Source: Bacteroidales bacterium
GTDB lineage: Bacteria > Bacteroidota > Bacteroidia > Bacteroidales > JAFGXI01
Direction: 5' to 3'
DNA length: 64,000 bases
Assembly: GCA_016936665.1 (NCBI GenBank)
Contig: JAFGXI010000010.1
Location: 72,611-136,610 of the forward strand
Shown: piece after piece, positions 1-64,000 of the stretch
Layout: each line of letters starts with the position of its first letter
How positions within the stretch are numbered: position 1 is the stretch's first letter
Position numbers and translations under genes: made by a program
Notes under the pieces: generated by a model
Database searches by the model: none
What the model saw: the letters and a program-made list of their open reading frames with translations, nothing else
Told to the model about the DNA's origin: nothing

Positions 1-303
1 AAGTATGCGCCAGCCCTATATGCTTCGTTAGGTATCTTTTTACCTCTTATTGCTGTGAACTGTGCAATTTTAGGAGGTTCTCTATTTATGCAAGAGCGCG
101 AATACACATCAATTGCTCAGGCCACATCGTTTGCATTTGGCTCAGGTATTGGCTGGTTTTTAGCAATTGTTGGAATCGCTGCTATTCGCGAAAAAATCCG
201 TTACTCACAAGTTCCTGCGCCACTTAGAGGCTTAGGTATAACTTTTATTGTAACAGGTTTGATGGGAATCGCTTTTATGAGCTTCATGGGTATTAAACTT
301 TAA
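1..303 (+). CDS. nqrE: Na+-translocating NADH:quinone oxidoreductase subunit E, C-terminal part (5' end outside window)
   Basis: Frame 1 is open from base 1 ([26 protein letters not shown]...). Polytopic hydrophobic sequence typical of the NqrE/RnfA family. Stop at 301-303, 8 nt before nqrF. Confidence 0.85.
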
Positions 304-311
304 GAAAGAAA

Positions 312-1571
312 ATGACTATGACATTATTAGCGATATCAACAACAGTAATAGTTAGTGGGATTATTGTCTTTTTAGGCATGACGCTCCTACTTGTGGGCAT
401 TCTTCTATTTGCTAAAAGTAAATTAACCCCTTCCGGAGAAGTTAAACTTCAGATTAACGAGGAAGAAGCAATGATTGTAGAACCCGGCTCAACGCTTTTA
501 GCTACACTAGGTAATAACAAAATCCTTTTACCTTCGGCTTGCGGTGGTGGTGGCACATGTGCCATGTGTAGAATTCAAGTTCCCGAAGGAGGTGGGTCTA
601 TTTTACCAACAGAGACCGGTTATTTTACTCGTAAGGAACAACAAAACAACTGGCGTTTAGCTTGTCAGGTGAAAGTTAAAAACGACATGAAAGTTAAAAT
701 CCCACAGGAAATTATGGGTATTAAAAAGTGGGAATGCGAAGTGGTTTCTAACGAAGGTCGTGCAACATACATTAAAGAGTTTGTGGTTAAACTACCAGAA
801 GGCGAAACACTTGATTTTCGTTCGGGAGGCTACATTCAAATTGATGTTCCTAAAATCGAAGTCGATTTTAAAGACTTCGTTATAGAAGAAAAATTCCGTG
901 AAGACTGGGATAAATTTAATCTTTGGGATCTTAAAATGAAGAATCCGGAAGAAACTTACCGTGCATATTCGATGGCCAATCACCCGGCAGAAGGTAATAT
1001 TGTAATGCTAAACATTCGTATTGCTACGCCACCTTGGGATCGAGCAAAAAACACATGGATGAATGTTAATCCCGGGGTTTGTTCTTCGTTTATATTTTCA
1101 AGAAAACCAGGCGATAAAGTAATGGTTTCCGGACCTTATGGTGAGTTTTTTATTAAAGATACTCAAAACGAAATGATGTTTATTGGTGGTGGTGCAGGTA
1201 TGGCGCCTATGCGTTCTCATATCTTCGACCAATTTCATACTCAACGTACAAGCAGAAAAGCTACCTTTTGGTATGGCGCACGTTCGTTAAGAGAAGTCTT
1301 CTACGAAGATCACTTTAGAGCTATCGAAAATGAATTCCCGAACTTTAAATTCCAAATCGGACTTTCAGAACCGCTTCCTGAAGACAATTGGACAGGTTAT
1401 ACCGGGTTTATTCATCAAATAATTTTCGATAATTATTTGAAAGATCACGATGCACCTGAAGATATAGAATACTACTTATGTGGACCGCCTATGATGAATG
1501 CAGCCGTTGAAAAAATGCTGTACGATTTGGGAGTGCCTCATGAAAATATTATGTTTGACGACTTCGGTTAA
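312..1571 (+). CDS. nqrF: Na+-translocating NADH:quinone oxidoreductase subunit F
   Basis: 419 aa. N-terminal TM helix, plant-type 2Fe-2S motif CGGGGTCAMC, FAD-binding RAYSMAN, NADH-binding GGGAGMAPM. Follows nqrE. Confidence 0.95.
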   Translation: MTMTLLAISTTVIVSGIIVFLGMTLLLVGILLFAKSKLTPSGEVKLQINEEEAMIVEPGSTLLATLGNNKILLPSACGGGGTCAMCRIQVPEGGGSILPTETGYFTRKEQQNNWRLACQVKVKNDMKVKIPQEIMGIKKWECEVVSNEGRATYIKEFVVKLPEGETLDFRSGGYIQIDVPKIEVDFKDFVIEEKFREDWDKFNLWDLKMKNPEETYRAYSMANHPAEGNIVMLNIRIATPPWDRAKNTWMNVNPGVCSSFIFSRKPGDKVMVSGPYGEFFIKDTQNEMMFIGGGAGMAPMRSHIFDQFHTQRTSRKATFWYGARSLREVFYEDHFRAIENEFPNFKFQIGLSEPLPEDNWTGYTGFIHQIIFDNYLKDHDAPEDIEYYLCGPPMMNAAVEKMLYDLGVPHENIMFDDFG

Positions 1572-1604
1572 TATTAAATATCTTCAATAAAAATTATTAC
1601 AAGT

Positions 1605-1636
1605 AAAGCTCGACCTTTGTCGGGCTTTATTTTTTA
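1605..1636 (+). terminator. Rho-independent terminator after nqrF
   Basis: AAAGCTCGAC-cttt-GTCGGGCTTT 10-bp stem (one G-U pair) followed by ATTTTTT. Confidence 0.75.
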
Positions 1637-1653
1637 CTTTTTGCTTTCTCGTA

Positions 1654-2012
1654 ATGAATCAGCTAATAAAAAATATTACTTCCATACTTTCTCATTTTAT
1701 AGTGGGAATGTTTTTCTTTTTCAGTTTTAGATTAATATTATTTTTTACACTGAAAAACACATCGGACGTTAGTAATGATTGGGATCTAGTACTTACTTTT
1801 CCTCAGACGATAAGTTAGCTGGTATCGATAATCAGTATTATTATATTTATAGCACCGACGGAACAGAATCTTTATACGAATATAAATCTGAGAATAATTC
1901 TAATATTATAAATCGTAAAGCAGAAATTGCTAAAGCGATGAAATTAAAAACTATTGCACCTATTCAAACTGCAAAGTGGTTAATCGATCAAAAAAAGACT
2001 AAGATAAAATAG
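1654..2012 (+). pseudogene. Deletion remnant of a sulfatase / LTA-synthase-family membrane protein (N-terminal anchor and extreme C-terminus only)
   Basis: Two short ORFs in different frames. 1654-1818 has 54 codons (MNQLIKNITSILSHFIVGMFFFFSFRLILFFTLKN...) and looks like the membrane anchor of LTA-synthase-type sulfatases. 1779-2012 has 77 codons with a TTG start, and its ...LYEYKSENNSNIINRKAEIAKAMKLKTIAPIQTAKWLIDQK resembles the extreme C-terminus of the same family. The roughly 500-aa catalytic core is absent. Family assignment is from recall only. Confidence 0.4.
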
Positions 2013-2016
2013 ATGT

Positions 2017-3906
2017 TTAGGCTCTTTCGCTCAACTCCAGCCAACGGAATTCTTTTTCATCTAATAAGTCGGAAGTGGTCTGAAATTTTATAGAAAGTTC
2101 CATGATTTTTTCGTGATCGGTATTTTGCTCTGATAATTGAAGTTCTAAGCGCTTCTTTTCGTCGCTTAATAATTCAATTTCTTTCTCCAACTGCTCGAAC
2201 TCCACTTTTTCTTTATAGCTCAAGCGTTTTGAATAGTCGTTCTTTATTTGAACCTCAGCATTAGTAGATTCTTGTTTTTCTTTCGAATCGTTCAATTTTT
2301 GCTGTTTAGCTTTACGCAATTCCGACCAGCGGTAATCGGTGTAATTGCCGGGAAAATCGTTTACCCGGCCCTCTCCTTCAAAAACAAAAAGATGATCGAC
2401 CAGTTTATCGGTAAAATATCTGTCGTGCGACACAACTAACAAGCAACCTTCGAAATGCAACAAATAATCTTCCAAAACATTTAGAGTAATGATATCTAAA
2501 TCATTAGTTGGTTCGTCGAGAATAAGAAAATTTGGGTTTCGCATTAAAACGGTAAGCAGGTATAATCGTCGCTTTTCTCCCCCACTTAACTTATCCACTC
2601 TCACCCTATGCATTTTAGGAGGAAAAAGAAAGTGATTTAAAAAACTCACAGGCGACAATTTCTTTCCATCGCCATAATCGACAACTTCCATAATGTCTGT
2701 AACAATATCTAACAATGTTTTTTCGGGAGAAAATTGTATTCCCTCTTGGTGATAATAACCTATAGAAACAGTGCTTCCTATCTCTAAATATCCACTATCG
2801 GGTTTTAATTCTTGAGTTAACAAATTTAAAAAGGTAGACTTGCCCGATCCGTTTTTCCCTACAATGCCAACTTTTTCGCCTTTAGCAAACTTATACGAAA
2901 AATCAGTTAATATTTGAAGATCGTCGAAAGTCTTACTCAAATGATGAATATCGACTACCTTGGTTCCCAAGCGTTGAGAGGGAAATTTGATGGTCACTCG
3001 GTCTTTAATCATCTTTCGAGATGCTTTTTCTCGTATTTCTTCTACACTATCGACACGATATTTTGCTTTAGTAGTTCTAGCTTTTGGCATACGATTCAAC
3101 CATTCCATCTCTCGTTTAAGAAGCATTCTGGCTTTGTCTATTTCTGTGTTTCGTTGCGTTATTCGTTCCTCTCGCTTTTCTAAATAGTATTGGTATCCGC
3201 CCGAATAGCTAAAAAGTTCATTATTTTCTAACTCAATAATTCTATTACAAACCCGATCTAAAAAATATCGATCGTGAGTTACCATCAATAATGTAATTTG
3301 ACTATCCATCAGGTAATCTTCCAACCATTCAATCATTTCAATATCCAAATGATTGGTCGGTTCATCAAGAATTAGGAACTGAGGCTGTTTTAATAGCACC
3401 GAAGCCAAGGCCAAGCGTTTCACCTGACCACCGGACAACTCAGAAATCTTTTGTTCCTTATTATCAATCTTCAACTTGGATAAAAATTGATTGATATTAA
3501 CTTGCAAATCCCAAGCTCGTTTCGATTCTATTTCATTCATCAAATGATGTAGCTCGTCGTTCGGGTCGTTTACGATTAGTTTCTCGTAACGATGCAATAG
3601 CTCCAAAACATCTTTAAATTCGTACAAAATAGCTTCTTCTACCGATAAATTATTATCGAAAACAGGCGCTTGCTCTAAATAAGCAACGACTAAATCGTTT
3701 TTGTAAGTAATACTACCCGAATTATAATCGAGTTGATTGGCTAATATTTGTAAAATAGTAGATTTTCCTGCCCCATTTTTGGCAATGAGAGCCAACTTCT
3801 CGCCCTTATGAATACTCAAACTAATGTCGGAAAACAACTCAACATCGCCAAACGACTTGCTTAGTTTTTCGACAATTAAATAAACTTCATCCACCTTTTC
3901 AGCCAT
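2017..3906 (-). CDS. ABC-F family ATPase (Uup-like, soluble, two ABC cassettes plus C-terminal coiled coil)
   Basis: 629 aa. Walker A AKNGAGKST and GKNGSGKST, signatures LSGGQ and LSGGE, Walker B LILDEPTN twice. No TM segments. K/E-rich C-terminal coiled coil. Confidence 0.9.
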   Translation of the reverse strand: MAEKVDEVYLIVEKLSKSFGDVELFSDISLSIHKGEKLALIAKNGAGKSTILQILANQLDYNSGSITYKNDLVVAYLEQAPVFDNNLSVEEAILYEFKDVLELLHRYEKLIVNDPNDELHHLMNEIESKRAWDLQVNINQFLSKLKIDNKEQKISELSGGQVKRLALASVLLKQPQFLILDEPTNHLDIEMIEWLEDYLMDSQITLLMVTHDRYFLDRVCNRIIELENNELFSYSGGYQYYLEKREERITQRNTEIDKARMLLKREMEWLNRMPKARTTKAKYRVDSVEEIREKASRKMIKDRVTIKFPSQRLGTKVVDIHHLSKTFDDLQILTDFSYKFAKGEKVGIVGKNGSGKSTFLNLLTQELKPDSGYLEIGSTVSIGYYHQEGIQFSPEKTLLDIVTDIMEVVDYGDGKKLSPVSFLNHFLFPPKMHRVRVDKLSGGEKRRLYLLTVLMRNPNFLILDEPTNDLDIITLNVLEDYLLHFEGCLLVVSHDRYFTDKLVDHLFVFEGEGRVNDFPGNYTDYRWSELRKAKQQKLNDSKEKQESTNAEVQIKNDYSKRLSYKEKVEFEQLEKEIELLSDEKKRLELQLSEQNTDHEKIMELSIKFQTTSDLLDEKEFRWLELSERA

Positions 3907-3979
3907 GCTTCAATTAATTCATAATTTATGGCAAAAATAAGCCTTAATATTCAATAATAGCCTATTCGTATAAACTTAG

Positions 3980-3987
3980 TATGTTTG
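3980..3987 (+). promoter_or_regulatory. Bacteroidota-type -7 promoter box (TAnnTTTG) for nth
   Basis: TATGTTTG, 17 nt upstream of the nth ATG. Matches the TAnnTTTG consensus described for Bacteroides primary-sigma promoters. Confidence 0.35.
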
Positions 3988-4003
3988 TAAAAATTCTGCC
4001 ATC

Positions 4004-4639
4004 ATGACTAAAAAAGAGCGATTCGGACATATCATCGACTACTTTAAAACCCACCAACCAGTTGCCGAAACAGAATTAGAATATCACGATCCTTTTTCTT
4101 TATTGGTTGCCGTAATTTTATCGGCACAATGCACCGACAAACGGGTTAACCTAATTACTCCTGAATTAATAGCTAGTTTCCCTACTCCACAAAAAATGGC
4201 GTCTACTACAAGCGAAGAAATATACGAATACATTAAGTCTTGTAACTTTGCTAATAACAAATCGAAACATCTTGTTGGCATGGCAAAAATGTTGGTTGAA
4301 CTGTTCAATGCCAAAGTTCCCGATAACATCTACGACTTGCAAAAGCTACCGGGAGTAGGTAGAAAAACTGCCAATGTAATTGTCTCGGTGGTTTTTAACC
4401 AACCTGCTATGGCTGTAGACACACATGTGTTTAGAGTTTCTGCTCGACTAGGGTTAAGCACAAAGGCAAAAACACCTTTAGATACCGAAAAACAATTGGT
4501 TAAGTACATTCCTGAGGAATTACTGCCCATCGCCCACCATTGGCTCATATTACATGGCCGTTATATTTGTTTAGCCCGCAGTCCAAAATGCGAAGTTTGT
4601 CCTTTAACACCATGGTGCAAAGCGTACTCGAATAAATGA
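4004..4639 (+). CDS. nth: Endonuclease III (DNA-(apurinic/apyrimidinic site) lyase)
   Basis: 211 aa. HhH-GPD motif LPGVGRKTANV with catalytic Lys. C-terminal 4Fe-4S cluster loop CLARSPKCEVCPLTPWC. Confidence 0.93.
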   Translation: MTKKERFGHIIDYFKTHQPVAETELEYHDPFSLLVAVILSAQCTDKRVNLITPELIASFPTPQKMASTTSEEIYEYIKSCNFANNKSKHLVGMAKMLVELFNAKVPDNIYDLQKLPGVGRKTANVIVSVVFNQPAMAVDTHVFRVSARLGLSTKAKTPLDTEKQLVKYIPEELLPIAHHWLILHGRYICLARSPKCEVCPLTPWCKAYSNK

Positions 4640-4694
4640 TAATTAAATCGCCAGCTTTCGCTTATATCGGCCTTGCTCATTAAATTAGTTTTTC

Positions 4695-4715
4695 TAAGTT
4701 TGTTAGAAATTCTAA
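4695..4715 (+). promoter_or_regulatory. -7 box TAAGTTTG (4695-4702) followed directly by the palindrome TTAGAA-A-TTCTAA (4703-4715), ahead of the sensor kinase start
   Basis: Perfect TAnnTTTG match, then a perfect 6-1-6 inverted repeat ending 2 nt before the ATG at 4718. The half-sites are identical to those of the tpx and TonB/haem-locus palindromes. Confidence 0.3.
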
Positions 4716-4717
4716 AC

Positions 4718-6442
4718 ATGTCGATCAGTTTAAAGTTAAGCTTGTATTTCTTAGTATTGATAGTTTTTGCCGTCAATATAACCGGGGCTTATTCTTTTTA
4801 CAAAGCCAAAGATGCACTTACAGAAAGAACTTTCGACCAATTAAGCTCTGTGCGAACTGAGAAGAAAAATCGGATTGAATCTTATTTTCAGGAACGACAA
4901 CGCGAAATTGAGCTTATTTCTCATTCTTTAGTTGAACAAAACTTAATGGCCGATTCGAATTTTGTAGGATCGGATAAAATTGCCTTTTATCTTAATAACG
5001 AAGAAAACTATGTTCATGCTTATTGGCTCAGCAATTTAGAGCTAAAAAGTATCGATACACTGGCGCTTAACAATAAAAAAATATCTCAACAACTTAAACA
5101 TAAAATTAATGCTAAATTAAATTTTCAGATTATCGAACTATCGGTGGAAGACACCACTTTTAAGCCTGCTGTATTTCTAATATCAAAAATCAATTCTAAA
5201 CTTAAAGAACACTTTCTAATTTTTGAGTTAAGCAAAACTGCAATTAATAAAATTATGTACGAAAATAACCCACACAATGGACTTGGCAAATCGGGGGAGT
5301 CGTACTTAGTTGGGCAAGATCATTTAATGCGAAGCACTTCTCGTTTTCATTCGAATTCTGTATATAAAACCAAAGTAGAAACTTATGGCGTTAATAATGC
5401 TCTGAGTGGCGTTTCTGGTTTTGGAACGTACAAAGATTACCGAAATATCTCAATTTTAGGTTCCTTCGAAAAACTAGAAATAAACGGACTTAACTGGATT
5501 GTACTGGCAGAAATTGATGTAGAAGAAGCCATGACACCAATTAGATCGATTAGGTATAATATCATCTACATCGTTATTATCATTACCATTTTATTTTTAA
5601 GTATCATCATTATTATTGCTAAACGAATAAGTTTACCTATCGAAAACCTTAAAAAAAACATCCTTGCCTTTTCCGAAAATGCAAAACCAATTGAGATGAA
5701 AGTTCAAGGCAAAGACGAAATATCGGAACTCACCAAAGCCTTTAACTCGATGACTCAAACAATAACCGACCAACGAATGCACATCGAAAAAGAACGACTA
5801 AAGCAAAGTCGATCGATTATTGAAGGTCAAGAAAAAGAACGACGCAGATTGGCCAGAGAACTGCACGATGGTTTAGCTCAGTCTGTTCTGGCAATAAAAA
5901 TGATTCTCCAGAATGCTATTGGAAACGAACAGGAAAAGACGCAGCAAATTTTGCAAGACGTTCAAGGAATGTTTAGTAATATTATTCGAGAAATAAGAGC
6001 AACAGTAAACAACCTTATGCCTTCTGTTCTAAATCGTTTCGGACTAAAAAAAGCCATAGAGCAACTCATTAATGATATTCAAATAAGCTCTAAAATTGAA
6101 TGTGAACTTAATATTCAAATAGAATACGAAATTCGCAACGATTTGCTAAATACTTATCTATACAGAATAGTCCAAGAGTGTTTAAACAACACTTTAAAAT
6201 ATGCTAATGCTTCAAATCTTAATATTGAGATTCGACAATCAAAAGATGCTATTTTTCTTAATTTTGAAGATAATGGACAAGAATTCGACACCAGTTCTAT
6301 TAACAAATCGAAAGGTAATGGACTAGCTAATATAAAAGAGCGTGTTAATGTTTTATCTGGGCAATTAGAAATTATTAGTACAATAAATAAAGGCACAGCG
6401 GTTAATGTAAGCATTCCGTACCAAGCAGACAATGAATTATGA
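4718..6442 (+). CDS. Sensor histidine kinase, NarX/LiaS class (periplasmic Cache-like domain, HAMP, HisKA_3, HATPase_c)
   Basis: N-terminal TM, extracytoplasmic region with GESYLVGQDHLMRS...YKDYRNISILGSF...WIVLAEIDVEEA (Cache-like), second TM, HAMP. H-box ARELHDGLAQ (HisKA_3). N box NNTLKYANAS and G boxes DNGQEF / GNGLANIKER. The ATG at 4718 is preferred over the TTG at 4673. Confidence 0.85.
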   Translation: MSISLKLSLYFLVLIVFAVNITGAYSFYKAKDALTERTFDQLSSVRTEKKNRIESYFQERQREIELISHSLVEQNLMADSNFVGSDKIAFYLNNEENYVHAYWLSNLELKSIDTLALNNKKISQQLKHKINAKLNFQIIELSVEDTTFKPAVFLISKINSKLKEHFLIFELSKTAINKIMYENNPHNGLGKSGESYLVGQDHLMRSTSRFHSNSVYKTKVETYGVNNALSGVSGFGTYKDYRNISILGSFEKLEINGLNWIVLAEIDVEEAMTPIRSIRYNIIYIVIIITILFLSIIIIIAKRISLPIENLKKNILAFSENAKPIEMKVQGKDEISELTKAFNSMTQTITDQRMHIEKERLKQSRSIIEGQEKERRRLARELHDGLAQSVLAIKMILQNAIGNEQEKTQQILQDVQGMFSNIIREIRATVNNLMPSVLNRFGLKKAIEQLINDIQISSKIECELNIQIEYEIRNDLLNTYLYRIVQECLNNTLKYANASNLNIEIRQSKDAIFLNFEDNGQEFDTSSINKSKGNGLANIKERVNVLSGQLEIISTINKGTAVNVSIPYQADNEL

Positions 6443-7119
6443 AAACAGAAACCCCAACTAAAATCAATATTGTTTTGGTCGACGATCATCATCTTTTTAG
6501 AAATGGTGTAAAATCTGTAATAGAATCGGAAAATCAAATCGAAGTCGTCAAAGAATATTCCAATGCCGAAGATTTGCTCATAGAGCTTGAATCGAAGACT
6601 ATTAGTCCCGACATAATAATTGCAGACATAAGTATGGGCGGCATGAGTGGCATTGAGCTTATCGAAATAGTTAATCAAAAATTCGATAATATTAAGTGCA
6701 TTGTTTTAAGCATGCACAACAGTGAGCAATTTATATTAGATGCTATTGAAAAAGGCGCAAAAGCGTATTTATCTAAAGAGGTTGAAAAATCAGAATTAAT
6801 AGAAGCCATCCAAAGTGTTTATCATAACAAGAACTATTTCAGCAAATATATTTCCGAGTATTTAACGCGCCAATATTTAAACCAAAATACCAGTAGCAAT
6901 ACTCCTAAAACAAAAACAATCGACGATATTTCCAAGCGAGAGAAAGAGATTTTATGCTTGGTTGCCAACGGCAATACAAACAAAGAAATTGCTGAAAAAT
7001 TAAACATCAGTATACGAACGGTCGATGCTCACAAAAACAATATTATGCAAAAGCTGGAGATTAAAAACACAGTTGAGCTTGTCAAGTTTGCAATAAGGTC
7101 GAAAATCATAGAACTATAA
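6439..7119 (+). CDS. Response regulator, NarL/LuxR family (REC + HTH_LuxR)
   Basis: 226 aa. Receiver with VLVDDH and IIIADISMGGMSG. C-terminal LSKREKEILCLVANGNTNKEIAEKLNISIRTVDAHKNNIMQKL. 4-nt ATGA overlap with the kinase gene. Confidence 0.9.
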   Translation: MKTETPTKINIVLVDDHHLFRNGVKSVIESENQIEVVKEYSNAEDLLIELESKTISPDIIIADISMGGMSGIELIEIVNQKFDNIKCIVLSMHNSEQFILDAIEKGAKAYLSKEVEKSELIEAIQSVYHNKNYFSKYISEYLTRQYLNQNTSSNTPKTKTIDDISKREKEILCLVANGNTNKEIAEKLNISIRTVDAHKNNIMQKLEIKNTVELVKFAIRSKIIEL

Positions 7120-7120
7120 T

Positions 7121-7146
7121 CTAGGTAAATTACCTAGTCTTTTTTA
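7121..7146 (+). terminator. Rho-independent terminator after the response regulator gene
   Basis: CTAGGTA-aat-TACCTAG hairpin followed by TCTTTTTT. Confidence 0.6.
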
Positions 7147-7181
7147 AGTTTTTTCCCGATTTCATAAAAAACAGCGAGTTA

Positions 7182-7189
7182 TAGCTTTG
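7182..7189 (+). promoter_or_regulatory. -7 promoter box (TAnnTTTG) for the porin-amt unit
   Basis: TAGCTTTG, 38 nt upstream of the ATG at 7227. Confidence 0.35.
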
Positions 7190-7226
7190 TATCGATTAAT
7201 CATTGTTAACACATAAATACATTGCT

Positions 7227-7931
7227 ATGAAAAAACTTTTATTGATAATTAGCGCACTAACTCTGCTTCAAGTCAATTTAATGTCGCAAGAGGTCGACTC
7301 TTTATACAGTATAGGAGTCGATGTTAATTCCAGATACGTATGGCGTGGAACCGATTTTGGAGCATCGCCAAGTATTCAGCCATGCATAGAGGTTTCTAAA
7401 TACAATTTAACCTTAGGCGTTTGGGGAGCATATACAACAAATATGTTTGCTGCACAAGAAGCAGATCTATATTTGTCCTACAACATTAAAGATATGGTAA
7501 GTGTAACAGTAACCGACTATTTCTTTCCTAACGAAACACAAAGAATGGATGGCTATTTTACCAACTGGTTCGACAAAGACTTAAGTGGACATTCATTTGA
7601 AGCGATGCTAAGTTTCACCTATAAAAACCTTTCTGTAATGGGTGCAACTATGGTATATGGTGCAGATGCTGTTAAATCGAACGGAGACAGAGCTTATTCA
7701 ACTTATTTAGAATTGGGCTACACCCACAAAAATATTGATTATTTTATTGGAGCTTCTCCAGGCGAAGGTATATATCAAGCCAGAGCAACCGGATTCAATG
7801 TTGTTAACTTAGGTCTTACAGGGCATAAAGATCTAAAAATTACTGAAAGCTTTAGCTTACCTATTTCTGCTTCCTTAATTGTCAACCCTGAAGCTGAAAA
7901 AATATTTATAGTAATAGGATTTTCATTATAG
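7227..7931 (+). CDS. Outer-membrane beta-barrel protein, TorF-family putative porin
   Basis: Signal peptide MKKLLLIISALTLLQVNLMSQ. SRYVWRGTDFGASPSIQP...LGVWGAY resembles the TorF/Gcw_chp porin family (recall). Alternating beta-strand pattern. 27 nt upstream of amt. Confidence 0.6.
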   Translation: MKKLLLIISALTLLQVNLMSQEVDSLYSIGVDVNSRYVWRGTDFGASPSIQPCIEVSKYNLTLGVWGAYTTNMFAAQEADLYLSYNIKDMVSVTVTDYFFPNETQRMDGYFTNWFDKDLSGHSFEAMLSFTYKNLSVMGATMVYGADAVKSNGDRAYSTYLELGYTHKNIDYFIGASPGEGIYQARATGFNVVNLGLTGHKDLKITESFSLPISASLIVNPEAEKIFIVIGFSL

Positions 7932-7958
7932 TTTATAAACAATTAAAATAAAAAAATT

Positions 7959-9179
7959 ATGGGTTTCGATACAGGGACAACAACATTCATGATTCTTAGT
8001 ACGAGTCTAGTTATGTTAATGACACCGGGTCTTGCTTTCTTTTATGGAGGTTTAGCTGGTAAACGAAATATTTTAGGTATCATGATGCAAACATTTGTAT
8101 CGTTAGGTATTACAACCGCCTTATGGATATCTTTTGGTTATTCGCTATGCTTTAGTGGTGGCGAAGGTGGCATTATTGGTAACTTCGACTGGGCTTTTTT
8201 AAGCGGAATTCCTTTTGACAATCCTTATTCCGGTGCTGATGGACAATATCCTGAGTTTATTTTTATTGCCTATCAAATGATGTTTGCGGTAATTACTCCT
8301 ACTCTGATAACAGGTGCTTTTGTTAACCGCGTTACTTTTAAATCTTACCTTATTTTCTTAGTAGCTTGGCAAATTTTTGTGTATTATCCATTCGTACACA
8401 TGATTTGGGGTGGCGGTTTGTTAGCCCAATGGGGTGTATTAGACTTCGCTGGTGGTATCGTAGTACATGCAACAGCTGGTTTCGCTGCTTTAGCATCCGT
8501 AATCTATGTCGGAAAACGAAGAGATACTCAATCGCCTCCAAATAGTATCCCATTGGTAGCGATTGGTACTGGTTTGCTTTGGTTTGGCTGGTATGGTTTT
8601 AATGCCGGTAGTGAGTTACGCGTCGATGCAATTACCACTACAGCGTTTTTAAACACAGACGTTGCCGCTTCTATTGCAGGAGTAACTTGGTTAATTATCG
8701 AATGGATTCGAGAAGGTCAACCTAAATTTGTAGGACTATTAACTGGTTTTGTTGCCGGTTTGGCAACCATTACGCCTGCAGCTGGTTTTGTACCCCTTTG
8801 GGCAGCTATGGTTATTGGGTTAGTTGCTGGTTCTTTATGCTATATTGCTGTTCAATTTAAAAATAAATTAGGCTGGGATGATGCTCTAGATGTATGGGGC
8901 GTTCACGGCATGGGAGGTGTTTTTGGAACCATTATGTTAGGTCTTTTTGCATCTACTGCTATCAATGGTCAGTCTGGATTACTTGAAGGAAACACTTCAT
9001 TCTTTTTTAAAGAGGTTGTATCTGTTATTGTTGCTTCGGCATACGCATTTATTTTCACCTATTTAATGCTTTACATTATCAACCTAGTTACTAAAGTTAA
9101 AGTTTCCGATATTGAAGAAGATTCTGGTTTAGACGCTTCATTACACGGAGAAAAAGCCTACGACGAAGGAGCATTATAA
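7959..9179 (+). CDS. amt: Ammonium transporter (Amt family)
   Basis: 406 aa, about 11 TM. Conserved blocks FFYGGL, DFAGGIVVHATAGF, GWYGFNAGS, WGVHGMGGVFG. Confidence 0.95.
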   Translation: MGFDTGTTTFMILSTSLVMLMTPGLAFFYGGLAGKRNILGIMMQTFVSLGITTALWISFGYSLCFSGGEGGIIGNFDWAFLSGIPFDNPYSGADGQYPEFIFIAYQMMFAVITPTLITGAFVNRVTFKSYLIFLVAWQIFVYYPFVHMIWGGGLLAQWGVLDFAGGIVVHATAGFAALASVIYVGKRRDTQSPPNSIPLVAIGTGLLWFGWYGFNAGSELRVDAITTTAFLNTDVAASIAGVTWLIIEWIREGQPKFVGLLTGFVAGLATITPAAGFVPLWAAMVIGLVAGSLCYIAVQFKNKLGWDDALDVWGVHGMGGVFGTIMLGLFASTAINGQSGLLEGNTSFFFKEVVSVIVASAYAFIFTYLMLYIINLVTKVKVSDIEEDSGLDASLHGEKAYDEGAL

Positions 9180-9200
9180 GTAAACATTGATTAATATTTT

Positions 9201-9232
9201 GGAGACTGTCTATAAAGACAGTCTCTTTTTTT
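9201..9232 (+). terminator. Rho-independent terminator after amt
   Basis: GAGACTGTC-tataaa-GACAGTCTC perfect 9-bp stem followed by TTTTTTT. Confidence 0.85.
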
Positions 9233-9290
9233 ATTCAAAAATTCTATTTGGAATGTTTCTAAATAAGAGGTAATTTTGAAAAAAAAACAC

Positions 9291-11273
9291 ATGAACAGTT
9301 CAAGCAAATATTCGAATGCACTTATAAACGAAACCAGTCCTTATCTACTTCAGCACGCCCAAAATCCGGTAAATTGGCTTCCTTATTCCGAAGTAGCATT
9401 CGAACAAGCACAAAAACATAACAAACTAATTTTATTCAGCATTGGTTATTCAGCCTGCCATTGGTGCCACGTAATGGAGCACGAAAGCTTCGAAAATGAG
9501 GCTATTGCCAAAATCATGAATCAGCATTTTATTTGTGTAAAAGTCGATCGAGAAGAAAGACCTGATGTAGATCAAATTTATATGAATGCTGTTCAACTTA
9601 TAACCGGTAGTGGAGGTTGGCCTTTAAACTGCTTTGCGCTGCCCGATGGAAGTCCGGTTTGGGGAGGTACTTACTTTAGGCCAAAAGATTGGGAAAACAT
9701 TTTAAACAGTTTAGCTCATGGCTATACAAGTAATCCTGTAAAATACATTCAAGCAGCAGAACAAATCAAACAAGGTATTGCTCAAACAGAAATGGTTATT
9801 CAAAAAAAAGAAATTGAAGCATTTTCTAAAGCAGAAATTGATGAAAAAATAATACATCTTATTACTCAATTCGATACCAATTATGGTGGATTTATTGGAC
9901 AACCCAAATTCCCATTGCCAGGACTTTGGAAAATGCTTTTAAATTTTGGATTAAAAAAACAAAGAAAAGACATTGTCGAGCATGTCTTATTTACCTTAAA
10001 AAAAATGGCTTATGGAGGCATTTACGATCAGATTGAAGGTGGTTTTGCTCGATATTCTGTCGATAATCGTTGGCATGTCCCTCATTTCGAAAAAATGTTA
10101 TACGACAATGCTCAGCTTATCGAGCTATTTGCACTGGCTTACCGAGTTGAGAATGAGCCTGTTTTTTTACGTGTTATCGAGCAAACGAAAAAGTGGTTAC
10201 ATAAAGATCTGAAAACAGAGGATCATCTTTTCCAATCTGCAATAGATGCCGATAGCCAAGGTACAGAAGGTTTATACTATTTATGGAGCGAAGAAGAGTT
10301 AATGAAAATGCCCGGAGATTCTTGGAAAGAAGTAAAATCGTATTTCAATATTGCAGCAGATCAGATATTCGAAAAACGCTATATTTTACAAGTACCTTCA
10401 ATGGATGAGCCAACATTGGCAATTCAATCAGTTATTGTCGAATTACTAAAAGAACGACAAACCAGAATAAAGCCTGAAACGGATTCTAAAGTCATCTGTT
10501 CTTGGAATGCTCAATTACTCAATGCATTATGCGAATCTTATAAAGCAAACCCCGATTTAAAAATCCGCTCTATGGCTTTGTTTTTGGGTAAAGCTATGAT
10601 AGAAAACTTTGTAAATAATAATGGCGAACTATTAAGAATAAATCATCCTAAAAAACAAATAAACGGTTATCTCGACGATTATGCTTTTACCATTCAGGCA
10701 TTAATCAATTTATACGAAATCAGTTTAGACGACTCGTGGTTAGAACAAGCTCTAAAATTGACAGAAACTACAATCGCTCTATTTTTCGACACAGAAAGTC
10801 ACATGTTTTTTTATACTGATAAAAACACCAAAATTATAATACGAAAAATGGAACTGTCCGATAATGTTATTCCATCTTCGAACGCGGTTATGGCTTCGAA
10901 TTTAAAAACACTTTCAATACTAACAGAAAACCCTTACTGGGCGTCGTTTTACAAGCAAATGTTAGCAAATATTTATAATGATGCAATGAACAATGTATAC
11001 TTTCATTATGAATGGGTAAATCTATTATTGTCGGAAGTTTCTAATTCCGAAGAACTTGTTGTTATAGGAAAACAAGCTGAAGAATTTTTAAAAAATATTT
11101 ATAAACAGTATCGACCTTATTTGAAAATAATAGCATCGACAGAGAAAAACGACGATTTGCCTTTACTTAAAAACCGATACAAAGCAGAGCAAACACTTAT
11201 TTATCATTGTATTAATAATGCATGTTCCCTACCTGTCGAATCGTTCGAAGAATGGGGAGTTAAGTATAAATAA
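9291..11273 (+). CDS. Thioredoxin-domain protein, DUF255 / YyaL (SSP411-like) family
   Basis: About 660 aa. N-terminal thioredoxin-like domain with the hallmark [14 protein letters not shown] motif, then a long helical (alpha/alpha-barrel-like) region. The ATG at 9291 is preferred over the TTG at 9276. Confidence 0.85.
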
Positions 11274-11360
11274 TGTCCGTTATTGAATAAATTAACAATT
11301 ATTAAAATGCACTATCGGGTATAAAATATGAAAGCACTCGAAAAACTCAATTCAATTACT

Positions 11361-11368
11361 TACATTTG
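11361..11368 (+). promoter_or_regulatory. -7 promoter box (TAnnTTTG) for secA
   Basis: TACATTTG, 27 nt upstream of the ATG at 11395. Confidence 0.35.
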
Positions 11369-11394
11369 TGTTTCAAATTTTTTCAACGGAAATC

Positions 11395-14300
11395 ATGAGT
11401 GTAATCAATAAAATACTTGGAAAATTCATCGGAAACAAATCCGATCGAGATATTAAATCTATTTCACCAATTGTTGATGAAATTAAAAAAGAGTACGCCA
11501 AAATTAGTCAATTATCCAACGACGATTTGCGCGCAAAAACCATTGAATTAAAACAACAGATTCAAGATTTTATTAAAGATGAGAACAATGAAATCCAACG
11601 ATTAAAAGACAGCATCGTAGAGCAAAAACTAGATATAGATGCTAGAGAAGACGTTTATAAAAGCATTGATAAAATAGAAGAAAGCATCGACGAAAAAATC
11701 GAAGATATTCTCAATCAAATATTACCTACTGCATTTTCAATTGTAAAAGAAACGGCTAAACGATTTGCAGAAAACGACTACATTGAAGTAACAGCTAATG
11801 AATTCGATCGAAATTTAGCAGCAACCCGCTCGTCGGTAGAAATAAATGGCGACAAAGCAAAATACCATTCTTCTTGGTTTGCAGGAGGTACCGAAATTCG
11901 TTGGGACATGATTCATTACGATGTTCAGTTAATTGGAGGAATCGTATTGCATCAAGGCAAAATATCGGAAATGGCAACGGGAGAGGGAAAAACCTTAGTG
12001 GCAACCTTACCTGTTTTCTTAAATGCCCTTCCCGGCCGTGGCGTTCACTTGGTTACTGTAAACGATTATTTAGCGAAAAGAGACGCCGAGTGGATGGGCC
12101 CTTTATTCGAGTTTCATGGTTTAAGTGTCGATTGTATCGATAAACACCAACCCAATTCCGATCCAAGAAGAAAAGCATACAATGCCGATATCACTTACGG
12201 AACTAACAACGAATTTGGCTTCGACTACTTGAGAGATAACATGGCATTGAGTCCTGAAGATTTGGTTCAACGTAAACACAATTACGCCATTGTCGATGAG
12301 GTTGACTCTGTATTAATCGACGATGCAAGAACACCATTAATCATTTCCGGACCAACCCCAAAAGGCGATCATCATGAATTTGACGAACTCAAACCAAGAA
12401 TCGAAAGGTTAGTAAAATTTCAACGCGATCTTACTTCTCAAATCCTCATCGACGCTAAAAGATTAATAAAAGAAGGCAACGAAAAAGAAGGCGGTAAATT
12501 ATTACTTAGAACATACAAAGGTTTACCAAAAAACAAAGCTTTAATTAAGTTTTTGAGCGAAGAAGGTATGAAAGCTCTTTTGCTTAAAACGGAAAACTTT
12601 TATATGCAAAACAATAACAAAGACATGCCTATCATTACCGATGAATTGTACTTTGTAATTGATGAAAAAAATAATCAAATCGAATTAACCGATAAAGGGA
12701 TCGACTTAATAACCGATTCTGGCGAAGATCCTGAATTCTTCGTTTTACCTAACATCGGTGAAAAAATAGCCGACATCGAAAAACAAATTTCAGACCCCAA
12801 GGAAAAATTAACAGCAAAAGATGCTTTATTGAGCGATTACAGTGTAAAAACAGAACGCGTACATACAGTTAATCAATTGCTAAAAGCCTATACACTTTTC
12901 GAAAAAGAAGTCGAGTATGTGGTTATCGACAATAAAGTTAAAATTGTTGATGAGCAAACCGGCCGTATCATGGAGGGGCGTCGTTACTCAGATGGACTGC
13001 ATCAAGCCATAGAGGCTAAAGAAAACGTAAAAATTGAAGCCGCAACTCAAACATACGCAACTGTTACCTTACAGAATTACTTCCGTATGTATCATAAGCT
13101 TTCCGGTATGACAGGTACAGCTGAAACAGAAGCCGGAGAATTGTGGGATATTTATAAGTTGGATGTTGTGGTTATTCCAACCAATAGACCCATTTCAAGA
13201 AACGATTGGGAAGATTTCATTTACAAAACGAAAAGAGAAAAATACAATGCCGTTATTGACGATATTGTTAAACTTATAGAAAAAGGGAGACCCGTATTAG
13301 TAGGTACAACAACTGTAGAAATTTCGGAACTTTTAAGCCGAATGCTCAAATTACGAGGCATCAAACATAATGTATTAAATGCAAAGCTTCACAGTCGAGA
13401 GGCCGACATTGTGGCCGAAGCAGGTAAAACAGGCGCAGTAACCATTGCCACAAATATGGCTGGTCGTGGTACAGACATCAAGCTAAGTAGCGATGTTAAA
13501 AAGGCCGGCGGTTTAGCAATTATTGGTACAGAAAGGCACGAGTCTCGACGAGTTGACAGACAGCTACGTGGCCGTTCCGGCCGTCAAGGCGACCCCGGAT
13601 CTTCGCAGTTCTACGTTTCTTTAGAAGACGACTTAATGCGTTTATTTGGATCCGACAGAATAGCAAAGATGATGGATAGATTGGGCTTAAAAGAAGGGGA
13701 AGTCATTCAGCACTCCATGATTACTAAATCTATCGAAAGAGCTCAAAAGAAAGTCGAAGAAAACAATTTTGGAATTCGTAAACGTCTGCTCGAATACGAC
13801 GACGTGATGAATGCCCAAAGAGAAGTCATATATAAAAAACGTAAACATGCTCTTTTAGGTGAACGTATTGGCGTTGACATTGCCAACATGCTGTACGATG
13901 TGTGCGAAAATTTAGTGCACGAGCACCATGGTCATAGCGAATTCGAAGAATTTGAAATAGAGCTTATTCGTGTATTATCTGTTGAACCACCGGTTGACGA
14001 AGCGGAATATAAAGCCATTGGTACCGAAAAGTTAGTCGATAAAGTTTACGATGAAACTATAGAAATTTATAAACGAAAAACAAAAGCAATAGCAGAGCAA
14101 GCATGGCCAGTAATTAAAGATGTATTCGAAAATCAACCCGGCTACGAAAATATTGTTGTCCCGATTAGCGACGGAAACCGAGTATTCCAAGTTAACACGA
14201 ACATGCAAAAAGCTTATGATACTGAAGGAGAAGAAGTGATTACTTCTTTCCAAAAAATCATAATGTTAGCCACTATTGATGATATTTGGAAAGAACATCT

Positions 14301-14670
14301 AAGAGAAATGGACGATTTAAAACAATCTGTTCAAAATGCCTCTTATGAGCAAAAAGACCCATTACTAATCTATAAATTCGAATCGTTTGAACTCTTTAAG
14401 AAAGTCGTAGATCGTTTAAATAAAGAAGTCATTGCTGGTTTACTGAAAGCTCATATCTTTTTAAGAGAGGCTCAGCAAGTTAAATCGAACATCGCTCCCG
14501 CTAGACTCGACTTAAGTCGTTTAGAAACAGGCCGAGAGGAAAAACAATCCGATCAAAAAGATAAGAAAGCACAGCCTGTAAGAGTTGAGAAAAAAGTGGG
14601 CAGAAACGACCCTTGCCCATGCGGAAGTGGAAAAAAATATAAAAATTGCCACGGAAAAGTTAACGAATAG
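11395..14670 (+). CDS. secA: Preprotein translocase ATPase SecA
   Basis: Walker [50 protein letters not shown]-terminal zinc-binding [14 protein letters not shown]. The ATG at 11395 ([11 protein letters not shown]...) is preferred over the upstream start in the track. Confidence 0.97.
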
Positions 14671-14702
14671 TATATAAGTGTTGGTATTATTAAAAATATT
14701 AT

Positions 14703-14710
14703 TACATTTG
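14703..14710 (+). promoter_or_regulatory. -7 promoter box (TAnnTTTG)
   Basis: TACATTTG, 40 nt upstream of the ATG at 14750. Confidence 0.3.
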
Positions 14711-14749
14711 GAGAACTAAATTTAAATAAATATTTAAAACCTATAAAAA

Positions 14750-15298
14750 ATGAAGAAATTATCTATTTTATTCGCAGGATTATTTGTTGCAACAACAATT
14801 TTCACTAGCTGTTCTAAAGACGAAACTTCTACAGGAACAAACAACATAGGCAAAGCTACTATTACAGGAAAAGTATGGATGGATTATCAAGATCAATCTA
14901 ACAATCCAACTGCTAGTTTAGCCAATAGTTATTCTGAATATGCACCTGCAGGAACTCAATTAATCGCTGAGATCAATGCTCAAGATTTAGTTCAGGACAA
15001 CGGTACTGCTACTCTAGAAAAGAAGACCTATTACACAACTGTAGATGCTGCTGGTAATTATACTTTTTCTATTGATGCAGGAGCAAAACCTGTAACAGTA
15101 ACTATTAAAGGTGAAGAAATGATGCAAGCTTATAGCCATTGGGAAGATACAAACTTCGACTCGACATATGACTCTTACGTTACATACGAAAGATTTTCTT
15201 GGTCAACTGGAGCTTCGATTGTAACAGTGGTTAACAAGCAAGATCATATTCTTGATATTACTTATAACCCTACAATGTTAGAACAAGATCATAACTAA
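14750..15298 (+). CDS. Hypothetical lipoprotein
   Basis: 182 aa. Signal peptide with lipobox (FTSCSKDE). ATITGKVWMD... resembles a carboxypeptidase-regulatory-like beta-sandwich. No other recognisable motif. Confidence 0.55.
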   Translation: MKKLSILFAGLFVATTIFTSCSKDETSTGTNNIGKATITGKVWMDYQDQSNNPTASLANSYSEYAPAGTQLIAEINAQDLVQDNGTATLEKKTYYTTVDAAGNYTFSIDAGAKPVTVTIKGEEMMQAYSHWEDTNFDSTYDSYVTYERFSWSTGASIVTVVNKQDHILDITYNPTMLEQDHN

Positions 15299-15311
15299 GG
15301 TTCAATAAAAC

Positions 15312-15348
15312 AAAAAAGAGAGGTTAATATTTTAACCTCTCTTTTTTT
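15312..15348. terminator. Bidirectional Rho-independent terminator between convergent genes
   Basis: AAAAAAGAGAGGTTAA-tatt-TTAACCTCTCTTTTTTT. A-run and T-run flank an 11-bp stem. Overlaps the stop codon of the minus-strand crotonase gene. Confidence 0.85.
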
Positions 15349-16108
15349 ATGCATTTTTCCCAAAATTCATAATCCGTTCTTTCCACTCCTTGGTTTGGGA
15401 TAAATATGCAAAGTTGTCTGCTGCATACAACTTTTGCGACTCAATATCTTTTGCAAGCAAAGTATTTAATGTTCTTTTTGTGTAGAAAAGCGCCATGTCT
15501 GTACCTTCTAATATCTGTTGTGCTATTTTTACTGCTTCTTGCATTAAATCGTCTTTAGCAACCACTCGATTCACCAAACCGATACGATAGGCTTCATGAG
15601 CATCGACCATTCTTCCTGTAAATAATAAATCTCTGGTGTAATTTAAACCGATTAAATTACTTAAATATAAAGTACAAGTTACCGGAAGAATAGCGCCTAG
15701 CTTTACTGCAGGGAAGCCCATTTTTGCAGTATCGGCAGCAATACGAAAATCGGTCGAAGCAGCATATCCTAAGCCTCCTCCAAGAGCATAGCCATTAATA
15801 GCCGTTATAACAGGTTTAGTAAAATTGAATAAAACCTCAGAACTGCCTTCCAACAACAAAGCGTAATCTCTGGCATCTTCGATAGAATTAAAATTTTGAA
15901 GAATTTTAAGATCAACCCCCGAAGAAAATGACTTATCACCTGCTCCCGTTAAAATCACAATTCGGATAGCTTCATCCTTTTCTAACGATTTAAGCGTTTT
16001 AGTAAACTCTCCAAGCAGTTCTCTACTAAAAGAATTATGAACCTCTGGTCGGTTTAGTGTTAAAATGGTAATACCATCTTTTCTTACATCTTTTTGAATT
16101 AAACTCAT
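15347..16108 (-). CDS. Crotonase-fold (enoyl-CoA hydratase/isomerase superfamily) protein lacking both canonical catalytic glutamates
   Basis: 253 aa. Oxyanion-hole elements FSSGVDL and NGYALGGG are present. By-eye alignment to rat ECH (GGGCELAM / FGQPEILLG) gives GGGLGYAA / MGFPAVKLG, i.e. Glu144->Gly114 and Glu164->Ala134. Confidence 0.8.
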   Translation of the reverse strand: [253 protein letters not shown]

Positions 16109-16119
16109 GGTTACAATTT

Positions 16120-17403
16120 TTATATTTTATCAATAATCGACTTCATTGCCGATGTTACTGTTTTCAACTCTTGATAGGTAATAATAAAAGGAGGCATAGT
16201 GTAAAATAAACGCCCAAATGGCCTTAACCAAACGCCCATATTCACCAGTTCTTCTTGTATCCAAACCATATCTACAGGCTCCTTTAGCTCAACAACACCT
16301 ATAGCCCCAAGCACACGAACATCAACCACTTTACTTTGGGTTTTCAATGCCATTAAATCTTCTCTTAATTGATATTCAATATTTTGAACATTATCTTGCC
16401 AAGAGCTACTTAATAACAAATCGATGCTTGCATTTGCAACAGAACAAGCCAAAGGATTGGCCATAAACGTGGGTCCATGCATAAAAACGCCGGGATTTCC
16501 TTTAGAAATTGTATTTGCAACTTTTGATGTTGTGAGTGTTGCTGCAAAACTTAAGTAGCCACCTGTTAATGCTTTTCCTAAGCACATAATATCGGGAGAA
16601 ACATCGGCATATTCACATGCAAACAAACGACCTGTACGTCCAAAACCGGTCGCAATTTCATCTGCTATTAACAAGATATCGTAGTGTTGACAAAGTCTGT
16701 AAGCTTCTCTTAAAAACTGAGGATGATAAAAGCGCATGCCTCCGGCTCCTTGAACAATAGGCTCAAGAATGAATGCTGCTATTTCGTTATGTCTTTGTTC
16801 TATCGTTCGGGATAGTTCATCTATTGCCGAGCCGCACCATGGTTCGTCGAAAAGAACTTGAGGTTCTTCGATAAAAATTTGTTCAGCCAATCTATTATTA
16901 AATATGGAATGCATCCCAGTTACAGGGTCGCAAACCGACATGGCGTGCCAAGTGTCGCCATGGTAGCCTCTTTTAATAGTTAAAAATTTATTTTTATTAA
17001 CATTAGCTTTCGAATGCTGATATTGCAAAGCCATTTTCATGGCCACTTCTACAGCAACGCTACCTGAGTCCGAGAAAAAAACTTTTTCTAATCCTTGAGG
17101 TGTTAACTCTACCAGTTTTTTTGCTAATTCAATGGCGGGTTGATGCGTTAACCCTCCAAACATTACATGTGCCATTTGATCGGTCTGGTCTTTAATGGCT
17201 TTATTTAGTTGAGGATGATTATAACCGTGCACAACCGCCCACCACGACGACATACCATCGATAACAGTTCTATCATCTTCTAAAGTGAGGGTTACCCCTT
17301 TTGCTGATTTAACAGGATAAACAGGTAATGGTTCAGACATCGAAGTGTACGGATGCCAAATGTGCCCCCTATCGAATGATAACAAATCCTCAATTGCTTT
17401 CAT
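16120..17403 (-). CDS. bioA: Adenosylmethionine-8-amino-7-oxononanoate aminotransferase (DAPA synthase)
   Basis: 427 aa. Collinear by eye with recalled E. coli BioA: [78 protein letters not shown] (PLP Lys), [23 protein letters not shown]. Confidence 0.92.
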
Positions 17404-19257
17404 TTACCAGCGATTATCAGAAACTAAATAACCATGACGACGAACTGTTAAAATATTTTCAAAAGTATCATCAACACCTTCAATTTTGATCAAGTATAAA
17501 CTTTTAACAATGTTTTCAGCAACAGTATCGACATCTAATATTTTAGCCTGATTGATCTGTTGCATGGCTATAAAAGCTTGTTTTGGATTCAATTCATTTG
17601 TCATTCCTGTAGCGACAACTCCCGGCATATAATAAATCATTCTTAACCCTTTACTAAAAGCCTCCCAAGAGGCACTTGCAACAAAGCCATGCAATGCCTT
17701 TTTACTCGAAACATAAGCCGAAGAGCCGGCAAACTGAGCATCTTCTGCTGCAGAGCCTAACCAAACCACCGAAGAGTTGATACTATCGAACAAGTTCTGA
17801 TAAATGCTAACTAAAGATTGATAATTAATTTGATGCACCTGTTTATACATTTCAGGTTGAATTTCAGAACCAGAGATCAATCCCCCACTAATGCCTGGTG
17901 TAAAAATCAAGTGGTCTATAGAAGTATATGCTTTTTTTAAGGATTCAATAAAATGATGGATAGAATTGAAATCCATCAAATTCAATTCAAAACCTTCAGC
18001 ACTAGGGAATTTTGAATTTATTTCTTCTGCTTTATTTTCGTTTCTATATGTGAAAATGATATTTGCTTCGCGCTTTTTTAGGGCTTCGAGAATAGATAAT
18101 CCAATTCCTCCTGACGCTCCTACAACAAGTACATTTTTTCCTTTGAGGTCGCCTTCAATTTGTAAATTTAATTTGGCCTTTTTTGGTACTATATATGAGA
18201 ACGCTCCATATTTACCTCCTACTCCGGCTGTTGCACTAAGAATTTTCTTACCTTCAGTTAATGTGCCAGATTGATTTAGAAGCGATAAACTTAGTAAAAC
18301 CGTAGAGCCCGAAACATTACCAAATTGTCTTTGTGCTTCGAGATAGAGTTTTTCTTTCGGCAGATTCAAAGTCTTAGCCACATCAATTAAAATGGCATTT
18401 CCTGTTTGATGTGGTACCAACAAATCGATTTCATCGACAGACCATTTTGTCTTTTCTAATATCGACTTAGTAGATTTTATTAAATTGATGATGGCGCGAT
18501 CTTTAATGACGCTTTCTCCCATGTATAAATTCCACGATTTATCTACCCCTACAAAGTCGATCATATGAAGGTCTTGAAAGTTCTCGATAGCTACTATGCC
18601 TTCTTTTTCTTCACTTTCAACTTTCGATAGTATTACAGCTCCTGCCCCATCGCCAAAGGTTACAAACGAAACAAACTTGCTTTTCTCAGTTAAAAAACTA
18701 GACATCGTTTCGGTGTGAGCCACAACCACATGTTTTGCCGAGTTGTGATCTTTTAAATACTCCAAAGCACGTTCAAGGTTCAAATTAAAACCAGAACAAC
18801 CGGATGCTAAAGTAAAGGTCGGTGTTAAATTGTTGCGATCGACAAAATAGGTTTTTATAGTCGCGGCTATCCCTGGTGCTTGCTCGTGTGGCGATACCGT
18901 AGAAACAAACCATGCATCAATTAATTTAGGATCGATATTCGCATCGTTAAAAGCATTGTTTATTGCTCTAACTGCTAGTTCTGTAGAATTTTCTGTTCTT
19001 AAAAAATGTTTTTTCTTTGGAGGAAATGGGACTACCGTGTTTCGATATTTAAATCCCATCTTATATTCGGCAAAGTAATCGAATGGAGAAACTCCTGGAT
19101 GCCTCTCTGAAAACTGCTGATAATTTTTGCTCGATAATACCTTTTGTTCATCAAAGCCACTTAATAGACCTTTTTGTGTAGCTTCAAAAATATCTTCATT
19201 TGTAATCTGATAACGACCAACAGCATGGCCGATACCGGAAAATATATAATTAATCAT
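17404..19257 (-). CDS. Fusion protein: N-terminal 3-oxoacyl-ACP synthase III (FabH/KASIII-like) + C-terminal short-chain dehydrogenase/reductase
   Basis: KASIII triad visible, numbered from the track's 629-aa ORF: Cys166 in LASGCSGF, His295 in LLVPHQTGN, Asn326 in QFGNVSGST. SDR half has a Rossmann GASGGIG (392-398) and catalytic Y527-x3-K531 (AYVSSK). The start at 19257 (MINYIFSG...) is preferred; an alternative ATG lies at 19293. The stop abuts the bioA ATG. Confidence 0.85.
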   Translation of the reverse strand: MINYIFSGIGHAVGRYQITNEDIFEATQKGLLSGFDEQKVLSSKNYQQFSERHPGVSPFDYFAEYKMGFKYRNTVVPFPPKKKHFLRTENSTELAVRAINNAFNDANIDPKLIDAWFVSTVSPHEQAPGIAATIKTYFVDRNNLTPTFTLASGCSGFNLNLERALEYLKDHNSAKHVVVAHTETMSSFLTEKSKFVSFVTFGDGAGAVILSKVESEEKEGIVAIENFQDLHMIDFVGVDKSWNLYMGESVIKDRAIINLIKSTKSILEKTKWSVDEIDLLVPHQTGNAILIDVAKTLNLPKEKLYLEAQRQFGNVSGSTVLLSLSLLNQSGTLTEGKKILSATAGVGGKYGAFSYIVPKKAKLNLQIEGDLKGKNVLVVGASGGIGLSILEALKKREANIIFTYRNENKAEEINSKFPSAEGFELNLMDFNSIHHFIESLKKAYTSIDHLIFTPGISGGLISGSEIQPEMYKQVHQINYQSLVSIYQNLFDSINSSVVWLGSAAEDAQFAGSSAYVSSKKALHGFVASASWEAFSKGLRMIYYMPGVVATGMTNELNPKQAFIAMQQINQAKILDVDTVAENIVKSLYLIKIEGVDDTFENILTVRRHGYLVSDNRW

Positions 19258-20356
19258 TTTTAAATCCTTTAAACTGTCCTGTTCTTGTATCAATAATCCA
19301 GTTTTGTTTAAATAAATATTTGGCAGGCATAGCCATATTTAAACCAAATTGGCTTAGGGTAATGTTGGACTCATAAATTACTTTTTGTTTATCCGAAATG
19401 CTTACGTTTATAGTTGCCGGCACAACAAAAGGAATCATTTTTTCAGAAAATCGTTTAATCGTATCAACAGCAACAGTCCCATTATTAGCATTCTGTAACT
19501 TAAGTACGATAGGATAAAAAGATTTTTTTGCATCCTCACTAAATCCATAACTCTCATTAAAGAAAACAATATTATAGGCACCTAAATTGAATGGTTCGAC
19601 TTGTAATACTTTCCGAAAATGTTTATAAACGACTTTACCAAAGAACAGTGCTTCGTATGCTTTCTCTTTTTTATCTAGTTCCTCAAGCATTACTTTTAGT
19701 GCATCTTCTTTAGGAAGCTTATCGTTCATACCAGAGATCAATCTAAACTTTCGCTTTCTAATTTTTGTTAATGTTTTGGCGGCATCTTTAGCCATTTCCT
19801 CGTAGGTTTTATTACGAATCACTTTATTAACAATCGGGATTTTTTTACTTACACTATCAACTGTAACCATTTTAAATGATGTTTCGGACTCTTCGATAAT
19901 CATTTTTTTAAGTGTTAGTTCTTCGAAATAAGGCTCTTGATCTGAAGCTTCGAGCCATTTATCTTGCGGATAAACAAATGATTGATCTGAGCCAAATGTT
20001 GATGTTAACCATTGAAAGTTTTCTGGCTTAATTTTTTTAATATCGCCGGTAATTTTATACAGATTCGAAGTGTCTACCTTAGAAACGGTAGAGATAATAA
20101 CATTCTCTATTTCCCACTTGGTAGATGTTTCGATAATTTCAGGTTTAATTTCCAGAAATTGTTCAGAAAATTCTGAGAAAGGGCCAACTAGTTCCGTTTT
20201 TTCAACGGCATCGATAGTAATAACTAATTGCTGATAGGGTAACGCATATATAAGGGAAGGCTCCTTGTATTGTTTGCCATCGGAGAGTTTTTGGACTTTT
20301 ACAGATTGGCAAGCTGCTAATATCAATATAAAGAAAAAAACGAATAGAGATTTCAT
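19250..20356 (-). CDS. Hypothetical lipoprotein (possibly DUF4831-like)
   Basis: 368 aa. Signal peptide plus lipobox ILILAACQS. LIYALPYQQLVITIDAVEK...GPFSEFSEQFL is reminiscent of DUF4831 lipoproteins (recall only). The stop overlaps the next gene's start (ATGATTAA). Confidence 0.6.
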   Translation of the reverse strand: MKSLFVFFFILILAACQSVKVQKLSDGKQYKEPSLIYALPYQQLVITIDAVEKTELVGPFSEFSEQFLEIKPEIIETSTKWEIENVIISTVSKVDTSNLYKITGDIKKIKPENFQWLTSTFGSDQSFVYPQDKWLEASDQEPYFEELTLKKMIIEESETSFKMVTVDSVSKKIPIVNKVIRNKTYEEMAKDAAKTLTKIRKRKFRLISGMNDKLPKEDALKVMLEELDKKEKAYEALFFGKVVYKHFRKVLQVEPFNLGAYNIVFFNESYGFSEDAKKSFYPIVLKLQNANNGTVAVDTIKRFSEKMIPFVVPATINVSISDKQKVIYESNITLSQFGLNMAMPAKYLFKQNWIIDTRTGQFKGFKND

Positions 20357-20476
20357 TGACTTTTTTCTTTCAAAGATAAAGACTTAGCCCGAGATAGAGG
20401 CTCTTAAATTGGGGATTTTGTTTTGAAGCTAAGTTTAAAAAAGCTTTGATTAAAATCGCTTAGGGAATAACTTTAA

Positions 20477-21295
20477 TTACCAGCTTCCGCCTGCCCCTCC
20501 GCCACCAAAGCTTCCGCCACCAAAGCCGCCAAAGCCTCCTCCTCCAAAGCTTCCTGAGCCGGAAGAAAAATTCCCAAACCCTCCTGAACTACCAGAATGA
20601 CTTGAACCCATCATACTCATGGCTACCCAAAATGGAACATGATGACCGATTGAATATCGTTGGGCCGATTTAATGCGTAATACAAAAAAAAGAATTAGAA
20701 AGAAGCCAATAAATATTAGGGGAATCCATTGCCCCGAATTATCACCTCCTGTTCTTTGCATATACTTTTCTGAGCTGTATTTCCCTTTCGAAATGTCGAT
20801 AAGCACATTTAAAGCATTATCGACACCTTTAAAGTTTTTTCCTTTTTTAAATTCAGGAATCACTTCTGCTTCGACTATGCGCTTCGCAATAGCATCCGGA
20901 ATTACATCTTCTAAACCGTAACCGACCTGAATAGAGACTTCACCTTTGCTATCTGCTTGCTTGGGTTTAATTAAGAATACTATCCCGTTGTTTTCTTTAC
21001 TGCCTACCTTCCATGCTATACCTAATCTTGCGGCATAATCGTTTTTATCGTATCCAAACAAATTGTTGACGGTTACAAATAATATTTGAACCGAATTTTC
21101 ACGACTAAGTTGATTAAGCTTTGCTTCTATTTTTTCGTTCTGTTCTTTGGTTAAAAACCCGGCATAATCTTGGACTAAAGTCTGCACTGACTTTTGCTCG
21201 AACAAAGGTTTTTCAAAATCAATGGCTTTAGCTAAAAATCCCCACCCAAAAGAAAATATTGCTATTAAAAAAATCCTAACTGAATGATACTTCAT
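20477..21295 (-). CDS. TPM-domain membrane protein (YgcG-like) with glycine-rich C-terminal tail
   Basis: 272 aa. Signal/TM, TPM (TLP18.3/Psb32/MOLO-1) type domain (VQDYAGFLTKEQNEKIEAKL...VQILFVTV), TM helix. C-terminal tail is SGSSGGFGNFSSGSGSFGGGGFGGFGGGSFGGGGAGGSW. Confidence 0.8.
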   Translation of the reverse strand: MKYHSVRIFLIAIFSFGWGFLAKAIDFEKPLFEQKSVQTLVQDYAGFLTKEQNEKIEAKLNQLSRENSVQILFVTVNNLFGYDKNDYAARLGIAWKVGSKENNGIVFLIKPKQADSKGEVSIQVGYGLEDVIPDAIAKRIVEAEVIPEFKKGKNFKGVDNALNVLIDISKGKYSSEKYMQRTGGDNSGQWIPLIFIGFFLILFFVLRIKSAQRYSIGHHVPFWVAMSMMGSSHSGSSGGFGNFSSGSGSFGGGGFGGFGGGSFGGGGAGGSW

Positions 21296-21698
21296 TACTT
21301 AATTCGTTTATATCGTCTATTTGTATCGGAAAATAATTTTTAAGCTGTTGCCCAGCCGAAAGAATGCCTGTTTTAAGACCTTCAGCAAAACGCCCGTTTT
21401 TAAAGTCGGCTTCCATTTGCTCGCTAATCGACTTCCAAAAATTGGCTTCAACTTTAGCGTTTATACCTGCATCACCAAGAATTGCAAACTTTCTATCGTT
21501 TCTGGCAATATAAAACAGCACTCCATTTCGCAAAGCTGTTTGATGCATTTTTAACTTTTCGAACCAATATGTTGCACAATCTAACACATCGTCTTTACAA
21601 GAATCTGCTATATGCACTCGAATTTCGCCAGATGTATTTAACTCGGCTTGTGCAATAGCAGATTCTATAAGCTTTCTTTCTTCCTTACTTAATTTCAT
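21276..21698 (-). CDS. TPM-domain protein (small, cytoplasmic type)
   Basis: 140 aa. IESAIAQAELNTSGEIRVHI...GVLFYIARNDRKFAILGDAGI pattern typical of TPM phosphatase-like proteins. 20-nt overlap with the downstream gene; abuts lemA. Confidence 0.75.
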   Translation of the reverse strand: MKLSKEERKLIESAIAQAELNTSGEIRVHIADSCKDDVLDCATYWFEKLKMHQTALRNGVLFYIARNDRKFAILGDAGINAKVEANFWKSISEQMEADFKNGRFAEGLKTGILSAGQQLKNYFPIQIDDINELSNEVSFS

Positions 21699-22292
21699 CT
21701 AAAATTCTACTTTTGGAGCTGTTTGAGCACCTTCTTCAGATTTGAAAAATTCTTTTTCTTCGAAACCGTACATATTTGCTAACATGTTATTTGGAAATCC
21801 TAATACGGTTTGATTAAACGCTTTAACCGTTTCGTTGAACTTCCTTCTTTCAACAGCTATACGATTTTCCGTTCCTTCGAGCTGCGCTTGCAGTTCCATA
21901 AAATTCTGATTGGCTTTCAAATCGGGGTAGCGTTCCATAACCACCATTAATTTAGAAAGTGCACTGGTTAATCCCGATTGTGCTTCTTGAAATTGAGCAA
22001 AAGAATTTGCATTCAAATCTTTAGCATCAATATTAACACTTGTGGCTTTCGAACGGGCTTCCATTACTTCTCTTAGTGTTTCTTTTTCATGCTCGGCATA
22101 ACCTTTAACAGTATTCACTAGGTTTGGTATTAGGTCTGCCCTACGCTGGTATGCTGTTTCTACATTAGCCCATTGCTCTTTAACGTTCTGGTCTCCCTTA
22201 ACCATTTTATTGTAAGATCCTGCAAATACTTGATATAGTACTATTGCTACCAGAGCTATTACACCAATGGTGATCCATTTCTTCTTTGTCAT
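21699..22292 (-). CDS. lemA: LemA family protein
   Basis: 197 aa. N-terminal TM and conserved QWANVETAYQRRADLIPNLV...ERYPDLKANQNF..LQAQLEGTENRIAVERRKFN. Confidence 0.9.
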   Translation of the reverse strand: MTKKKWITIGVIALVAIVLYQVFAGSYNKMVKGDQNVKEQWANVETAYQRRADLIPNLVNTVKGYAEHEKETLREVMEARSKATSVNIDAKDLNANSFAQFQEAQSGLTSALSKLMVVMERYPDLKANQNFMELQAQLEGTENRIAVERRKFNETVKAFNQTVLGFPNNMLANMYGFEEKEFFKSEEGAQTAPKVEF

Positions 22293-22414
22293 AATTTTTG
22301 CTATTAAATTTTCAGAATACTAAAGTACATTTTATTAGTGATAATGAATTCTTAAATATGTTAAAAAAACAGAAGGGAAAATTGATTAGTTTTAAGCCTT
22401 ACAACAAAGTTTTT

Positions 22415-22422
22415 TACCTTTG
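22415..22422 (+). promoter_or_regulatory. -7 promoter box (TAnnTTTG)
   Basis: TACCTTTG, 20 nt upstream of the ATG at 22442. Supports the shorter start. Confidence 0.35.
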
Positions 22423-22441
22423 TGTAGGTAAAAGAGAATAC

Positions 22442-23365
22442 ATGAAGAGAAGCCTGTTATTTTTCTTGATTTTAATTTGCATTACAACTGCTAAAAGTTC
22501 AAACATTGAGCAAGACACGCTCAATTGGAGAGACTACTGGTTGTTGCAGGGGAAAGTTTATCTTCATTTATCGCAAGGCGCTCAAATTAATTGGGCAAAA
22601 GGAGGCGATAATATTTTTTCTAGCTTGATAAAAACGCAATTCAAAACCAAATACAAAAAGAATAAGCAAATCTGGGACAATACCTTTAACTGGAATTACG
22701 GTTTTTTATTAGTTGGAGTGAAAGAAGAACAAAAAGTTGAAAAAAGGAACAGCGACGATTATATCGAAATAAATTCTAGTTATGGATATAATGCAAAAGG
22801 TAAATTTTACTACAATGCTTTATTCAATTTCAAATCGCAATTTTTTAAAGGTTACAAATATCCGAACGATTCGGTGGTTGTTTCGAACCTTTTATCGCCG
22901 GCATATATTATTTTTTCTGCCGGTATGATTTACAAGCCAAGCGAAGCTTTAAGCGTAATGGTATCGCCATTAACCTCAAAAACGACAATGGTTATTAAAG
23001 AAGGAATGGTTGATGGTACTCAATACGGATTGAAAGAAGACGATAGAATTTACAAGGAAGTTGGAGCATATATAACTATAAATTACAAAACCGACATCGT
23101 TAAAAATATCAAATTAGAAAATGAACTTACGCTTTTTAGTAATTATCAATACAAACCAGAGAATATTGATGTTGAGCTTAAATCGGACTTCAATTTTATC
23201 ATCAACAAAAATATTAAAGCTCTACTAAGCCTGCATTTTATTTACGACGACGATGCTAAAATACCGGTAAATAAATTTGTGAACGACAAGTATACTCAAG
23301 TAGGATATACAAAAGGCTTACAATTTCAGGAAAAAATAATGTTAGGAATTGGTATCGATTTTTAA
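22442..23365 (+). CDS. DUF3078-type outer-membrane beta-barrel protein
   Basis: Signal peptide MKRSLLFFLILICITTAKS. LSQGAQINWAKGGDNIFSS...WDNTFNWNYG matches the remembered DUF3078 pattern. C-terminal ...GIGIDF. The track's start at 22298 is rejected because that extension has no signal peptide. Confidence 0.65.
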   Translation: MKRSLLFFLILICITTAKSSNIEQDTLNWRDYWLLQGKVYLHLSQGAQINWAKGGDNIFSSLIKTQFKTKYKKNKQIWDNTFNWNYGFLLVGVKEEQKVEKRNSDDYIEINSSYGYNAKGKFYYNALFNFKSQFFKGYKYPNDSVVVSNLLSPAYIIFSAGMIYKPSEALSVMVSPLTSKTTMVIKEGMVDGTQYGLKEDDRIYKEVGAYITINYKTDIVKNIKLENELTLFSNYQYKPENIDVELKSDFNFIINKNIKALLSLHFIYDDDAKIPVNKFVNDKYTQVGYTKGLQFQEKIMLGIGIDF

Positions 23366-23478
23366 TATACGCAAAAGGATTTTTTAAAACATTTTATTGA
23401 TTTATTCTATCAAAATTGATTAACTTCGCTAGTTGAACTGATAAACTTAATCTTACGGACAAAATAAACATTGTACTA

Positions 23479-24453
23479 ATGAACTTTAAAAACTATATCG
23501 TTGTTATTCTTATTTCTGTTTTAGCCCTAGGTTCTTGCTCTAAAAAAACAGATGACGACAAAATATCATTAGATACAAGCTCAAATACTTTCGTAGCAAA
23601 TATTGAAGGAGAAGCATTTAACGCTTTTGCAAAACAAGCCGTACTTAAAGATGGATATTTAACCGTTTATGGGCAAAGTTCAAACGGTTCAATTATCTGT
23701 GTCAGAACAAAATTATACAATTACGAACCTACCGATAAAACGTATATTTTAAGTAATCATTCCGATCATTTTATTTCTTACGATTTTGGAAATCGTTTCG
23801 ACACGTTAGTTTATTGGAGCAAAAACAACCCTGAAGATTTAGGACAATCGGGCGATGTACTCATCAGTAAAATAGATTTAGATTACGGACTGGTAAGTGG
23901 AACTTTTAAAACAAGAGTTTATAGTAATTTCGATAAAAATCAACAATTTTATCTCTCTCAGGGTAGTTTTACTGATATTATGATTGTAGATTCTCTAACC
24001 ATCGATAATTATGGAATGATTGGCATTACTAACAGTTCAGGCGGCACCGGCGGTGGTGGCGGTGGAGACGTCATTTTACCAACAGACAACTACGTCAAAT
24101 GTAAAGTTAACGGGGTTGACTATAACAGCACATCGACAAATATCACTTCTAACTACGGTATGTTAATGATAAGTGGTAATATTAATACACAATTCAAGTC
24201 GATAAATATTCAAATGCCGGTAAGTATTGCCGTTGGAACGTACGACATTAGCAATCCATTAAACAGTGTTTCGATTAATTATTCTGTAAGCAGTACTGCA
24301 TACTCGCTTAATCCTATTGGAACTTTAGACATTACTGAAAAAACGACAGAACATATTTCAGGTACCTTTACAGTTAGTCTGACCAATACAAACAACGAAA
24401 ATGATGTTATCACATTAGAAAACGGTCAGTTCTCAATGAGTTTATTGCAATAA
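23479..24453 (+). CDS. Hypothetical lipoprotein with two similar halves joined by a poly-Gly linker
   Basis: 324 aa. Lipobox LGSCSKK. Central linker SSGGTGGGGGGD. Both halves end in an ISGTF / VSGTF...G.F pattern, suggesting an internal domain duplication. Confidence 0.55.
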   Translation: MNFKNYIVVILISVLALGSCSKKTDDDKISLDTSSNTFVANIEGEAFNAFAKQAVLKDGYLTVYGQSSNGSIICVRTKLYNYEPTDKTYILSNHSDHFISYDFGNRFDTLVYWSKNNPEDLGQSGDVLISKIDLDYGLVSGTFKTRVYSNFDKNQQFYLSQGSFTDIMIVDSLTIDNYGMIGITNSSGGTGGGGGGDVILPTDNYVKCKVNGVDYNSTSTNITSNYGMLMISGNINTQFKSINIQMPVSIAVGTYDISNPLNSVSINYSVSSTAYSLNPIGTLDITEKTTEHISGTFTVSLTNTNNENDVITLENGQFSMSLLQ

Positions 24454-25467
24454 TTCGACCGCATCTTTTAATTCGATACGTTCTCCCTGATAGAAAGGCA
24501 CTATAAAACTCCCTTTAAAGCCTTGCTTTCGCATTTGGTTTTTAAAATCATTAGCCTCTTCGATAGTCACAAAACTGCCACCAGTATATTTGTATAAGCC
24601 TTTATGGTAATATCGAAAATCGGCAAATCCTTTAAGTGATTTCCACTTCAAATCATGAGCTTTACCCGAAGTATATATCTGAACCCTAAAAATTGGCTTT
24701 TCAGAATCATCTACTAGCAAAGGTTTTTCAGTTGCTTCTTTAAGATAATCGGTTAGCAAATGAGAGTAAACTAAATTGTATCTTTGTTTAGCATCTTTTC
24801 TATAACATGCATTAAAGTGCCACCATTCTGTGGTAATACCCATAAATCCGGCTCTCTTCATCACATACCTTAAAAGCAATCGATTATTGTATTGATTTTT
24901 GCTTAACTTCCCTTTTTTTAAAAATTCTTCTTCATAATACGGATAAGCCAATTTTTCGAAACTATCGAAAGATGTACCCATATCAAGTGGTTGATCTTTA
25001 TTGTCAATTATAGTTAAATCGACCGCTGCTCCGAAGTTGTGCAATGAACCGTATTTAGGATTTGATACATATTTCGACTTTTCAGACTCAGGTACTTTTA
25101 TTGCTTTCCACATCATCCATTGTATCGATTGAGGCCGGGTTGCATCGTAAATTAATAAACGAAACCCGGGTAATGTATCTGATAAAATTTGTTGAGCCCT
25201 TGCAAGCATCTCAGCGGCATCTTTGTTTAAATAAGCTCTTTGTAACTGCCCATACATGTTTTTTTTAACAAAATTATCTTTAGTAGAATATTTTAAATCA
25301 ACTGCAATACGATTGTCGAGTTGCTGTACATTAACTAAATCTAACATCACAAAAACACGTTCAAGCTCGCTAGTATCGGCAATACCAATAGAATTGTTTT
25401 GCGCCTTCACTTCCAAGATAGTTTGAAAGATAAAAAAGTATGCGAGTATTGACAAATAGGTCTTCAT
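24442..25467 (-). CDS. M15-family D-Ala-D-Ala dipeptidase-like peptidase (VanX-type) with C-terminal SPOR-like domain
   Basis: 341 aa. Signal peptide. LIYDATRPQSIQ, SLHNFGAAVDLTI (His/Asp zinc ligands), EWWHF. The C-terminal ~80 aa (FRVQIYTSG...FIVPFYQGERI) resemble a SPOR peptidoglycan-binding domain. Confidence 0.75.
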   Translation of the reverse strand: MKTYLSILAYFFIFQTILEVKAQNNSIGIADTSELERVFVMLDLVNVQQLDNRIAVDLKYSTKDNFVKKNMYGQLQRAYLNKDAAEMLARAQQILSDTLPGFRLLIYDATRPQSIQWMMWKAIKVPESEKSKYVSNPKYGSLHNFGAAVDLTIIDNKDQPLDMGTSFDSFEKLAYPYYEEEFLKKGKLSKNQYNNRLLLRYVMKRAGFMGITTEWWHFNACYRKDAKQRYNLVYSHLLTDYLKEATEKPLLVDDSEKPIFRVQIYTSGKAHDLKWKSLKGFADFRYYHKGLYKYTGGSFVTIEEANDFKNQMRKQGFKGSFIVPFYQGERIELKDAVELLQ

Positions 25468-25525
25468 TTAGAATTCAAAAATAGAAATTCGTAACATTTA
25501 TAATACCAAATCGTCGAATAAGTTT

Positions 25526-25533
25526 TAATTTTG
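25526..25533 (+). promoter_or_regulatory. -7 promoter box (TAnnTTTG)
   Basis: TAATTTTG, 27 nt upstream of the ATG at 25560. Confidence 0.3.
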
Positions 25534-25559
25534 GAACAAGACATATAATCCAATACATT

Positions 25560-27731
25560 ATGAATTTTATTAACACATTCAAAATGCAAATCCTAAAAAA
25601 AGCTTTAATACTAGTAATTGCTGTGTTTACATCAGCTCCTATCTTCTCTCAAGAAAAATCATTGACGATAGAAGAAGCTGTTGTTGGACAGTACAGAGAA
25701 TTGTACCCCGAGTATTTAACTAACATTCAATGGAAAGATGCAGAGCACTTTACAACGATAAAATCATATAGAAATATTGTTATTCAAGAACTAAGTAACA
25801 ACACTGTCGATACACTTTTGACTTTAGATGACATAAACGGAATGTATAACCTAACCGGCTTAGATTCCTTAAGGTATATTGTTAGTATTCACTGGATTAA
25901 CAGCAATACTTTTTATAATCTACAAAACAATGTACTTACTGTTATTGATATTGATAAAAAAGAAATTTCTAAGTCTATCAAATTCAACGAGAATGCAGAA
26001 AACACAGAGTACAACCCTTTTAATCAACTGGTTACTTACACTGTAAATAATAATTTATTCATTCATGATGGAAAAGAAGAAATAGCAATAACAAAAGACG
26101 AAGACCTTGGTATTGTAAATGGTCAAACTGTACACAGAAGCGAATTCGGAATTACAGGTGGAATATTTTGGTCCGATAAAGGAGAAAAATTAGCATACTA
26201 CCACAAAGACGAAACCATGATCACCGATTACCCTTTAGTCGATGTTACCCAACGCGTTGCAAAAGCCAATAACACTAAATATCCTATGGCTGGAATGAAA
26301 AGCGAAGAAGTTAAAGTAGCTGTTTACAATCCTAAAACGAACAGTAGTATTTATTTGCAAACCGGAGAACCTGCCGAACAGTATTTAACAAACATAAGCT
26401 GGGGACCTGAGGCAAAGTTTTTATACATACAAGTACTAAACAGAGAGCAAAACCACATGAAGTTAAACCAATACGATGCTGAAACCGGAGCATTTGTAAA
26501 AACGCTATTCGAAGAAAAGCATACAAAATATGTTGAGCCTCAGCACCCTATTGTTTTTATAAAAAATAAACCTAACGAATTTTTATACTTCTCACAAAAA
26601 GACGGCTTTCAACACTTGTACAAATACAACACCGATGGAAAACTTATCAAGCAATTAACCAAAGGAAGCTGGATCATAGACGACTTCATAGGATTCGATC
26701 AAAAAGGGCTTAATATGCTCGTTTATTCCAAACAAAATGGACCTCTCGAAAAACAAGTTGCATTGGTCGACTTAAAAAATGGCAAAAGCACAATAATAAC
26801 TCCTGAAATGGGACAACATACAGCGTTCTTAAATCCTTATGCCGATAATTTCATAGATGGATATTCCAGTATAAAAGTGCCTCATAATTATGAACTAAGA
26901 AATTATAGAGGAGCTAAGATTAGAGATATTCAAATTGCAGAAAATCCACTTAAAGATTACCTTTTAGGTGAAATGACAATTGGAACGATTAAATCGGCCG
27001 ATAACAAAACTGATTTATATTACCGTTTAATTACACCTCCAAATTTCGATAATAACAAAAAGTACCCTGTTTTAGTTTATGTTTATGGAGGCCCCCATGC
27101 TCAATTGATTGACGATTCTTGGCTTGCCTCATCGCAATTATGGTTGTTCTATATGGCGCAAAAAGGTTATGTAGTTTACACGGTCGATAATAGAGGTTCG
27201 GCTAACAGAGGTCTAGAATTTGAAAATGTAATTCACAGAAATTTGGGTGTAGCTGAAATGGCAGATCAAATGAAAGGAATTGAGTTTTTAAAATCACTTG
27301 CATACGTAGACACCAATAGAATTGGAATAGATGGTTGGAGTTACGGTGGGTTTATGACAACAAATTTAATTCTTTCTCACCCCGAAACTTTTAAAGTAGC
27401 CGTTGCCGGCGGACCAGTAATCGATTGGAAATATTACGAAGTGATGTATGGCGAACGCTACATGGACACTCCGGATGAAAACCCCGAAGGATATGCTAAT
27501 GCAAATCTTAGCGCTAGAGTAGATCAACTACAAGGTAAATTGATGATTATTCATGGGGCACAGGACCCAACCGTAGTTTGGCAACATAGCCAAGTATTCC
27601 TGAGAGAAGCTGTAAAAAAAGGCATTCTAATGGATTATTTTATTTACCCGACTCACGAACATAATATACGAGGCAAAGACAGAGTTCATTTAATGAGAAA
27701 AATCACACAATATTTCGACGAAAATCTTTAG
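25560..27731 (+). CDS. Dipeptidyl-peptidase IV (S9B prolyl oligopeptidase family)
   Basis: 723 aa. Signal peptide and N-terminal beta-propeller region. C-terminal alpha/beta hydrolase with DNRGS, nucleophile motif GWSYGG, and Asp/His region IHGAQDPTV...THEHNI. Confidence 0.9.
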   Translation: MNFINTFKMQILKKALILVIAVFTSAPIFSQEKSLTIEEAVVGQYRELYPEYLTNIQWKDAEHFTTIKSYRNIVIQELSNNTVDTLLTLDDINGMYNLTGLDSLRYIVSIHWINSNTFYNLQNNVLTVIDIDKKEISKSIKFNENAENTEYNPFNQLVTYTVNNNLFIHDGKEEIAITKDEDLGIVNGQTVHRSEFGITGGIFWSDKGEKLAYYHKDETMITDYPLVDVTQRVAKANNTKYPMAGMKSEEVKVAVYNPKTNSSIYLQTGEPAEQYLTNISWGPEAKFLYIQVLNREQNHMKLNQYDAETGAFVKTLFEEKHTKYVEPQHPIVFIKNKPNEFLYFSQKDGFQHLYKYNTDGKLIKQLTKGSWIIDDFIGFDQKGLNMLVYSKQNGPLEKQVALVDLKNGKSTIITPEMGQHTAFLNPYADNFIDGYSSIKVPHNYELRNYRGAKIRDIQIAENPLKDYLLGEMTIGTIKSADNKTDLYYRLITPPNFDNNKKYPVLVYVYGGPHAQLIDDSWLASSQLWLFYMAQKGYVVYTVDNRGSANRGLEFENVIHRNLGVAEMADQMKGIEFLKSLAYVDTNRIGIDGWSYGGFMTTNLILSHPETFKVAVAGGPVIDWKYYEVMYGERYMDTPDENPEGYANANLSARVDQLQGKLMIIHGAQDPTVVWQHSQVFLREAVKKGILMDYFIYPTHEHNIRGKDRVHLMRKITQYFDENL

Positions 27732-27791
27732 TAAACGATATCATTTTAAAATTACTTTAGTCAATCTTCGAATACAAAAGACTAAAATCAG

Positions 27792-29738
27792 TTGATTGAT
27801 CAGCAGACCATAGGACGTATACTCGACGCCGCAGACATTGTCGAAGTAGTTAGCGATTTCGTTTCTTTAAAAAAACGAGGCGTTAATTACATAGGCCATT
27901 GCCCTTTTCACAACGAAAAAACACCTTCGTTCACAGTTTCTCCAAGTAAAGGTATTTGTAAATGTTTTGGATGCGGTGCCGGAGGAAATGCTGTCAATTT
28001 TATAATGGAGCTCGAAAACTTAAGTTACCCCGAGGCACTTAAGTATCTGGCCAGAAAATACAACATCCCAATCGAGGAAAAAGAACTTTCCAAAGAAGAA
28101 AAAGATGAAAAATCTAAACTGGAAAGTTTGCGAATCATCACTGAGTTTGCCGGAAAATACTTTAACGACACGCTCTTAAACAACGACGAAGGGACGACTA
28201 TTGGTTTAAGTTATTTGCAAGAAAGAGGTATTAACAGAAATACTATTAACAAATTTCAATTAGGCTATTGCCCAAACACAGGCGATGCTTTTACGCAACA
28301 AGCCCTAAAAAATGGTTATAATAAAGCCTTGCTTGTTGAGTTAGGTTTAACTAAAACTGGCCAATACAGCGACTTCGACTTCTTCAAAGGAAGAGTCATC
28401 TTTCCTATCCATAATCTTGCCGGACATGTTATTGCTTTCGGCGGTAGAACATTAAAAGCAACAAAAGATACAGCTAAATATTTCAACTCACCTGAAAGTC
28501 CGCTTTATCACAAAAGTGATGTTCTTTATGGAATTTATCAAGCCAAAAAAGCAATAACACAAGAAAACAAGTGCTATTTGGTAGAAGGCTACACCGATGT
28601 TACTTCACTTTTTCAGTCCGGTATCGAGAACGCAGTTGCTTCATCAGGAACGGCATTAACGACTGGTCAAATACGACTAATTAAACGTTTTACACAAAAT
28701 ATAACCATCATTTACGATGGCGATGCAGCCGGAATTAAGGCCGCATTGAAGGGAATTGATTTAGTGCTTGAACAAACAATGAACGTTCGAGTAGTGCTAT
28801 TGCCCGATGGCGAAGATCCCGACTCATTTTCGAAAACAAACTCACACGAAGCATTCCGAAAGTATATTGAAGAACAAGAAAAAGACTTTATTCACTTTAA
28901 AGCAGAATTGTTATTGCACGAAGCCAAAGACGATCCTGTTAAAAGAGCTGAAGCAACGAGAAGTATCGTTGAGTCAATTTCTAAAATTCCCGACACATTT
29001 ATCAGAGGTGAATTTACACGTTCAACGGCAAGACTATTAAAGATAAAAGAAGAGGTTTTAAATCAAGAAATAAGACAAAGAGTTTTCAATCAGATTGAAA
29101 AGATTAATAAAACGCAATTAAGCCCTGTTCCACCAGACAATCAAGAAATTAGGAAACAAACGCAAGATTTCGTTGATTTTGATAAAGCCTACTTTCATGA
29201 AATTGAAAGCTCATTGCTAAAATATTTAATAAAATACCCAAATAACAATCTCACAGTAGAAAGCGATTTTAATGAAGTAAAAAGTATTACTTGTGCTCAA
29301 TATCTATTCGACGAATTGATGATAGATGAAATCAATTTTGCAAACGAAATTTACAACGAGATGTTTCATCTGGCTTTTGAACATTTTCATAAAGGGAATA
29401 AACTAAGCATCGACTTTTTTATTAACCATGAGAAACCATATATTTCTAAGGCAGCAACAGACATCATAGTTTCGAAATATGAACTGAGCGAACTTTTTGT
29501 AAAACAAAACATCGAAATTATTAAGGAAGAAGATCGCTTAAAAACACTTCTTCCCAACAACATCATCATTTACAAAAGTCGCTCTCTAAACAAAGCCGCA
29601 AAAGAAATCGAGCTTAAACTTTCGGAACTAAATGACAACGATCATTGGGAAGAAATCATTCAACTTACAAGCAAATTGGCAAGGATTAAAAACGCATTAA
29701 AAGAAGTCAGTTTGTTGATTAAAAGAATCATTCCTTAG
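27792..29738 (+). CDS. dnaG: DNA primase
   Basis: 648 aa, TTG start. Zinc ribbon CPFHNEKTPSFTVSPSKGICKCFGCG. TOPRIM motifs VEGYTDV and YDGDAAG. Confidence 0.95.
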   Translation: MIDQQTIGRILDAADIVEVVSDFVSLKKRGVNYIGHCPFHNEKTPSFTVSPSKGICKCFGCGAGGNAVNFIMELENLSYPEALKYLARKYNIPIEEKELSKEEKDEKSKLESLRIITEFAGKYFNDTLLNNDEGTTIGLSYLQERGINRNTINKFQLGYCPNTGDAFTQQALKNGYNKALLVELGLTKTGQYSDFDFFKGRVIFPIHNLAGHVIAFGGRTLKATKDTAKYFNSPESPLYHKSDVLYGIYQAKKAITQENKCYLVEGYTDVTSLFQSGIENAVASSGTALTTGQIRLIKRFTQNITIIYDGDAAGIKAALKGIDLVLEQTMNVRVVLLPDGEDPDSFSKTNSHEAFRKYIEEQEKDFIHFKAELLLHEAKDDPVKRAEATRSIVESISKIPDTFIRGEFTRSTARLLKIKEEVLNQEIRQRVFNQIEKINKTQLSPVPPDNQEIRKQTQDFVDFDKAYFHEIESSLLKYLIKYPNNNLTVESDFNEVKSITCAQYLFDELMIDEINFANEIYNEMFHLAFEHFHKGNKLSIDFFINHEKPYISKAATDIIVSKYELSELFVKQNIEIIKEEDRLKTLLPNNIIIYKSRSLNKAAKEIELKLSELNDNDHWEEIIQLTSKLARIKNALKEVSLLIKRIIP

Positions 29739-30058
29739 CTTGCTCCTGCTAACTGCGAGGCTTTATTGTAATCTGCTAATGCTTTTCTGCTATCTTTAAT
29801 TGAATAATAAGCCAGTGCTCTGTTTCTATAGGCTTCTGAGTAATTTGGTATTAAATTAATTGCTTCTGTAAAGTCGGAAATAGCTTCAGAAAATAATCCC
29901 ATATCATGAAAGGTAATTCCTCTATTCAGAAAGGCTTCTGCATCTAACTCGTCTGACTCTATGGCTTTGGTGTAGCATTTAATGGTTGCCTTGTATTCTC
30001 CTCTAAGGTACTTTTCGTTTCCTTCGATGGTCCAGTTTTTTTTGAAAGTTATTTTCAT
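29735..30058 (-). CDS. Tetratricopeptide-repeat protein
   Basis: About 107 aa from the ATG at 30058 (the track's GTG at 30076 is possible). TPR-like repeats (AEAFLNRGITFHDMGLFSEAISDFTEAINLIPNYSEAYRNRALAYY). The stop overlaps the dnaG stop by 4 nt (convergent). Confidence 0.7.
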   Translation of the reverse strand: MKITFKKNWTIEGNEKYLRGEYKATIKCYTKAIESDELDAEAFLNRGITFHDMGLFSEAISDFTEAINLIPNYSEAYRNRALAYYSIKDSRKALADYNKASQLAGAS

Positions 30059-30224
30059 GGCTTGCGGACTTTTCACGAAAGAGAAATAACACTTTTGGGT
30101 TGGGTGTTAAACCTCTTTCGCTGGTTCATAACTGCTATTTCTGTAATGTAAAAGTACGTCAGAAGGTCAAACAATTAAACAGCTAAATAACCAATCGCAG
30201 GTATAATGTTGCTAGTGGTCGGTT

Positions 30225-30971
30225 TTAGTTTACGGATGGTATTTTTAAACTTACCTCGCCGTGCATATAAGTATTTACGCGTGCATTTTCTACACGAACC
30301 TCTAAACATCCGGAGGCATCTACACCTAATATAACCCCAAGAAAAACGTTATTTTCAGAGTTAAAAAACTCAGTAAGTTCGCCCAATCTATACAAGTATT
30401 TATTGTACAACAGATGAATTTCACTTTTTCTATTCAATAGGCTAAAGACCTCATTAACAATCTCTTCTCCAATTTGTCCAATATCAAAGGCTTCTCCTGT
30501 TATTTGTTTCATCGATACTGGATTAGGGAGCCCTTCCGAAAATTCTGTTTGATTCACATTTAAACCGATTCCTATTATTGTTTTTTCAATTTTATTACCA
30601 ACAAAAGTATTCTCGATTAATATGCCGGCTACTTTTTTATTTCCTACATAAATATCGTTCGGCCATTTAATAGAAATTTGAATAATGTTTTTTCTCGATA
30701 ACACATTGAATACGGCTATCGCAGCAAGTTCAGATATTAAATTAGATTGCTCTATCGGAACAGAAACAGCACGAATGCCAATAGATATTAATAAATTTTT
30801 CCCTTTTTCGCTCTCCCAAATTCGAGCAAACTGACCTCTGCCAGATTCCTGAACTTCGCTACGAACATAAATTTTTTCGAGCATTGGATTGTCGTTTAAA
30901 ATCTGCTTTGCTTTATCATTCGTTGAATTTAGCGTTTCGAAAAAATACTTTTCGATATATCTTCCTTGCAT
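30225..30971 (-). CDS. birA: Biotin-[acetyl-CoA-carboxylase] ligase, group I (no N-terminal HTH domain)
   Basis: 248 aa. GRGQFARIWES (GRGRxGRxW-type motif), KWPNDIYVGNKKVAGILIE. The sequence starts directly in the catalytic domain. Confidence 0.88.
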   Translation of the reverse strand: MQGRYIEKYFFETLNSTNDKAKQILNDNPMLEKIYVRSEVQESGRGQFARIWESEKGKNLLISIGIRAVSVPIEQSNLISELAAIAVFNVLSRKNIIQISIKWPNDIYVGNKKVAGILIENTFVGNKIEKTIIGIGLNVNQTEFSEGLPNPVSMKQITGEAFDIGQIGEEIVNEVFSLLNRKSEIHLLYNKYLYRLGELTEFFNSENNVFLGVILGVDASGCLEVRVENARVNTYMHGEVSLKIPSVN

Positions 30972-31100
30972 TGATATGTTTTTTTAGCAAAATAGTCAAA
31001 AAATGTTAAAAACTCAAAATAGACTTTAATATTATTTGTATATTGTATTGATGAATTTCGACCCTAAAATAGCAAACAATACAGAATTAAAAAATTAATT

Positions 31101-34100
31101 ATGAGACAGTTAACTCTAAAAACAATTTTATTCCTAAGCTTGTTAGTTACAAGTTTAATAGGATTTTCTCAGTTTAACCTCGAAAATACCTTTACATCGA
31201 CCTCGTCTAACACTCAGTTTGGTAAATCGGTAGACCGTTATTACGATTATGCGATTGTTGGTGCTCCAAACGATATGGATATGACTAACGAAGCAGGGGC
31301 AGCGTACATCTATCAATACGATGGCACTTCTTGGTCCGTTGTAAAGAAAATATTTTCTGCTTCCCCTTTTAATCATGCACACTTTGGTACTTCAGTTGCC
31401 ATTTATGGTGATTTTGCTTTTGTTGGAGCTCCTGAAGAAGATTCAGGAAATGGTGCTGTATATATTTATAATCGCAACGAAGGCGGGTATAACAATTGGG
31501 GGCATTTTTATACTTTAACAGGGAATTCAGCTGCACAATTTGGGTATTCCATTGCTGTTGATAATGAATACTTGATTATTGGAGAGCCCTATACTTCATC
31601 TGGAGGAATAGCTTATATATTCTATCAAAACGAAAGTGGCCCGCATCACTGGGGCCTTGTTAAAACAATAGCCCCTACAAGCACGCAAGCAGGGGCAAAT
31701 TTTGGAGCTTCTGTAAGCTTATACAACAATACAGCAGTTGTTGGAGCTAGTAATTACAATAGCACTGGAGCTGCCTTTATTTTTGAAAGGGATCAGAATG
31801 GAGCTGATCAATGGGGTCAGTGGACCGTAAAATTTGCAAACATCCCTAGTTCAAGCGAGTATTTTGGAAGTGCTGTAGATTTATCCGATACCATTCTTGT
31901 TGTCGGAGCATATAATAGCAACGCAGGGTTATCAGGCTGTGGTGCTGCTTATGTTTTCTACAAAGATAATGGAAGTCCCGGCGACTGGGGACAAGTAAAG
32001 AAATTAACATCTTCACACTCGGCTAACAACGCTTACTTTGGCACTTCTGTTTCTATTTCCAGTGAAAATATTTTAGTTGGAGCGCCCGGCTATCAATCTT
32101 ATGCTGGTGAAGCTGTGTTATTTAAAATGAACAATGGTGGCGATAATAACTGGGGCGAGATTTCTAACTTTCAATCACCCAGTCACTATTCATCCGAATA
32201 CTTTGGGCAAAGTATAAACTTATTCAACGACATATTTTTAGTGGGGGCAACTTCTAGCCCAAGTGCCGATGGTGCTGTGTACTGCTATAAATCTACCACG
32301 AATACAGGCTGTATGTTTGCTCAATATAAAATGGATGGCGATTTAAATGAAGTCTCAGCAAACAACAACGGTACTATAAATGGGCCTACATCTGATAACG
32401 ACCGTTTTGGTGCACCCGGAAGCGCACTGCATTTCGATGGCACTGATGATTTTGGTTACATTACAACGGGAATGAATAACATGAGCCAAGGCGCAGTCTC
32501 AATTTGGGCATACGTAGACGATCCAACTTCTTTTCCTGTTTTTACAAGGCCGGGGACGAATGCAGGAGATATTGATCTACAATTAATATTAAATGGTAAT
32601 ACTCAAGAGTTTACCTTAGCTAATACTACACTAAATAACACTGATAATTTATCGGTTAACAACTGGCATCATTTTGTTTGTTCTTGGGATGGCGCTAGTA
32701 TGTTTTTGTATATCGATGGAGTGCTAAGAAACGAAATGGTTAATGCTTTAGGAACCATTAACACAACTGGCTCCGATTTTGTATTGGGTAATGATAACTC
32801 TGGAATCTATTTCGCCAATGGTAGAATGGATGATTTAAAATTCTTCGATTGCCCCTTAACAGAACCGGAAGTCGAAGAAATATATACCGAAAATGGATGG
32901 GGACAAACTTACTCATGCATAAAAAATCATTATCCATTCGACGGCAACGCCGATGATTACAGCATCTCAATGCAAAATGGAATGACTAACAATGCCATTG
33001 CCGGTAATGACAGATTCGACAACGGCGTTGGAGCATTATTTTTCGAAAGCGCAAATGTAAGCTTGCCAGACGGTGTTATATCAGAGATACCGGAAGGGAG
33101 TGTTTCTGTTTGGATTAAACCTAATACGAGCTTATCCTTTTATTATTTCCCAATTATAGAATCGGCCACTGCCGCTACACCAGAATTACCTTATTTTAAG
33201 TTGTATATTGAAGAATATGAATTAAAAGCAAATATTTACGACCTTAATACTCCCACAGAAAATGAAATTTATTCTTCTAACTATCTTTTAAATGGAACTG
33301 ACTGGCATCAAGTTGGTGTATCTTGGGATGCAGATAGTATTAAATTTTTTATAGATGGTAAAATAAGAGAAAGTATCTACAACAGTTTTGGAGCATACAT
33401 TCCTCTTAACTCCGCACCAACAATTATTGGAGAAGACTATGTGCCTAATTGGGCCGAGGGTTATTTCGACGATTTAAAGATTTTCACCTGTACATTAACT
33501 GCCGATCAAATAGATGAAATGTATCATGATGGAGGTTATGGTTACCCGGACTTTGTCGATCAATGCTTTAACTTTAACGATAACACTTATCCTTCGAACT
33601 GGGAATTGTACAATACTACCAATGCCTCTATCGAAAATGGTAAATTTATGGTTTACAACGATGGTACTGACCAGACTGCAGAATTAGGATGCAATGGCCA
33701 ATTACCTTTAAATACAGACTCTTTAATTATTGAGTGGCAATCTCAAACCATTTCTACCAATCCTTTCCATTTTACTGGGGTTGGCTTAAAACTAGCAGAT
33801 ACTTCATTGTTCTTTGTACATATGCAAAACCCTACTTATGACTTTGGTGCTATTGCAGTTGGTGGTAATGAAGACGTACCTTTATTCTTAGCAGCAGATT
33901 CTATTTCAATAAATACCGGCATTTATAACAATAAGTTAATTTGCACCAATAGTACCATGTACTTTGTTTCGCAAAAAGCTACCAATGCCAATGTTGTTCC
34001 TTTTGAAATTGAATTTAATCCATTTACTATAGACCCAACATATTCTTTAGAAAAAATAAGACAAATTTCTCTAATACAGCAAGCAGGACCACAAGCTTCC

Positions 34101-36551
34101 TACAATTGGATAGACAACGTATGCATTAAAATCATCGAAGCTAGTGCTACTGAAAGTTGCGAGTTGGCATTTTATAAGTTTAATGCCAATATCTCCGATC
34201 ATAGTGGCAATGGAAATCATTTACAAGTTGAAAACGGGCCATTTAATTACGCAACCAATCGTTTCAATATTCCATACGGAGCCCTTAGCATTAATGGTAC
34301 AAACCAAGAATTTTATACTATAGTCGAGGCGCCTTCATTGTATGAAGATTGCTCTGTAAGCGCTTGGATTAAACCTAACGACTATGACAGCAATGATACT
34401 GCAATGATTTTTGTAAATTACCACGAGAGTGATCCCGGAAGTTCGTTTATGGTTGGAATTTTCGAAGCGACTGGCAAACTCTTTTACGGTCATTACAATA
34501 ACGACGGCTCATTATTTGCCTCTATGTCCGACAATCCTATTCCAACCAATGTTTGGACACACGTTGTTGTGGTTAGAGATGATGCCAACTCCAGATACAC
34601 ATTGTATTTAAATAACGATTCTATTAATTCGTTTATTTATCCCAATCCACCAACTCAAGTTGCATCAGTATCTGCATTTGCAGTATCTTCTTCCGATCCC
34701 GGTTATTGCTTTTATGGGGATGTTGATGATATTATTGTTTCGCAATGTATAATGAATGAAAACACTGTAGATTCTTTATACCATGTTAATGGATGGCCTT
34801 CTGCAATGTGCGACAATATGGTTATAGCAATTACTAAAAATCCGGCATCATGTGGTGAAGATAATGGTTCAGCTATGGTTACTGTTTCAGGAGGATCCGG
34901 ATATTATAATGTTTCTTGGAGCAATGGCGACGAAGGCTATTATGCTGTAGATCTTTCTTCAGGGGTACATTCTGTAAATGTTACCGATAGTATTTATGGA
35001 TGTATGATTAATCAATTTTTCACAATAAATAATACAGACGCTCCAGTAATTCAGCTAACACCAAGCAATTTATCTTGTTTTAACAATCATACAGGTTCTG
35101 TAAGCATGAATATAACCGGAGGAACTTCTCCCTATAATATTGAGTGGTCTAATGGTCAGACAACACAAAATATTGGGGGCTTAACAGCAGGAAATTATTC
35201 AGTAACCATTGTAGACCAAAATGGTTGTGTTAGCTACGACGATGTGCTATTAACCCAACCAAACGCAATAAGCGCAAGCTTCAGCGTTACCAATTCTAGT
35301 TGTGGCAATAGCGATGGAGAAATTACTATCACCGTAGGAGGAGGAACACCAAACTATACGTATAACTGGTCAAATTCAGGAACTACAGCAACCATCTCAG
35401 GCCTTCCTGCTTCAAACTACACTGTAACAGTAAGCGATGCTCATGGATGTACTAAACTATTTACATCAGGCGTAAGCGATAGTGGCTCACCTATTGCTAT
35501 TGTAGACTCAATTCAATCGGCAAGATGTGGCGAAAACGGAAGCATATACATTGGCGTTTCAGGAGGTTCCGGCTCATACATTTATGAGTGGTCGAATGCA
35601 GAAACGACAGAAGATATTGAAGGCTTTGAGCCGGGAGAATATTGGGTAACCATTACCGATGGAACATGCCATACAATGTTAAGTGCAGAAATACCATATA
35701 TTATTCCAGAAAATCAAGAAATCTGTGTTGTAACTGTGGATCAAAACACCGCTAAGAATTTAGTTGTTTGGGAAAAAGTTGAAGCCAGCGATGGTGTCGA
35801 CCATTATAATGTTTATAGAGAAGGTTTCGTAGCAGACGATTATCAGCTTGTAGGTACAGTGGATGCTATCGACATGAGTGAATTCTCAGACCCAATAGCC
35901 AGCCCATTTACAAGATCTTGGAAATATAAAATATCTTCGGAAGATGCCTGTGGCAACGAATCCGCATTAAGCGATGCACACAAAACCATTCACCTTTCTA
36001 TCAGTCTCGGTTTAGGCGGTGCTATAAACTTAATGTGGGACGATTACGATGGATTCGAATATTATACATATTACATTAATAGACACACAACAGCCAATGG
36101 TTGGGAAGTTATCGATTCGCTTCCAACATATTTACATTCCTATTCCGATACCCCACCTTCCTTATATGGATTATGGTACACCGTTACAGTAAATGCTCCC
36201 GGACAATGTGTTCCTACCTCAGATTCAAAAGCCAATGGTGGCCCTTATTATCAATCAACTTCAAATATAGAAGATGAAGGAGCAATCGATTTGGAAGTAA
36301 ATAATAAATATGAAGATCAGCAATTGATTGTTTTTCCAAACCCAAATAACGGACAGTTTATTATAGAATTTAATGAATTCGAAACGGGTAATTACGAAAT
36401 TATAGATCTTTCCGGCAAAGTAATAGCTCAAGAAAACTTTAATAATATTAAACAAATCAAGCATTTAGATCAACTAGAAAAAGGAATATATTTAGTTAAC
36501 ATTCAAGTTGACTCCAAATACACAAAATCTATAAAAATTGTTGTTCAATAA
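31101..36551 (+). CDS. Giant T9SS-secreted surface protein: 7-blade FG-GAP propeller, 3 LamG (concanavalin-like) domains, 4 SprB repeats, type-A Por C-terminal sorting domain
   Basis: 1816 aa. Signal peptide. Seven FG..V...........VGAP....G..Y.. units (aa 38-397). LamG-like modules ending RMDDLKFF, YFDDLKIF, DVDDIIVS (aa ~405-598, 606-810, 1020-1232). Four C..(D/N)G.......GG...Y.Y.WSNG........L..G.Y.V.V.D..GC repeats (aa 1237-1530). C-terminal VFPNPNNGQFIIEF...GIYLVNIQ...IKIVVQ. Confidence 0.85.
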   Translation: MRQLTLKTILFLSLLVTSLIGFSQFNLENTFTSTSSNTQFGKSVDRYYDYAIVGAPNDMDMTNEAGAAYIYQYDGTSWSVVKKIFSASPFNHAHFGTSVAIYGDFAFVGAPEEDSGNGAVYIYNRNEGGYNNWGHFYTLTGNSAAQFGYSIAVDNEYLIIGEPYTSSGGIAYIFYQNESGPHHWGLVKTIAPTSTQAGANFGASVSLYNNTAVVGASNYNSTGAAFIFERDQNGADQWGQWTVKFANIPSSSEYFGSAVDLSDTILVVGAYNSNAGLSGCGAAYVFYKDNGSPGDWGQVKKLTSSHSANNAYFGTSVSISSENILVGAPGYQSYAGEAVLFKMNNGGDNNWGEISNFQSPSHYSSEYFGQSINLFNDIFLVGATSSPSADGAVYCYKSTTNTGCMFAQYKMDGDLNEVSANNNGTINGPTSDNDRFGAPGSALHFDGTDDFGYITTGMNNMSQGAVSIWAYVDDPTSFPVFTRPGTNAGDIDLQLILNGNTQEFTLANTTLNNTDNLSVNNWHHFVCSWDGASMFLYIDGVLRNEMVNALGTINTTGSDFVLGNDNSGIYFANGRMDDLKFFDCPLTEPEVEEIYTENGWGQTYSCIKNHYPFDGNADDYSISMQNGMTNNAIAGNDRFDNGVGALFFESANVSLPDGVISEIPEGSVSVWIKPNTSLSFYYFPIIESATAATPELPYFKLYIEEYELKANIYDLNTPTENEIYSSNYLLNGTDWHQVGVSWDADSIKFFIDGKIRESIYNSFGAYIPLNSAPTIIGEDYVPNWAEGYFDDLKIFTCTLTADQIDEMYHDGGYGYPDFVDQCFNFNDNTYPSNWELYNTTNASIENGKFMVYNDGTDQTAELGCNGQLPLNTDSLIIEWQSQTISTNPFHFTGVGLKLADTSLFFVHMQNPTYDFGAIAVGGNEDVPLFLAADSISINTGIYNNKLICTNSTMYFVSQKATNANVVPFEIEFNPFTIDPTYSLEKIRQISLIQQAGPQASYNWIDNVCIKIIEASATESCELAFYKFNANISDHSGNGNHLQVENGPFNYATNRFNIPYGALSINGTNQEFYTIVEAPSLYEDCSVSAWIKPNDYDSNDTAMIFVNYHESDPGSSFMVGIFEATGKLFYGHYNNDGSLFASMSDNPIPTNVWTHVVVVRDDANSRYTLYLNNDSINSFIYPNPPTQVASVSAFAVSSSDPGYCFYGDVDDIIVSQCIMNENTVDSLYHVNGWPSAMCDNMVIAITKNPASCGEDNGSAMVTVSGGSGYYNVSWSNGDEGYYAVDLSSGVHSVNVTDSIYGCMINQFFTINNTDAPVIQLTPSNLSCFNNHTGSVSMNITGGTSPYNIEWSNGQTTQNIGGLTAGNYSVTIVDQNGCVSYDDVLLTQPNAISASFSVTNSSCGNSDGEITITVGGGTPNYTYNWSNSGTTATISGLPASNYTVTVSDAHGCTKLFTSGVSDSGSPIAIVDSIQSARCGENGSIYIGVSGGSGSYIYEWSNAETTEDIEGFEPGEYWVTITDGTCHTMLSAEIPYIIPENQEICVVTVDQNTAKNLVVWEKVEASDGVDHYNVYREGFVADDYQLVGTVDAIDMSEFSDPIASPFTRSWKYKISSEDACGNESALSDAHKTIHLSISLGLGGAINLMWDDYDGFEYYTYYINRHTTANGWEVIDSLPTYLHSYSDTPPSLYGLWYTVTVNAPGQCVPTSDSKANGGPYYQSTSNIEDEGAIDLEVNNKYEDQQLIVFPNPNNGQFIIEFNEFETGNYEIIDLSGKVIAQENFNNIKQIKHLDQLEKGIYLVNIQVDSKYTKSIKIVVQ
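31212..32291 (+). repeat. Seven tandem FG-GAP-like blade repeats (protein level) within the giant CDS
   Basis: Blades begin FGKSV, FGTSV, FGYSI, FGASV, FGSAV, FGTSV, FGQSI. Each is followed by hydrophobic-VGAP/VGAS and G-A-(A/V)-Y-(I/V)-(F/Y). Confidence 0.75.
34809..35690 (+). repeat. Four tandem SprB-type repeats (protein level) within the giant CDS
   Basis: CGEDNGSAMVTVSGGSGYYNVSWSNG..., CFNNHTGSVSMNITGGTSPYNIEWSNG..., CGNSDGEITITVGGGTPNYTYNWSNS..., CGENGSIYIGVSGGSGSYIYEWSNA... Confidence 0.75.
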
Positions 36552-36569
36552 TTTGACAATAACACAAGT

Positions 36570-36605
36570 AAAAGCTGTCCGTAATAGACAGCTTTTATTG
36601 TTTTA
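36570..36605 (+). terminator. Rho-independent terminator after the giant CDS
   Basis: AAAGCTGTC-cgtaata-GACAGCTTT followed by TATTGTTTT. Confidence 0.8.
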
Positions 36606-36676
36606 ATACATTTGTGAAAAATGAGTAAAAAAGTAAACAATCTTTTTTGTAATTTCGCAGTCCTAAAATTTAATTT

Positions 36677-37009
36677 ATGTACAAAGACGTTAAAAGCTTA
36701 GATGAGTTTAACCAAATCCTTTCGGACAACGATGCTGTGTTAGGTTATTTTTCTAATGAAACATGCAATGTTTGTAAAGTTTTAAAACCACAAGTTTATG
36801 AGATGGTGCAGAAAAATTACCCTAAAATAAAATCTATTTATGTCGACATATCAGAAGTTCCAGAAATATCGGCACAAAACACAATTTTCACTATACCTAC
36901 AATTGTTTTATATTTAGCCGGTAAAGAAACTTTTAGAAAGAGCAGACACATCGGATTAGAAGAATTAAAGGAAGCTATAGCACGTCCTTATCAACTAATG
37001 TTTTCATAA
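36677..37009 (+). CDS. Thioredoxin-family protein
   Basis: 110 aa. CxxC motif (ETCNVCKV) at the expected position. cis-Pro-like TIPT motif (FTIPTIVLY). Confidence 0.7.
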   Translation: MYKDVKSLDEFNQILSDNDAVLGYFSNETCNVCKVLKPQVYEMVQKNYPKIKSIYVDISEVPEISAQNTIFTIPTIVLYLAGKETFRKSRHIGLEELKEAIARPYQLMFS

Positions 37010-37021
37010 AATTATTATCCA

Positions 37022-37729
37022 ATGGGAAGAGCATTTGAATTTCGAAAAGCAAGAAAGATGAAGCGATGGTCGCAAATGGCCAAAACTTTTACCAAAATAG
37101 GAAAAGACATTGTTATTGCAGTTAAAGAAGGTGGCGCAGATCCCGAAAACAACTCAAAATTAAGAGCTGTTATACAAAACGCCAAAGACGCCAACATGCC
37201 CAAAGAGAATGTTGAAAGAGCAATAAAAAAAGCATCCGATAAAGACACCTCTACATACAAAGAAGTAATTTTTGAAGGTTATGCTCCACATGGCATAGCT
37301 ATAGTTGTAGAAACAGCAACAGACAACAATAATAGAACCGTTGCAAATATTAGATCCTATTTTAATAAACATAATGGCAATTTAGGAACTTCGGGGTCAG
37401 TACTTTTTATGTTCGACCATACTTGTCATTTTAAAATTGCAAACAAAGGCCAAGATGTAGAAGAATTGGAATTAGAATTAATCGATTTTGGAGCCGATGA
37501 AGTTTTTGTCGATGAAGAATTCATTATGATTTACGGTTCCTTCGAAAATTTTGGTGCTCTTCAATCAAAATTAGAAGGGGATGGTTTCGAAATATTAGCC
37601 TCTGGTTTTGAAAGAATTCCGCAAAACACAGTTTCTTTAACTGACGAACAAGTTGAAGAAATAGAAGTGCTTTTGGAAAAATTTGAAGAGGACGATGACG
37701 TAATGAATGTCTATCATAATATGGCTTAA
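37022..37729 (+). CDS. YebC/PmpR-family DNA-binding transcriptional regulator
   Basis: 235 aa. MGRAFEFRKARKMKRW...KLRAVIQNAKDANMPKENVERAIKKA...EGYAPHGIAIVVE is the characteristic YebC family sequence. Confidence 0.92.
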   Translation: MGRAFEFRKARKMKRWSQMAKTFTKIGKDIVIAVKEGGADPENNSKLRAVIQNAKDANMPKENVERAIKKASDKDTSTYKEVIFEGYAPHGIAIVVETATDNNNRTVANIRSYFNKHNGNLGTSGSVLFMFDHTCHFKIANKGQDVEELELELIDFGADEVFVDEEFIMIYGSFENFGALQSKLEGDGFEILASGFERIPQNTVSLTDEQVEEIEVLLEKFEEDDDVMNVYHNMA

Positions 37730-37784
37730 ATGTTAAAAAAATAAAAAAAGTAAAAAAATACTTGTTTTATTATAAATCTGTATT

Positions 37785-37808
37785 TATCTTCGCTTAGAAT
37801 TATTCTAA
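37785..37808 (+). promoter_or_regulatory. -7-like box TATCTTCG (37785-37792) followed by a perfect 7-1-7 palindrome TTAGAAT-T-ATTCTAA (37794-37808) upstream of tpx; candidate Fur-family (PerR/Fur-like) operator
   Basis: The inverted repeat was read directly and ends 14 nt before the tpx ATG. It differs from the B. subtilis Per box TTATAATNATTATAA only at the symmetric position 4/12. Confidence 0.4.
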
Positions 37809-37822
37809 ATAGAAAATTAAAC

Positions 37823-38320
37823 ATGGCAAAAATTACACTTAAAGGCAATTCAATAAACACTTCTGGAAATTTACCTGAAGTTGGTTCAAATGCAAAAAAT
37901 TTCAATCTAGTTGCTGCTGATTTAAGTGTTAAAAGCTTAAATGATTTCGCTGGTCATAAGTTAGTTTTAAATATTTTTCCAAGTTTAGACACAGGCACTT
38001 GCGCCGCTTCTGTAAGAAGATTTAACAAGGAAGCCTCTAATTTAGATAACACAAAAGTTCTTTGTATTTCTAAAGACTTGCCATTTGCACAAGCTAGATT
38101 TTGTGGCGCTGAAGGTTTAGATAATGTTATTACATTATCAGATTTCAGAACAGATTTCACAAAACAATATGGTTTAGAAATTGCTGATGGCCCATTAGCC
38201 GGACTGGCTTCAAGAGTTGTGATTATTCTTGACGAATCGGGTAAAGTTGTATACACACAACAAGTTCCTGAAATTGTTGACGAACCAAATTACGACGAAG
38301 CATTGTCCATTCTTAAGTAA
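37823..38320 (+). CDS. tpx: Thiol peroxidase (atypical 2-Cys peroxiredoxin)
   Basis: 165 aa. PSLDTGTCA peroxidatic Cys motif and resolving Cys in ARFCGAEG. Whole length resembles Tpx. Confidence 0.93.
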   Translation: MAKITLKGNSINTSGNLPEVGSNAKNFNLVAADLSVKSLNDFAGHKLVLNIFPSLDTGTCAASVRRFNKEASNLDNTKVLCISKDLPFAQARFCGAEGLDNVITLSDFRTDFTKQYGLEIADGPLAGLASRVVIILDESGKVVYTQQVPEIVDEPNYDEALSILK

Positions 38321-38346
38321 GTTTTTTTTTCATAATAGTTAGTTTT

Positions 38347-38376
38347 GCGCCTGGGAGTCCTTCCTGGGCGTTTTTA
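38347..38376 (+). terminator. Rho-independent terminator after tpx
   Basis: CGCCTGGGA-gtcct-TCCTGGGCG (9-bp stem including two G-U pairs) followed by TTTTT. Confidence 0.7.
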
Positions 38377-38414
38377 TTGAAATAAAATATTATCTTTATT
38401 TAAAATATTTTATT

Positions 38415-38810
38415 ATGAACCCATTTAAAACCAAAATATTACCGATTCTTCTTTCTACTATTTGGATTGTTACTTCTGAGTTTGTAAGAAATGAGTTACT
38501 CTTTAAACAGCTTTGGATTGAACATTATCAAGCATTGGGAATAATTTTCCCTTCTGAACCTATCAATGGAATAGTATGGGTAATTTGGTCGCTGATAAGC
38601 AGTGTACTTATCTTTAAATTATATCAAAAATTTAGTTTTTGGGAAACAATTACCCTAGCTTGGGTTTTCTGTTTTATTCTAATGTGGCTTGTTATTGGCA
38701 ATTTAAACGTCTTACCCTATCGCATTTTATACTTTGCAATCCCACTAAGCTTTTTAGAAGTTTTACTGGCAGGTTTTATCATTCATCTCTTTAACACAAA
38801 AAAGATTTAA
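38415..38810 (+). CDS. Small integral membrane protein (about 4 TM), function unknown
   Basis: 131 aa, strongly hydrophobic. The stop is 1 nt before the next gene's ATG. Confidence 0.6.
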   Translation: MNPFKTKILPILLSTIWIVTSEFVRNELLFKQLWIEHYQALGIIFPSEPINGIVWVIWSLISSVLIFKLYQKFSFWETITLAWVFCFILMWLVIGNLNVLPYRILYFAIPLSFLEVLLAGFIIHLFNTKKI

Positions 38811-38811
38811 A

Positions 38812-40542
38812 ATGCTTTATAGTTTTAAAAAATATCAAATAACAGAGATTGAAGATGCAATCACTATCGACGGTATTAAGTTTAACAGTCATGTTATTGT
38901 TCGATTTTACGACGCCTACGACTTGCCTTTGCAAGAAATAAAATTAGGCGTAAAACCTATAGAAGCATTAGTAAGCGAATATGTCGAAAATAAAAACATT
39001 ATTCTCCATAATTGTTTTATAAAAAACCTTAATTTAAAAAAAGCGCTTAATATTGAAGATCGTATCGAATGCAAAACATTAAGTATAAAAAATTCCGTTA
39101 TTGAAGCCGATACAATAACCGACTTTTCAAAACTAAACATCGATTCTGAATTAACAGAGTTTTCATACAATTATGTACTGAAAGGCAAATTAACATTGCA
39201 TGGAAGCAAACTTTCTGCTAAAGACAATGACTTTTCAAATAACGTTTACAAAAACATTGAAACCGACTTCTCGAACACTCATTGGGGCAACAATATAAAC
39301 TCCTTTAAAAATTCAGTTTTTTTCGATGGCTTTAAAAATTTTCAGTACGCTAACTTCGCAAGCGGAGAAGCAAATTTCACCAATGTAGACTTCGGCAATG
39401 GCGATGTAGCCTTTATTAATGTAGACTTTAAGAACGCAAAAGCCAATTTTAAAGTTGCTAATTTTAACAAGGGGAAAGTCGATTTTCACTACACTCATTT
39501 TGGCAAAAAAGACACAAGCTTCGAACGTGTCAATTTCGGAGAAGGAACGGTCGATTTTAGCAAAGTAGACTTTGGAGAATCTAAAGTAAATTTTAATCGT
39601 TCAAAGTTCGAAAAGGGAGATGTTAACTTCGAAGGTATCGAATTAAAAAATGGCAAATTAACCTTTAAAAAAACTATTTTTGGCGATAATGCAATTAACT
39701 TTTCAGAAGCCTTGTGCCCAAATTCAATTTTTTTATTTCAATCGGCACTTTTAGGATCTTCTACATTCAGTTTTAAAGAAGCTGTTGTTAAAAGCCTTTC
39801 ATTTCAATCTTGTCATTTAAACGGGTACGCCGACTTTAGGGTTAAATCGGTTGAAGAAATCGACTTAAGAGATAGTGTTGTAAGAGATTTGTTAGATTTT
39901 ATACCCTACGATAAACCAGTTGAAATTGCAACACTTCAATTGTTTGGCATGCGTTTAATTGGAAAACTATTCATAGACTGGAACCTTAACAATGTTCATC
40001 AGCTTATAGAAAATCAATCCAACACAACACCATCGGAAAAAGCATACCAATACAGATTATTAAAAGAAAACTTTCATAATACAGGGGAATATATAGCCGA
40101 AGATCAAGCTTATGTTGCCTTCAAAAGAATGGAATCGAAAAATGAATACGAACAAATAGGTAAACAAGCCGCTTTACGAAAATATTCGATTCTCCTGCCC
40201 GTTTATTATTTTAAAGAATTATTGCTAGATAAAGCAGGTTTGTACGCAACATCGCCCGTTAGAGTATTGTGGAGCATGCTTATCACTTATGTATTCTTTA
40301 GTCTGATAATTGCAATTTCGGCAATTCTCCAGCTTGGAAGCTTGACTGGAACAAAATCCTTCGATATTTGGCAAATAACAGCCGATTCCTTTTACTTTAG
40401 TATAATAACATACCTTACTGTTGGCTATGGCGATTATTGCCCAATAGGGTTTGAAAAATGGCTTGCCGGTATCGAAGGATTTGTAGGCGTTTTTTTAATG
40501 GCTTACTTCACCGTTGCCTTTGTAAGAAGAATTTTAAGGTAA
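38812..40542 (+). CDS. Pentapeptide-repeat domain fused to a 2-TM potassium-channel pore
   Basis: 576 aa. aa ~140-345 carry about 10 double pentapeptide units (ANFTNVDFGNGDVAFINVDFKNAKANFKVANFNKGKVDFHYTHFGKKDTSFERVNFGEGTVDFSKVDFGESKVNFNRSKFEKGDVNF...). The C-terminus has TM1 (VLWSMLITYVFFSLIIAISAIL), a pore helix plus selectivity filter SFYFSIITYLTVGYGDY (TVGYGD at nt 40417-40434), and TM2 (WLAGIEGFVGVFLMAYFTVAFV). Confidence 0.85.
   Translation: MLYSFKKYQITEIEDAITIDGIKFNSHVIVRFYDAYDLPLQEIKLGVKPIEALVSEYVENKNIILHNCFIKNLNLKKALNIEDRIECKTLSIKNSVIEADTITDFSKLNIDSELTEFSYNYVLKGKLTLHGSKLSAKDNDFSNNVYKNIETDFSNTHWGNNINSFKNSVFFDGFKNFQYANFASGEANFTNVDFGNGDVAFINVDFKNAKANFKVANFNKGKVDFHYTHFGKKDTSFERVNFGEGTVDFSKVDFGESKVNFNRSKFEKGDVNFEGIELKNGKLTFKKTIFGDNAINFSEALCPNSIFLFQSALLGSSTFSFKEAVVKSLSFQSCHLNGYADFRVKSVEEIDLRDSVVRDLLDFIPYDKPVEIATLQLFGMRLIGKLFIDWNLNNVHQLIENQSNTTPSEKAYQYRLLKENFHNTGEYIAEDQAYVAFKRMESKNEYEQIGKQAALRKYSILLPVYYFKELLLDKAGLYATSPVRVLWSMLITYVFFSLIIAISAILQLGSLTGTKSFDIWQITADSFYFSIITYLTVGYGDYCPIGFEKWLAGIEGFVGVFLMAYFTVAFVRRILR
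39229..39847 (+). repeat. Pentapeptide (A/S/N-D/N-F-x-x) tandem repeats, protein level, inside the channel gene
   Basis: A regular 5/10-residue periodicity of Phe (..F....F) is visible over about 200 aa. Confidence 0.8.
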
Positions 40543-40617
40543 TAGCGAAATCTGTAAAACATTCGCAAAAACAATAAAAATATATTAGAAAATGATTCAT
40601 AATTTTCGATTAATAAT

Positions 40618-40625
40618 TATCTTTG
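40618..40625 (+). promoter_or_regulatory. -7 promoter box (TAnnTTTG) for rpsU
   Basis: TATCTTTG, 26 nt upstream of the rpsU ATG. Confidence 0.4.
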
Positions 40626-40650
40626 CACTCCATTAAAAAAGATTTAGAAA

Positions 40651-40842
40651 ATGATTGTAGTACCTGTTAAAGAAGGCGAAAACATAGAACGCTCTTTAAA
40701 AAAGTATAAGAGAAAATTCGAGAAGACTGGAGTAATGAAGGAATTAAGAAATCGTAAAGCTTATAAGAAGCCTTCTATCGCTCGTAGAGAAGAAAAAATT
40801 AAAGCCATTTATAAACAGCAACTTCGTGAAGCTGATTTATAA
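40651..40842 (+). CDS. rpsU: 30S ribosomal protein S21
   Basis: 63 aa. IVVPVKEGENIERSLKKYKRKFEKTGVMKELRNRKAYKKPS is the typical bS21 sequence. Confidence 0.95.
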   Translation: MIVVPVKEGENIERSLKKYKRKFEKTGVMKELRNRKAYKKPSIARREEKIKAIYKQQLREADL

Positions 40843-40880
40843 TTAGGTTTATTTCACAGAATAAATTTGGAAAATCTGTC

Positions 40881-40912
40881 ATCACAACCTATATTTAGGT
40901 TGTGATTATTTG
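40881..40912 (+). terminator. Hairpin / probable terminator or attenuator after rpsU
   Basis: ATCACAACCT-atattt-AGGTTGTGAT perfect 10-bp stem followed by TATTTG. Overlaps the track's GTG start at 40912, which favours the ATG at 40930 for xerC. Confidence 0.55.
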
Positions 40913-40929
40913 TGCTTAGAGGTTTAGCA

Positions 40930-41820
40930 ATGATAGACTTGATTACCCGATATATTAATTATCTTAAATTTGAAAAACGCTATTCCTCGCTTACTGTTGT
41001 TGCTTACCAAAAAGATTTATTGCAATTTATTGATTATCTGAGCGAATACTCAGATATAACATCATGGGATCAAATCTCATCAAAAGATATTCGCTCTTGG
41101 TTAGCGCGTTTAATGGAAGAAAAATATACGGCAAAATCGGTTAACAGAAAACTTTCTACATTGAAGTCGTTGTATCGTTTTAATGTAAAAAACAGTCTTT
41201 CTCATCACAATCCTGCATCGGTAGTTGTGGCCCCAAAAATCAGAAAAAGTTTACCAAAATTTATCGAAGAACCTCAAATCAATCAATTACTCGATCATTT
41301 TCCCAATGAAGAAACATTCGAAGGTTTACGAAATAAATTAATAGTAGCTTTGTTCTATCACACAGGCATGCGTTTGTCCGAATTAATAAATATTCGACTT
41401 TACAATATTGATATTCAAAAACAACGAATAAAAGTGCTTGGCAAACGAAACAAAGAGCGTATTATACCGTTACAGAAAGAAGTTATCGAATTAACAAATT
41501 TCTACTTGAAAGCAAGAAACAGTCAATTGAACGGTGAAAATCAAGATTTTCTGTTCATCACAAATAAAAACAAACCGATGTATGCAAAATTGGTTTACAA
41601 TATTGTAACCCAATCGGTTGGTGGAGTCTCCACAGCTCAGAAAAAAAGCCCTCACGTATTACGACATTCATTTGCAACACACATGTTGAATAATGGTGCT
41701 GATTTAAATGCTATAAAAGAAATTTTGGGGCATGCCAACCTTGCTGCCACACAAGTATATACTCATAACTCATTTGAGAAATTGAAAAAAGCTTACCGAG
41801 AATCTCACCCTAGAGATTAA
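40930..41820 (+). CDS. xerC: Tyrosine site-specific recombinase XerC/XerD family (chromosomal, conserved rpsU-xer-hpf context)
   Basis: About 296 aa. N-terminal SAM-like core-binding domain. Catalytic region includes TGMRLSEL, HVLRHSFATH, GHANLAATQVYTH (Tyr nucleophile). Confidence 0.8.
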   Translation: MIDLITRYINYLKFEKRYSSLTVVAYQKDLLQFIDYLSEYSDITSWDQISSKDIRSWLARLMEEKYTAKSVNRKLSTLKSLYRFNVKNSLSHHNPASVVVAPKIRKSLPKFIEEPQINQLLDHFPNEETFEGLRNKLIVALFYHTGMRLSELINIRLYNIDIQKQRIKVLGKRNKERIIPLQKEVIELTNFYLKARNSQLNGENQDFLFITNKNKPMYAKLVYNIVTQSVGGVSTAQKKSPHVLRHSFATHMLNNGADLNAIKEILGHANLAATQVYTHNSFEKLKKAYRESHPRD

Positions 41821-41850
41821 TTATTAATATAAAAAGATGGAGGATTAATT

Positions 41851-42150
41851 ATGAACATTCAAATCAACTCTGTGCACTTCGATGCTGACAAGAAATTAGA
41901 AGATTTCATTACAAAAAAAGTAACCAAACTTGTAGAAAAGAATGATTATATCATTGGTGTTGACGTTACATTGAAATTAGATAACGCTCAAAACAAAGAA
42001 AATAAAGTAACAGAAATGAAGATTAATGTTAAAGGCGGAGATTTTTTCAGCAAAAAACAATCGGCTTCATTTGAAGAATCGACCGACGAAGTAGTTGAAG
42101 CATTAAGAAGACAGCTTAAAAAACACAAAGAAAAGAGCACAGATAAATAA
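41851..42150 (+). CDS. hpf: Ribosome hibernation-promoting factor / RaiA family (short form)
   Basis: 99 aa. MNIQINSVHFDADKKLEDFITKKVTKL...EESTDEVVEALRRQLKKHKEK. A GGAGGA Shine-Dalgarno-like sequence lies upstream. Confidence 0.88.
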   Translation: MNIQINSVHFDADKKLEDFITKKVTKLVEKNDYIIGVDVTLKLDNAQNKENKVTEMKINVKGGDFFSKKQSASFEESTDEVVEALRRQLKKHKEKSTDK

Positions 42151-42481
42151 CAGTCTTATAACAATTCGCAACTGACAAAGCGAGTAAATAAAAGTTATTC
42201 TGAATTATTTTACCAACGTAAAAAAAGCACAAGAAAAAATTTAGAATAACTTTTTACTATTTTTATGCTTATTCGGGTTGTACTGCAACAAATAAGCCTC
42301 TACAAAGCAAATATTTATTGATTAAAATTTGAAACTACAATTGGTTGATTATTCATAAATAGAGGCAATACTAGAATAATAAATCTGGCTTAAATTATTG
42401 ATTTTAATAAATTTAACATTAAAAAATAGTTTGGTAAAGTGATAGATTGGCATTTTAAAATTCAGTATGAGCTTTAAAATG

Positions 42482-43414
42482 TTATAATTGCTCCTTCATT
42501 AGCATAATAATGGCTCGATTTTTTTCTTCGGGAGATAATTTGGAAGAAATCCAGTTAATGTTTATTCCTCTACGTTCCATGCCTCTGTACCAAGTCATTT
42601 GCCGTTTAGCAAATTGATGTATAGCTATTTCGAGCTGTTCAAACATTTCATTGTAAGTCAACTTACCTAATAAATGAAGAGTTAGATATTTATATTCTAA
42701 GCCATAATATATCAAATCTTCGGCAGAAACTGTTTTTAGTAATTCCCTAACTTCGTCTAACATGCCTTCTTCTAACCTTTGTGTAAGTCGTCGAGTAATT
42801 TTTTTTCGCCGATCTTCTCTTTCAATATCAATGCCAATAAAAAGAGTGTTTAATTGAGGAAATTGGCTTGTAATTTCAGGGTGTTCTTTTTGATAGTTGG
42901 CAATTTCTATAGCTCGGATTGCTCTACGTTTAGTTTCTATGTCCGAACGGTTGTGCAGAGCCTTAAGATTTGAAAGCATTTGAGCCAATTCATCCAATGT
43001 TTTTCCCTCAAGCTCTTTTTGTAAAATCCTGTTAGGAGGAACTGCAGTTAAGTTAAAATCTTGCGTAACAGACTCTACGTATAATCCCGATCCTCCACAA
43101 AGAATGGGTATTTTATTTTTATCAATAATTTGATGATATGCCTTAAAAAAATCGTTCTGAAATTCGTGAATGTTATACTTGTAACCAGCATCTACAATAT
43201 CAATTAAATGATATGGAACTGTTTTTTCACCTGCCCTATATTCGCCGATGTCTTTACCGGTGCCTAGGCCCATACCTCTGTATACTTGACGAGAGTCTCC
43301 GGAAATGATTTCCGAGTTAATCTCTAAAGCCAAATCAACAGCTACTTTCGTTTTTCCGGAAGCTGTGGGGCCAATAATTGCAATTAGGGGATGTGTTGAA
43401 AGAAAATGGCTCAA
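42482..43414 (-). CDS. miaA: tRNA dimethylallyltransferase
   Basis: 310 aa. P-loop GPTASGKT, SGDSRQVYRGM.IGT.K, GGSGLY, and a C-terminal QFAKRQMTWYR motif. Confidence 0.93.
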   Translation of the reverse strand: MSHFLSTHPLIAIIGPTASGKTKVAVDLALEINSEIISGDSRQVYRGMGLGTGKDIGEYRAGEKTVPYHLIDIVDAGYKYNIHEFQNDFFKAYHQIIDKNKIPILCGGSGLYVESVTQDFNLTAVPPNRILQKELEGKTLDELAQMLSNLKALHNRSDIETKRRAIRAIEIANYQKEHPEITSQFPQLNTLFIGIDIEREDRRKKITRRLTQRLEEGMLDEVRELLKTVSAEDLIYYGLEYKYLTLHLLGKLTYNEMFEQLEIAIHQFAKRQMTWYRGMERRGININWISSKLSPEEKNRAIIMLMKEQL

Positions 43415-43415
43415 A

Positions 43416-45149
43416 TTATATTTTCTCCTTAGTAGTTAGAATATTTAGTTTTTTCACCAATTCAGCAGTTTTGAATGGTTTCGAGATATACTCATCGACA
43501 CCGGATTCCATAATCTTCTCTATATCTTTTGCCATATAATCGGAAATAACTGCAATTATTGGGACGTGGTATTTGCTACCTAATTCAATGCTTCGAATTT
43601 TACCTGCTACTTCGTAACCATTCATTACAGGCATATTGATGTCTAGCAAAATTAAGTCGTATTTGTTTTTATAAAAGAAATCGAGTCCTTCCTTCCCATT
43701 ATTAGCAATATCGATGTGCTTAATTGATTTTTCTAGAGAAAACAGAATGGTTTTTTGAGTTATTAAATTATCTTCCATTAACAAAACTTTCATCTTATTG
43801 AGTTTTTGTTTAATTAACCCTTCAATATTTTGACTATTCGCTAAGGAATTTGAGTAAGAAAGTTCGTTAATAGTTTCAGGTTTGTAGTGACTATCTTTTT
43901 GAATTTTATGATTGAAACAAATAATGTTAGATTGTTTATGCTTAGTACGTAAAATTTTTCCATCTAACGCCTCTACTAGACTGATAATTGTTTTAATGTC
44001 TTTCTCTTCTTCTGGTGCAAGAACCAACTCTTCCTGTTTTAATACCCCTTTTCTGCAATCGCTAAGAATTTTAGAATATTCTTTTTTATCATCAAGATTC
44101 GAAGATATAAAATATTTTATTTCGATATAGTTCGACGATTCAGCTCCTTTAATAATTTCGATATTGATAGCTTTACTCGACTTAATAAAATTGTCGATAA
44201 TATTGTATACGATTTGCTTCAAAACAAGAGGATTTCCATACAAAATAGCAGGAATGTTCTTGTCTATGTTAAAATGAATTTCATTTTTATAAGAACTAAA
44301 TAAATTGATTGTTTTATCGATAGCTGTGTACAAATTATACTCGGTAAAGATGCTTTTGTCGTTAATGTTTAAGCTGGAGAACTCACCAATATTGTTAATA
44401 ATATTAACAAGATTGTAGGATGCATCCTTAATGGGGTTTAGCGAAGCATCTTGTATGTTTTTATTTTTCTTTTCGTAATGATTGATACTTTCAATCATAT
44501 CGTTGGTAATGTACCTTATTTGGTTGGAAAGCTTATTTACAATAGTTTTATTTAATTCGATACTCGATTCTACCAGCTGGCCTTCGTCATTACGCTCTTT
44601 TTTAAAGAGTTCGACGGTGTATTCTTTATATACAATTAGAATTATAAGAGCGACAAGCGATGCAATAAGTCTTGGCTTAAGCGTACTATAAATAGAATCG
44701 TCTAAATAATAGTCGGGGAGCATAAAGCTTAAAACCAGCAGAATAATAAATAAAACACTAAGTATCGATCCTCTTTTCACACCCAAAATCGAGGAATAAA
44801 CAACTGGCAATGCGTAAAACCAAATGTACCCAAAACCACTTCTTCCCGAGTCGAAAACGAGGTACAGCATTGTAGCCATCATACTGAAGGCAAAAATGGA
44901 AGAAACCAATTTAAATTTTGATCTTATTTTTATTAAAACAATCAGAACAATATTAATCAATGAACTAACCAATAAGACAAAAGCCAAATTGAGAGAATTA
45001 TTGATAAACGATATTGCAGTGTAACCCAGCAAGCCTGCCGTAGTAACAAAAATTGTAACCACAAGCATCAGCTCACGGTAGGCCATCTCGTGTTTACCGA
45101 TGTTGAAAAATTGCTTTAACCATAATGTAAGCTGTGAAAGTAGTTTCAT
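43416..45149 (-). CDS. Hybrid sensor kinase-like protein with receiver domain; kinase core appears degenerate
   Basis: 577 aa. About 6 N-terminal TM helices. The DHp-like segment KLSNQIRYITNDMIESI sits where SHEIRTPLN is expected, with Asn at the His position. An N-box-like NIIDNFIKS is present but no DxGxG / GxGxG boxes were seen. The C-terminal REC domain is intact (VLLMEDN, LILLDINMPVMNG, ISKPF). The stop is 1 nt from the miaA start. Confidence 0.7.
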   Translation of the reverse strand: MKLLSQLTLWLKQFFNIGKHEMAYRELMLVVTIFVTTAGLLGYTAISFINNSLNLAFVLLVSSLINIVLIVLIKIRSKFKLVSSIFAFSMMATMLYLVFDSGRSGFGYIWFYALPVVYSSILGVKRGSILSVLFIILLVLSFMLPDYYLDDSIYSTLKPRLIASLVALIILIVYKEYTVELFKKERNDEGQLVESSIELNKTIVNKLSNQIRYITNDMIESINHYEKKNKNIQDASLNPIKDASYNLVNIINNIGEFSSLNINDKSIFTEYNLYTAIDKTINLFSSYKNEIHFNIDKNIPAILYGNPLVLKQIVYNIIDNFIKSSKAINIEIIKGAESSNYIEIKYFISSNLDDKKEYSKILSDCRKGVLKQEELVLAPEEEKDIKTIISLVEALDGKILRTKHKQSNIICFNHKIQKDSHYKPETINELSYSNSLANSQNIEGLIKQKLNKMKVLLMEDNLITQKTILFSLEKSIKHIDIANNGKEGLDFFYKNKYDLILLDINMPVMNGYEVAGKIRSIELGSKYHVPIIAVISDYMAKDIEKIMESGVDEYISKPFKTAELVKKLNILTTKEKI

Positions 45150-45190
45150 AAAGTATTTCGAAATTCAGTCTAAAATAGACAAAATATCAA

Positions 45191-45198
45191 TAAATTTG
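45191..45198 (+). promoter_or_regulatory. -7 promoter box (TAnnTTTG)
   Basis: TAAATTTG, 18-24 nt upstream of the ATGs at 45216/45222. Confidence 0.35.
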
Positions 45199-45215
45199 TG
45201 TAAATATGTTAAAAA

Positions 45216-45881
45216 ATGTACATGAATAAAAACTTTGTAAAGTTGATTTTATTTTTGGTAGTATGCTTTGGTCAATTAAAAGCAAAGGCTCAAGATTCAA
45301 TTCTATATTCAATTGAATTTAAATTTAATGAAGGTTTGTTTTTTGATTTTGAACAAGTTAAGCTTAATCGGCCTATTCCTTTTGCAAATGTTATCTTCGA
45401 AACATCGTATAAAGAAAAAGGATTTGTAAACGACTTGTTAAAGTCCGAAGAAATAACATACGTTCAAAATGGAACTTCGCAAAAGATCAAGAAAAGTCAA
45501 CTTTGGGGGTATTCAAATAATGGCATTTTGTACATTCAGATAAACAGCTCATTTTACAGAATTCCAAAATTAGGAAAGATTTCTTTTTTTGTGTCGGTAG
45601 AAGAAGTAGAGTATTATGCAGGCAACAGCGCATGGGATTCTTATGCAACGCCTTATAACAATACATACACAACAACTGAAATGCGTCAGTTTCTAATGAG
45701 TTATGATACTGGATATATTTACAATTATAGTATAGAAAATGTGGCAAAACTAATAAGTGAAGATGCCGATTTATTAAACGAATTTGTAGCTTTAAAAAAA
45801 CGTAAACAAAAGATGTTGGCCTTTAGTTTTATTAACAGATACAACGATAAGCACCCAATATATTTTCCGATAAACAACTAA
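45216..45881 (+). CDS. Hypothetical secreted protein
   Basis: 221 aa. Signal peptide (LILFLVVCFGQLKAKAQ). No motif I recognise. Confidence 0.55.
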   Translation: MYMNKNFVKLILFLVVCFGQLKAKAQDSILYSIEFKFNEGLFFDFEQVKLNRPIPFANVIFETSYKEKGFVNDLLKSEEITYVQNGTSQKIKKSQLWGYSNNGILYIQINSSFYRIPKLGKISFFVSVEEVEYYAGNSAWDSYATPYNNTYTTTEMRQFLMSYDTGYIYNYSIENVAKLISEDADLLNEFVALKKRKQKMLAFSFINRYNDKHPIYFPINN

Positions 45882-45892
45882 TATTACAAACT

Positions 45893-46747
45893 ATGAAATC
45901 ATCAATTTTTATTGTATTTACTTTAGCAGTATTAACCACTTTTGCGCAAAAAGAAGTACCAAGCAAAGATCAAATACAGCAATTTAAGAAAACAACTACT
46001 TATGTTGTGCTTGACGATAATCCGCTTCTTGGGTTCAATTTTAAAATTCGCGAAGCAGTTAAAAATGTATGGACCATTACTCCAGTTGATTTTATCTCAT
46101 CTGAAGATTATGATAAATTGAGAAAGTCGACCAAAAACTCGTTTATTACTATCGACGAAGTTTGGTTTACAAAAGATAATACACAAGCGCATTATAATTT
46201 TCTTTGTTTGTCGCTGGGTGGAAACTATAAATCGCAATCGGATATGCCTCAGCTTTGTACCGTTCCACTTTCGTATGCCGAGGTTGATGAGTCGAATTAT
46301 ATCTACAAACTATCATCTTTATTGCAAATCATTCAAGATCATGTATTATTTGTCGAAAATGAGCCACATATTAGCGATATCAATATTATCAAAAAATATA
46401 ACGACAATGCCTATTTAATAAAGGATAAAACGTTGTATGTTATTAAAGATGAGATGGAACGTTCGATAAATACAGAAGCTAAGTTTAAAAAAGTTTATCC
46501 TTATAAATTTAAGTTTGTAACTCGCGATGAGTTGGAAAAAGCAATCGATTCTAAACAGGCCGGAGTCGTTTATTTACATAAAGTCGGTCCAGAAGGAACA
46601 CAACGTAAAGCAAGATGTTACAAAACTATTATTGGTACAGAAAAATCCAAGTTATATTATTTTGATTATCATATGATCGACGATAAATCGCCCGATGGTC
46701 TTCTTGAAAAAGATTTAAAGAAAATAGTTAAAGCAAAAGCAGCATAG
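45893..46747 (+). CDS. Hypothetical secreted protein
   Basis: 284 aa. Signal peptide (IFIVFTLAVLTTFAQ). No motif I recognise. Lies 11 nt after the previous gene. Confidence 0.55.
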   Translation: MKSSIFIVFTLAVLTTFAQKEVPSKDQIQQFKKTTTYVVLDDNPLLGFNFKIREAVKNVWTITPVDFISSEDYDKLRKSTKNSFITIDEVWFTKDNTQAHYNFLCLSLGGNYKSQSDMPQLCTVPLSYAEVDESNYIYKLSSLLQIIQDHVLFVENEPHISDINIIKKYNDNAYLIKDKTLYVIKDEMERSINTEAKFKKVYPYKFKFVTRDELEKAIDSKQAGVVYLHKVGPEGTQRKARCYKTIIGTEKSKLYYFDYHMIDDKSPDGLLEKDLKKIVKAKAA

Positions 46748-46765
46748 CCTTATAAACTTATTAGA

Positions 46766-48181
46766 GTGAGTCAAAATACCTTTAAATCGTTTCCGAGAAC
46801 ATTTTGGATTGCCAATACCATTGAGCTCTTCGAGCGTTGGGCATGGTACGGTTTTTACATGTTATTCGCTAATTACCTAACTCAATCGAGCGATATGGGG
46901 GGATTGGAATTTAGCCAGACACAGAAAGGGGCTATCATGGGAATTGGCACAGGGATTCTTTATTTTTTGCCGGTATTAACCGGAGCCATTGCCGATCGCT
47001 ATGGTTATAAACGGATGCTTACTATTGCTTTTTTTGTTTACTTCACGGCGTTCCTATTATTGCCTATGTTTCATACTTTTACAGGCGTTTTTGTAATGTA
47101 TTTATACTTAGCCATTGGAGCGGCGTTATTTAAACCAATAATTTCTGCAACTATTGCTAAAACAACAAATCCGGGTAACGCTTCTATTGGTTTTGGACTT
47201 TTTTACATGATGGTTAATATTGGTGCTTTCTTAGGTCCAATGCTCGCCTTGTTGTACCGATCGAATGTTTTTTACATTTCTGCAGGGATGATTGCTTTGA
47301 ATTTTGTGATGTTATTGTTATACAAAGAGCCGGAAAGAAAACAACAGTCAGAACCACTTTGGGAAACTTTCAAAATAATTTTTGCCAATGTAATCAAAGT
47401 CCTTACCGATTGGAAATTTGTTATTTTTCTTTTTATTATTTCGGGTTTTTGGGGGATGTATAACCAGTTGTTTTATACGTTGCCGGTGTTTGTTGAGCAA
47501 TGGGTAGATACGTCTTCATTATACCATTTTTTCAAAGAAAATATTCCTTTTATCACAGAGCACTATAGTAAAAATGGACAAATGGAAGCTGAGTTTGTTA
47601 CAAACTTCGATGCTTTGTTTATCATTATTTTTCAGGTGATAATTTCTAAAATTGTGATGAAACTAAAACCTTTAAATAGTATAATAACTGGAATTTTGAT
47701 AGCATCGATTGGAATGTCTTTAACATTGTTCACCCAAAATGTTATTTATACCATAGTTGCCATGTTGGTATTTTCGGTAGGAGAAATGGCTGCATCACCA
47801 AAAATTACAGAGTACATAGGAAGTATAGCTCCAAATGATAAAAAAGCACTGTATATGGGTTATGCTTATCTGCCTTTGTTTTTAGGAAATGTTATTGCCG
47901 GTATTCTGTCTGGGAGTGTATATCAGAACATGTCAGATAAATATCAGATGGTAATGCAAATTGCAAAAGCTGAAAATATAACGTTGAATAATAATTGGTC
48001 ATTAAACGAAAAGTTAAAATTTATTGCAGAACAAAAATCTTTAACTGTGAGTCAATTCGAAGATTATTTGTGGCATACAAATCAACCTTATAAAATATGG
48101 ATTGTTATTCTTTCTGTAGGCTTAGTTTCTGCTGTTAGTCTTTTGGTTTTTAATGCATTAACTAGGGTTAAAACAGAATAG
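46766..48181 (+). CDS. Proton-dependent oligopeptide transporter (POT/PTR2 family, MFS)
   Basis: 471 aa, GTG start. The GTG is required because the conserved ELFERWAWYGF (ExxERFxYYG-type) motif precedes the first ATG. About 12-14 TM helices. Confidence 0.85.
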   Translation: MSQNTFKSFPRTFWIANTIELFERWAWYGFYMLFANYLTQSSDMGGLEFSQTQKGAIMGIGTGILYFLPVLTGAIADRYGYKRMLTIAFFVYFTAFLLLPMFHTFTGVFVMYLYLAIGAALFKPIISATIAKTTNPGNASIGFGLFYMMVNIGAFLGPMLALLYRSNVFYISAGMIALNFVMLLLYKEPERKQQSEPLWETFKIIFANVIKVLTDWKFVIFLFIISGFWGMYNQLFYTLPVFVEQWVDTSSLYHFFKENIPFITEHYSKNGQMEAEFVTNFDALFIIIFQVIISKIVMKLKPLNSIITGILIASIGMSLTLFTQNVIYTIVAMLVFSVGEMAASPKITEYIGSIAPNDKKALYMGYAYLPLFLGNVIAGILSGSVYQNMSDKYQMVMQIAKAENITLNNNWSLNEKLKFIAEQKSLTVSQFEDYLWHTNQPYKIWIVILSVGLVSAVSLLVFNALTRVKTE

Positions 48182-48258
48182 TATATCGGATTGAGTTATA
48201 AAAAAGAGAAAACTAAGAATAAAAAGAGATAGAAGCTTGTAAATCAAATTATAATCTT

Positions 48259-48266
48259 TAAATTTG
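48259..48266 (+). promoter_or_regulatory. -7 promoter box (TAnnTTTG) for rpsO
   Basis: TAAATTTG, 28 nt upstream of the ATG at 48294. Lies inside the track's longer ORF, which supports the shorter start. Confidence 0.4.
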
Positions 48267-48293
48267 CAAGCTCAAATAAAAAGAATTAAAACC

Positions 48294-48566
48294 ATGGGTT
48301 ATTTAACAAGCGAAAAAAAGGTTGAGCTTTTTACAGAGTACGGAAAGTCTAATACTGATACTGGTTCTCCAGAGAGCCAAGTAGCATTATTTTCATACCG
48401 TATTAAAAACCTCACCGAACATTTAAAAAAGAATCGTAAAGATTACAGCACACAGCGTGCTTTGCAGAAATTAGTAGGTAAACGTAGAGGTTTGCTCGAC
48501 TACCTTAAAGAAAAAGATATTGAAAGATATCGTTCAATTATTAAGGAGCTTGGATTACGAAGATAA
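48294..48566 (+). CDS. rpsO: 30S ribosomal protein S15
   Basis: 90 aa from the ATG at 48294. GDTGSPESQVALFSYRIKNLTEHLKKNRKDYSTQRALQKLVGKRRGLLDYL is typical uS15. Confidence 0.95.
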   Translation: MGYLTSEKKVELFTEYGKSNTDTGSPESQVALFSYRIKNLTEHLKKNRKDYSTQRALQKLVGKRRGLLDYLKEKDIERYRSIIKELGLRR

Positions 48567-48585
48567 ACAAGTGGGAATGCATATA

Positions 48586-48610
48586 GAAGGGAGCTTTGCT
48601 CCCTTTTTTT
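48586..48610 (+). terminator. Rho-independent terminator after rpsO (rpsO-pnp spacer)
   Basis: GAAGGGAGC-ttt-GCTCCCTT followed by TTTTT. Confidence 0.75.
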
Positions 48611-48748
48611 GTATCTATGCTATAGGAAATGTTCAAATAGGTTCAATTATTGCTAATTATTTGATTAAGACTTTTAAAGATTTGAGCATTCGTTTTTTTG
48701 TACTCTTAAATTGTGCTATCTTCACGCACTTAAAATAAAATTTAAAAT

Positions 48749-50902
48749 ATGTATAATGAAATTACAAAGACCATCGTTATGCCTGATGGTCAGACGATTG
48801 AAATTTCGACGGGCAAATTAGCTAAACAAGCAGATGGTTCTGTTGTTTTAAAGGTAGGCAACACAATGCTTTTAGCTACTGTCGTTTCAGCCCAAGACGC
48901 CAAAGAAGATGTAGATTTTTTACCTTTATCTTGCGAATACAAAGAAAAATTTGCTTCGGTCGGTAGAGTCCCCGGCGGTTTTTTAAAACGCGAAGGTCGT
49001 GCCTCTGATTATGAAATTCTTATTTCAAGATTAATCGATAGAGCTTTACGTCCATTATTCCCAGAAGATTATCATGCAGAAACATTTGTAAATGTAATGT
49101 TGATGTCTTCCGATAAAGACATCTACCCAGATGCATATGCCGGTTTAGCAGCATCTGCAGCCATTGCAGTTTCTGATATCCCATTTCATGGTCCGATTTC
49201 GGAGTGTAGAGTTGCAAGAATTAATGGTGAATTAGTTATAAATCCTAAGCAATCTGAATTGATCGATGCCGACATCGATTTAATTGTAGCAGGAACAATC
49301 GATAATATTAATATGGTTGAAGGCGAAATGTCTGAGGTTTCTGAACAAGACATGTTAGAAGCTATTAAAGTCGCTCATGATGCCATTAAATTACACTGTA
49401 AAGTACAGCTCGAATTAGCAGAAGCCGCCGGTAAAACAGCAAAAAGAGTATATTGCCACGAAACTCACGACGAAGCTTTACGCGAAAAAGTTCATGCAGA
49501 AACTTACGAAAAAGTATATGCTGTAGCTAGAGAATGTAATGCAAACAAGCATTTAAGAAAAGAAAAATTCGATGCCGTAAAAGAAGCATTCTTATCGCAA
49601 TATAGCGAAGAAGAACTCGACGTTGTAAAAAAACTAGTCGATGTATATTATCACGACGTCGAAAAAGAGGCTGTTCGTAATATGATTTTGGACGAAGGCT
49701 TACGTTTAGATGGTCGTAAAACCACTCAAATAAGACCAATATGGTGTGAAGTAGATTATTTACCTTCAACTCATGGTTCAGCAGTGTTTACTCGTGGAGA
49801 AACTCAGTCTGTAACAACTTGTACTTTAGGCTCAAAACTAGATGAACAAAGAATTGATGGCGCTGTAATTGCAACTACCGAAAGATTTGTTTTACATTAT
49901 AATTTTCCTCCTTTTTCTACAGGAGATGCAAGACCATCGAGAGGTGTGAGTCGTAGAGAGGTTGGTCATGGTAACTTAGCTCATAGAGCGCTTAAGAGAA
50001 TGATTCCTGGCGATAGCGAAGGTAACCCTTATTCAATTCGTTTGGTGTCAGATATTTTAGAGAGCAATGGCTCGTCATCTATGGCGACTGTTTGCGCAGG
50101 TTGCTTATCTCTTATGGATGCCGGTGTTAAATTAAAATCGCCTGTTTCAGGTATTGCAATGGGTTTAATTAGCGATAGCAAAACCGGAAAGTATGCTGTT
50201 TTATCAGATATTTTAGGCGACGAAGATCATTTAGGCGATATGGACTTTAAAGTTACAGGTACATCAAAAGGAATTACAGCCACCCAAATGGATATCAAAG
50301 TTGATGGGTTATCATACGAAGTACTAGAAAAAGCGCTATTGCAAGCCAAAGAGGGTAGAGCTCACATTTTAGGCGAAATGATGAAAACGCTTGATGCACC
50401 TCGCGAAGACTACAAACCTCATGCTCCACGAATTGAACGAATCATTATCCCTCAAGATATGATTGGTGCGGTTATCGGCCCTGGTGGTAAAATTATTCAA
50501 GAGATTCAAAAAGAAACAAGCACTATTATAACTATCGAAGAAGCAAACAATCAAGGAATGGTCGATATTTCTGCTCCAGATAAAGAGTCAATCCAAAAAG
50601 CGATTAACTGGATAAAAGGTATTGTGGCCATACCGGAAGTTAATGAGATTTACGATGCAAAAGTTAAAAGTATTGTAGAGTTCGGAGCTTTCGTAGAGTT
50701 TTTACCGGGTAAAGAAGGTTTACTTCATATTTCCGAAATAGAATGGCATCGTTTATCGAAAGTATCCGATGTTTTAAAAGTAGGCGATAAAGTTAAAGTA
50801 AAACTTTTAGCAGTCGATAAAAATGGCAAGTTTAAATTGTCAAGAAAAGCGCTATTACCGAGACCTCCAAAAGAGGAAAATCAGGCTGATAAGCAAGAAT
50901 AA
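48749..50902 (+). CDS. pnp: Polyribonucleotide nucleotidyltransferase (PNPase)
   Basis: 717 aa. Two RNase PH domains ([27 protein letters not shown]), a KH domain ([10 protein letters not shown]), and an S1 domain ([21 protein letters not shown]). Confidence 0.97.
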
Positions 50903-50931
50903 AAAAAAGGAGCTTTTCAGCTCCTTTTTTT
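50903..50931. terminator. Bidirectional Rho-independent terminator between convergent pnp and the DUF4249 gene
   Basis: AAAAAAAAGGAGCT-tttc-AGCTCCTTTTTTT. Confidence 0.85.
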
Positions 50932-51065
50932 ATTTTCTAAAAGTCTATAAAGCAAAATGTTTGGGTTGAGTAATTTTTTTTATAAAATATCAATTCTCTA
51001 AATACACAACGAGTAATTATATTATTTTTTTACGTTTTACTTACTAATGGGTTTAAAGCAGAATG

Positions 51066-51857
51066 CTATGGAATAACAACAATCATTTTCGAAGAAGCCG
51101 TATAAGCGCCAAAATAACCGATTGCATTTTCACCTTCAATATTGCTTATAGGATTACCCGGGGTATCTGTGCTTGAAGCATCTCCTATTGTTTTAAAATA
51201 ATCGTAATTGGCTTTATCGACACAATACATTTCGATATAAACAGTATCACCTTCTTCCGCAACTGTTAGATTTGCATCGTTATATAATCCGTCGAAATAT
51301 TTATCGTCGGAGTTTAAAAAACCATCGTCGAGCCGACCATTAATGAATATTCTAAATCTATAATAATTCGACTCATTGGGTGGATCTTGAAAATAAGCCG
51401 TAACTAAATATAAAGGTTTTTCGCTAGGCATTCCATAATCGAAGGATTCTAACGATAATGAATCTATCGCTACTTTTGTTGGAGTATATGCATAAGAGCT
51501 TACCATCTGATTATTATAATCGATTTGTAGTGTATAGCCTCTACCCGACATAGTTTTTAGAAAACTGTTCTCGTATAAACCGTTGCCTTTAGATTGTAAG
51601 AGAAACTCAGAACCTTCTGAATCCTCTATTTTAACAGTGGCGTTATCTATAGTTGGTAATGCATTATTATCGTAAAAACTTCCTGTTTTCGACAAACGAA
51701 CCTGCCCCCAACCAATGCTGTCTGTAATAAAAGCATCGACCACTAATTGCGTATTGGCATCATTTAAATCTACATCGATTACTTTTTCGCAAGACACAAT
51801 TAAAAGCCCTGCTAACACAAAAAATATAGTGACAATTATATTCTTACTTCTACTCAT
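51066..51857 (-). CDS. DUF4249-family lipoprotein (partner of the adjacent TonB-dependent receptor)
   Basis: 263 aa. Lipobox LIVSCEK. LVVDAFITDSIGWGQVRLSKT...ATVKIEDSEG...GLYEN...GRGYTLQI matches the remembered DUF4249 pattern. Lies 2 nt downstream of the receptor gene. Confidence 0.7.
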   Translation of the reverse strand: MSRSKNIIVTIFFVLAGLLIVSCEKVIDVDLNDANTQLVVDAFITDSIGWGQVRLSKTGSFYDNNALPTIDNATVKIEDSEGSEFLLQSKGNGLYENSFLKTMSGRGYTLQIDYNNQMVSSYAYTPTKVAIDSLSLESFDYGMPSEKPLYLVTAYFQDPPNESNYYRFRIFINGRLDDGFLNSDDKYFDGLYNDANLTVAEEGDTVYIEMYCVDKANYDYFKTIGDASSTDTPGNPISNIEGENAIGYFGAYTASSKMIVVIP

Positions 51858-51859
51858 AA

Positions 51860-54226
51860 CTAAAATTTAAAATTGTAAGAAATGGAAGGTATAATTTTGA
51901 AAAGCGCCAATTGTACAGCTTCTGTTTTTGATGGGTCGTTTTCGTTTTGTCTAAAACTTATTGAATAAGCGTTTTCTCTCATGTATGCATTGTAAACCGA
52001 AAAACTCCAACTCGATTCGAATACATGCTTAGGTTTTACCACAATTCCTTTTTCTTTATCGTAAAAATCTTTCTTCTTATTTTTAAGATTAATACTTAAA
52101 TCTAATCGATGATAATCTGGCATTCTATAGCCATTGCGTTCGGTATAATAATTAACAAACTGACCATCAATTTCGTATTTCCCACTGGGGAAGGTAACCG
52201 CATTTCCTGTATAATAAATCCAAACGGCAGACACATCGAGTCTTTCGGTTATTTTAAACATCGCTACCAACGACAAGTCGTGTATTCTATCTTGTTTTGC
52301 AGAATACCAAGCACCTTTATTAATCGATTCTATTTGTCGTTCACTTTTAGCTAATGTATAACTGATCCAACCTGTAAATCGTCCTTTTGCTTTCTTTAGA
52401 AAAAACTCCAATCCGTAAGAACGGCCTTTCCCATAAATTAAATCACCTTCAATTGTTGGATTTAGGTTTATATCTGCACCGGGTCTAAAATCAATAACAT
52501 TTTGCATATTTTTATAATATGCCTCTAGAGAAAACTCGTACATGTCGGATTTAAAGTTTCTAAAGTACCCCAATGCCCATTGGTCGGCAATTTCCGGTTT
52601 AATATTGTTTGAGCTTGGCAACCAAACGTCTAATGGAGTGCCAGAAGTTGAATTCGACATTAAATGCAAAAACTGATTGGTTCGCGAATATGATGCTTTA
52701 ACAGAGCTATTTTCCGAAAGTATGTACTTCAAGCCCAGTCTGGGCGACCATGCATTATAACTCGATACGGCTTCCCAATCGTTATAAACAGTAGTGTCTT
52801 TAACTTCGCCATCGGCATTATATGTATATATGTCGCCTGGTCCGATTTGAGTAAAATTCGAATAACGCAGACCATACGTAAGTGTTAACAAAGAAGTAAT
52901 CTGATGTTCGTTGCTCAGATAAAGAGCACTCTCTATCGAATATTTATTTTGCACATCAATATTGTTGATTCCACTACTTTCCTGAGCATCTAGAAAACCC
53001 GGATCGAAGGTATGGTGAATAATATTACCTCCGAACTTTAATTTCATTTTTCGATTTAAAAAATAGTCGAAATCTTGTTTTAGATTGATATCGTTAATTT
53101 TTGAACCAATTTTAAAATCAGCCACTTGAATATCAATCAAATAACTATAATCGCTATAAATTAAAGAAGTGTTAGAAAATAGCTTTTCGCTGGCTATATG
53201 ATTCCATCGGAGCGTGGCTGTTTTATTGCCCCAATCGAACCCAAAAACATTATTAAAGCCAAAATGATCTTGTCCAAAATAACCCGAAAGATAGATTCTG
53301 TCATTCTCTCCTATTTTATAATTCGCTTTTAAATTAAGATCGTAGAAGTATAAACTAGAATTCTTTTGAGCTTCGTTTTTTGATAATTTCAAAAATAAAT
53401 CGGCATACGTTCGTCGTCCGGAAATAATGAACGAACCTTTGTCTTTCACAATTGGAGCTTCTATGGTCAGTTTAGATGCTATTAAACCGATACCTCCACT
53501 AACAGAAAGCTGTTTGCTGTTCCCTTCTTTCATTTTAATATCCATTACCGACGATAATCGCCCACCAAATTCTGCAGGAATAGAACCTTTATACAACTGA
53601 ACATCTTTAAGAGCATCGGAGTTAAACACTGAAAAAAAACCGAGTAAGTGAGACGCATTATAAACAGGAGCACCATCTAAAAGTATTAAATTCTGATCGG
53701 CACTTCCTCCTCTTACGTAAAAACCGGAGCTCCCCTCTCCTGCTGTTTGCACACCTGGCATTAATTGTATGGTCTTCATTATATCGCGTTCACCAAACAA
53801 AACAGGCAAAGCCTCTGCTTCTTTTAGATCTAATTTCGCAACACTCATTTGATTCGAAACAACATTTTTGTTAGACTTTTCAGCCGAAACCACAACCTCA
53901 TCAATCTTAGAAGCATTGGTTGCTAACTCGATGTTCTTAATAATATTCTTATCGAGGTGAATTTTGAACTTTTGGTCTTTAAATCCTATAAAGCTATATA
54001 CCAAAGAATAATCTCCGGAGGGTAGAGTTAAAGAATAAAATCCATATACGTTTGTAGTTGCGCCAACTCCAGATTCGTTTTCAATAATGATAGTTGCCCC
54101 TATCAAGTCTTCACCGGTTTCTCCATCTTTAATTTGCCCACTGATAGTAAAATTCTGAGAATACAAATCTGTCAGCGCAAAAAAGATCATGAAGAAAAGG
54201 TAAAAAGCTTTATGCTTACAATTCAT
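51860..54226 (-). CDS. TonB-dependent receptor with N-terminal carboxypeptidase-regulatory-like domain
   Basis: 788 aa. Signal peptide. ISGQIKDGETGEDLIGATI (CarboxypepD_reg-like). Plug region (DIMKTIQLMPGV, SGFYVRGGSADQNLILLDG). Long beta-barrel ending in the aromatic terminus ...SYNFKF. Confidence 0.88.
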   Translation of the reverse strand: MNCKHKAFYLFFMIFFALTDLYSQNFTISGQIKDGETGEDLIGATIIIENESGVGATTNVYGFYSLTLPSGDYSLVYSFIGFKDQKFKIHLDKNIIKNIELATNASKIDEVVVSAEKSNKNVVSNQMSVAKLDLKEAEALPVLFGERDIMKTIQLMPGVQTAGEGSSGFYVRGGSADQNLILLDGAPVYNASHLLGFFSVFNSDALKDVQLYKGSIPAEFGGRLSSVMDIKMKEGNSKQLSVSGGIGLIASKLTIEAPIVKDKGSFIISGRRTYADLFLKLSKNEAQKNSSLYFYDLNLKANYKIGENDRIYLSGYFGQDHFGFNNVFGFDWGNKTATLRWNHIASEKLFSNTSLIYSDYSYLIDIQVADFKIGSKINDINLKQDFDYFLNRKMKLKFGGNIIHHTFDPGFLDAQESSGINNIDVQNKYSIESALYLSNEHQITSLLTLTYGLRYSNFTQIGPGDIYTYNADGEVKDTTVYNDWEAVSSYNAWSPRLGLKYILSENSSVKASYSRTNQFLHLMSNSTSGTPLDVWLPSSNNIKPEIADQWALGYFRNFKSDMYEFSLEAYYKNMQNVIDFRPGADINLNPTIEGDLIYGKGRSYGLEFFLKKAKGRFTGWISYTLAKSERQIESINKGAWYSAKQDRIHDLSLVAMFKITERLDVSAVWIYYTGNAVTFPSGKYEIDGQFVNYYTERNGYRMPDYHRLDLSINLKNKKKDFYDKEKGIVVKPKHVFESSWSFSVYNAYMRENAYSISFRQNENDPSKTEAVQLALFKIIPSISYNFKF

Positions 54227-54333
54227 TCTTCTTTAGTTTTAAAATGCGAAAGAACAAAAAAAAAACAGTTCGAAAAAATTATATCAAAGATTTCAAAAAC
54301 AATGTTAAAAACTTGCAAAGTTCAATTTTATTG

Positions 54334-54350
54334 TTTAGAATTGTTCTAAA
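54334..54350. promoter_or_regulatory. Palindrome TTTAGAA-TTG-TTCTAAA (7-1-7 reading: TTAGAAT-T-GTTCTAA) in the divergent promoter region; candidate Fur-family operator
   Basis: Perfect 7-3-7 inverted repeat read directly, midway between the receptor ATG (54226) and the haem-protein ATG (54461). Near-identical to the tpx box at 37794-37808. Confidence 0.35.
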
Positions 54351-54460
54351 TAAATTAATGTTAAAAAAATGATTTCTTCCAATTTAGAATATTCATGTTT
54401 TTTCATTTTAACAAAAAGTATTTTTACTAAATTTCAATAATTTAACTAAACATCAAACTT

Positions 54461-54868
54461 ATGAAAAGTATTGTATTTTCTGTGGTGTTTCTAGGTGTAA
54501 TAGCTTTATTTGGTTTCACAAAAATAGATTCATCAGTACAGGTTAAAAGTGCGCCAACAGTTGCTATTACAAGCGAAATTCCAGAAAACATCCAAACCAT
54601 TATCGACAAATCTTGCGTAATGTGTCATAACACAGAGTCTCAAAACGTGAAAGGGAAAACCAAGTTAAATTTTGATAAATTTAAAGACGGTTATTCTGTA
54701 CCAAAGCAAATTTCGAAATACATGGATATTGCAGACGAAGTAAAAGAAACAAAAATGCCACCTAGCAAATTTATAGAAAAACATCCTGAAAAGAAATTAA
54801 GCGAAGAGGAAAGAAATGCATTAGTAGCATGGGCTGAAAATATGGCTAAACAATTAGGAGGCGAATAA
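54461..54868 (+). CDS. Small haem-binding-domain protein (single CxxCH), secreted
   Basis: 135 aa. Signal peptide. CVMCH motif, a downstream KMPP, and C-terminal LSEEERNALVAWAEN. A paralogue of the next gene. Confidence 0.7.
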   Translation: MKSIVFSVVFLGVIALFGFTKIDSSVQVKSAPTVAITSEIPENIQTIIDKSCVMCHNTESQNVKGKTKLNFDKFKDGYSVPKQISKYMDIADEVKETKMPPSKFIEKHPEKKLSEEERNALVAWAENMAKQLGGE

Positions 54869-55330
54869 ATGAAATGGCTGAAGCGCATATTTTATATTCT
54901 AATTGTTGCTCTAATTGGAATACAAATTATACCCATAGCCGAGCCTACTTTTTCGAGTGATCTGTCGAACGATTTTCTGGCACAAAACGAAATGCCCAGC
55001 GAAATTCGTATTATCCTGAAAAATGCGTGTTACGATTGTCATTCCCTACAACCGGAATTACCTTGGTATGCTAATGTAGCTCCAGTTTCTTGGTTAGTGA
55101 AAGGCGATATTAGCGAAGGGCTGTCTGAACTTAATTTTTCTGAATGGGAATCGATGTCGAAAATCAAAAGAATTCAAAAGATTGAGTCGTGTTCAGAAGT
55201 TGTCGAATCTAAGGAAATGCCTTTACCAATATATGCGACCATGCATTCGAAGGCCAAATTAACCGACGAACAACGCACTAAATTTATTGAATGGGCAGAA
55301 AACTTTTCCGAAACAATCTTTGAAAAATAA
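54869..55330 (+). CDS. Small haem-binding-domain protein (single CxxCH, Haem_bd/PF14376-like), membrane-anchored
   Basis: 153 aa. N-terminal TM. CYDCHS...LPWYANVAPVSWLVKGDISEGLSELNFSEW...EMPLP...LTDEQRTKFIEWAEN matches the remembered Haem_bd pattern. The ATG directly follows the preceding stop. Confidence 0.75.
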   Translation: MKWLKRIFYILIVALIGIQIIPIAEPTFSSDLSNDFLAQNEMPSEIRIILKNACYDCHSLQPELPWYANVAPVSWLVKGDISEGLSELNFSEWESMSKIKRIQKIESCSEVVESKEMPLPIYATMHSKAKLTDEQRTKFIEWAENFSETIFEK

Positions 55331-55373
55331 CATCCTTTAATAATCAAATTTCAATAACTTAAAATATTAAATC

Positions 55374-56216
55374 GTGAATCTTTACCCTATTTTGACCGGC
55401 AATTTAAAACTCGATGGAGGAGCTATGTTTGGTGTAGTTCCTAAGGTAATATGGAATAAACTGTATCCTGCCGACGAAAACAATCTCTGCAATTGGTCTA
55501 TGAGATGTCTATTAATTGTGGATGGCGAAAGAAAAATATTAATCGACAGTGGAGTTGGCGACAAGCAAGACGAAAAGTTTTTTGGTCATTACTTTCTAAA
55601 TGGAGATGATACTCTAGAAAATTCACTTTCAGAATTAGGCTATTCTCCAGACGATATAACCGACCATATTTTAACACATTTACACTTCGACCATGTGGGA
55701 GGATCTGTTAGAAAAAACCAAGACGGCGAATACGAACCCACATTCAGAAACGCTACCCATTGGATAAGTAAAGCTCAGTGGGAATGGGCAACCAAGCCAA
55801 ACCGTAGAGAAAAAGCTTCTTTTTTAACAGAAAATATCATCCCGATTATGGAAAAAGGGAAGCTTAAATTAATTGAAAAAGAGGGTGAAATTTTACCTAA
55901 TGTTTTTGCGAAAATATACAATGGACATACCGATGGTCAGATTGTTCCGCACATTAATTTCAAAGGTAAAACAGTATGTTTTATGGGAGATTTACTACCT
56001 TCTACAGCTCATATTCCTATGCCTTATGTAATGTCGTACGATACTCGTCCATTGTTAACCTTAGAGGATAAAAAATCGTTTTTTGCCGACGCAATTAAAC
56101 ACGATTACATCCTGTTTTTTGAACACGACTTATACCACGAATGTTGTAATTTACAAGAAACACCAAAAGGGATAAGAGAAAAAGACACCTTTACTTTAGC
56201 AGAATATTTCGCTTAA
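55374..56216 (+). CDS. MBL-fold metallo-hydrolase
   Basis: 280 aa, GTG start (the conserved LDGGAMFGVVPK precedes the first ATG). HxHxDH motif THLHFDHVGG. Confidence 0.85.
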   Translation: MNLYPILTGNLKLDGGAMFGVVPKVIWNKLYPADENNLCNWSMRCLLIVDGERKILIDSGVGDKQDEKFFGHYFLNGDDTLENSLSELGYSPDDITDHILTHLHFDHVGGSVRKNQDGEYEPTFRNATHWISKAQWEWATKPNRREKASFLTENIIPIMEKGKLKLIEKEGEILPNVFAKIYNGHTDGQIVPHINFKGKTVCFMGDLLPSTAHIPMPYVMSYDTRPLLTLEDKKSFFADAIKHDYILFFEHDLYHECCNLQETPKGIREKDTFTLAEYFA

Positions 56217-56234
56217 TATTTTTTAGAATGATCC

Positions 56235-56279
56235 AAAAAGAAAGCGGCTGCATCAATCAATGCAGCCGCTTCATTTTTA
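56235..56279. terminator. Bidirectional Rho-independent terminator between convergent MBL hydrolase gene and gdhA
   Basis: AAGCGGCTGCAT-caatca-ATGCAGCCGCTT perfect 12-bp stem, flanked by AAAAAG upstream and CATTTTT downstream. Confidence 0.9.
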
Positions 56280-56297
56280 ATTATAGCAGGTATGAGA

Positions 56298-57635
56298 TTA
56301 TACAACACCTTGGTCGATCATTGCATCGGCAACTTTGATGAAACCGGCAATGTTAGCACCTTTAACATAGTTAACAAATCCGTTAGCTTCAGTTCCGTAT
56401 TTTTTAGCAGCTTCGTGAATGCTAATCATAATGCCATGTAATTTAGCATCTACTTCTTCAGCAGACCAGTTCATTTTCAAAGCATTTTGCGACATTTCTA
56501 AACCAGAAGTTGCAACACCACCAGCGTTAGAAGCTTTTCCAGGACCAAATAAAATTTTGTTTTCCAAGAAGAAGTCTGTTGCTTCTAAAGTTGTAGGCAT
56601 ATTAGCACCTTCCGATACACAAATAACACCATTAGCGACTAATTTTTTGGCATCTTCTAATTGTAATTCGTTTTGAGTAGCACAAGGTAATGCAACATCA
56701 ACTTTTTGTTCCCATGGTTTTTTACCAGCGAAGAAAGTTACACCGCTAAATTCTTTAGCCATAGGAGCAACTATATCGTTGTTAGTAGCACGTAACTCTA
56801 ACATGTAGTCGATCATATCTTGTGTTAAACCATTTTCGATATAAACATATCCATCAGGGCCAGAAATAGTAACCACTTTAGCACCTAATTGAGTAGCTTT
56901 TGTAGCAGCACCCCAAGCAACGTTACCGAAACCAGAAATAGCAACTCGTTTACCATTGAATGTTTCGCCTTTAGTAGCTAACATTTCTTGAGCAAAGTAA
57001 ACATTACCAAAACCTGTAGCTTCTGGACGAATTAATGAACCACCCCAGTTTAAACCTTTTCCGGTTAAAACACCAGTGTGCTCATTTCTAAGTTTTTTGT
57101 ACATACCGAACATGTAGCCAATTTCTTTACCACCAACACCGATATCACCAGCAGGCACATCAGTTTCCGGGCCAATATGACGGAATAATTCAGTCATAAA
57201 AGATTGGCAAAAACGCATAATTTCGTTATCCGATTTTCCTTTAGGATCGAAGTCAGAACCTCCTTTACCACCACCCATAGGCAAAGTAGTTAAAGAGTTT
57301 TTGAAGATTTGTTCAAAACCTAAGAATTTCAAGATACTAACGTTAACACTTGGGTGGAAACGTAACCCGCCTTTATAAGGGCCGATTGCGCTGTTAAACT
57401 CGATTCGGTATCCACGATTGATTTGGATTTTACCGTTATCGTCTATCCAAGAAACTCTAAATTGAATTTGACGTTCTGGCTCAACGATTCTTTCGATAAT
57501 TTTGTGAGCATCGTATTGAGGATTTTCATTTACAAAATCTTCAATAGTTGAAAGCACCTCTCTGGCTGCTTGAAGGAATTCTACTTGACCTGGGTTTTTG
57601 GCTTCCAAGTCGCTCATTATTTTATTAAGATCCAT
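56298..57635 (-). CDS. gdhA: NADP-specific glutamate dehydrogenase
   Basis: 445 aa from the ATG at 57635 (MDLNKIMSDLEAKNPGQVEFLQA...). KGGLRFHPSV, LPMGGGKGGSDFDPKG (catalytic Lys region), Rossmann GFGNVAWGAA. The track's 30-aa N-terminal extension is rejected. Confidence 0.95.
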   Translation of the reverse strand: MDLNKIMSDLEAKNPGQVEFLQAAREVLSTIEDFVNENPQYDAHKIIERIVEPERQIQFRVSWIDDNGKIQINRGYRIEFNSAIGPYKGGLRFHPSVNVSILKFLGFEQIFKNSLTTLPMGGGKGGSDFDPKGKSDNEIMRFCQSFMTELFRHIGPETDVPAGDIGVGGKEIGYMFGMYKKLRNEHTGVLTGKGLNWGGSLIRPEATGFGNVYFAQEMLATKGETFNGKRVAISGFGNVAWGAATKATQLGAKVVTISGPDGYVYIENGLTQDMIDYMLELRATNNDIVAPMAKEFSGVTFFAGKKPWEQKVDVALPCATQNELQLEDAKKLVANGVICVSEGANMPTTLEATDFFLENKILFGPGKASNAGGVATSGLEMSQNALKMNWSAEEVDAKLHGIMISIHEAAKKYGTEANGFVNYVKGANIAGFIKVADAMIDQGVV

Positions 57636-57693
57636 AAGGCTATTTAATAAAGCATTAAGATTAAAAAAATTTAATTTATCAATAATTATTAAG

Positions 57694-57701
57694 CAAATAT
57701 A
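57694..57701 (-). promoter_or_regulatory. -7 promoter box (TAnnTTTG on the minus strand) for gdhA
   Basis: Plus strand CAAATATA is TATATTTG on the minus strand. It lies 59 nt upstream of the gdhA ATG. Confidence 0.3.
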
Positions 57702-57805
57702 GATTTTAATTTCATTTGGATGCATGAATTAAATCAAATATTTATATGCTATATATCAGCTTTATACAAGAGAATTAAATCGTTAAATATCTGTCTATAA
57801 ACAAC

Positions 57806-60313
57806 TTATTGCTTAGCAGATAAAACACATACTTTTTTATCGTTAAATTGCTGACCGTCGGGGCCAATAAATGAGGCGATAACAAGATAAATTCCAACCG
57901 AAACCGGTTGATCGTTAAAATCTCTTCCATCCCAAGTCCACTGGCCAGTTGTTCCAACCAGCTCGTTTTGTACCAGATTAACAATTTTATTTCCCTTCGG
58001 ATCGTATATCGTTAAATTAGCTTTATATCCGGCAACATCAAGTTTATAGTTAATCAACAAATAGTCGTCGAAGCCATCTAAATCCGGCGAAAAACTTTCG
58101 GACTCGAAAAAAATCACAGAATTCGATGTGTTATCTTCTTGATTTTTATATTGTGAGTTTTGATAAGTAGGTGTTCCATAACCCGCAGTCTCTGAAGCAG
58201 ATTGCCATGCGCTAGCATTTAAACCATTGATCTGAGCGTTAATTCGCTCCAATGCTACACCATCTGTAATCGCTAAAAATGGACTGTGAAAATCTGAGTT
58301 GTAATATATTTTATCTATAATCAGATCGCCTTTATTGGCTATAGCAACAGTAGATTCTGTGGTGGAAAACGATGGTAATTCTTCTGTTTGAATCAAATTC
58401 ATAGGGTTTTTTACATGATATTGATTTAGCACATCTGCTCTATCTTTGGTAAACACAATATAATCGCCAGTAAAAATCAATCTGGGCTCTTTTGAAAGTA
58501 CGTCTTTTGGTGTCCACTCCCCTTGGTCGTATACTCCAATTTTTAATTCTTGTGCATCGATTATTTTATCGGACAAGTTGAATATCTCGATATACTTTTC
58601 GTGACCTGTAATTGGATCGAATAAAATTTCATTGATAGATAAATCACCGGCTGCAACCGAGGTAGGAATCCCAATTCGAATTTCGTACGGGACTAAAAAT
58701 ATTGCCCCTGAGCATGCATAAATGTTATCATCTATTGTTAAATAATAGGTTTGGTTCGAATCAAATGCTCTATCAATAAATAATTCTATATAATTTTTAC
58801 CCGCAGTATAATTAACATTCATCGGATGGCTGCCATCGATGGTATATTTAGAAAAATCGGCAACGAATAACGGGTCAAGAATTGCATCGAAACGGATAAA
58901 AACAGATGCGCTATCTAAAAAATAAATATTATCTATTTCTATAGACACTTCAGATTCAACAGTTCCAAGTTGACTATTAACATAACCAGGAGTTCCTCCA
59001 AATTCGGAAACAGACGACTGCCAATTACCGAGATAAGTACAAGCATTTTGCGGATCTTTTTGTTCGAGCGACCAACCTCCTTCCTTTTTATAACTTGAGG
59101 TATGCCAATCTTCGGTATATTCCAATTGATGAACCCATGTGCCATCGTTAGAATACATGGCTAATAAAGCCGAGCTATTGGTAAGTTTCCCATCGTCGAA
59201 TAATTCCAATTTCTGAATGCTATCGGCAAATAAGCTATCGGTTCCTAAAGGAATAATAGTTAAATAAGCATTGGCTCCAATTTCAATATTTGGAAATGTA
59301 TATTCATAAGAATTGATTTTCAACTTCCAATTTTCAAGTTGAATAGGAAATGTTTTTTCGTTGTACAGTTCTATATATTCTACTTCCGGTAAATAGATTT
59401 GAGGCGTGGGATCGGCCATTACTTCGTTAAAGACAACATATAAGGCTTTAGCTTGGTAATAAAATAAGTTTATAGTTTCGAAATTTTCGGCACTATTTCC
59501 GGAAAAATCACTTATTCCTTTGTAATTAAAATTAAAAGCCACTTCGTTTGGCAGATCTTGGTCGAAATGCAGGGTCAGTTTTCCTTGACTGAAATATTGT
59601 TTTTCAATAGAAATTGGGCTAAATAAATCATCAACATTAAAATTATTTAGAACCAAAGAGTTTGAATCAATACGTTCGTTAAAGTGCATTTCGATTGTAC
59701 GAGAGTCTAATGCTGATGCTGCTATTAGTGAGGGAGCTTGAGTGTCTTCTACATAAGTTTCGAGTTGCATATCCAAACTACCGTCGTTAATACGCCACGA
59801 GCCGGCAGAACTTTCTGCGTTGTAGCCATACCATCTCAAATAAAAAGAATCTTGAGGTAAAACAAAAATATCGAGATTTAGCAAAATAGTATCTCTTTCC
59901 AAATCATCGTCGGGTACTTGTACAGTTCCAATAATGCTAGCATCGGAAAAGTCGGCATGCGATGCATATTGCAATTCGTAAGTTCTGATGCCGGTAGATG
60001 ACCTCCTCTCGCTGTAAGCGATAGATTTCAACAGAAAAGTGTCCAAAGCTGTTGATCTAAAACCTACTTGAAAATAATCGCTTGTGTCTAAGCCTGAAGA
60101 AGACCAGCTTTTTGCATAAACCCCGGTCGAACTATATGTAAATGATGTTAAACCGGAACCAGCGATAAAATTGAAAGTTGACAATTCCTGATGATTTGAA
60201 ATGCCTTGCCCATCAACAGACAAGTTCCACGATAGCTCTTGCGAAGAAGCGCTATGGTTTACACCAGTTAACAACAAGCCAATAACAATATATAAAATAC
60301 TCCTGTTTCTCAT
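57806..60313 (-). CDS. Secreted lamin-tail-domain (LTD) protein with T9SS type-B (gliding-associated, CHU_C-like) C-terminal domain
   Basis: 835 aa. Signal peptide. Two LTD-like modules (VVFNEVMADPTP...VEYIELYN and LSINEILFDP...KYIEIFN). C-terminal FSPDLDGFDDYLLINY...LTIYDPKGNKIV...WTWDGRDFNDQPVSVGIYLVIASF resembles the FTPNGDGIND...WDG...G.Y.Y type-B CTD. Confidence 0.7.
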   Translation of the reverse strand: MRNRSILYIVIGLLLTGVNHSASSQELSWNLSVDGQGISNHQELSTFNFIAGSGLTSFTYSSTGVYAKSWSSSGLDTSDYFQVGFRSTALDTFLLKSIAYSERRSSTGIRTYELQYASHADFSDASIIGTVQVPDDDLERDTILLNLDIFVLPQDSFYLRWYGYNAESSAGSWRINDGSLDMQLETYVEDTQAPSLIAASALDSRTIEMHFNERIDSNSLVLNNFNVDDLFSPISIEKQYFSQGKLTLHFDQDLPNEVAFNFNYKGISDFSGNSAENFETINLFYYQAKALYVVFNEVMADPTPQIYLPEVEYIELYNEKTFPIQLENWKLKINSYEYTFPNIEIGANAYLTIIPLGTDSLFADSIQKLELFDDGKLTNSSALLAMYSNDGTWVHQLEYTEDWHTSSYKKEGGWSLEQKDPQNACTYLGNWQSSVSEFGGTPGYVNSQLGTVESEVSIEIDNIYFLDSASVFIRFDAILDPLFVADFSKYTIDGSHPMNVNYTAGKNYIELFIDRAFDSNQTYYLTIDDNIYACSGAIFLVPYEIRIGIPTSVAAGDLSINEILFDPITGHEKYIEIFNLSDKIIDAQELKIGVYDQGEWTPKDVLSKEPRLIFTGDYIVFTKDRADVLNQYHVKNPMNLIQTEELPSFSTTESTVAIANKGDLIIDKIYYNSDFHSPFLAITDGVALERINAQINGLNASAWQSASETAGYGTPTYQNSQYKNQEDNTSNSVIFFESESFSPDLDGFDDYLLINYKLDVAGYKANLTIYDPKGNKIVNLVQNELVGTTGQWTWDGRDFNDQPVSVGIYLVIASFIGPDGQQFNDKKVCVLSAKQ

Positions 60314-60539
60314 TATAATAAACGTTTAAAACTGTGCCCAAAAAATAATCAAAGAAGAATTGCTTTAATGCATTTGTAATAGCAATTCAATTCTGTAAAG
60401 CATCGGAGTAAAAGTAAAAAAACTTTGACGATTCAGCTTAGCTATTTTAAAACTAAAATTGAGAACAGATGATAATAGTCATGCTTTATAACATATTATA
60501 AATGTATTTTTAGGCAATTAATTACTTATATACTTAAAA

Positions 60540-61004
60540 ATGAGAAATAACAAACAATACGCACCAAGTTGTGAGATTTCGAACGAATTAATTAATTCCA
60601 AATTGACAAGATTATATGCAATTATAACATTCAGCATCGTTCTATTATTTTCGTTAAGCCCATATAAGTGGATAATTTATATTTCCGCAACAGATTTTGC
60701 TATTCGTGTCTTTTTAGGAGTAAAAATGAGTCCAATCTGTAATCTTTTACAAATTTATTTATCTGTAAGCCATACTCCTACACATATGGTAAATGCAGGG
60801 CCTAAAAAATTTGCAGGACGAATCGGATTTGCATTCACCATCTTAATGAGCGTTTTTCATATCGTTGGTTGGACTATTCTAGCCAATGGGGTTGCTTACT
60901 TTTCCTTAGCAGCTATAGGACTTGAAGCTTTTGCCGGATTTTGTGTTGCTTGTTTTATGCATCAGCAATGGCAAAAATTAAAAAACAGAAAACAATTCAA
61001 TTGA
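60540..61004 (+). CDS. DUF4395-family membrane protein
   Basis: 154 aa, about 4 TM. DFAIRVFLG...SPICNL...GPKKFAGRIGFAFT...LEAFAGFCVACFMH matches the remembered DUF4395 pattern. Confidence 0.65.
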   Translation: MRNNKQYAPSCEISNELINSKLTRLYAIITFSIVLLFSLSPYKWIIYISATDFAIRVFLGVKMSPICNLLQIYLSVSHTPTHMVNAGPKKFAGRIGFAFTILMSVFHIVGWTILANGVAYFSLAAIGLEAFAGFCVACFMHQQWQKLKNRKQFN

Positions 61005-61056
61005 GTTTTATACATTTGAAAATATTAATCCGAACCAATATTTGAAATGATATAGA

Positions 61057-61461
61057 ATGATAAAAGGAACAACGCAAATAAGAATTCGATACGGAGAAAC
61101 TGACAGAATGAATTATGCATATTATGGGAATTACGCATTGTATTACGAAGTTGGCAGAGCAGAACTATTAAGAAGTTTTGGTATGGACTATAGCGAACTT
61201 GAAGCCAAAGGAGTAATTCTGCCAGTGATGAATATGCATATCGATTATTTTAAGCCGGCAGTTTACGATGAATTAATTACGATAACCACCTATGTTCATC
61301 AACTTCCAAAAGCAAGTATTAAATTCGATTATGAAATATATAATTCTGAGAATATACTTATAAACAAAGGCTATACTACGCTTGTGTTTGTGGATAAAAA
61401 CACAAAAAAACCGATGAGAGCTCCTCAATACTTCTTAGACTTATTTAAAGATCATTTTTAA
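61057..61461 (+). CDS. Acyl-CoA thioesterase, YbgC/4HBT hotdog-fold family
   Basis: 134 aa. IRIRYGETDRMNYAYYGNYALYYEVGRAELLRSFG carries the catalytic Asp in the conserved position. Confidence 0.85.
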   Translation: MIKGTTQIRIRYGETDRMNYAYYGNYALYYEVGRAELLRSFGMDYSELEAKGVILPVMNMHIDYFKPAVYDELITITTYVHQLPKASIKFDYEIYNSENILINKGYTTLVFVDKNTKKPMRAPQYFLDLFKDHF

Positions 61462-61462
61462 T

Positions 61463-61864
61463 ATGGCAGAACTAAAAACAAAACCTAGCAATAAAGATGT
61501 AATGGTTCTTATAAATGCTATTGAATCCGAAAAAAAAAGGAATGATGCTTTGTTGTTTTTCGATTTATTTAAGTCCACGACAAAACTTGAACCTATTATT
61601 TGGGGTGAAAATATTATTGGGTTTGGAAAATATAGTTATAAATACCCATCGGGGAGAACCGGAGAATGGTTTAAAGTAGGCTTTTCACCGAAAAAACAAA
61701 ATATTACAGTTTATTTATCGCAATTGGCCTACGAGTTAGACGCAGAAAAAACCGCTAGTTTAGGTAAGTTTAAACTAGGGAAATCGTGTTTGTATTTTAA
61801 CTCATTCAAAGATGTTAATGCCGATGCTCTTAAACAATTAATAGAATTAGCATTAAAAAGATAA
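61463..61864 (+). CDS. DUF1801 (YdhG-like) domain protein
   Basis: 133 aa. Pattern ...WGENIIGFGKYSYKYPSGRTGEWFKVGFSPKKQNITVYL... (recall). The ATG lies 1 nt after the previous stop. Confidence 0.6.
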   Translation: MAELKTKPSNKDVMVLINAIESEKKRNDALLFFDLFKSTTKLEPIIWGENIIGFGKYSYKYPSGRTGEWFKVGFSPKKQNITVYLSQLAYELDAEKTASLGKFKLGKSCLYFNSFKDVNADALKQLIELALKR

Positions 61865-61935
61865 TTATACAAGCCTTTGAATATTAATTGATTTGCCTTA
61901 ACTTTACCGCAGAAACTATTAAATTACTTAGGCTT

Positions 61936-62949
61936 ATGAAACAAATTTTATTCTCGCTATTATTTATAGCAACTGTGGGTATCAATGCTCAAATCACTGT
62001 AAATACAATCGATTTAAACGTAGGAGATGTCGTTCTTCAGGCAATTGATACGACTTATCAAACCGATTTGTATGCCCCCGGCACAAATCTTACTTGGGAT
62101 TTCTCGGGAGTTCACGGACACACTGTTGATACTATTGCACCTATAGACCCTGCCACAACCAACCATGCTTCTAGTTTCCCTCAGGCCAACATGGCACTCG
62201 GAACAGTAGAATTAGCAGGCTATGCAAATTTAGGGAACGACTGGTACGTTAGTTTAGGTTATGGGGGCTACATAGACGCACTAGGACAAGATTTAGAAAT
62301 GATCTTAGCAGATCCTGACTCTATTCTCTCATTCCCAATAAATTACGGACAAAGTAGAAATTGTAATTCTTGGGGAACAGCTTACGCAGCTATACAAGGT
62401 CAAGACCTTAGAGCATCTAGTTCTGTAAAAAGAACACAGGTTATCGATGCTTGGGGAACCGCTACAACACCAGAAGGAACTTTTAATGTATTGAGAATGC
62501 ACGAACAAGTTATCACAATAGATAGTGTATTTGCTATTATATATGGTTTTGAAATGTATCAACCCGATTACAGTAATTTTGACACTTCGTATTTTTATAA
62601 TTTTTACACCAACGATGCAACTATCAAATATCCATTATTGGAAGTTCAATACGACCCTGCCGATGTATCTATCATTCAAACTAAATGGGTGACTTTTCCA
62701 GAAGAACAAAATATAAGCACCATAAATGAAAGTTCTAAATTGAATTTTTATCCTAATCCTGCTCAAGATTTTATCTATTTAAATCAAAAAGTAAGCAAAA
62801 CAGAAACGACTATTTTTTCTGTTGATGGCAGAATATTAATTAAAAGCACAGATGCCACAATTGATATTTCAAGCTTAAAACCTGCAACTTATGTAATCAG
62901 GATAGAAAACGAAAATGGAGCAACGACTCAAAAACTTATTAAACAATAA
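61936..62949 (+). CDS. Secreted protein with T9SS type-A (Por_Secre_tail) C-terminal sorting domain
   Basis: Signal peptide MKQILFSLLFIATVGINAQ from the ATG at 61936. C-terminal LNFYPNPAQDFIYLN...ATYVIRIENENGATTQKLIKQ. Confidence 0.75.
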   Translation: MKQILFSLLFIATVGINAQITVNTIDLNVGDVVLQAIDTTYQTDLYAPGTNLTWDFSGVHGHTVDTIAPIDPATTNHASSFPQANMALGTVELAGYANLGNDWYVSLGYGGYIDALGQDLEMILADPDSILSFPINYGQSRNCNSWGTAYAAIQGQDLRASSSVKRTQVIDAWGTATTPEGTFNVLRMHEQVITIDSVFAIIYGFEMYQPDYSNFDTSYFYNFYTNDATIKYPLLEVQYDPADVSIIQTKWVTFPEEQNISTINESSKLNFYPNPAQDFIYLNQKVSKTETTIFSVDGRILIKSTDATIDISSLKPATYVIRIENENGATTQKLIKQ

Positions 62950-62965
62950 GGATTTACATATCCTT

Positions 62966-63007
62966 AAAAAAGCAAAGCCTGAATCGACGATTCAGGCTTT
63001 GCTTTTT
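62966..63007. terminator. Bidirectional Rho-independent terminator between convergent genes
   Basis: AAAAAGCAAAGCCTGAAT-cgacg-ATTCAGGCTTTGCTTTTT, a long perfect stem with A- and T-tracts. Overlaps the lon stop codon. Confidence 0.9.
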
Positions 63008-64000
63008 ATACCACTGCTTTCGCATTATCGACTTTTTGCTTTAACAAAGCCAAATCAACAACTTCCATTATATCGGAAACGAAATGAAAACTAAGACCTT
63101 TAATATACTTTTCGTTTATTTCTTCAATATTTTTTCGATTATCCACCGATAAGATTATTTCTTTTATTCCTGCTCTTTTAGCCGCTAAAATTTTCTCTTT
63201 TATTCCACCAACAGGAATCACCTTACCCCTAAGCGTAATTTCCCCCGTCATTGCCAAGTTCTTTTTAACTTTACGTTGAGTCAATGCCGAAACTAAGGAT
63301 GTAACCAACGTGATGCCGGCAGACGGTCCGTCTTTTGGTGTTGCTCCTTCAGGGAAATGAACATGGATATCCCAATTATCGAACACTTCCGATTTAATTT
63401 CTAATTCATCGGCATGGGCTTTAATATAGTTAATCGCCACTGCTACCGATTCTTTCATTACCTCGCCGAGATTTCCTGTAATAGATACTTTACCTTTACC
63501 TTTACTAACCGACGATTCTACATACAAAATTGTTCCCCCCACCGAGGTCCATGCCAGACCGGTGACTACACCTGCATATTTGTTACCTTCATAAACTTCG
63601 TTTTCGAACTTACTTGGCCCAAGAATTTCTCTAACAGCAAGCTCTGTCAAAAGCAATTCATAAGAGTCTTCCGAAACAATTTTTCTGGCAATATTTCTGC
63701 AAACTTTAGCAATAGTTTTATCTAAAGTTCTTACACCACTTTCTCTGGTATAATTCTCAATCATAGCTTTTATTGCAGCAGGAGCAATCGTTAACTGATC
63801 TTTTTCTATTCCGTGTTCGTTTTTTTGTTTAGGAATTAAATGTTTTTTAGCGATTTCAATTTTTTCTTCTATTAAATAACCACTCACCTCTATCATTTCC
63901 ATTCTATCCCTCAGTGCTGCGGGAATATTCGCAACATTATTTGCTGTAGCAATAAACATCACTTTCGATAGGTCGTAATCTAAATCAAGGAAATTATCGT
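63006..64000 (-). CDS. lon: ATP-dependent Lon protease, C-terminal part (5' end outside window)
   Basis: The minus-strand frame stays open to base 64000 (...[21 protein letters not shown]...). Proteolytic domain with catalytic Ser in [10 protein letters not shown] and Lys in [14 protein letters not shown]. Confidence 0.95.

Follow-up and report, generated by a model that had tools for sequence, protein, structure and literature searches.

A FabH-like condensing enzyme fused to a ketoreductase in uncultured Bacteroidales, a candidate module for chain extension

The fusion gene and its operon

The window (the whole stretch of Bacteroidales DNA analysed, 64,000 nucleotides long) carries a gene, here called KSKR, that encodes a KASIII-type condensing enzyme and a short-chain dehydrogenase/reductase (SDR) in one protein. 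The original prediction did not give its strand, which is the minus strand, and missed the tight minus-strand operon that it forms with a DUF4831 lipoprotein gene, bioA and an atypical crotonase gene. The features are as follows:

17404..19257, minus: KASIII-SDR fusion gene (KSKR), one uninterrupted open reading frame of 617 codons plus stop; by sequence a B-type orthologue (see below)
18190..19257, minus: KASIII (FabH-like) condensing domain, residues 1-356 (Pfam, PDB match, AF2 model superposed on FabH)
19060..19179, minus: family-specific insertion of ~40 residues (~27-66) within the N-terminal portion of the KASIII fold, seen on aligning it to E. coli FabH
18139..18189, minus: interdomain linker, residues about 357-373 (KKAKLNLQIEGDLKGK; VPKKAKLNLQIEGDLKG), variable among homologues, DNA in frame
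17407..18138, minus: FabG-like SDR ketoreductase domain, residues 374-617 (Pfam, curated models, PDB matches, alignment)
19250..20356, minus: DUF4831 lipoprotein gene (Pfam DUF4831, E 2e-33; N-terminal signal peptide with a Cys in the translation)
16120..17403, minus: bioA, adenosylmethionine-8-amino-7-oxononanoate transaminase (NF005940, 684 bits, cut-off 625; TIGR00508, 601 bits, cut-off 405)
15347..16108, minus: crotonase-fold protein, last gene of the operon, without both catalytic glutamates (GGGLGYA, FPAV)
15312..15347, no strand assigned: 16-bp bidirectional terminator hairpin closing the operon, the sole Rfam match and sub-threshold

The fusion reads from an ATG at 19257 to a stop at 17404-17406. 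A TTG at 19293 would give a longer version, but 19257 is favoured because homologues begin at M-x-N-Y-I-F-S-G. An NCBI protein from a metagenome-assembled genome (MAG), P0001, is 100% identical to the product. The DUF4831 stop overlaps the fusion ATG by 8 nt (ATGATTAA) and the bioA ATG directly follows the fusion TAA (TAAATG). The DUF4831 and fusion pair is kept throughout the window's clade, with different flanks at loci L010, L091, L092, L093 and L108. No riboswitch or leader was found by Rfam between 14.5 and 23.5 kb, and promoter-like matches were as numerous as in shuffled sequence.

The prediction that a FabH-like condensing enzyme and a ketoreductase are joined in a single polypeptide is confirmed by the single open reading frame, by Pfam domains in both halves and by more than 120 fused homologues. 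ACP_syn_III (residues 150-224, 45.8 bits), ACP_syn_III_C (267-353, 63.6 bits) and adh_short (374-560, 97.8 bits, E 7e-28) all score above their gathering cut-offs, the last of them identifying the C-terminal half as an SDR. Pfam found no KASI/II ketosynthase (PF00109/PF02801), AT or ACP domain in the fusion, and Pfam, PDB sequence and fold matches all place the ketosynthase half with KASIII, apart from the type I clade as had been supposed. Every motif first quoted was recovered when the codons were checked: LASGCSGF with Cys154 (nt 18796-18798), LLVPHQTGN with His283 (18409-18411), QFGNVSGST with Asn314 (18316-18318), the linker, GASGGIG (residues 380-386, nt 18100-18120) and YVSSK (17701-17715). 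The last contains Tyr515 (17713-17715) and Lys519 (17701-17703), which complete the SDR tetrad with Asn478 and Ser502 (17752-17754). An AF2 model (pLDDT 86, pTM 0.88) predicts a confident two-domain arrangement; a Foldseek search of the PDB with the fusion returned single-domain FabH matches only, no solved structure spanning both domains.

The condensing half shares with FabH the thiolase fold (TM 0.92 between the AF2 model and Aquifex FabH 2ebd) and a Cys-His-Asn triad in the same order, invariant in the alignment of 133/133 family members. Its best PDB sequence match is FabH (2ebd, E 7e-29, 104.1 bits), ahead of BioZ (9j6e, 55.8 bits) and PqsD (53.8 bits), and neither OleA nor DarB matched in the PDB at E<=1e-5; among the clades proposed for comparison it is thus nearest to FabH. 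3-Ketoacyl-CoA synthase (KCS) structures in the PDB match at E ~1e-6, and the corresponding Pfam family FAE1_CUT1_RppA (PF08392) reaches 33.9 bits (cut-off 27, residues 79-219), weaker than the KASIII models. However, identity to FabH is only ~23-32%, the curated FabH models are missed (NF006829, 135.3 against a cut-off of 249 bits; TIGR00747, 118.9 against 292.1), and the ~40-residue insertion, kept within the family and helical in the AF2 prediction, is absent from FabH. The reductase half resembles FabG (best PDB matches, E 4e-17) in its Rossmann fold, Gly-rich motif, Asn-Ser-Tyr-Lys tetrad and length of ~245 residues. It differs in the family-wide Gly pattern GxxGxxG, in the additional conserved residues Glu505, His523 and Glu532 and in a C-terminal beta-hairpin, and it also falls short of the curated FabG models (TIGR01830, 75 against 297.75 bits; NF009466, 83.6 against 222).

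A small family with two paralogues

More than 120 full-length fusions (603-631 residues, 44-71% identical to the window protein) were recovered. An exhaustive search of 1.84 billion representatives gave 33 matches at E<=1e-30, comprising ~17 full-length fused clusters and otherwise fragments, with ordinary FabH next best at ~105 bits. A metagenome scan returned nothing with a single-protein query and 80 loci with a clade-alignment query. The survey of the fusion's spread thus reveals a small family in which each full-length member recovered is a fusion, so that its KASIII, unlike FabH, occurs there only in SDR-linked form; all genome loci belong to MAGs of uncultured Bacteroidales/Bacteroidota. 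Searches of the literature on KASIII-SDR or FabH-FabG fusions, Bacteroidales, BioZ/pimeloyl and KS/KR/ECH systems found no description of the KSKR family.

Two paralogues, A and B, usually stand in tandem, one of them with a degenerate reductase, a feature that had escaped the original prediction. The reductase Ser-Tyr-Lys set is intact in 56/56 A copies and 10/59 B copies; the remaining 49 tandem B copies lack it, the Tyr being replaced by Trp or Phe, and B copies retain the ketosynthase triad. The window protein is nested in the B clade of a neighbour-joining tree rooted on E. coli FabH, which together with its residues marks it as a B-type orthologue. Its reductase is intact, and Ser-Tyr-Lys is likewise kept by 25/26 members of its clade. 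At L001 the A and B genes lie 2 nt apart, and at some loci, such as L002 and L043, a lone B copy with a dead reductase is found.

An operon survey found two tandem KSKR copies at 63/86 loci and a crotonase within 3 genes at 47. On the non-redundant set used for neighbour counts (112 loci), at least two copies are present at 59, a crotonase at 55, an aldehyde dehydrogenase (ALDH) at 12 and a FabK-like gene at 9. The usual order is a true crotonase (enoyl-CoA hydratase, ECH) followed by the two paralogues, and both catalytic Glu are kept in almost all of these crotonases. Some loci add ALDH, which matches generic aldehyde dehydrogenases only, and six have ECH, an LpxL-like acyltransferase and a FabK-like reductase converging on the A-B pair. 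An enoyl reductase is missing from most KSKR operons. Other frequent neighbours, namely a HutI-like amidohydrolase and a cyclophilin (Pfam-annotated), and a Tricorn-like protease and a Tex-like protein (identified from sequence only), were rejected as partners since they appear to reflect lineage synteny. The crotonase of the window was ruled out as the family's dehydratase, as both catalytic Glu are missing and it belongs to a different subfamily from the family-linked hydratases; neither a true hydratase nor an A copy occurs within the 64-kb window.

Proposed function and alternatives

The fusion would, at about even odds (a probability of roughly 0.5), be a dedicated ketosynthase-ketoreductase extension module, belonging across the family to a cassette for about two rounds of extension, probably on CoA thioesters. 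In the first step, the KASIII domain would join an acyl primer and a malonyl thioester by decarboxylative Claisen condensation; the attached SDR, probably NADPH-dependent, would then turn the resulting 3-keto compound into a 3-hydroxyacyl thioester by reduction. Given the conservation of the fusion and the predicted catalytic competence of its two halves, the natural reading is that the beta-keto thioester goes directly to a reductase reserved for it. The earlier suggestion that such coupling suits a specialised product, not bulk lipid synthesis, agrees with the misses against every curated FabH and FabG cut-off, the tiny lineage-restricted family and its own crotonase partner.

The ancestral operon would have comprised a crotonase (as dehydratase), KSKR-A with its always intact reductase and KSKR-B with its often degenerate one, a compact and dedicated cassette in which the reductase of A probably also handles the product of B. 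For this to hold for lone B copies such as those of L002 and L043, an unlinked A gene would be needed. The window copy, being of B type and having kept a complete reductase, could be self-sufficient for one condensation and reduction. Its translational coupling to the DUF4831 lipoprotein gene hints at a role in envelope lipids; the six loci with ECH, LpxL-like and FabK-like genes are a second hint of this kind.

The nature of the acyl carrier separates this proposal from its closest rival. In E. coli FabH, Arg249 and Lys214 reportedly lie in a basic ACP-docking patch. These docking residues are gone from the KSKR family, a point absent from the original prediction: the Arg249 position is Ala or Val in 133/133 members (Ala288 in the window protein), and the Lys214 position is Asp or Glu in B and Ser or Asn in A, whereas among the 105 nearest standalone KASIII proteins Arg/Lys occupies position 249 in 90 (86%) and a basic residue position 214 in 75 (71%). 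No ACP gene is present in any annotated KSKR locus or in the 64-kb window, and the dehydratase partner is of crotonase type rather than FabZ/FabA. Taken together, the lost docking residues, the missing linked ACP gene and the crotonase as dehydratase make it most likely that the family works on CoA thioesters, independently of ACP. The residues of FabH that sandwich the CoA adenine are altered as well (Trp32 to Phe/Met, Arg151 to Phe). The Phe87 position is Ala in 131/133 members (Ala127 in the window protein), and the condensing half most likely takes primers bigger than acetyl.

The rival would make the protein an ACP-dependent priming module of FAS-II type, essentially FabH and FabG fused, using malonyl-ACP to extend an acyl-CoA that is long or branched, relying on the housekeeping ACP and supplying 3-hydroxyacyl-ACP for envelope lipids such as lipid A or amino-lipids. 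Best sequence and structure matches to FabH and FabG are what it would lead one to expect, as are the FabK-like and LpxL-like neighbours at 6-9 loci, the conserved DUF4831 lipoprotein partner and the lpxC-fabZ fusion and lpxA-like gene found 2-4 kb from KSKR at L092. Acyl-ACP is the normal substrate of FabK and of acyltransferases of the LpxL family, and in PKS beta-branching the substrates of crotonase-fold enzymes can be ACP-bound. The Ala at the Phe87 position would open the primer pocket, and the long-chain-accepting FabH of M. tuberculosis reportedly has no Phe there either. A different mode of ACP binding may also exist despite the loss of FabH-type docking residues. We nevertheless regard this alternative as rather doubtful, given the non-basic docking positions throughout the family, the crotonase in place of a hot-dog dehydratase, the lack of a linked ACP and scores far under the curated cut-offs (135 against 249 bits for FabH, 75 against 298 for FabG).

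A BioZ-like pimelate route, in which the ketosynthase would extend glutaryl-CoA with a malonyl thioester, leaving the reductase to form 3-hydroxypimeloyl thioester (tandem systems proceeding from malonyl to glutaryl to pimeloyl), is improbable. It is suggested by the fusion stop abutting the bioA start within one operon, by two ketosynthase copies with a dehydratase matching the two rounds that pimelate needs, and by the enlarged primer pocket, where Ala for Phe87 parallels Leu90 of BioZ. An L90F substitution inactivates BioZ, whose glutaryl-CoA specificity has structural determinants rather than single-residue ones (PMC12625853). However, at all 112 other non-redundant loci the fusion lacks a BioA orthologue as neighbour (one weak aminotransferase match, 27% identity), which makes a biotin role unlikely. 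The window holds no bio gene other than bioA, and the condensing half is nearer FabH than BioZ (104 against 56 bits). Moreover, bioA pairs with the Glu-less crotonase apart from the fusion at L088 and L089, and the DUF4831-fusion pair likewise occurs without bioA, so that the window operon is a juxtaposition of two independent pairs; a biotin link as the general function was rejected for these reasons.

It is more improbable still that in the window protein the SDR half serves as a scaffold without catalysis, the 3-keto product being released: the protein is of the B type, in which such decay prevails, and has the B-specific His523 and Glu532, but Asn478-Ser502-Tyr515-Lys519 and the Gly motif persist in it and in 25/26 of its clade. 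An assembly or frameshift artefact joining two genes, conceivable given the MAG source and two A6 runs in the otherwise unremarkable, in-frame junction (nt ~18135-18190), is effectively refuted, since more than 120 homologues from independent assemblies (NCBI, JGI, ENA, Logan), at 44-71% identity, continue across it as single proteins, with close standalone relatives of either half absent among the 1.84 billion representatives except as contig-end fragments. The 17-residue linker varies among these homologues in both length and sequence, and its pLDDT falls to 60 at residues 361-370.

Relation to known systems

Bacterial fatty-acid and polyketide chemistry usually relies on dissociated ACP-dependent type II enzymes or on giant type I assembly lines. 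The KSKR proteins share with type I FAS/PKS the covalent coupling of condensation to ketoreduction, but have none of the KASI/II-clade ketosynthase, AT and ACP domains found there. A minimal KASIII-ketoreductase fusion would represent a third, very compact route to carbon chains, especially if crotonase-paired and CoA-based. BioZ, the 3-oxopimeloyl-ACP synthase of alpha-proteobacteria, is comparable in its KASIII type, its enlarged pocket and the biotin gene beside the window copy, but is itself standalone and ACP-dependent, the bioA adjacency of KSKR being confined to one locus.

The proposed malonyl-CoA condensation, SDR reduction and dehydration on CoA esters also recall the eukaryotic and plant acyl-CoA elongase (KCS/FAE1, KCR, HCD and ECR). 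The enzymes of that system are separate and membrane-bound, whereas KSKR is apparently soluble and fused, would rely on a crotonase for dehydration and would presumably use CoA. We advance as a tentative possibility that two KS-KR paralogues and a crotonase form a natural bacterial system that elongates acyl-CoA, driven by malonyl-CoA and without ACP. It would be a soluble equivalent of the KCS/KCR elongase, with the B reductase as a pseudo-enzyme scaffold and an envelope lipid or metabolite of Bacteroidales as product. A CoA-based KSKR would also give engineers a ready part for malonyl-CoA-driven production of 3-hydroxy acids and medium-chain compounds without ACP, for which artificial sets of enzymes, NphT7-based pathways for example, have so far been used. 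In nature, the family would mark a metabolite or lipid of abundant uncultured Bacteroidales of sediments, digesters and rumen.

The frequent loss of the tetrad in B paralogues, a further departure from FabG, is a natural case of catalytic-domain decay after duplication, leaving a probable scaffold. Some PKS modules similarly carry inactive KR domains. In the human mitochondrial HSD17B8/CBR4 heterotetramer one SDR subunit is reductase-active and the other mainly structural, which might serve as a model for an A/B complex, although the human enzyme has no fused ketosynthase.

Condensing and reducing domains on one polypeptide

The fusion gene is a single minus-strand ORF (17404-19257, with its ATG at 19257 and its stop at 17404-17406) coding for 617 aa, along which ACP_syn_III (residues 150-224), ACP_syn_III_C (267-353) and adh_short (374-560, E 7e-28) all score above the Pfam gathering thresholds. 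The motifs quoted in the original prediction of a KASIII half joined to an SDR half are present: the triad Cys154, His283 and Asn314, the linker (residues 357-373) and the YVSSK containing Tyr515 and Lys519 were checked at codon level, GASGGIG occupies residues 380-386 (nt 18100-18120), and the junction does lie at about nt 18150-18180, on the minus strand. The SDR tetrad is completed by Asn478 and Ser502, which match the corresponding catalytic residues in an alignment with FabG. An AlphaFold2 model from a 12-sequence alignment (pLDDT 86, pTM 0.88) has the linker as its main low-confidence stretch. Two features are peculiar to the family, an insertion of about 40 residues (residues ~27-66) and a hairpin at the C-terminus.

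It had been asked whether the junction might be an assembly or frameshift artefact. It is not, as the same architecture is found in relatives from several assembly sources. A word-indexed search covering 5.8 billion proteins returned an identical protein (named 'SDR family NAD(P)-dependent oxidoreductase' by NCBI, from a Bacteroidales MAG) and, among the matches listed, 119 other relatives of 603-672 aa, all but one of them 603-631 aa, with 44-71% identity over 98-100% of the query, drawn from NCBI, JGI, ENA and Logan assemblies. Homologues differ in both the length and the sequence of the linker, and both domains remain in frame. Scanned exhaustively with phmmer, 1.84 billion representatives at 50% identity gave only 33 proteins at E<=1e-30, namely about 17 full-length fused clusters (613-632 aa, identity down to 32%) and contig-end fragments; the next scores, at about 105 bits, belong to ordinary standalone FabH. 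So few matches and such a drop in score indicate that this family of KASIII-SDR ketoreductase fusions (KSKR, with halves KS and KR) is a small, well-separated one; all the full-length members found are fused.

The locus set comprised 78 from GTDB species representatives, 9 annotated metagenome places and 80 further metagenome loci. All 78 GTDB loci come from uncultured Bacteroidales/Bacteroidota MAGs, including Salinivirgaceae, Marinilabiliales, rumen bins and a few evidently mis-binned names. Database names for the proteins are generic only, and literature searches found no publication describing the family. Its catalytic domains are familiar; what is uncharacterised is the fused, duplicated, crotonase-linked architecture.

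Relation to FabH and FabG and the proposed reaction

The clade placement proposed for the KASIII half puts it nearest FabH among PDB sequences (Aquifex 2ebd, E 7e-29), ahead of BioZ (4e-14) and PqsD (1.5e-13), with neither OleA nor DarB among its PDB matches; the SDR half is closest to FabG (E 4e-17). Both halves nevertheless fall far under every curated NCBIfam cut-off. In a Foldseek search of the PDB the FabH half alone was matched (TM 0.92 target-normalised, at most 0.48 query-normalised), and no solved structure spanning both domains was found. The fusion is predicted to work like FabH plus FabG; it lies outside the curated FabH and FabG families, BioZ and the type I KS-KR systems. Residues were mapped onto an E. 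coli FabH reference identical to 1hn9.

Residues at FabH positions in 133 family members and the 105 nearest standalone KASIII representatives
Trp32: family Phe or Met; standalone Trp in 99/105
Phe87: family Ala in 131/133
Arg151: family Phe; standalone Arg in 85/105
Lys214: family Asp/Glu (B copies) or Ser/Asn (A copies); standalone Lys/Arg in 75/105
Arg249: family Ala or Val in 133/133; standalone Arg/Lys in 90/105

In FabH, Phe87 limits the primer pocket, and the patch on which ACP docks consists of Arg249 and Lys214. The residue corresponding to Phe87 is Leu in BioZ, which an L90F change inactivates (PMC12625853).

That condensation and reduction take place on one polypeptide, with a 3-hydroxyacyl thioester as product, is well supported. 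Cys154/His283/Asn314 would catalyse a decarboxylative condensation, and Ser502/Tyr515/Lys519 would then carry out the NAD(P)H-dependent reduction. Because Ala replaces Phe87, the primer may well be larger than acetyl. CoA esters probably serve as both primer and extender, given the absent docking residues, the crotonase dehydratase partner, the lack of a linked ACP and a weak KCS-family signal; if this ACP-independent reading is true, the interest of the family rises above moderate.

Tandem copies and their partners

ORF calling and clustering of the collected loci (numbered with the prefix L) showed the commonest order to be crotonase (~255 aa), KSKR-A (~619 aa), in some cases an aldehyde dehydrogenase (ALDH, ~416 aa), and KSKR-B (~603-628 aa). 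Two tandem copies are found in 63/86 loci, only 2 nt apart in L001, and a crotonase lies at most three genes away in 47/86; among 112 non-redundant loci, two or more copies occur in 59, a crotonase in 55, an ALDH in 12 and a FabK-like gene in 9. Operon linkage makes the crotonase (38 loci) and the ALDH (10 loci) candidate functional partners, and other recurrent neighbours, restricted to related loci, look like lineage synteny. Both catalytic glutamates (GGGxELA, PE) are preserved in nearly all crotonases linked to the family, which should therefore be true hydratases/dehydratases. No ACP (PP-binding) gene was found in any annotated locus.

In a neighbour-joining tree of KS-domain columns rooted on E. 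coli FabH, the copies separate into clade A (56 first-position copies, 6 singles) and clade B (59 second-position copies, 12 singles). The window protein falls inside B (mean identity 0.47, versus 0.40 to A). Both clades have an invariant KS triad. The SDR Ser-Tyr-Lys is complete in all 56 A copies but in just 10 of the 59 tandem B copies, where Trp (28) or Phe (17) stands in for Tyr and Asn (14) for Lys. B copies retain the Gly motif, with Glu505, His523 and Glu532 invariant. In tandem B copies this domain would be a pseudo-reductase or else have acquired a new function. Ser-Tyr-Lys survives in the window protein and in 25 of the 26 members of its clade (58-100% identity), and no A copy lies within the 64-kb window. 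Where A is present, its reductase could serve the B product and that of B decay to a scaffold; a B copy standing alone, as here, would have to remain bifunctional. Such service would be easiest with diffusible CoA-ester intermediates or an A/B complex. Against it, certain B copies with a dead reductase have no companion at their locus (L002/L043), where an unlinked A would be needed. In most genomes the cassette would perform about two extension rounds.

Altered-Tyr B copies include those at L045 (10001-11785) and L001 (8001-9866), with Ser and Lys often changed too. An ALDH-family gene matching generic ALDHs only separates A and B in L006, L008, L014, L015, L047, L049, L053, L064 and L081. 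In six loci (L013, L016, L037, L029, L032, L033) an operon of a true crotonase, an LpxL-family acyltransferase and an NMO/FabK-like protein (top NCBIfam match FabK, 160 bits against a cut-off of 453) lies on the opposite strand just downstream of B, convergent on the A-B pair, which together would give a full KS/KR/DH/ER set plus acyltransferase. Directly downstream of B in L030, L039 and L082 is a ~728-aa CxxxCxxC protein that, judged by eye from its sequence, resembles KamA-type radical-SAM aminomutases. Upstream of A in L016, L017 and L075 are carboxyltransferase-subunit-like, HMG-CoA-lyase-like and second, AUH-like crotonase genes, apparently of leucine/isovaleryl-CoA metabolism.

The window operon

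A compact minus-strand cluster of four genes consists of the fusion and the three genes listed first below; a terminator hairpin follows it:

19250-20356, minus: DUF4831 lipoprotein gene, its stop overlapping the fusion ATG by 8 nt (ATGATTAA)
16120-17403, minus: bioA, above equivalog cut-offs, its ATG directly after the fusion's TAA
15347-16108, minus: crotonase-fold gene lacking both catalytic Glu (GGGLGYA, FPAV)
15312-15347: bidirectional terminator hairpin (perfect 16 bp, flanked by A- and T-runs) between convergent genes

The pair of DUF4831 gene and fusion recurs with other flanks in the window's clade (L010, L091, L092, L093, L108), and the pair of bioA and crotonase recurs apart from the fusion in other Bacteroidales contigs (L088, L089); the operon is therefore two conserved pairs juxtaposed. 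No other locus surveyed has a BioA orthologue beside the fusion. The window crotonase was rejected as the family's dehydratase since both catalytic Glu are missing, an absence that is invariant in its own subfamily, as are Cys145, Asp120 and Arg122. MAGs labelled Zixibacteria and Calditrichaceae also contain members of this subfamily. The DUF4831 lipoprotein, along with the LpxL-like and FabK-like partners elsewhere, hints at a lipid destination for the product.

Elsewhere the 64-kb window holds housekeeping genes, and neither an ACP or FAS gene nor any further bio gene is present. Rfam searches of 14.5-23.5 kb found no riboswitch, the terminator hairpin being the only, sub-threshold, match. 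The sole other cofactor-related gene is of the BPL_LplA_LipB (biotin/lipoate protein ligase) family (30225-30971, minus), about 11 kb from bioA, and a very long ORF of 1816 aa occupies 31101-36551 on the plus strand.
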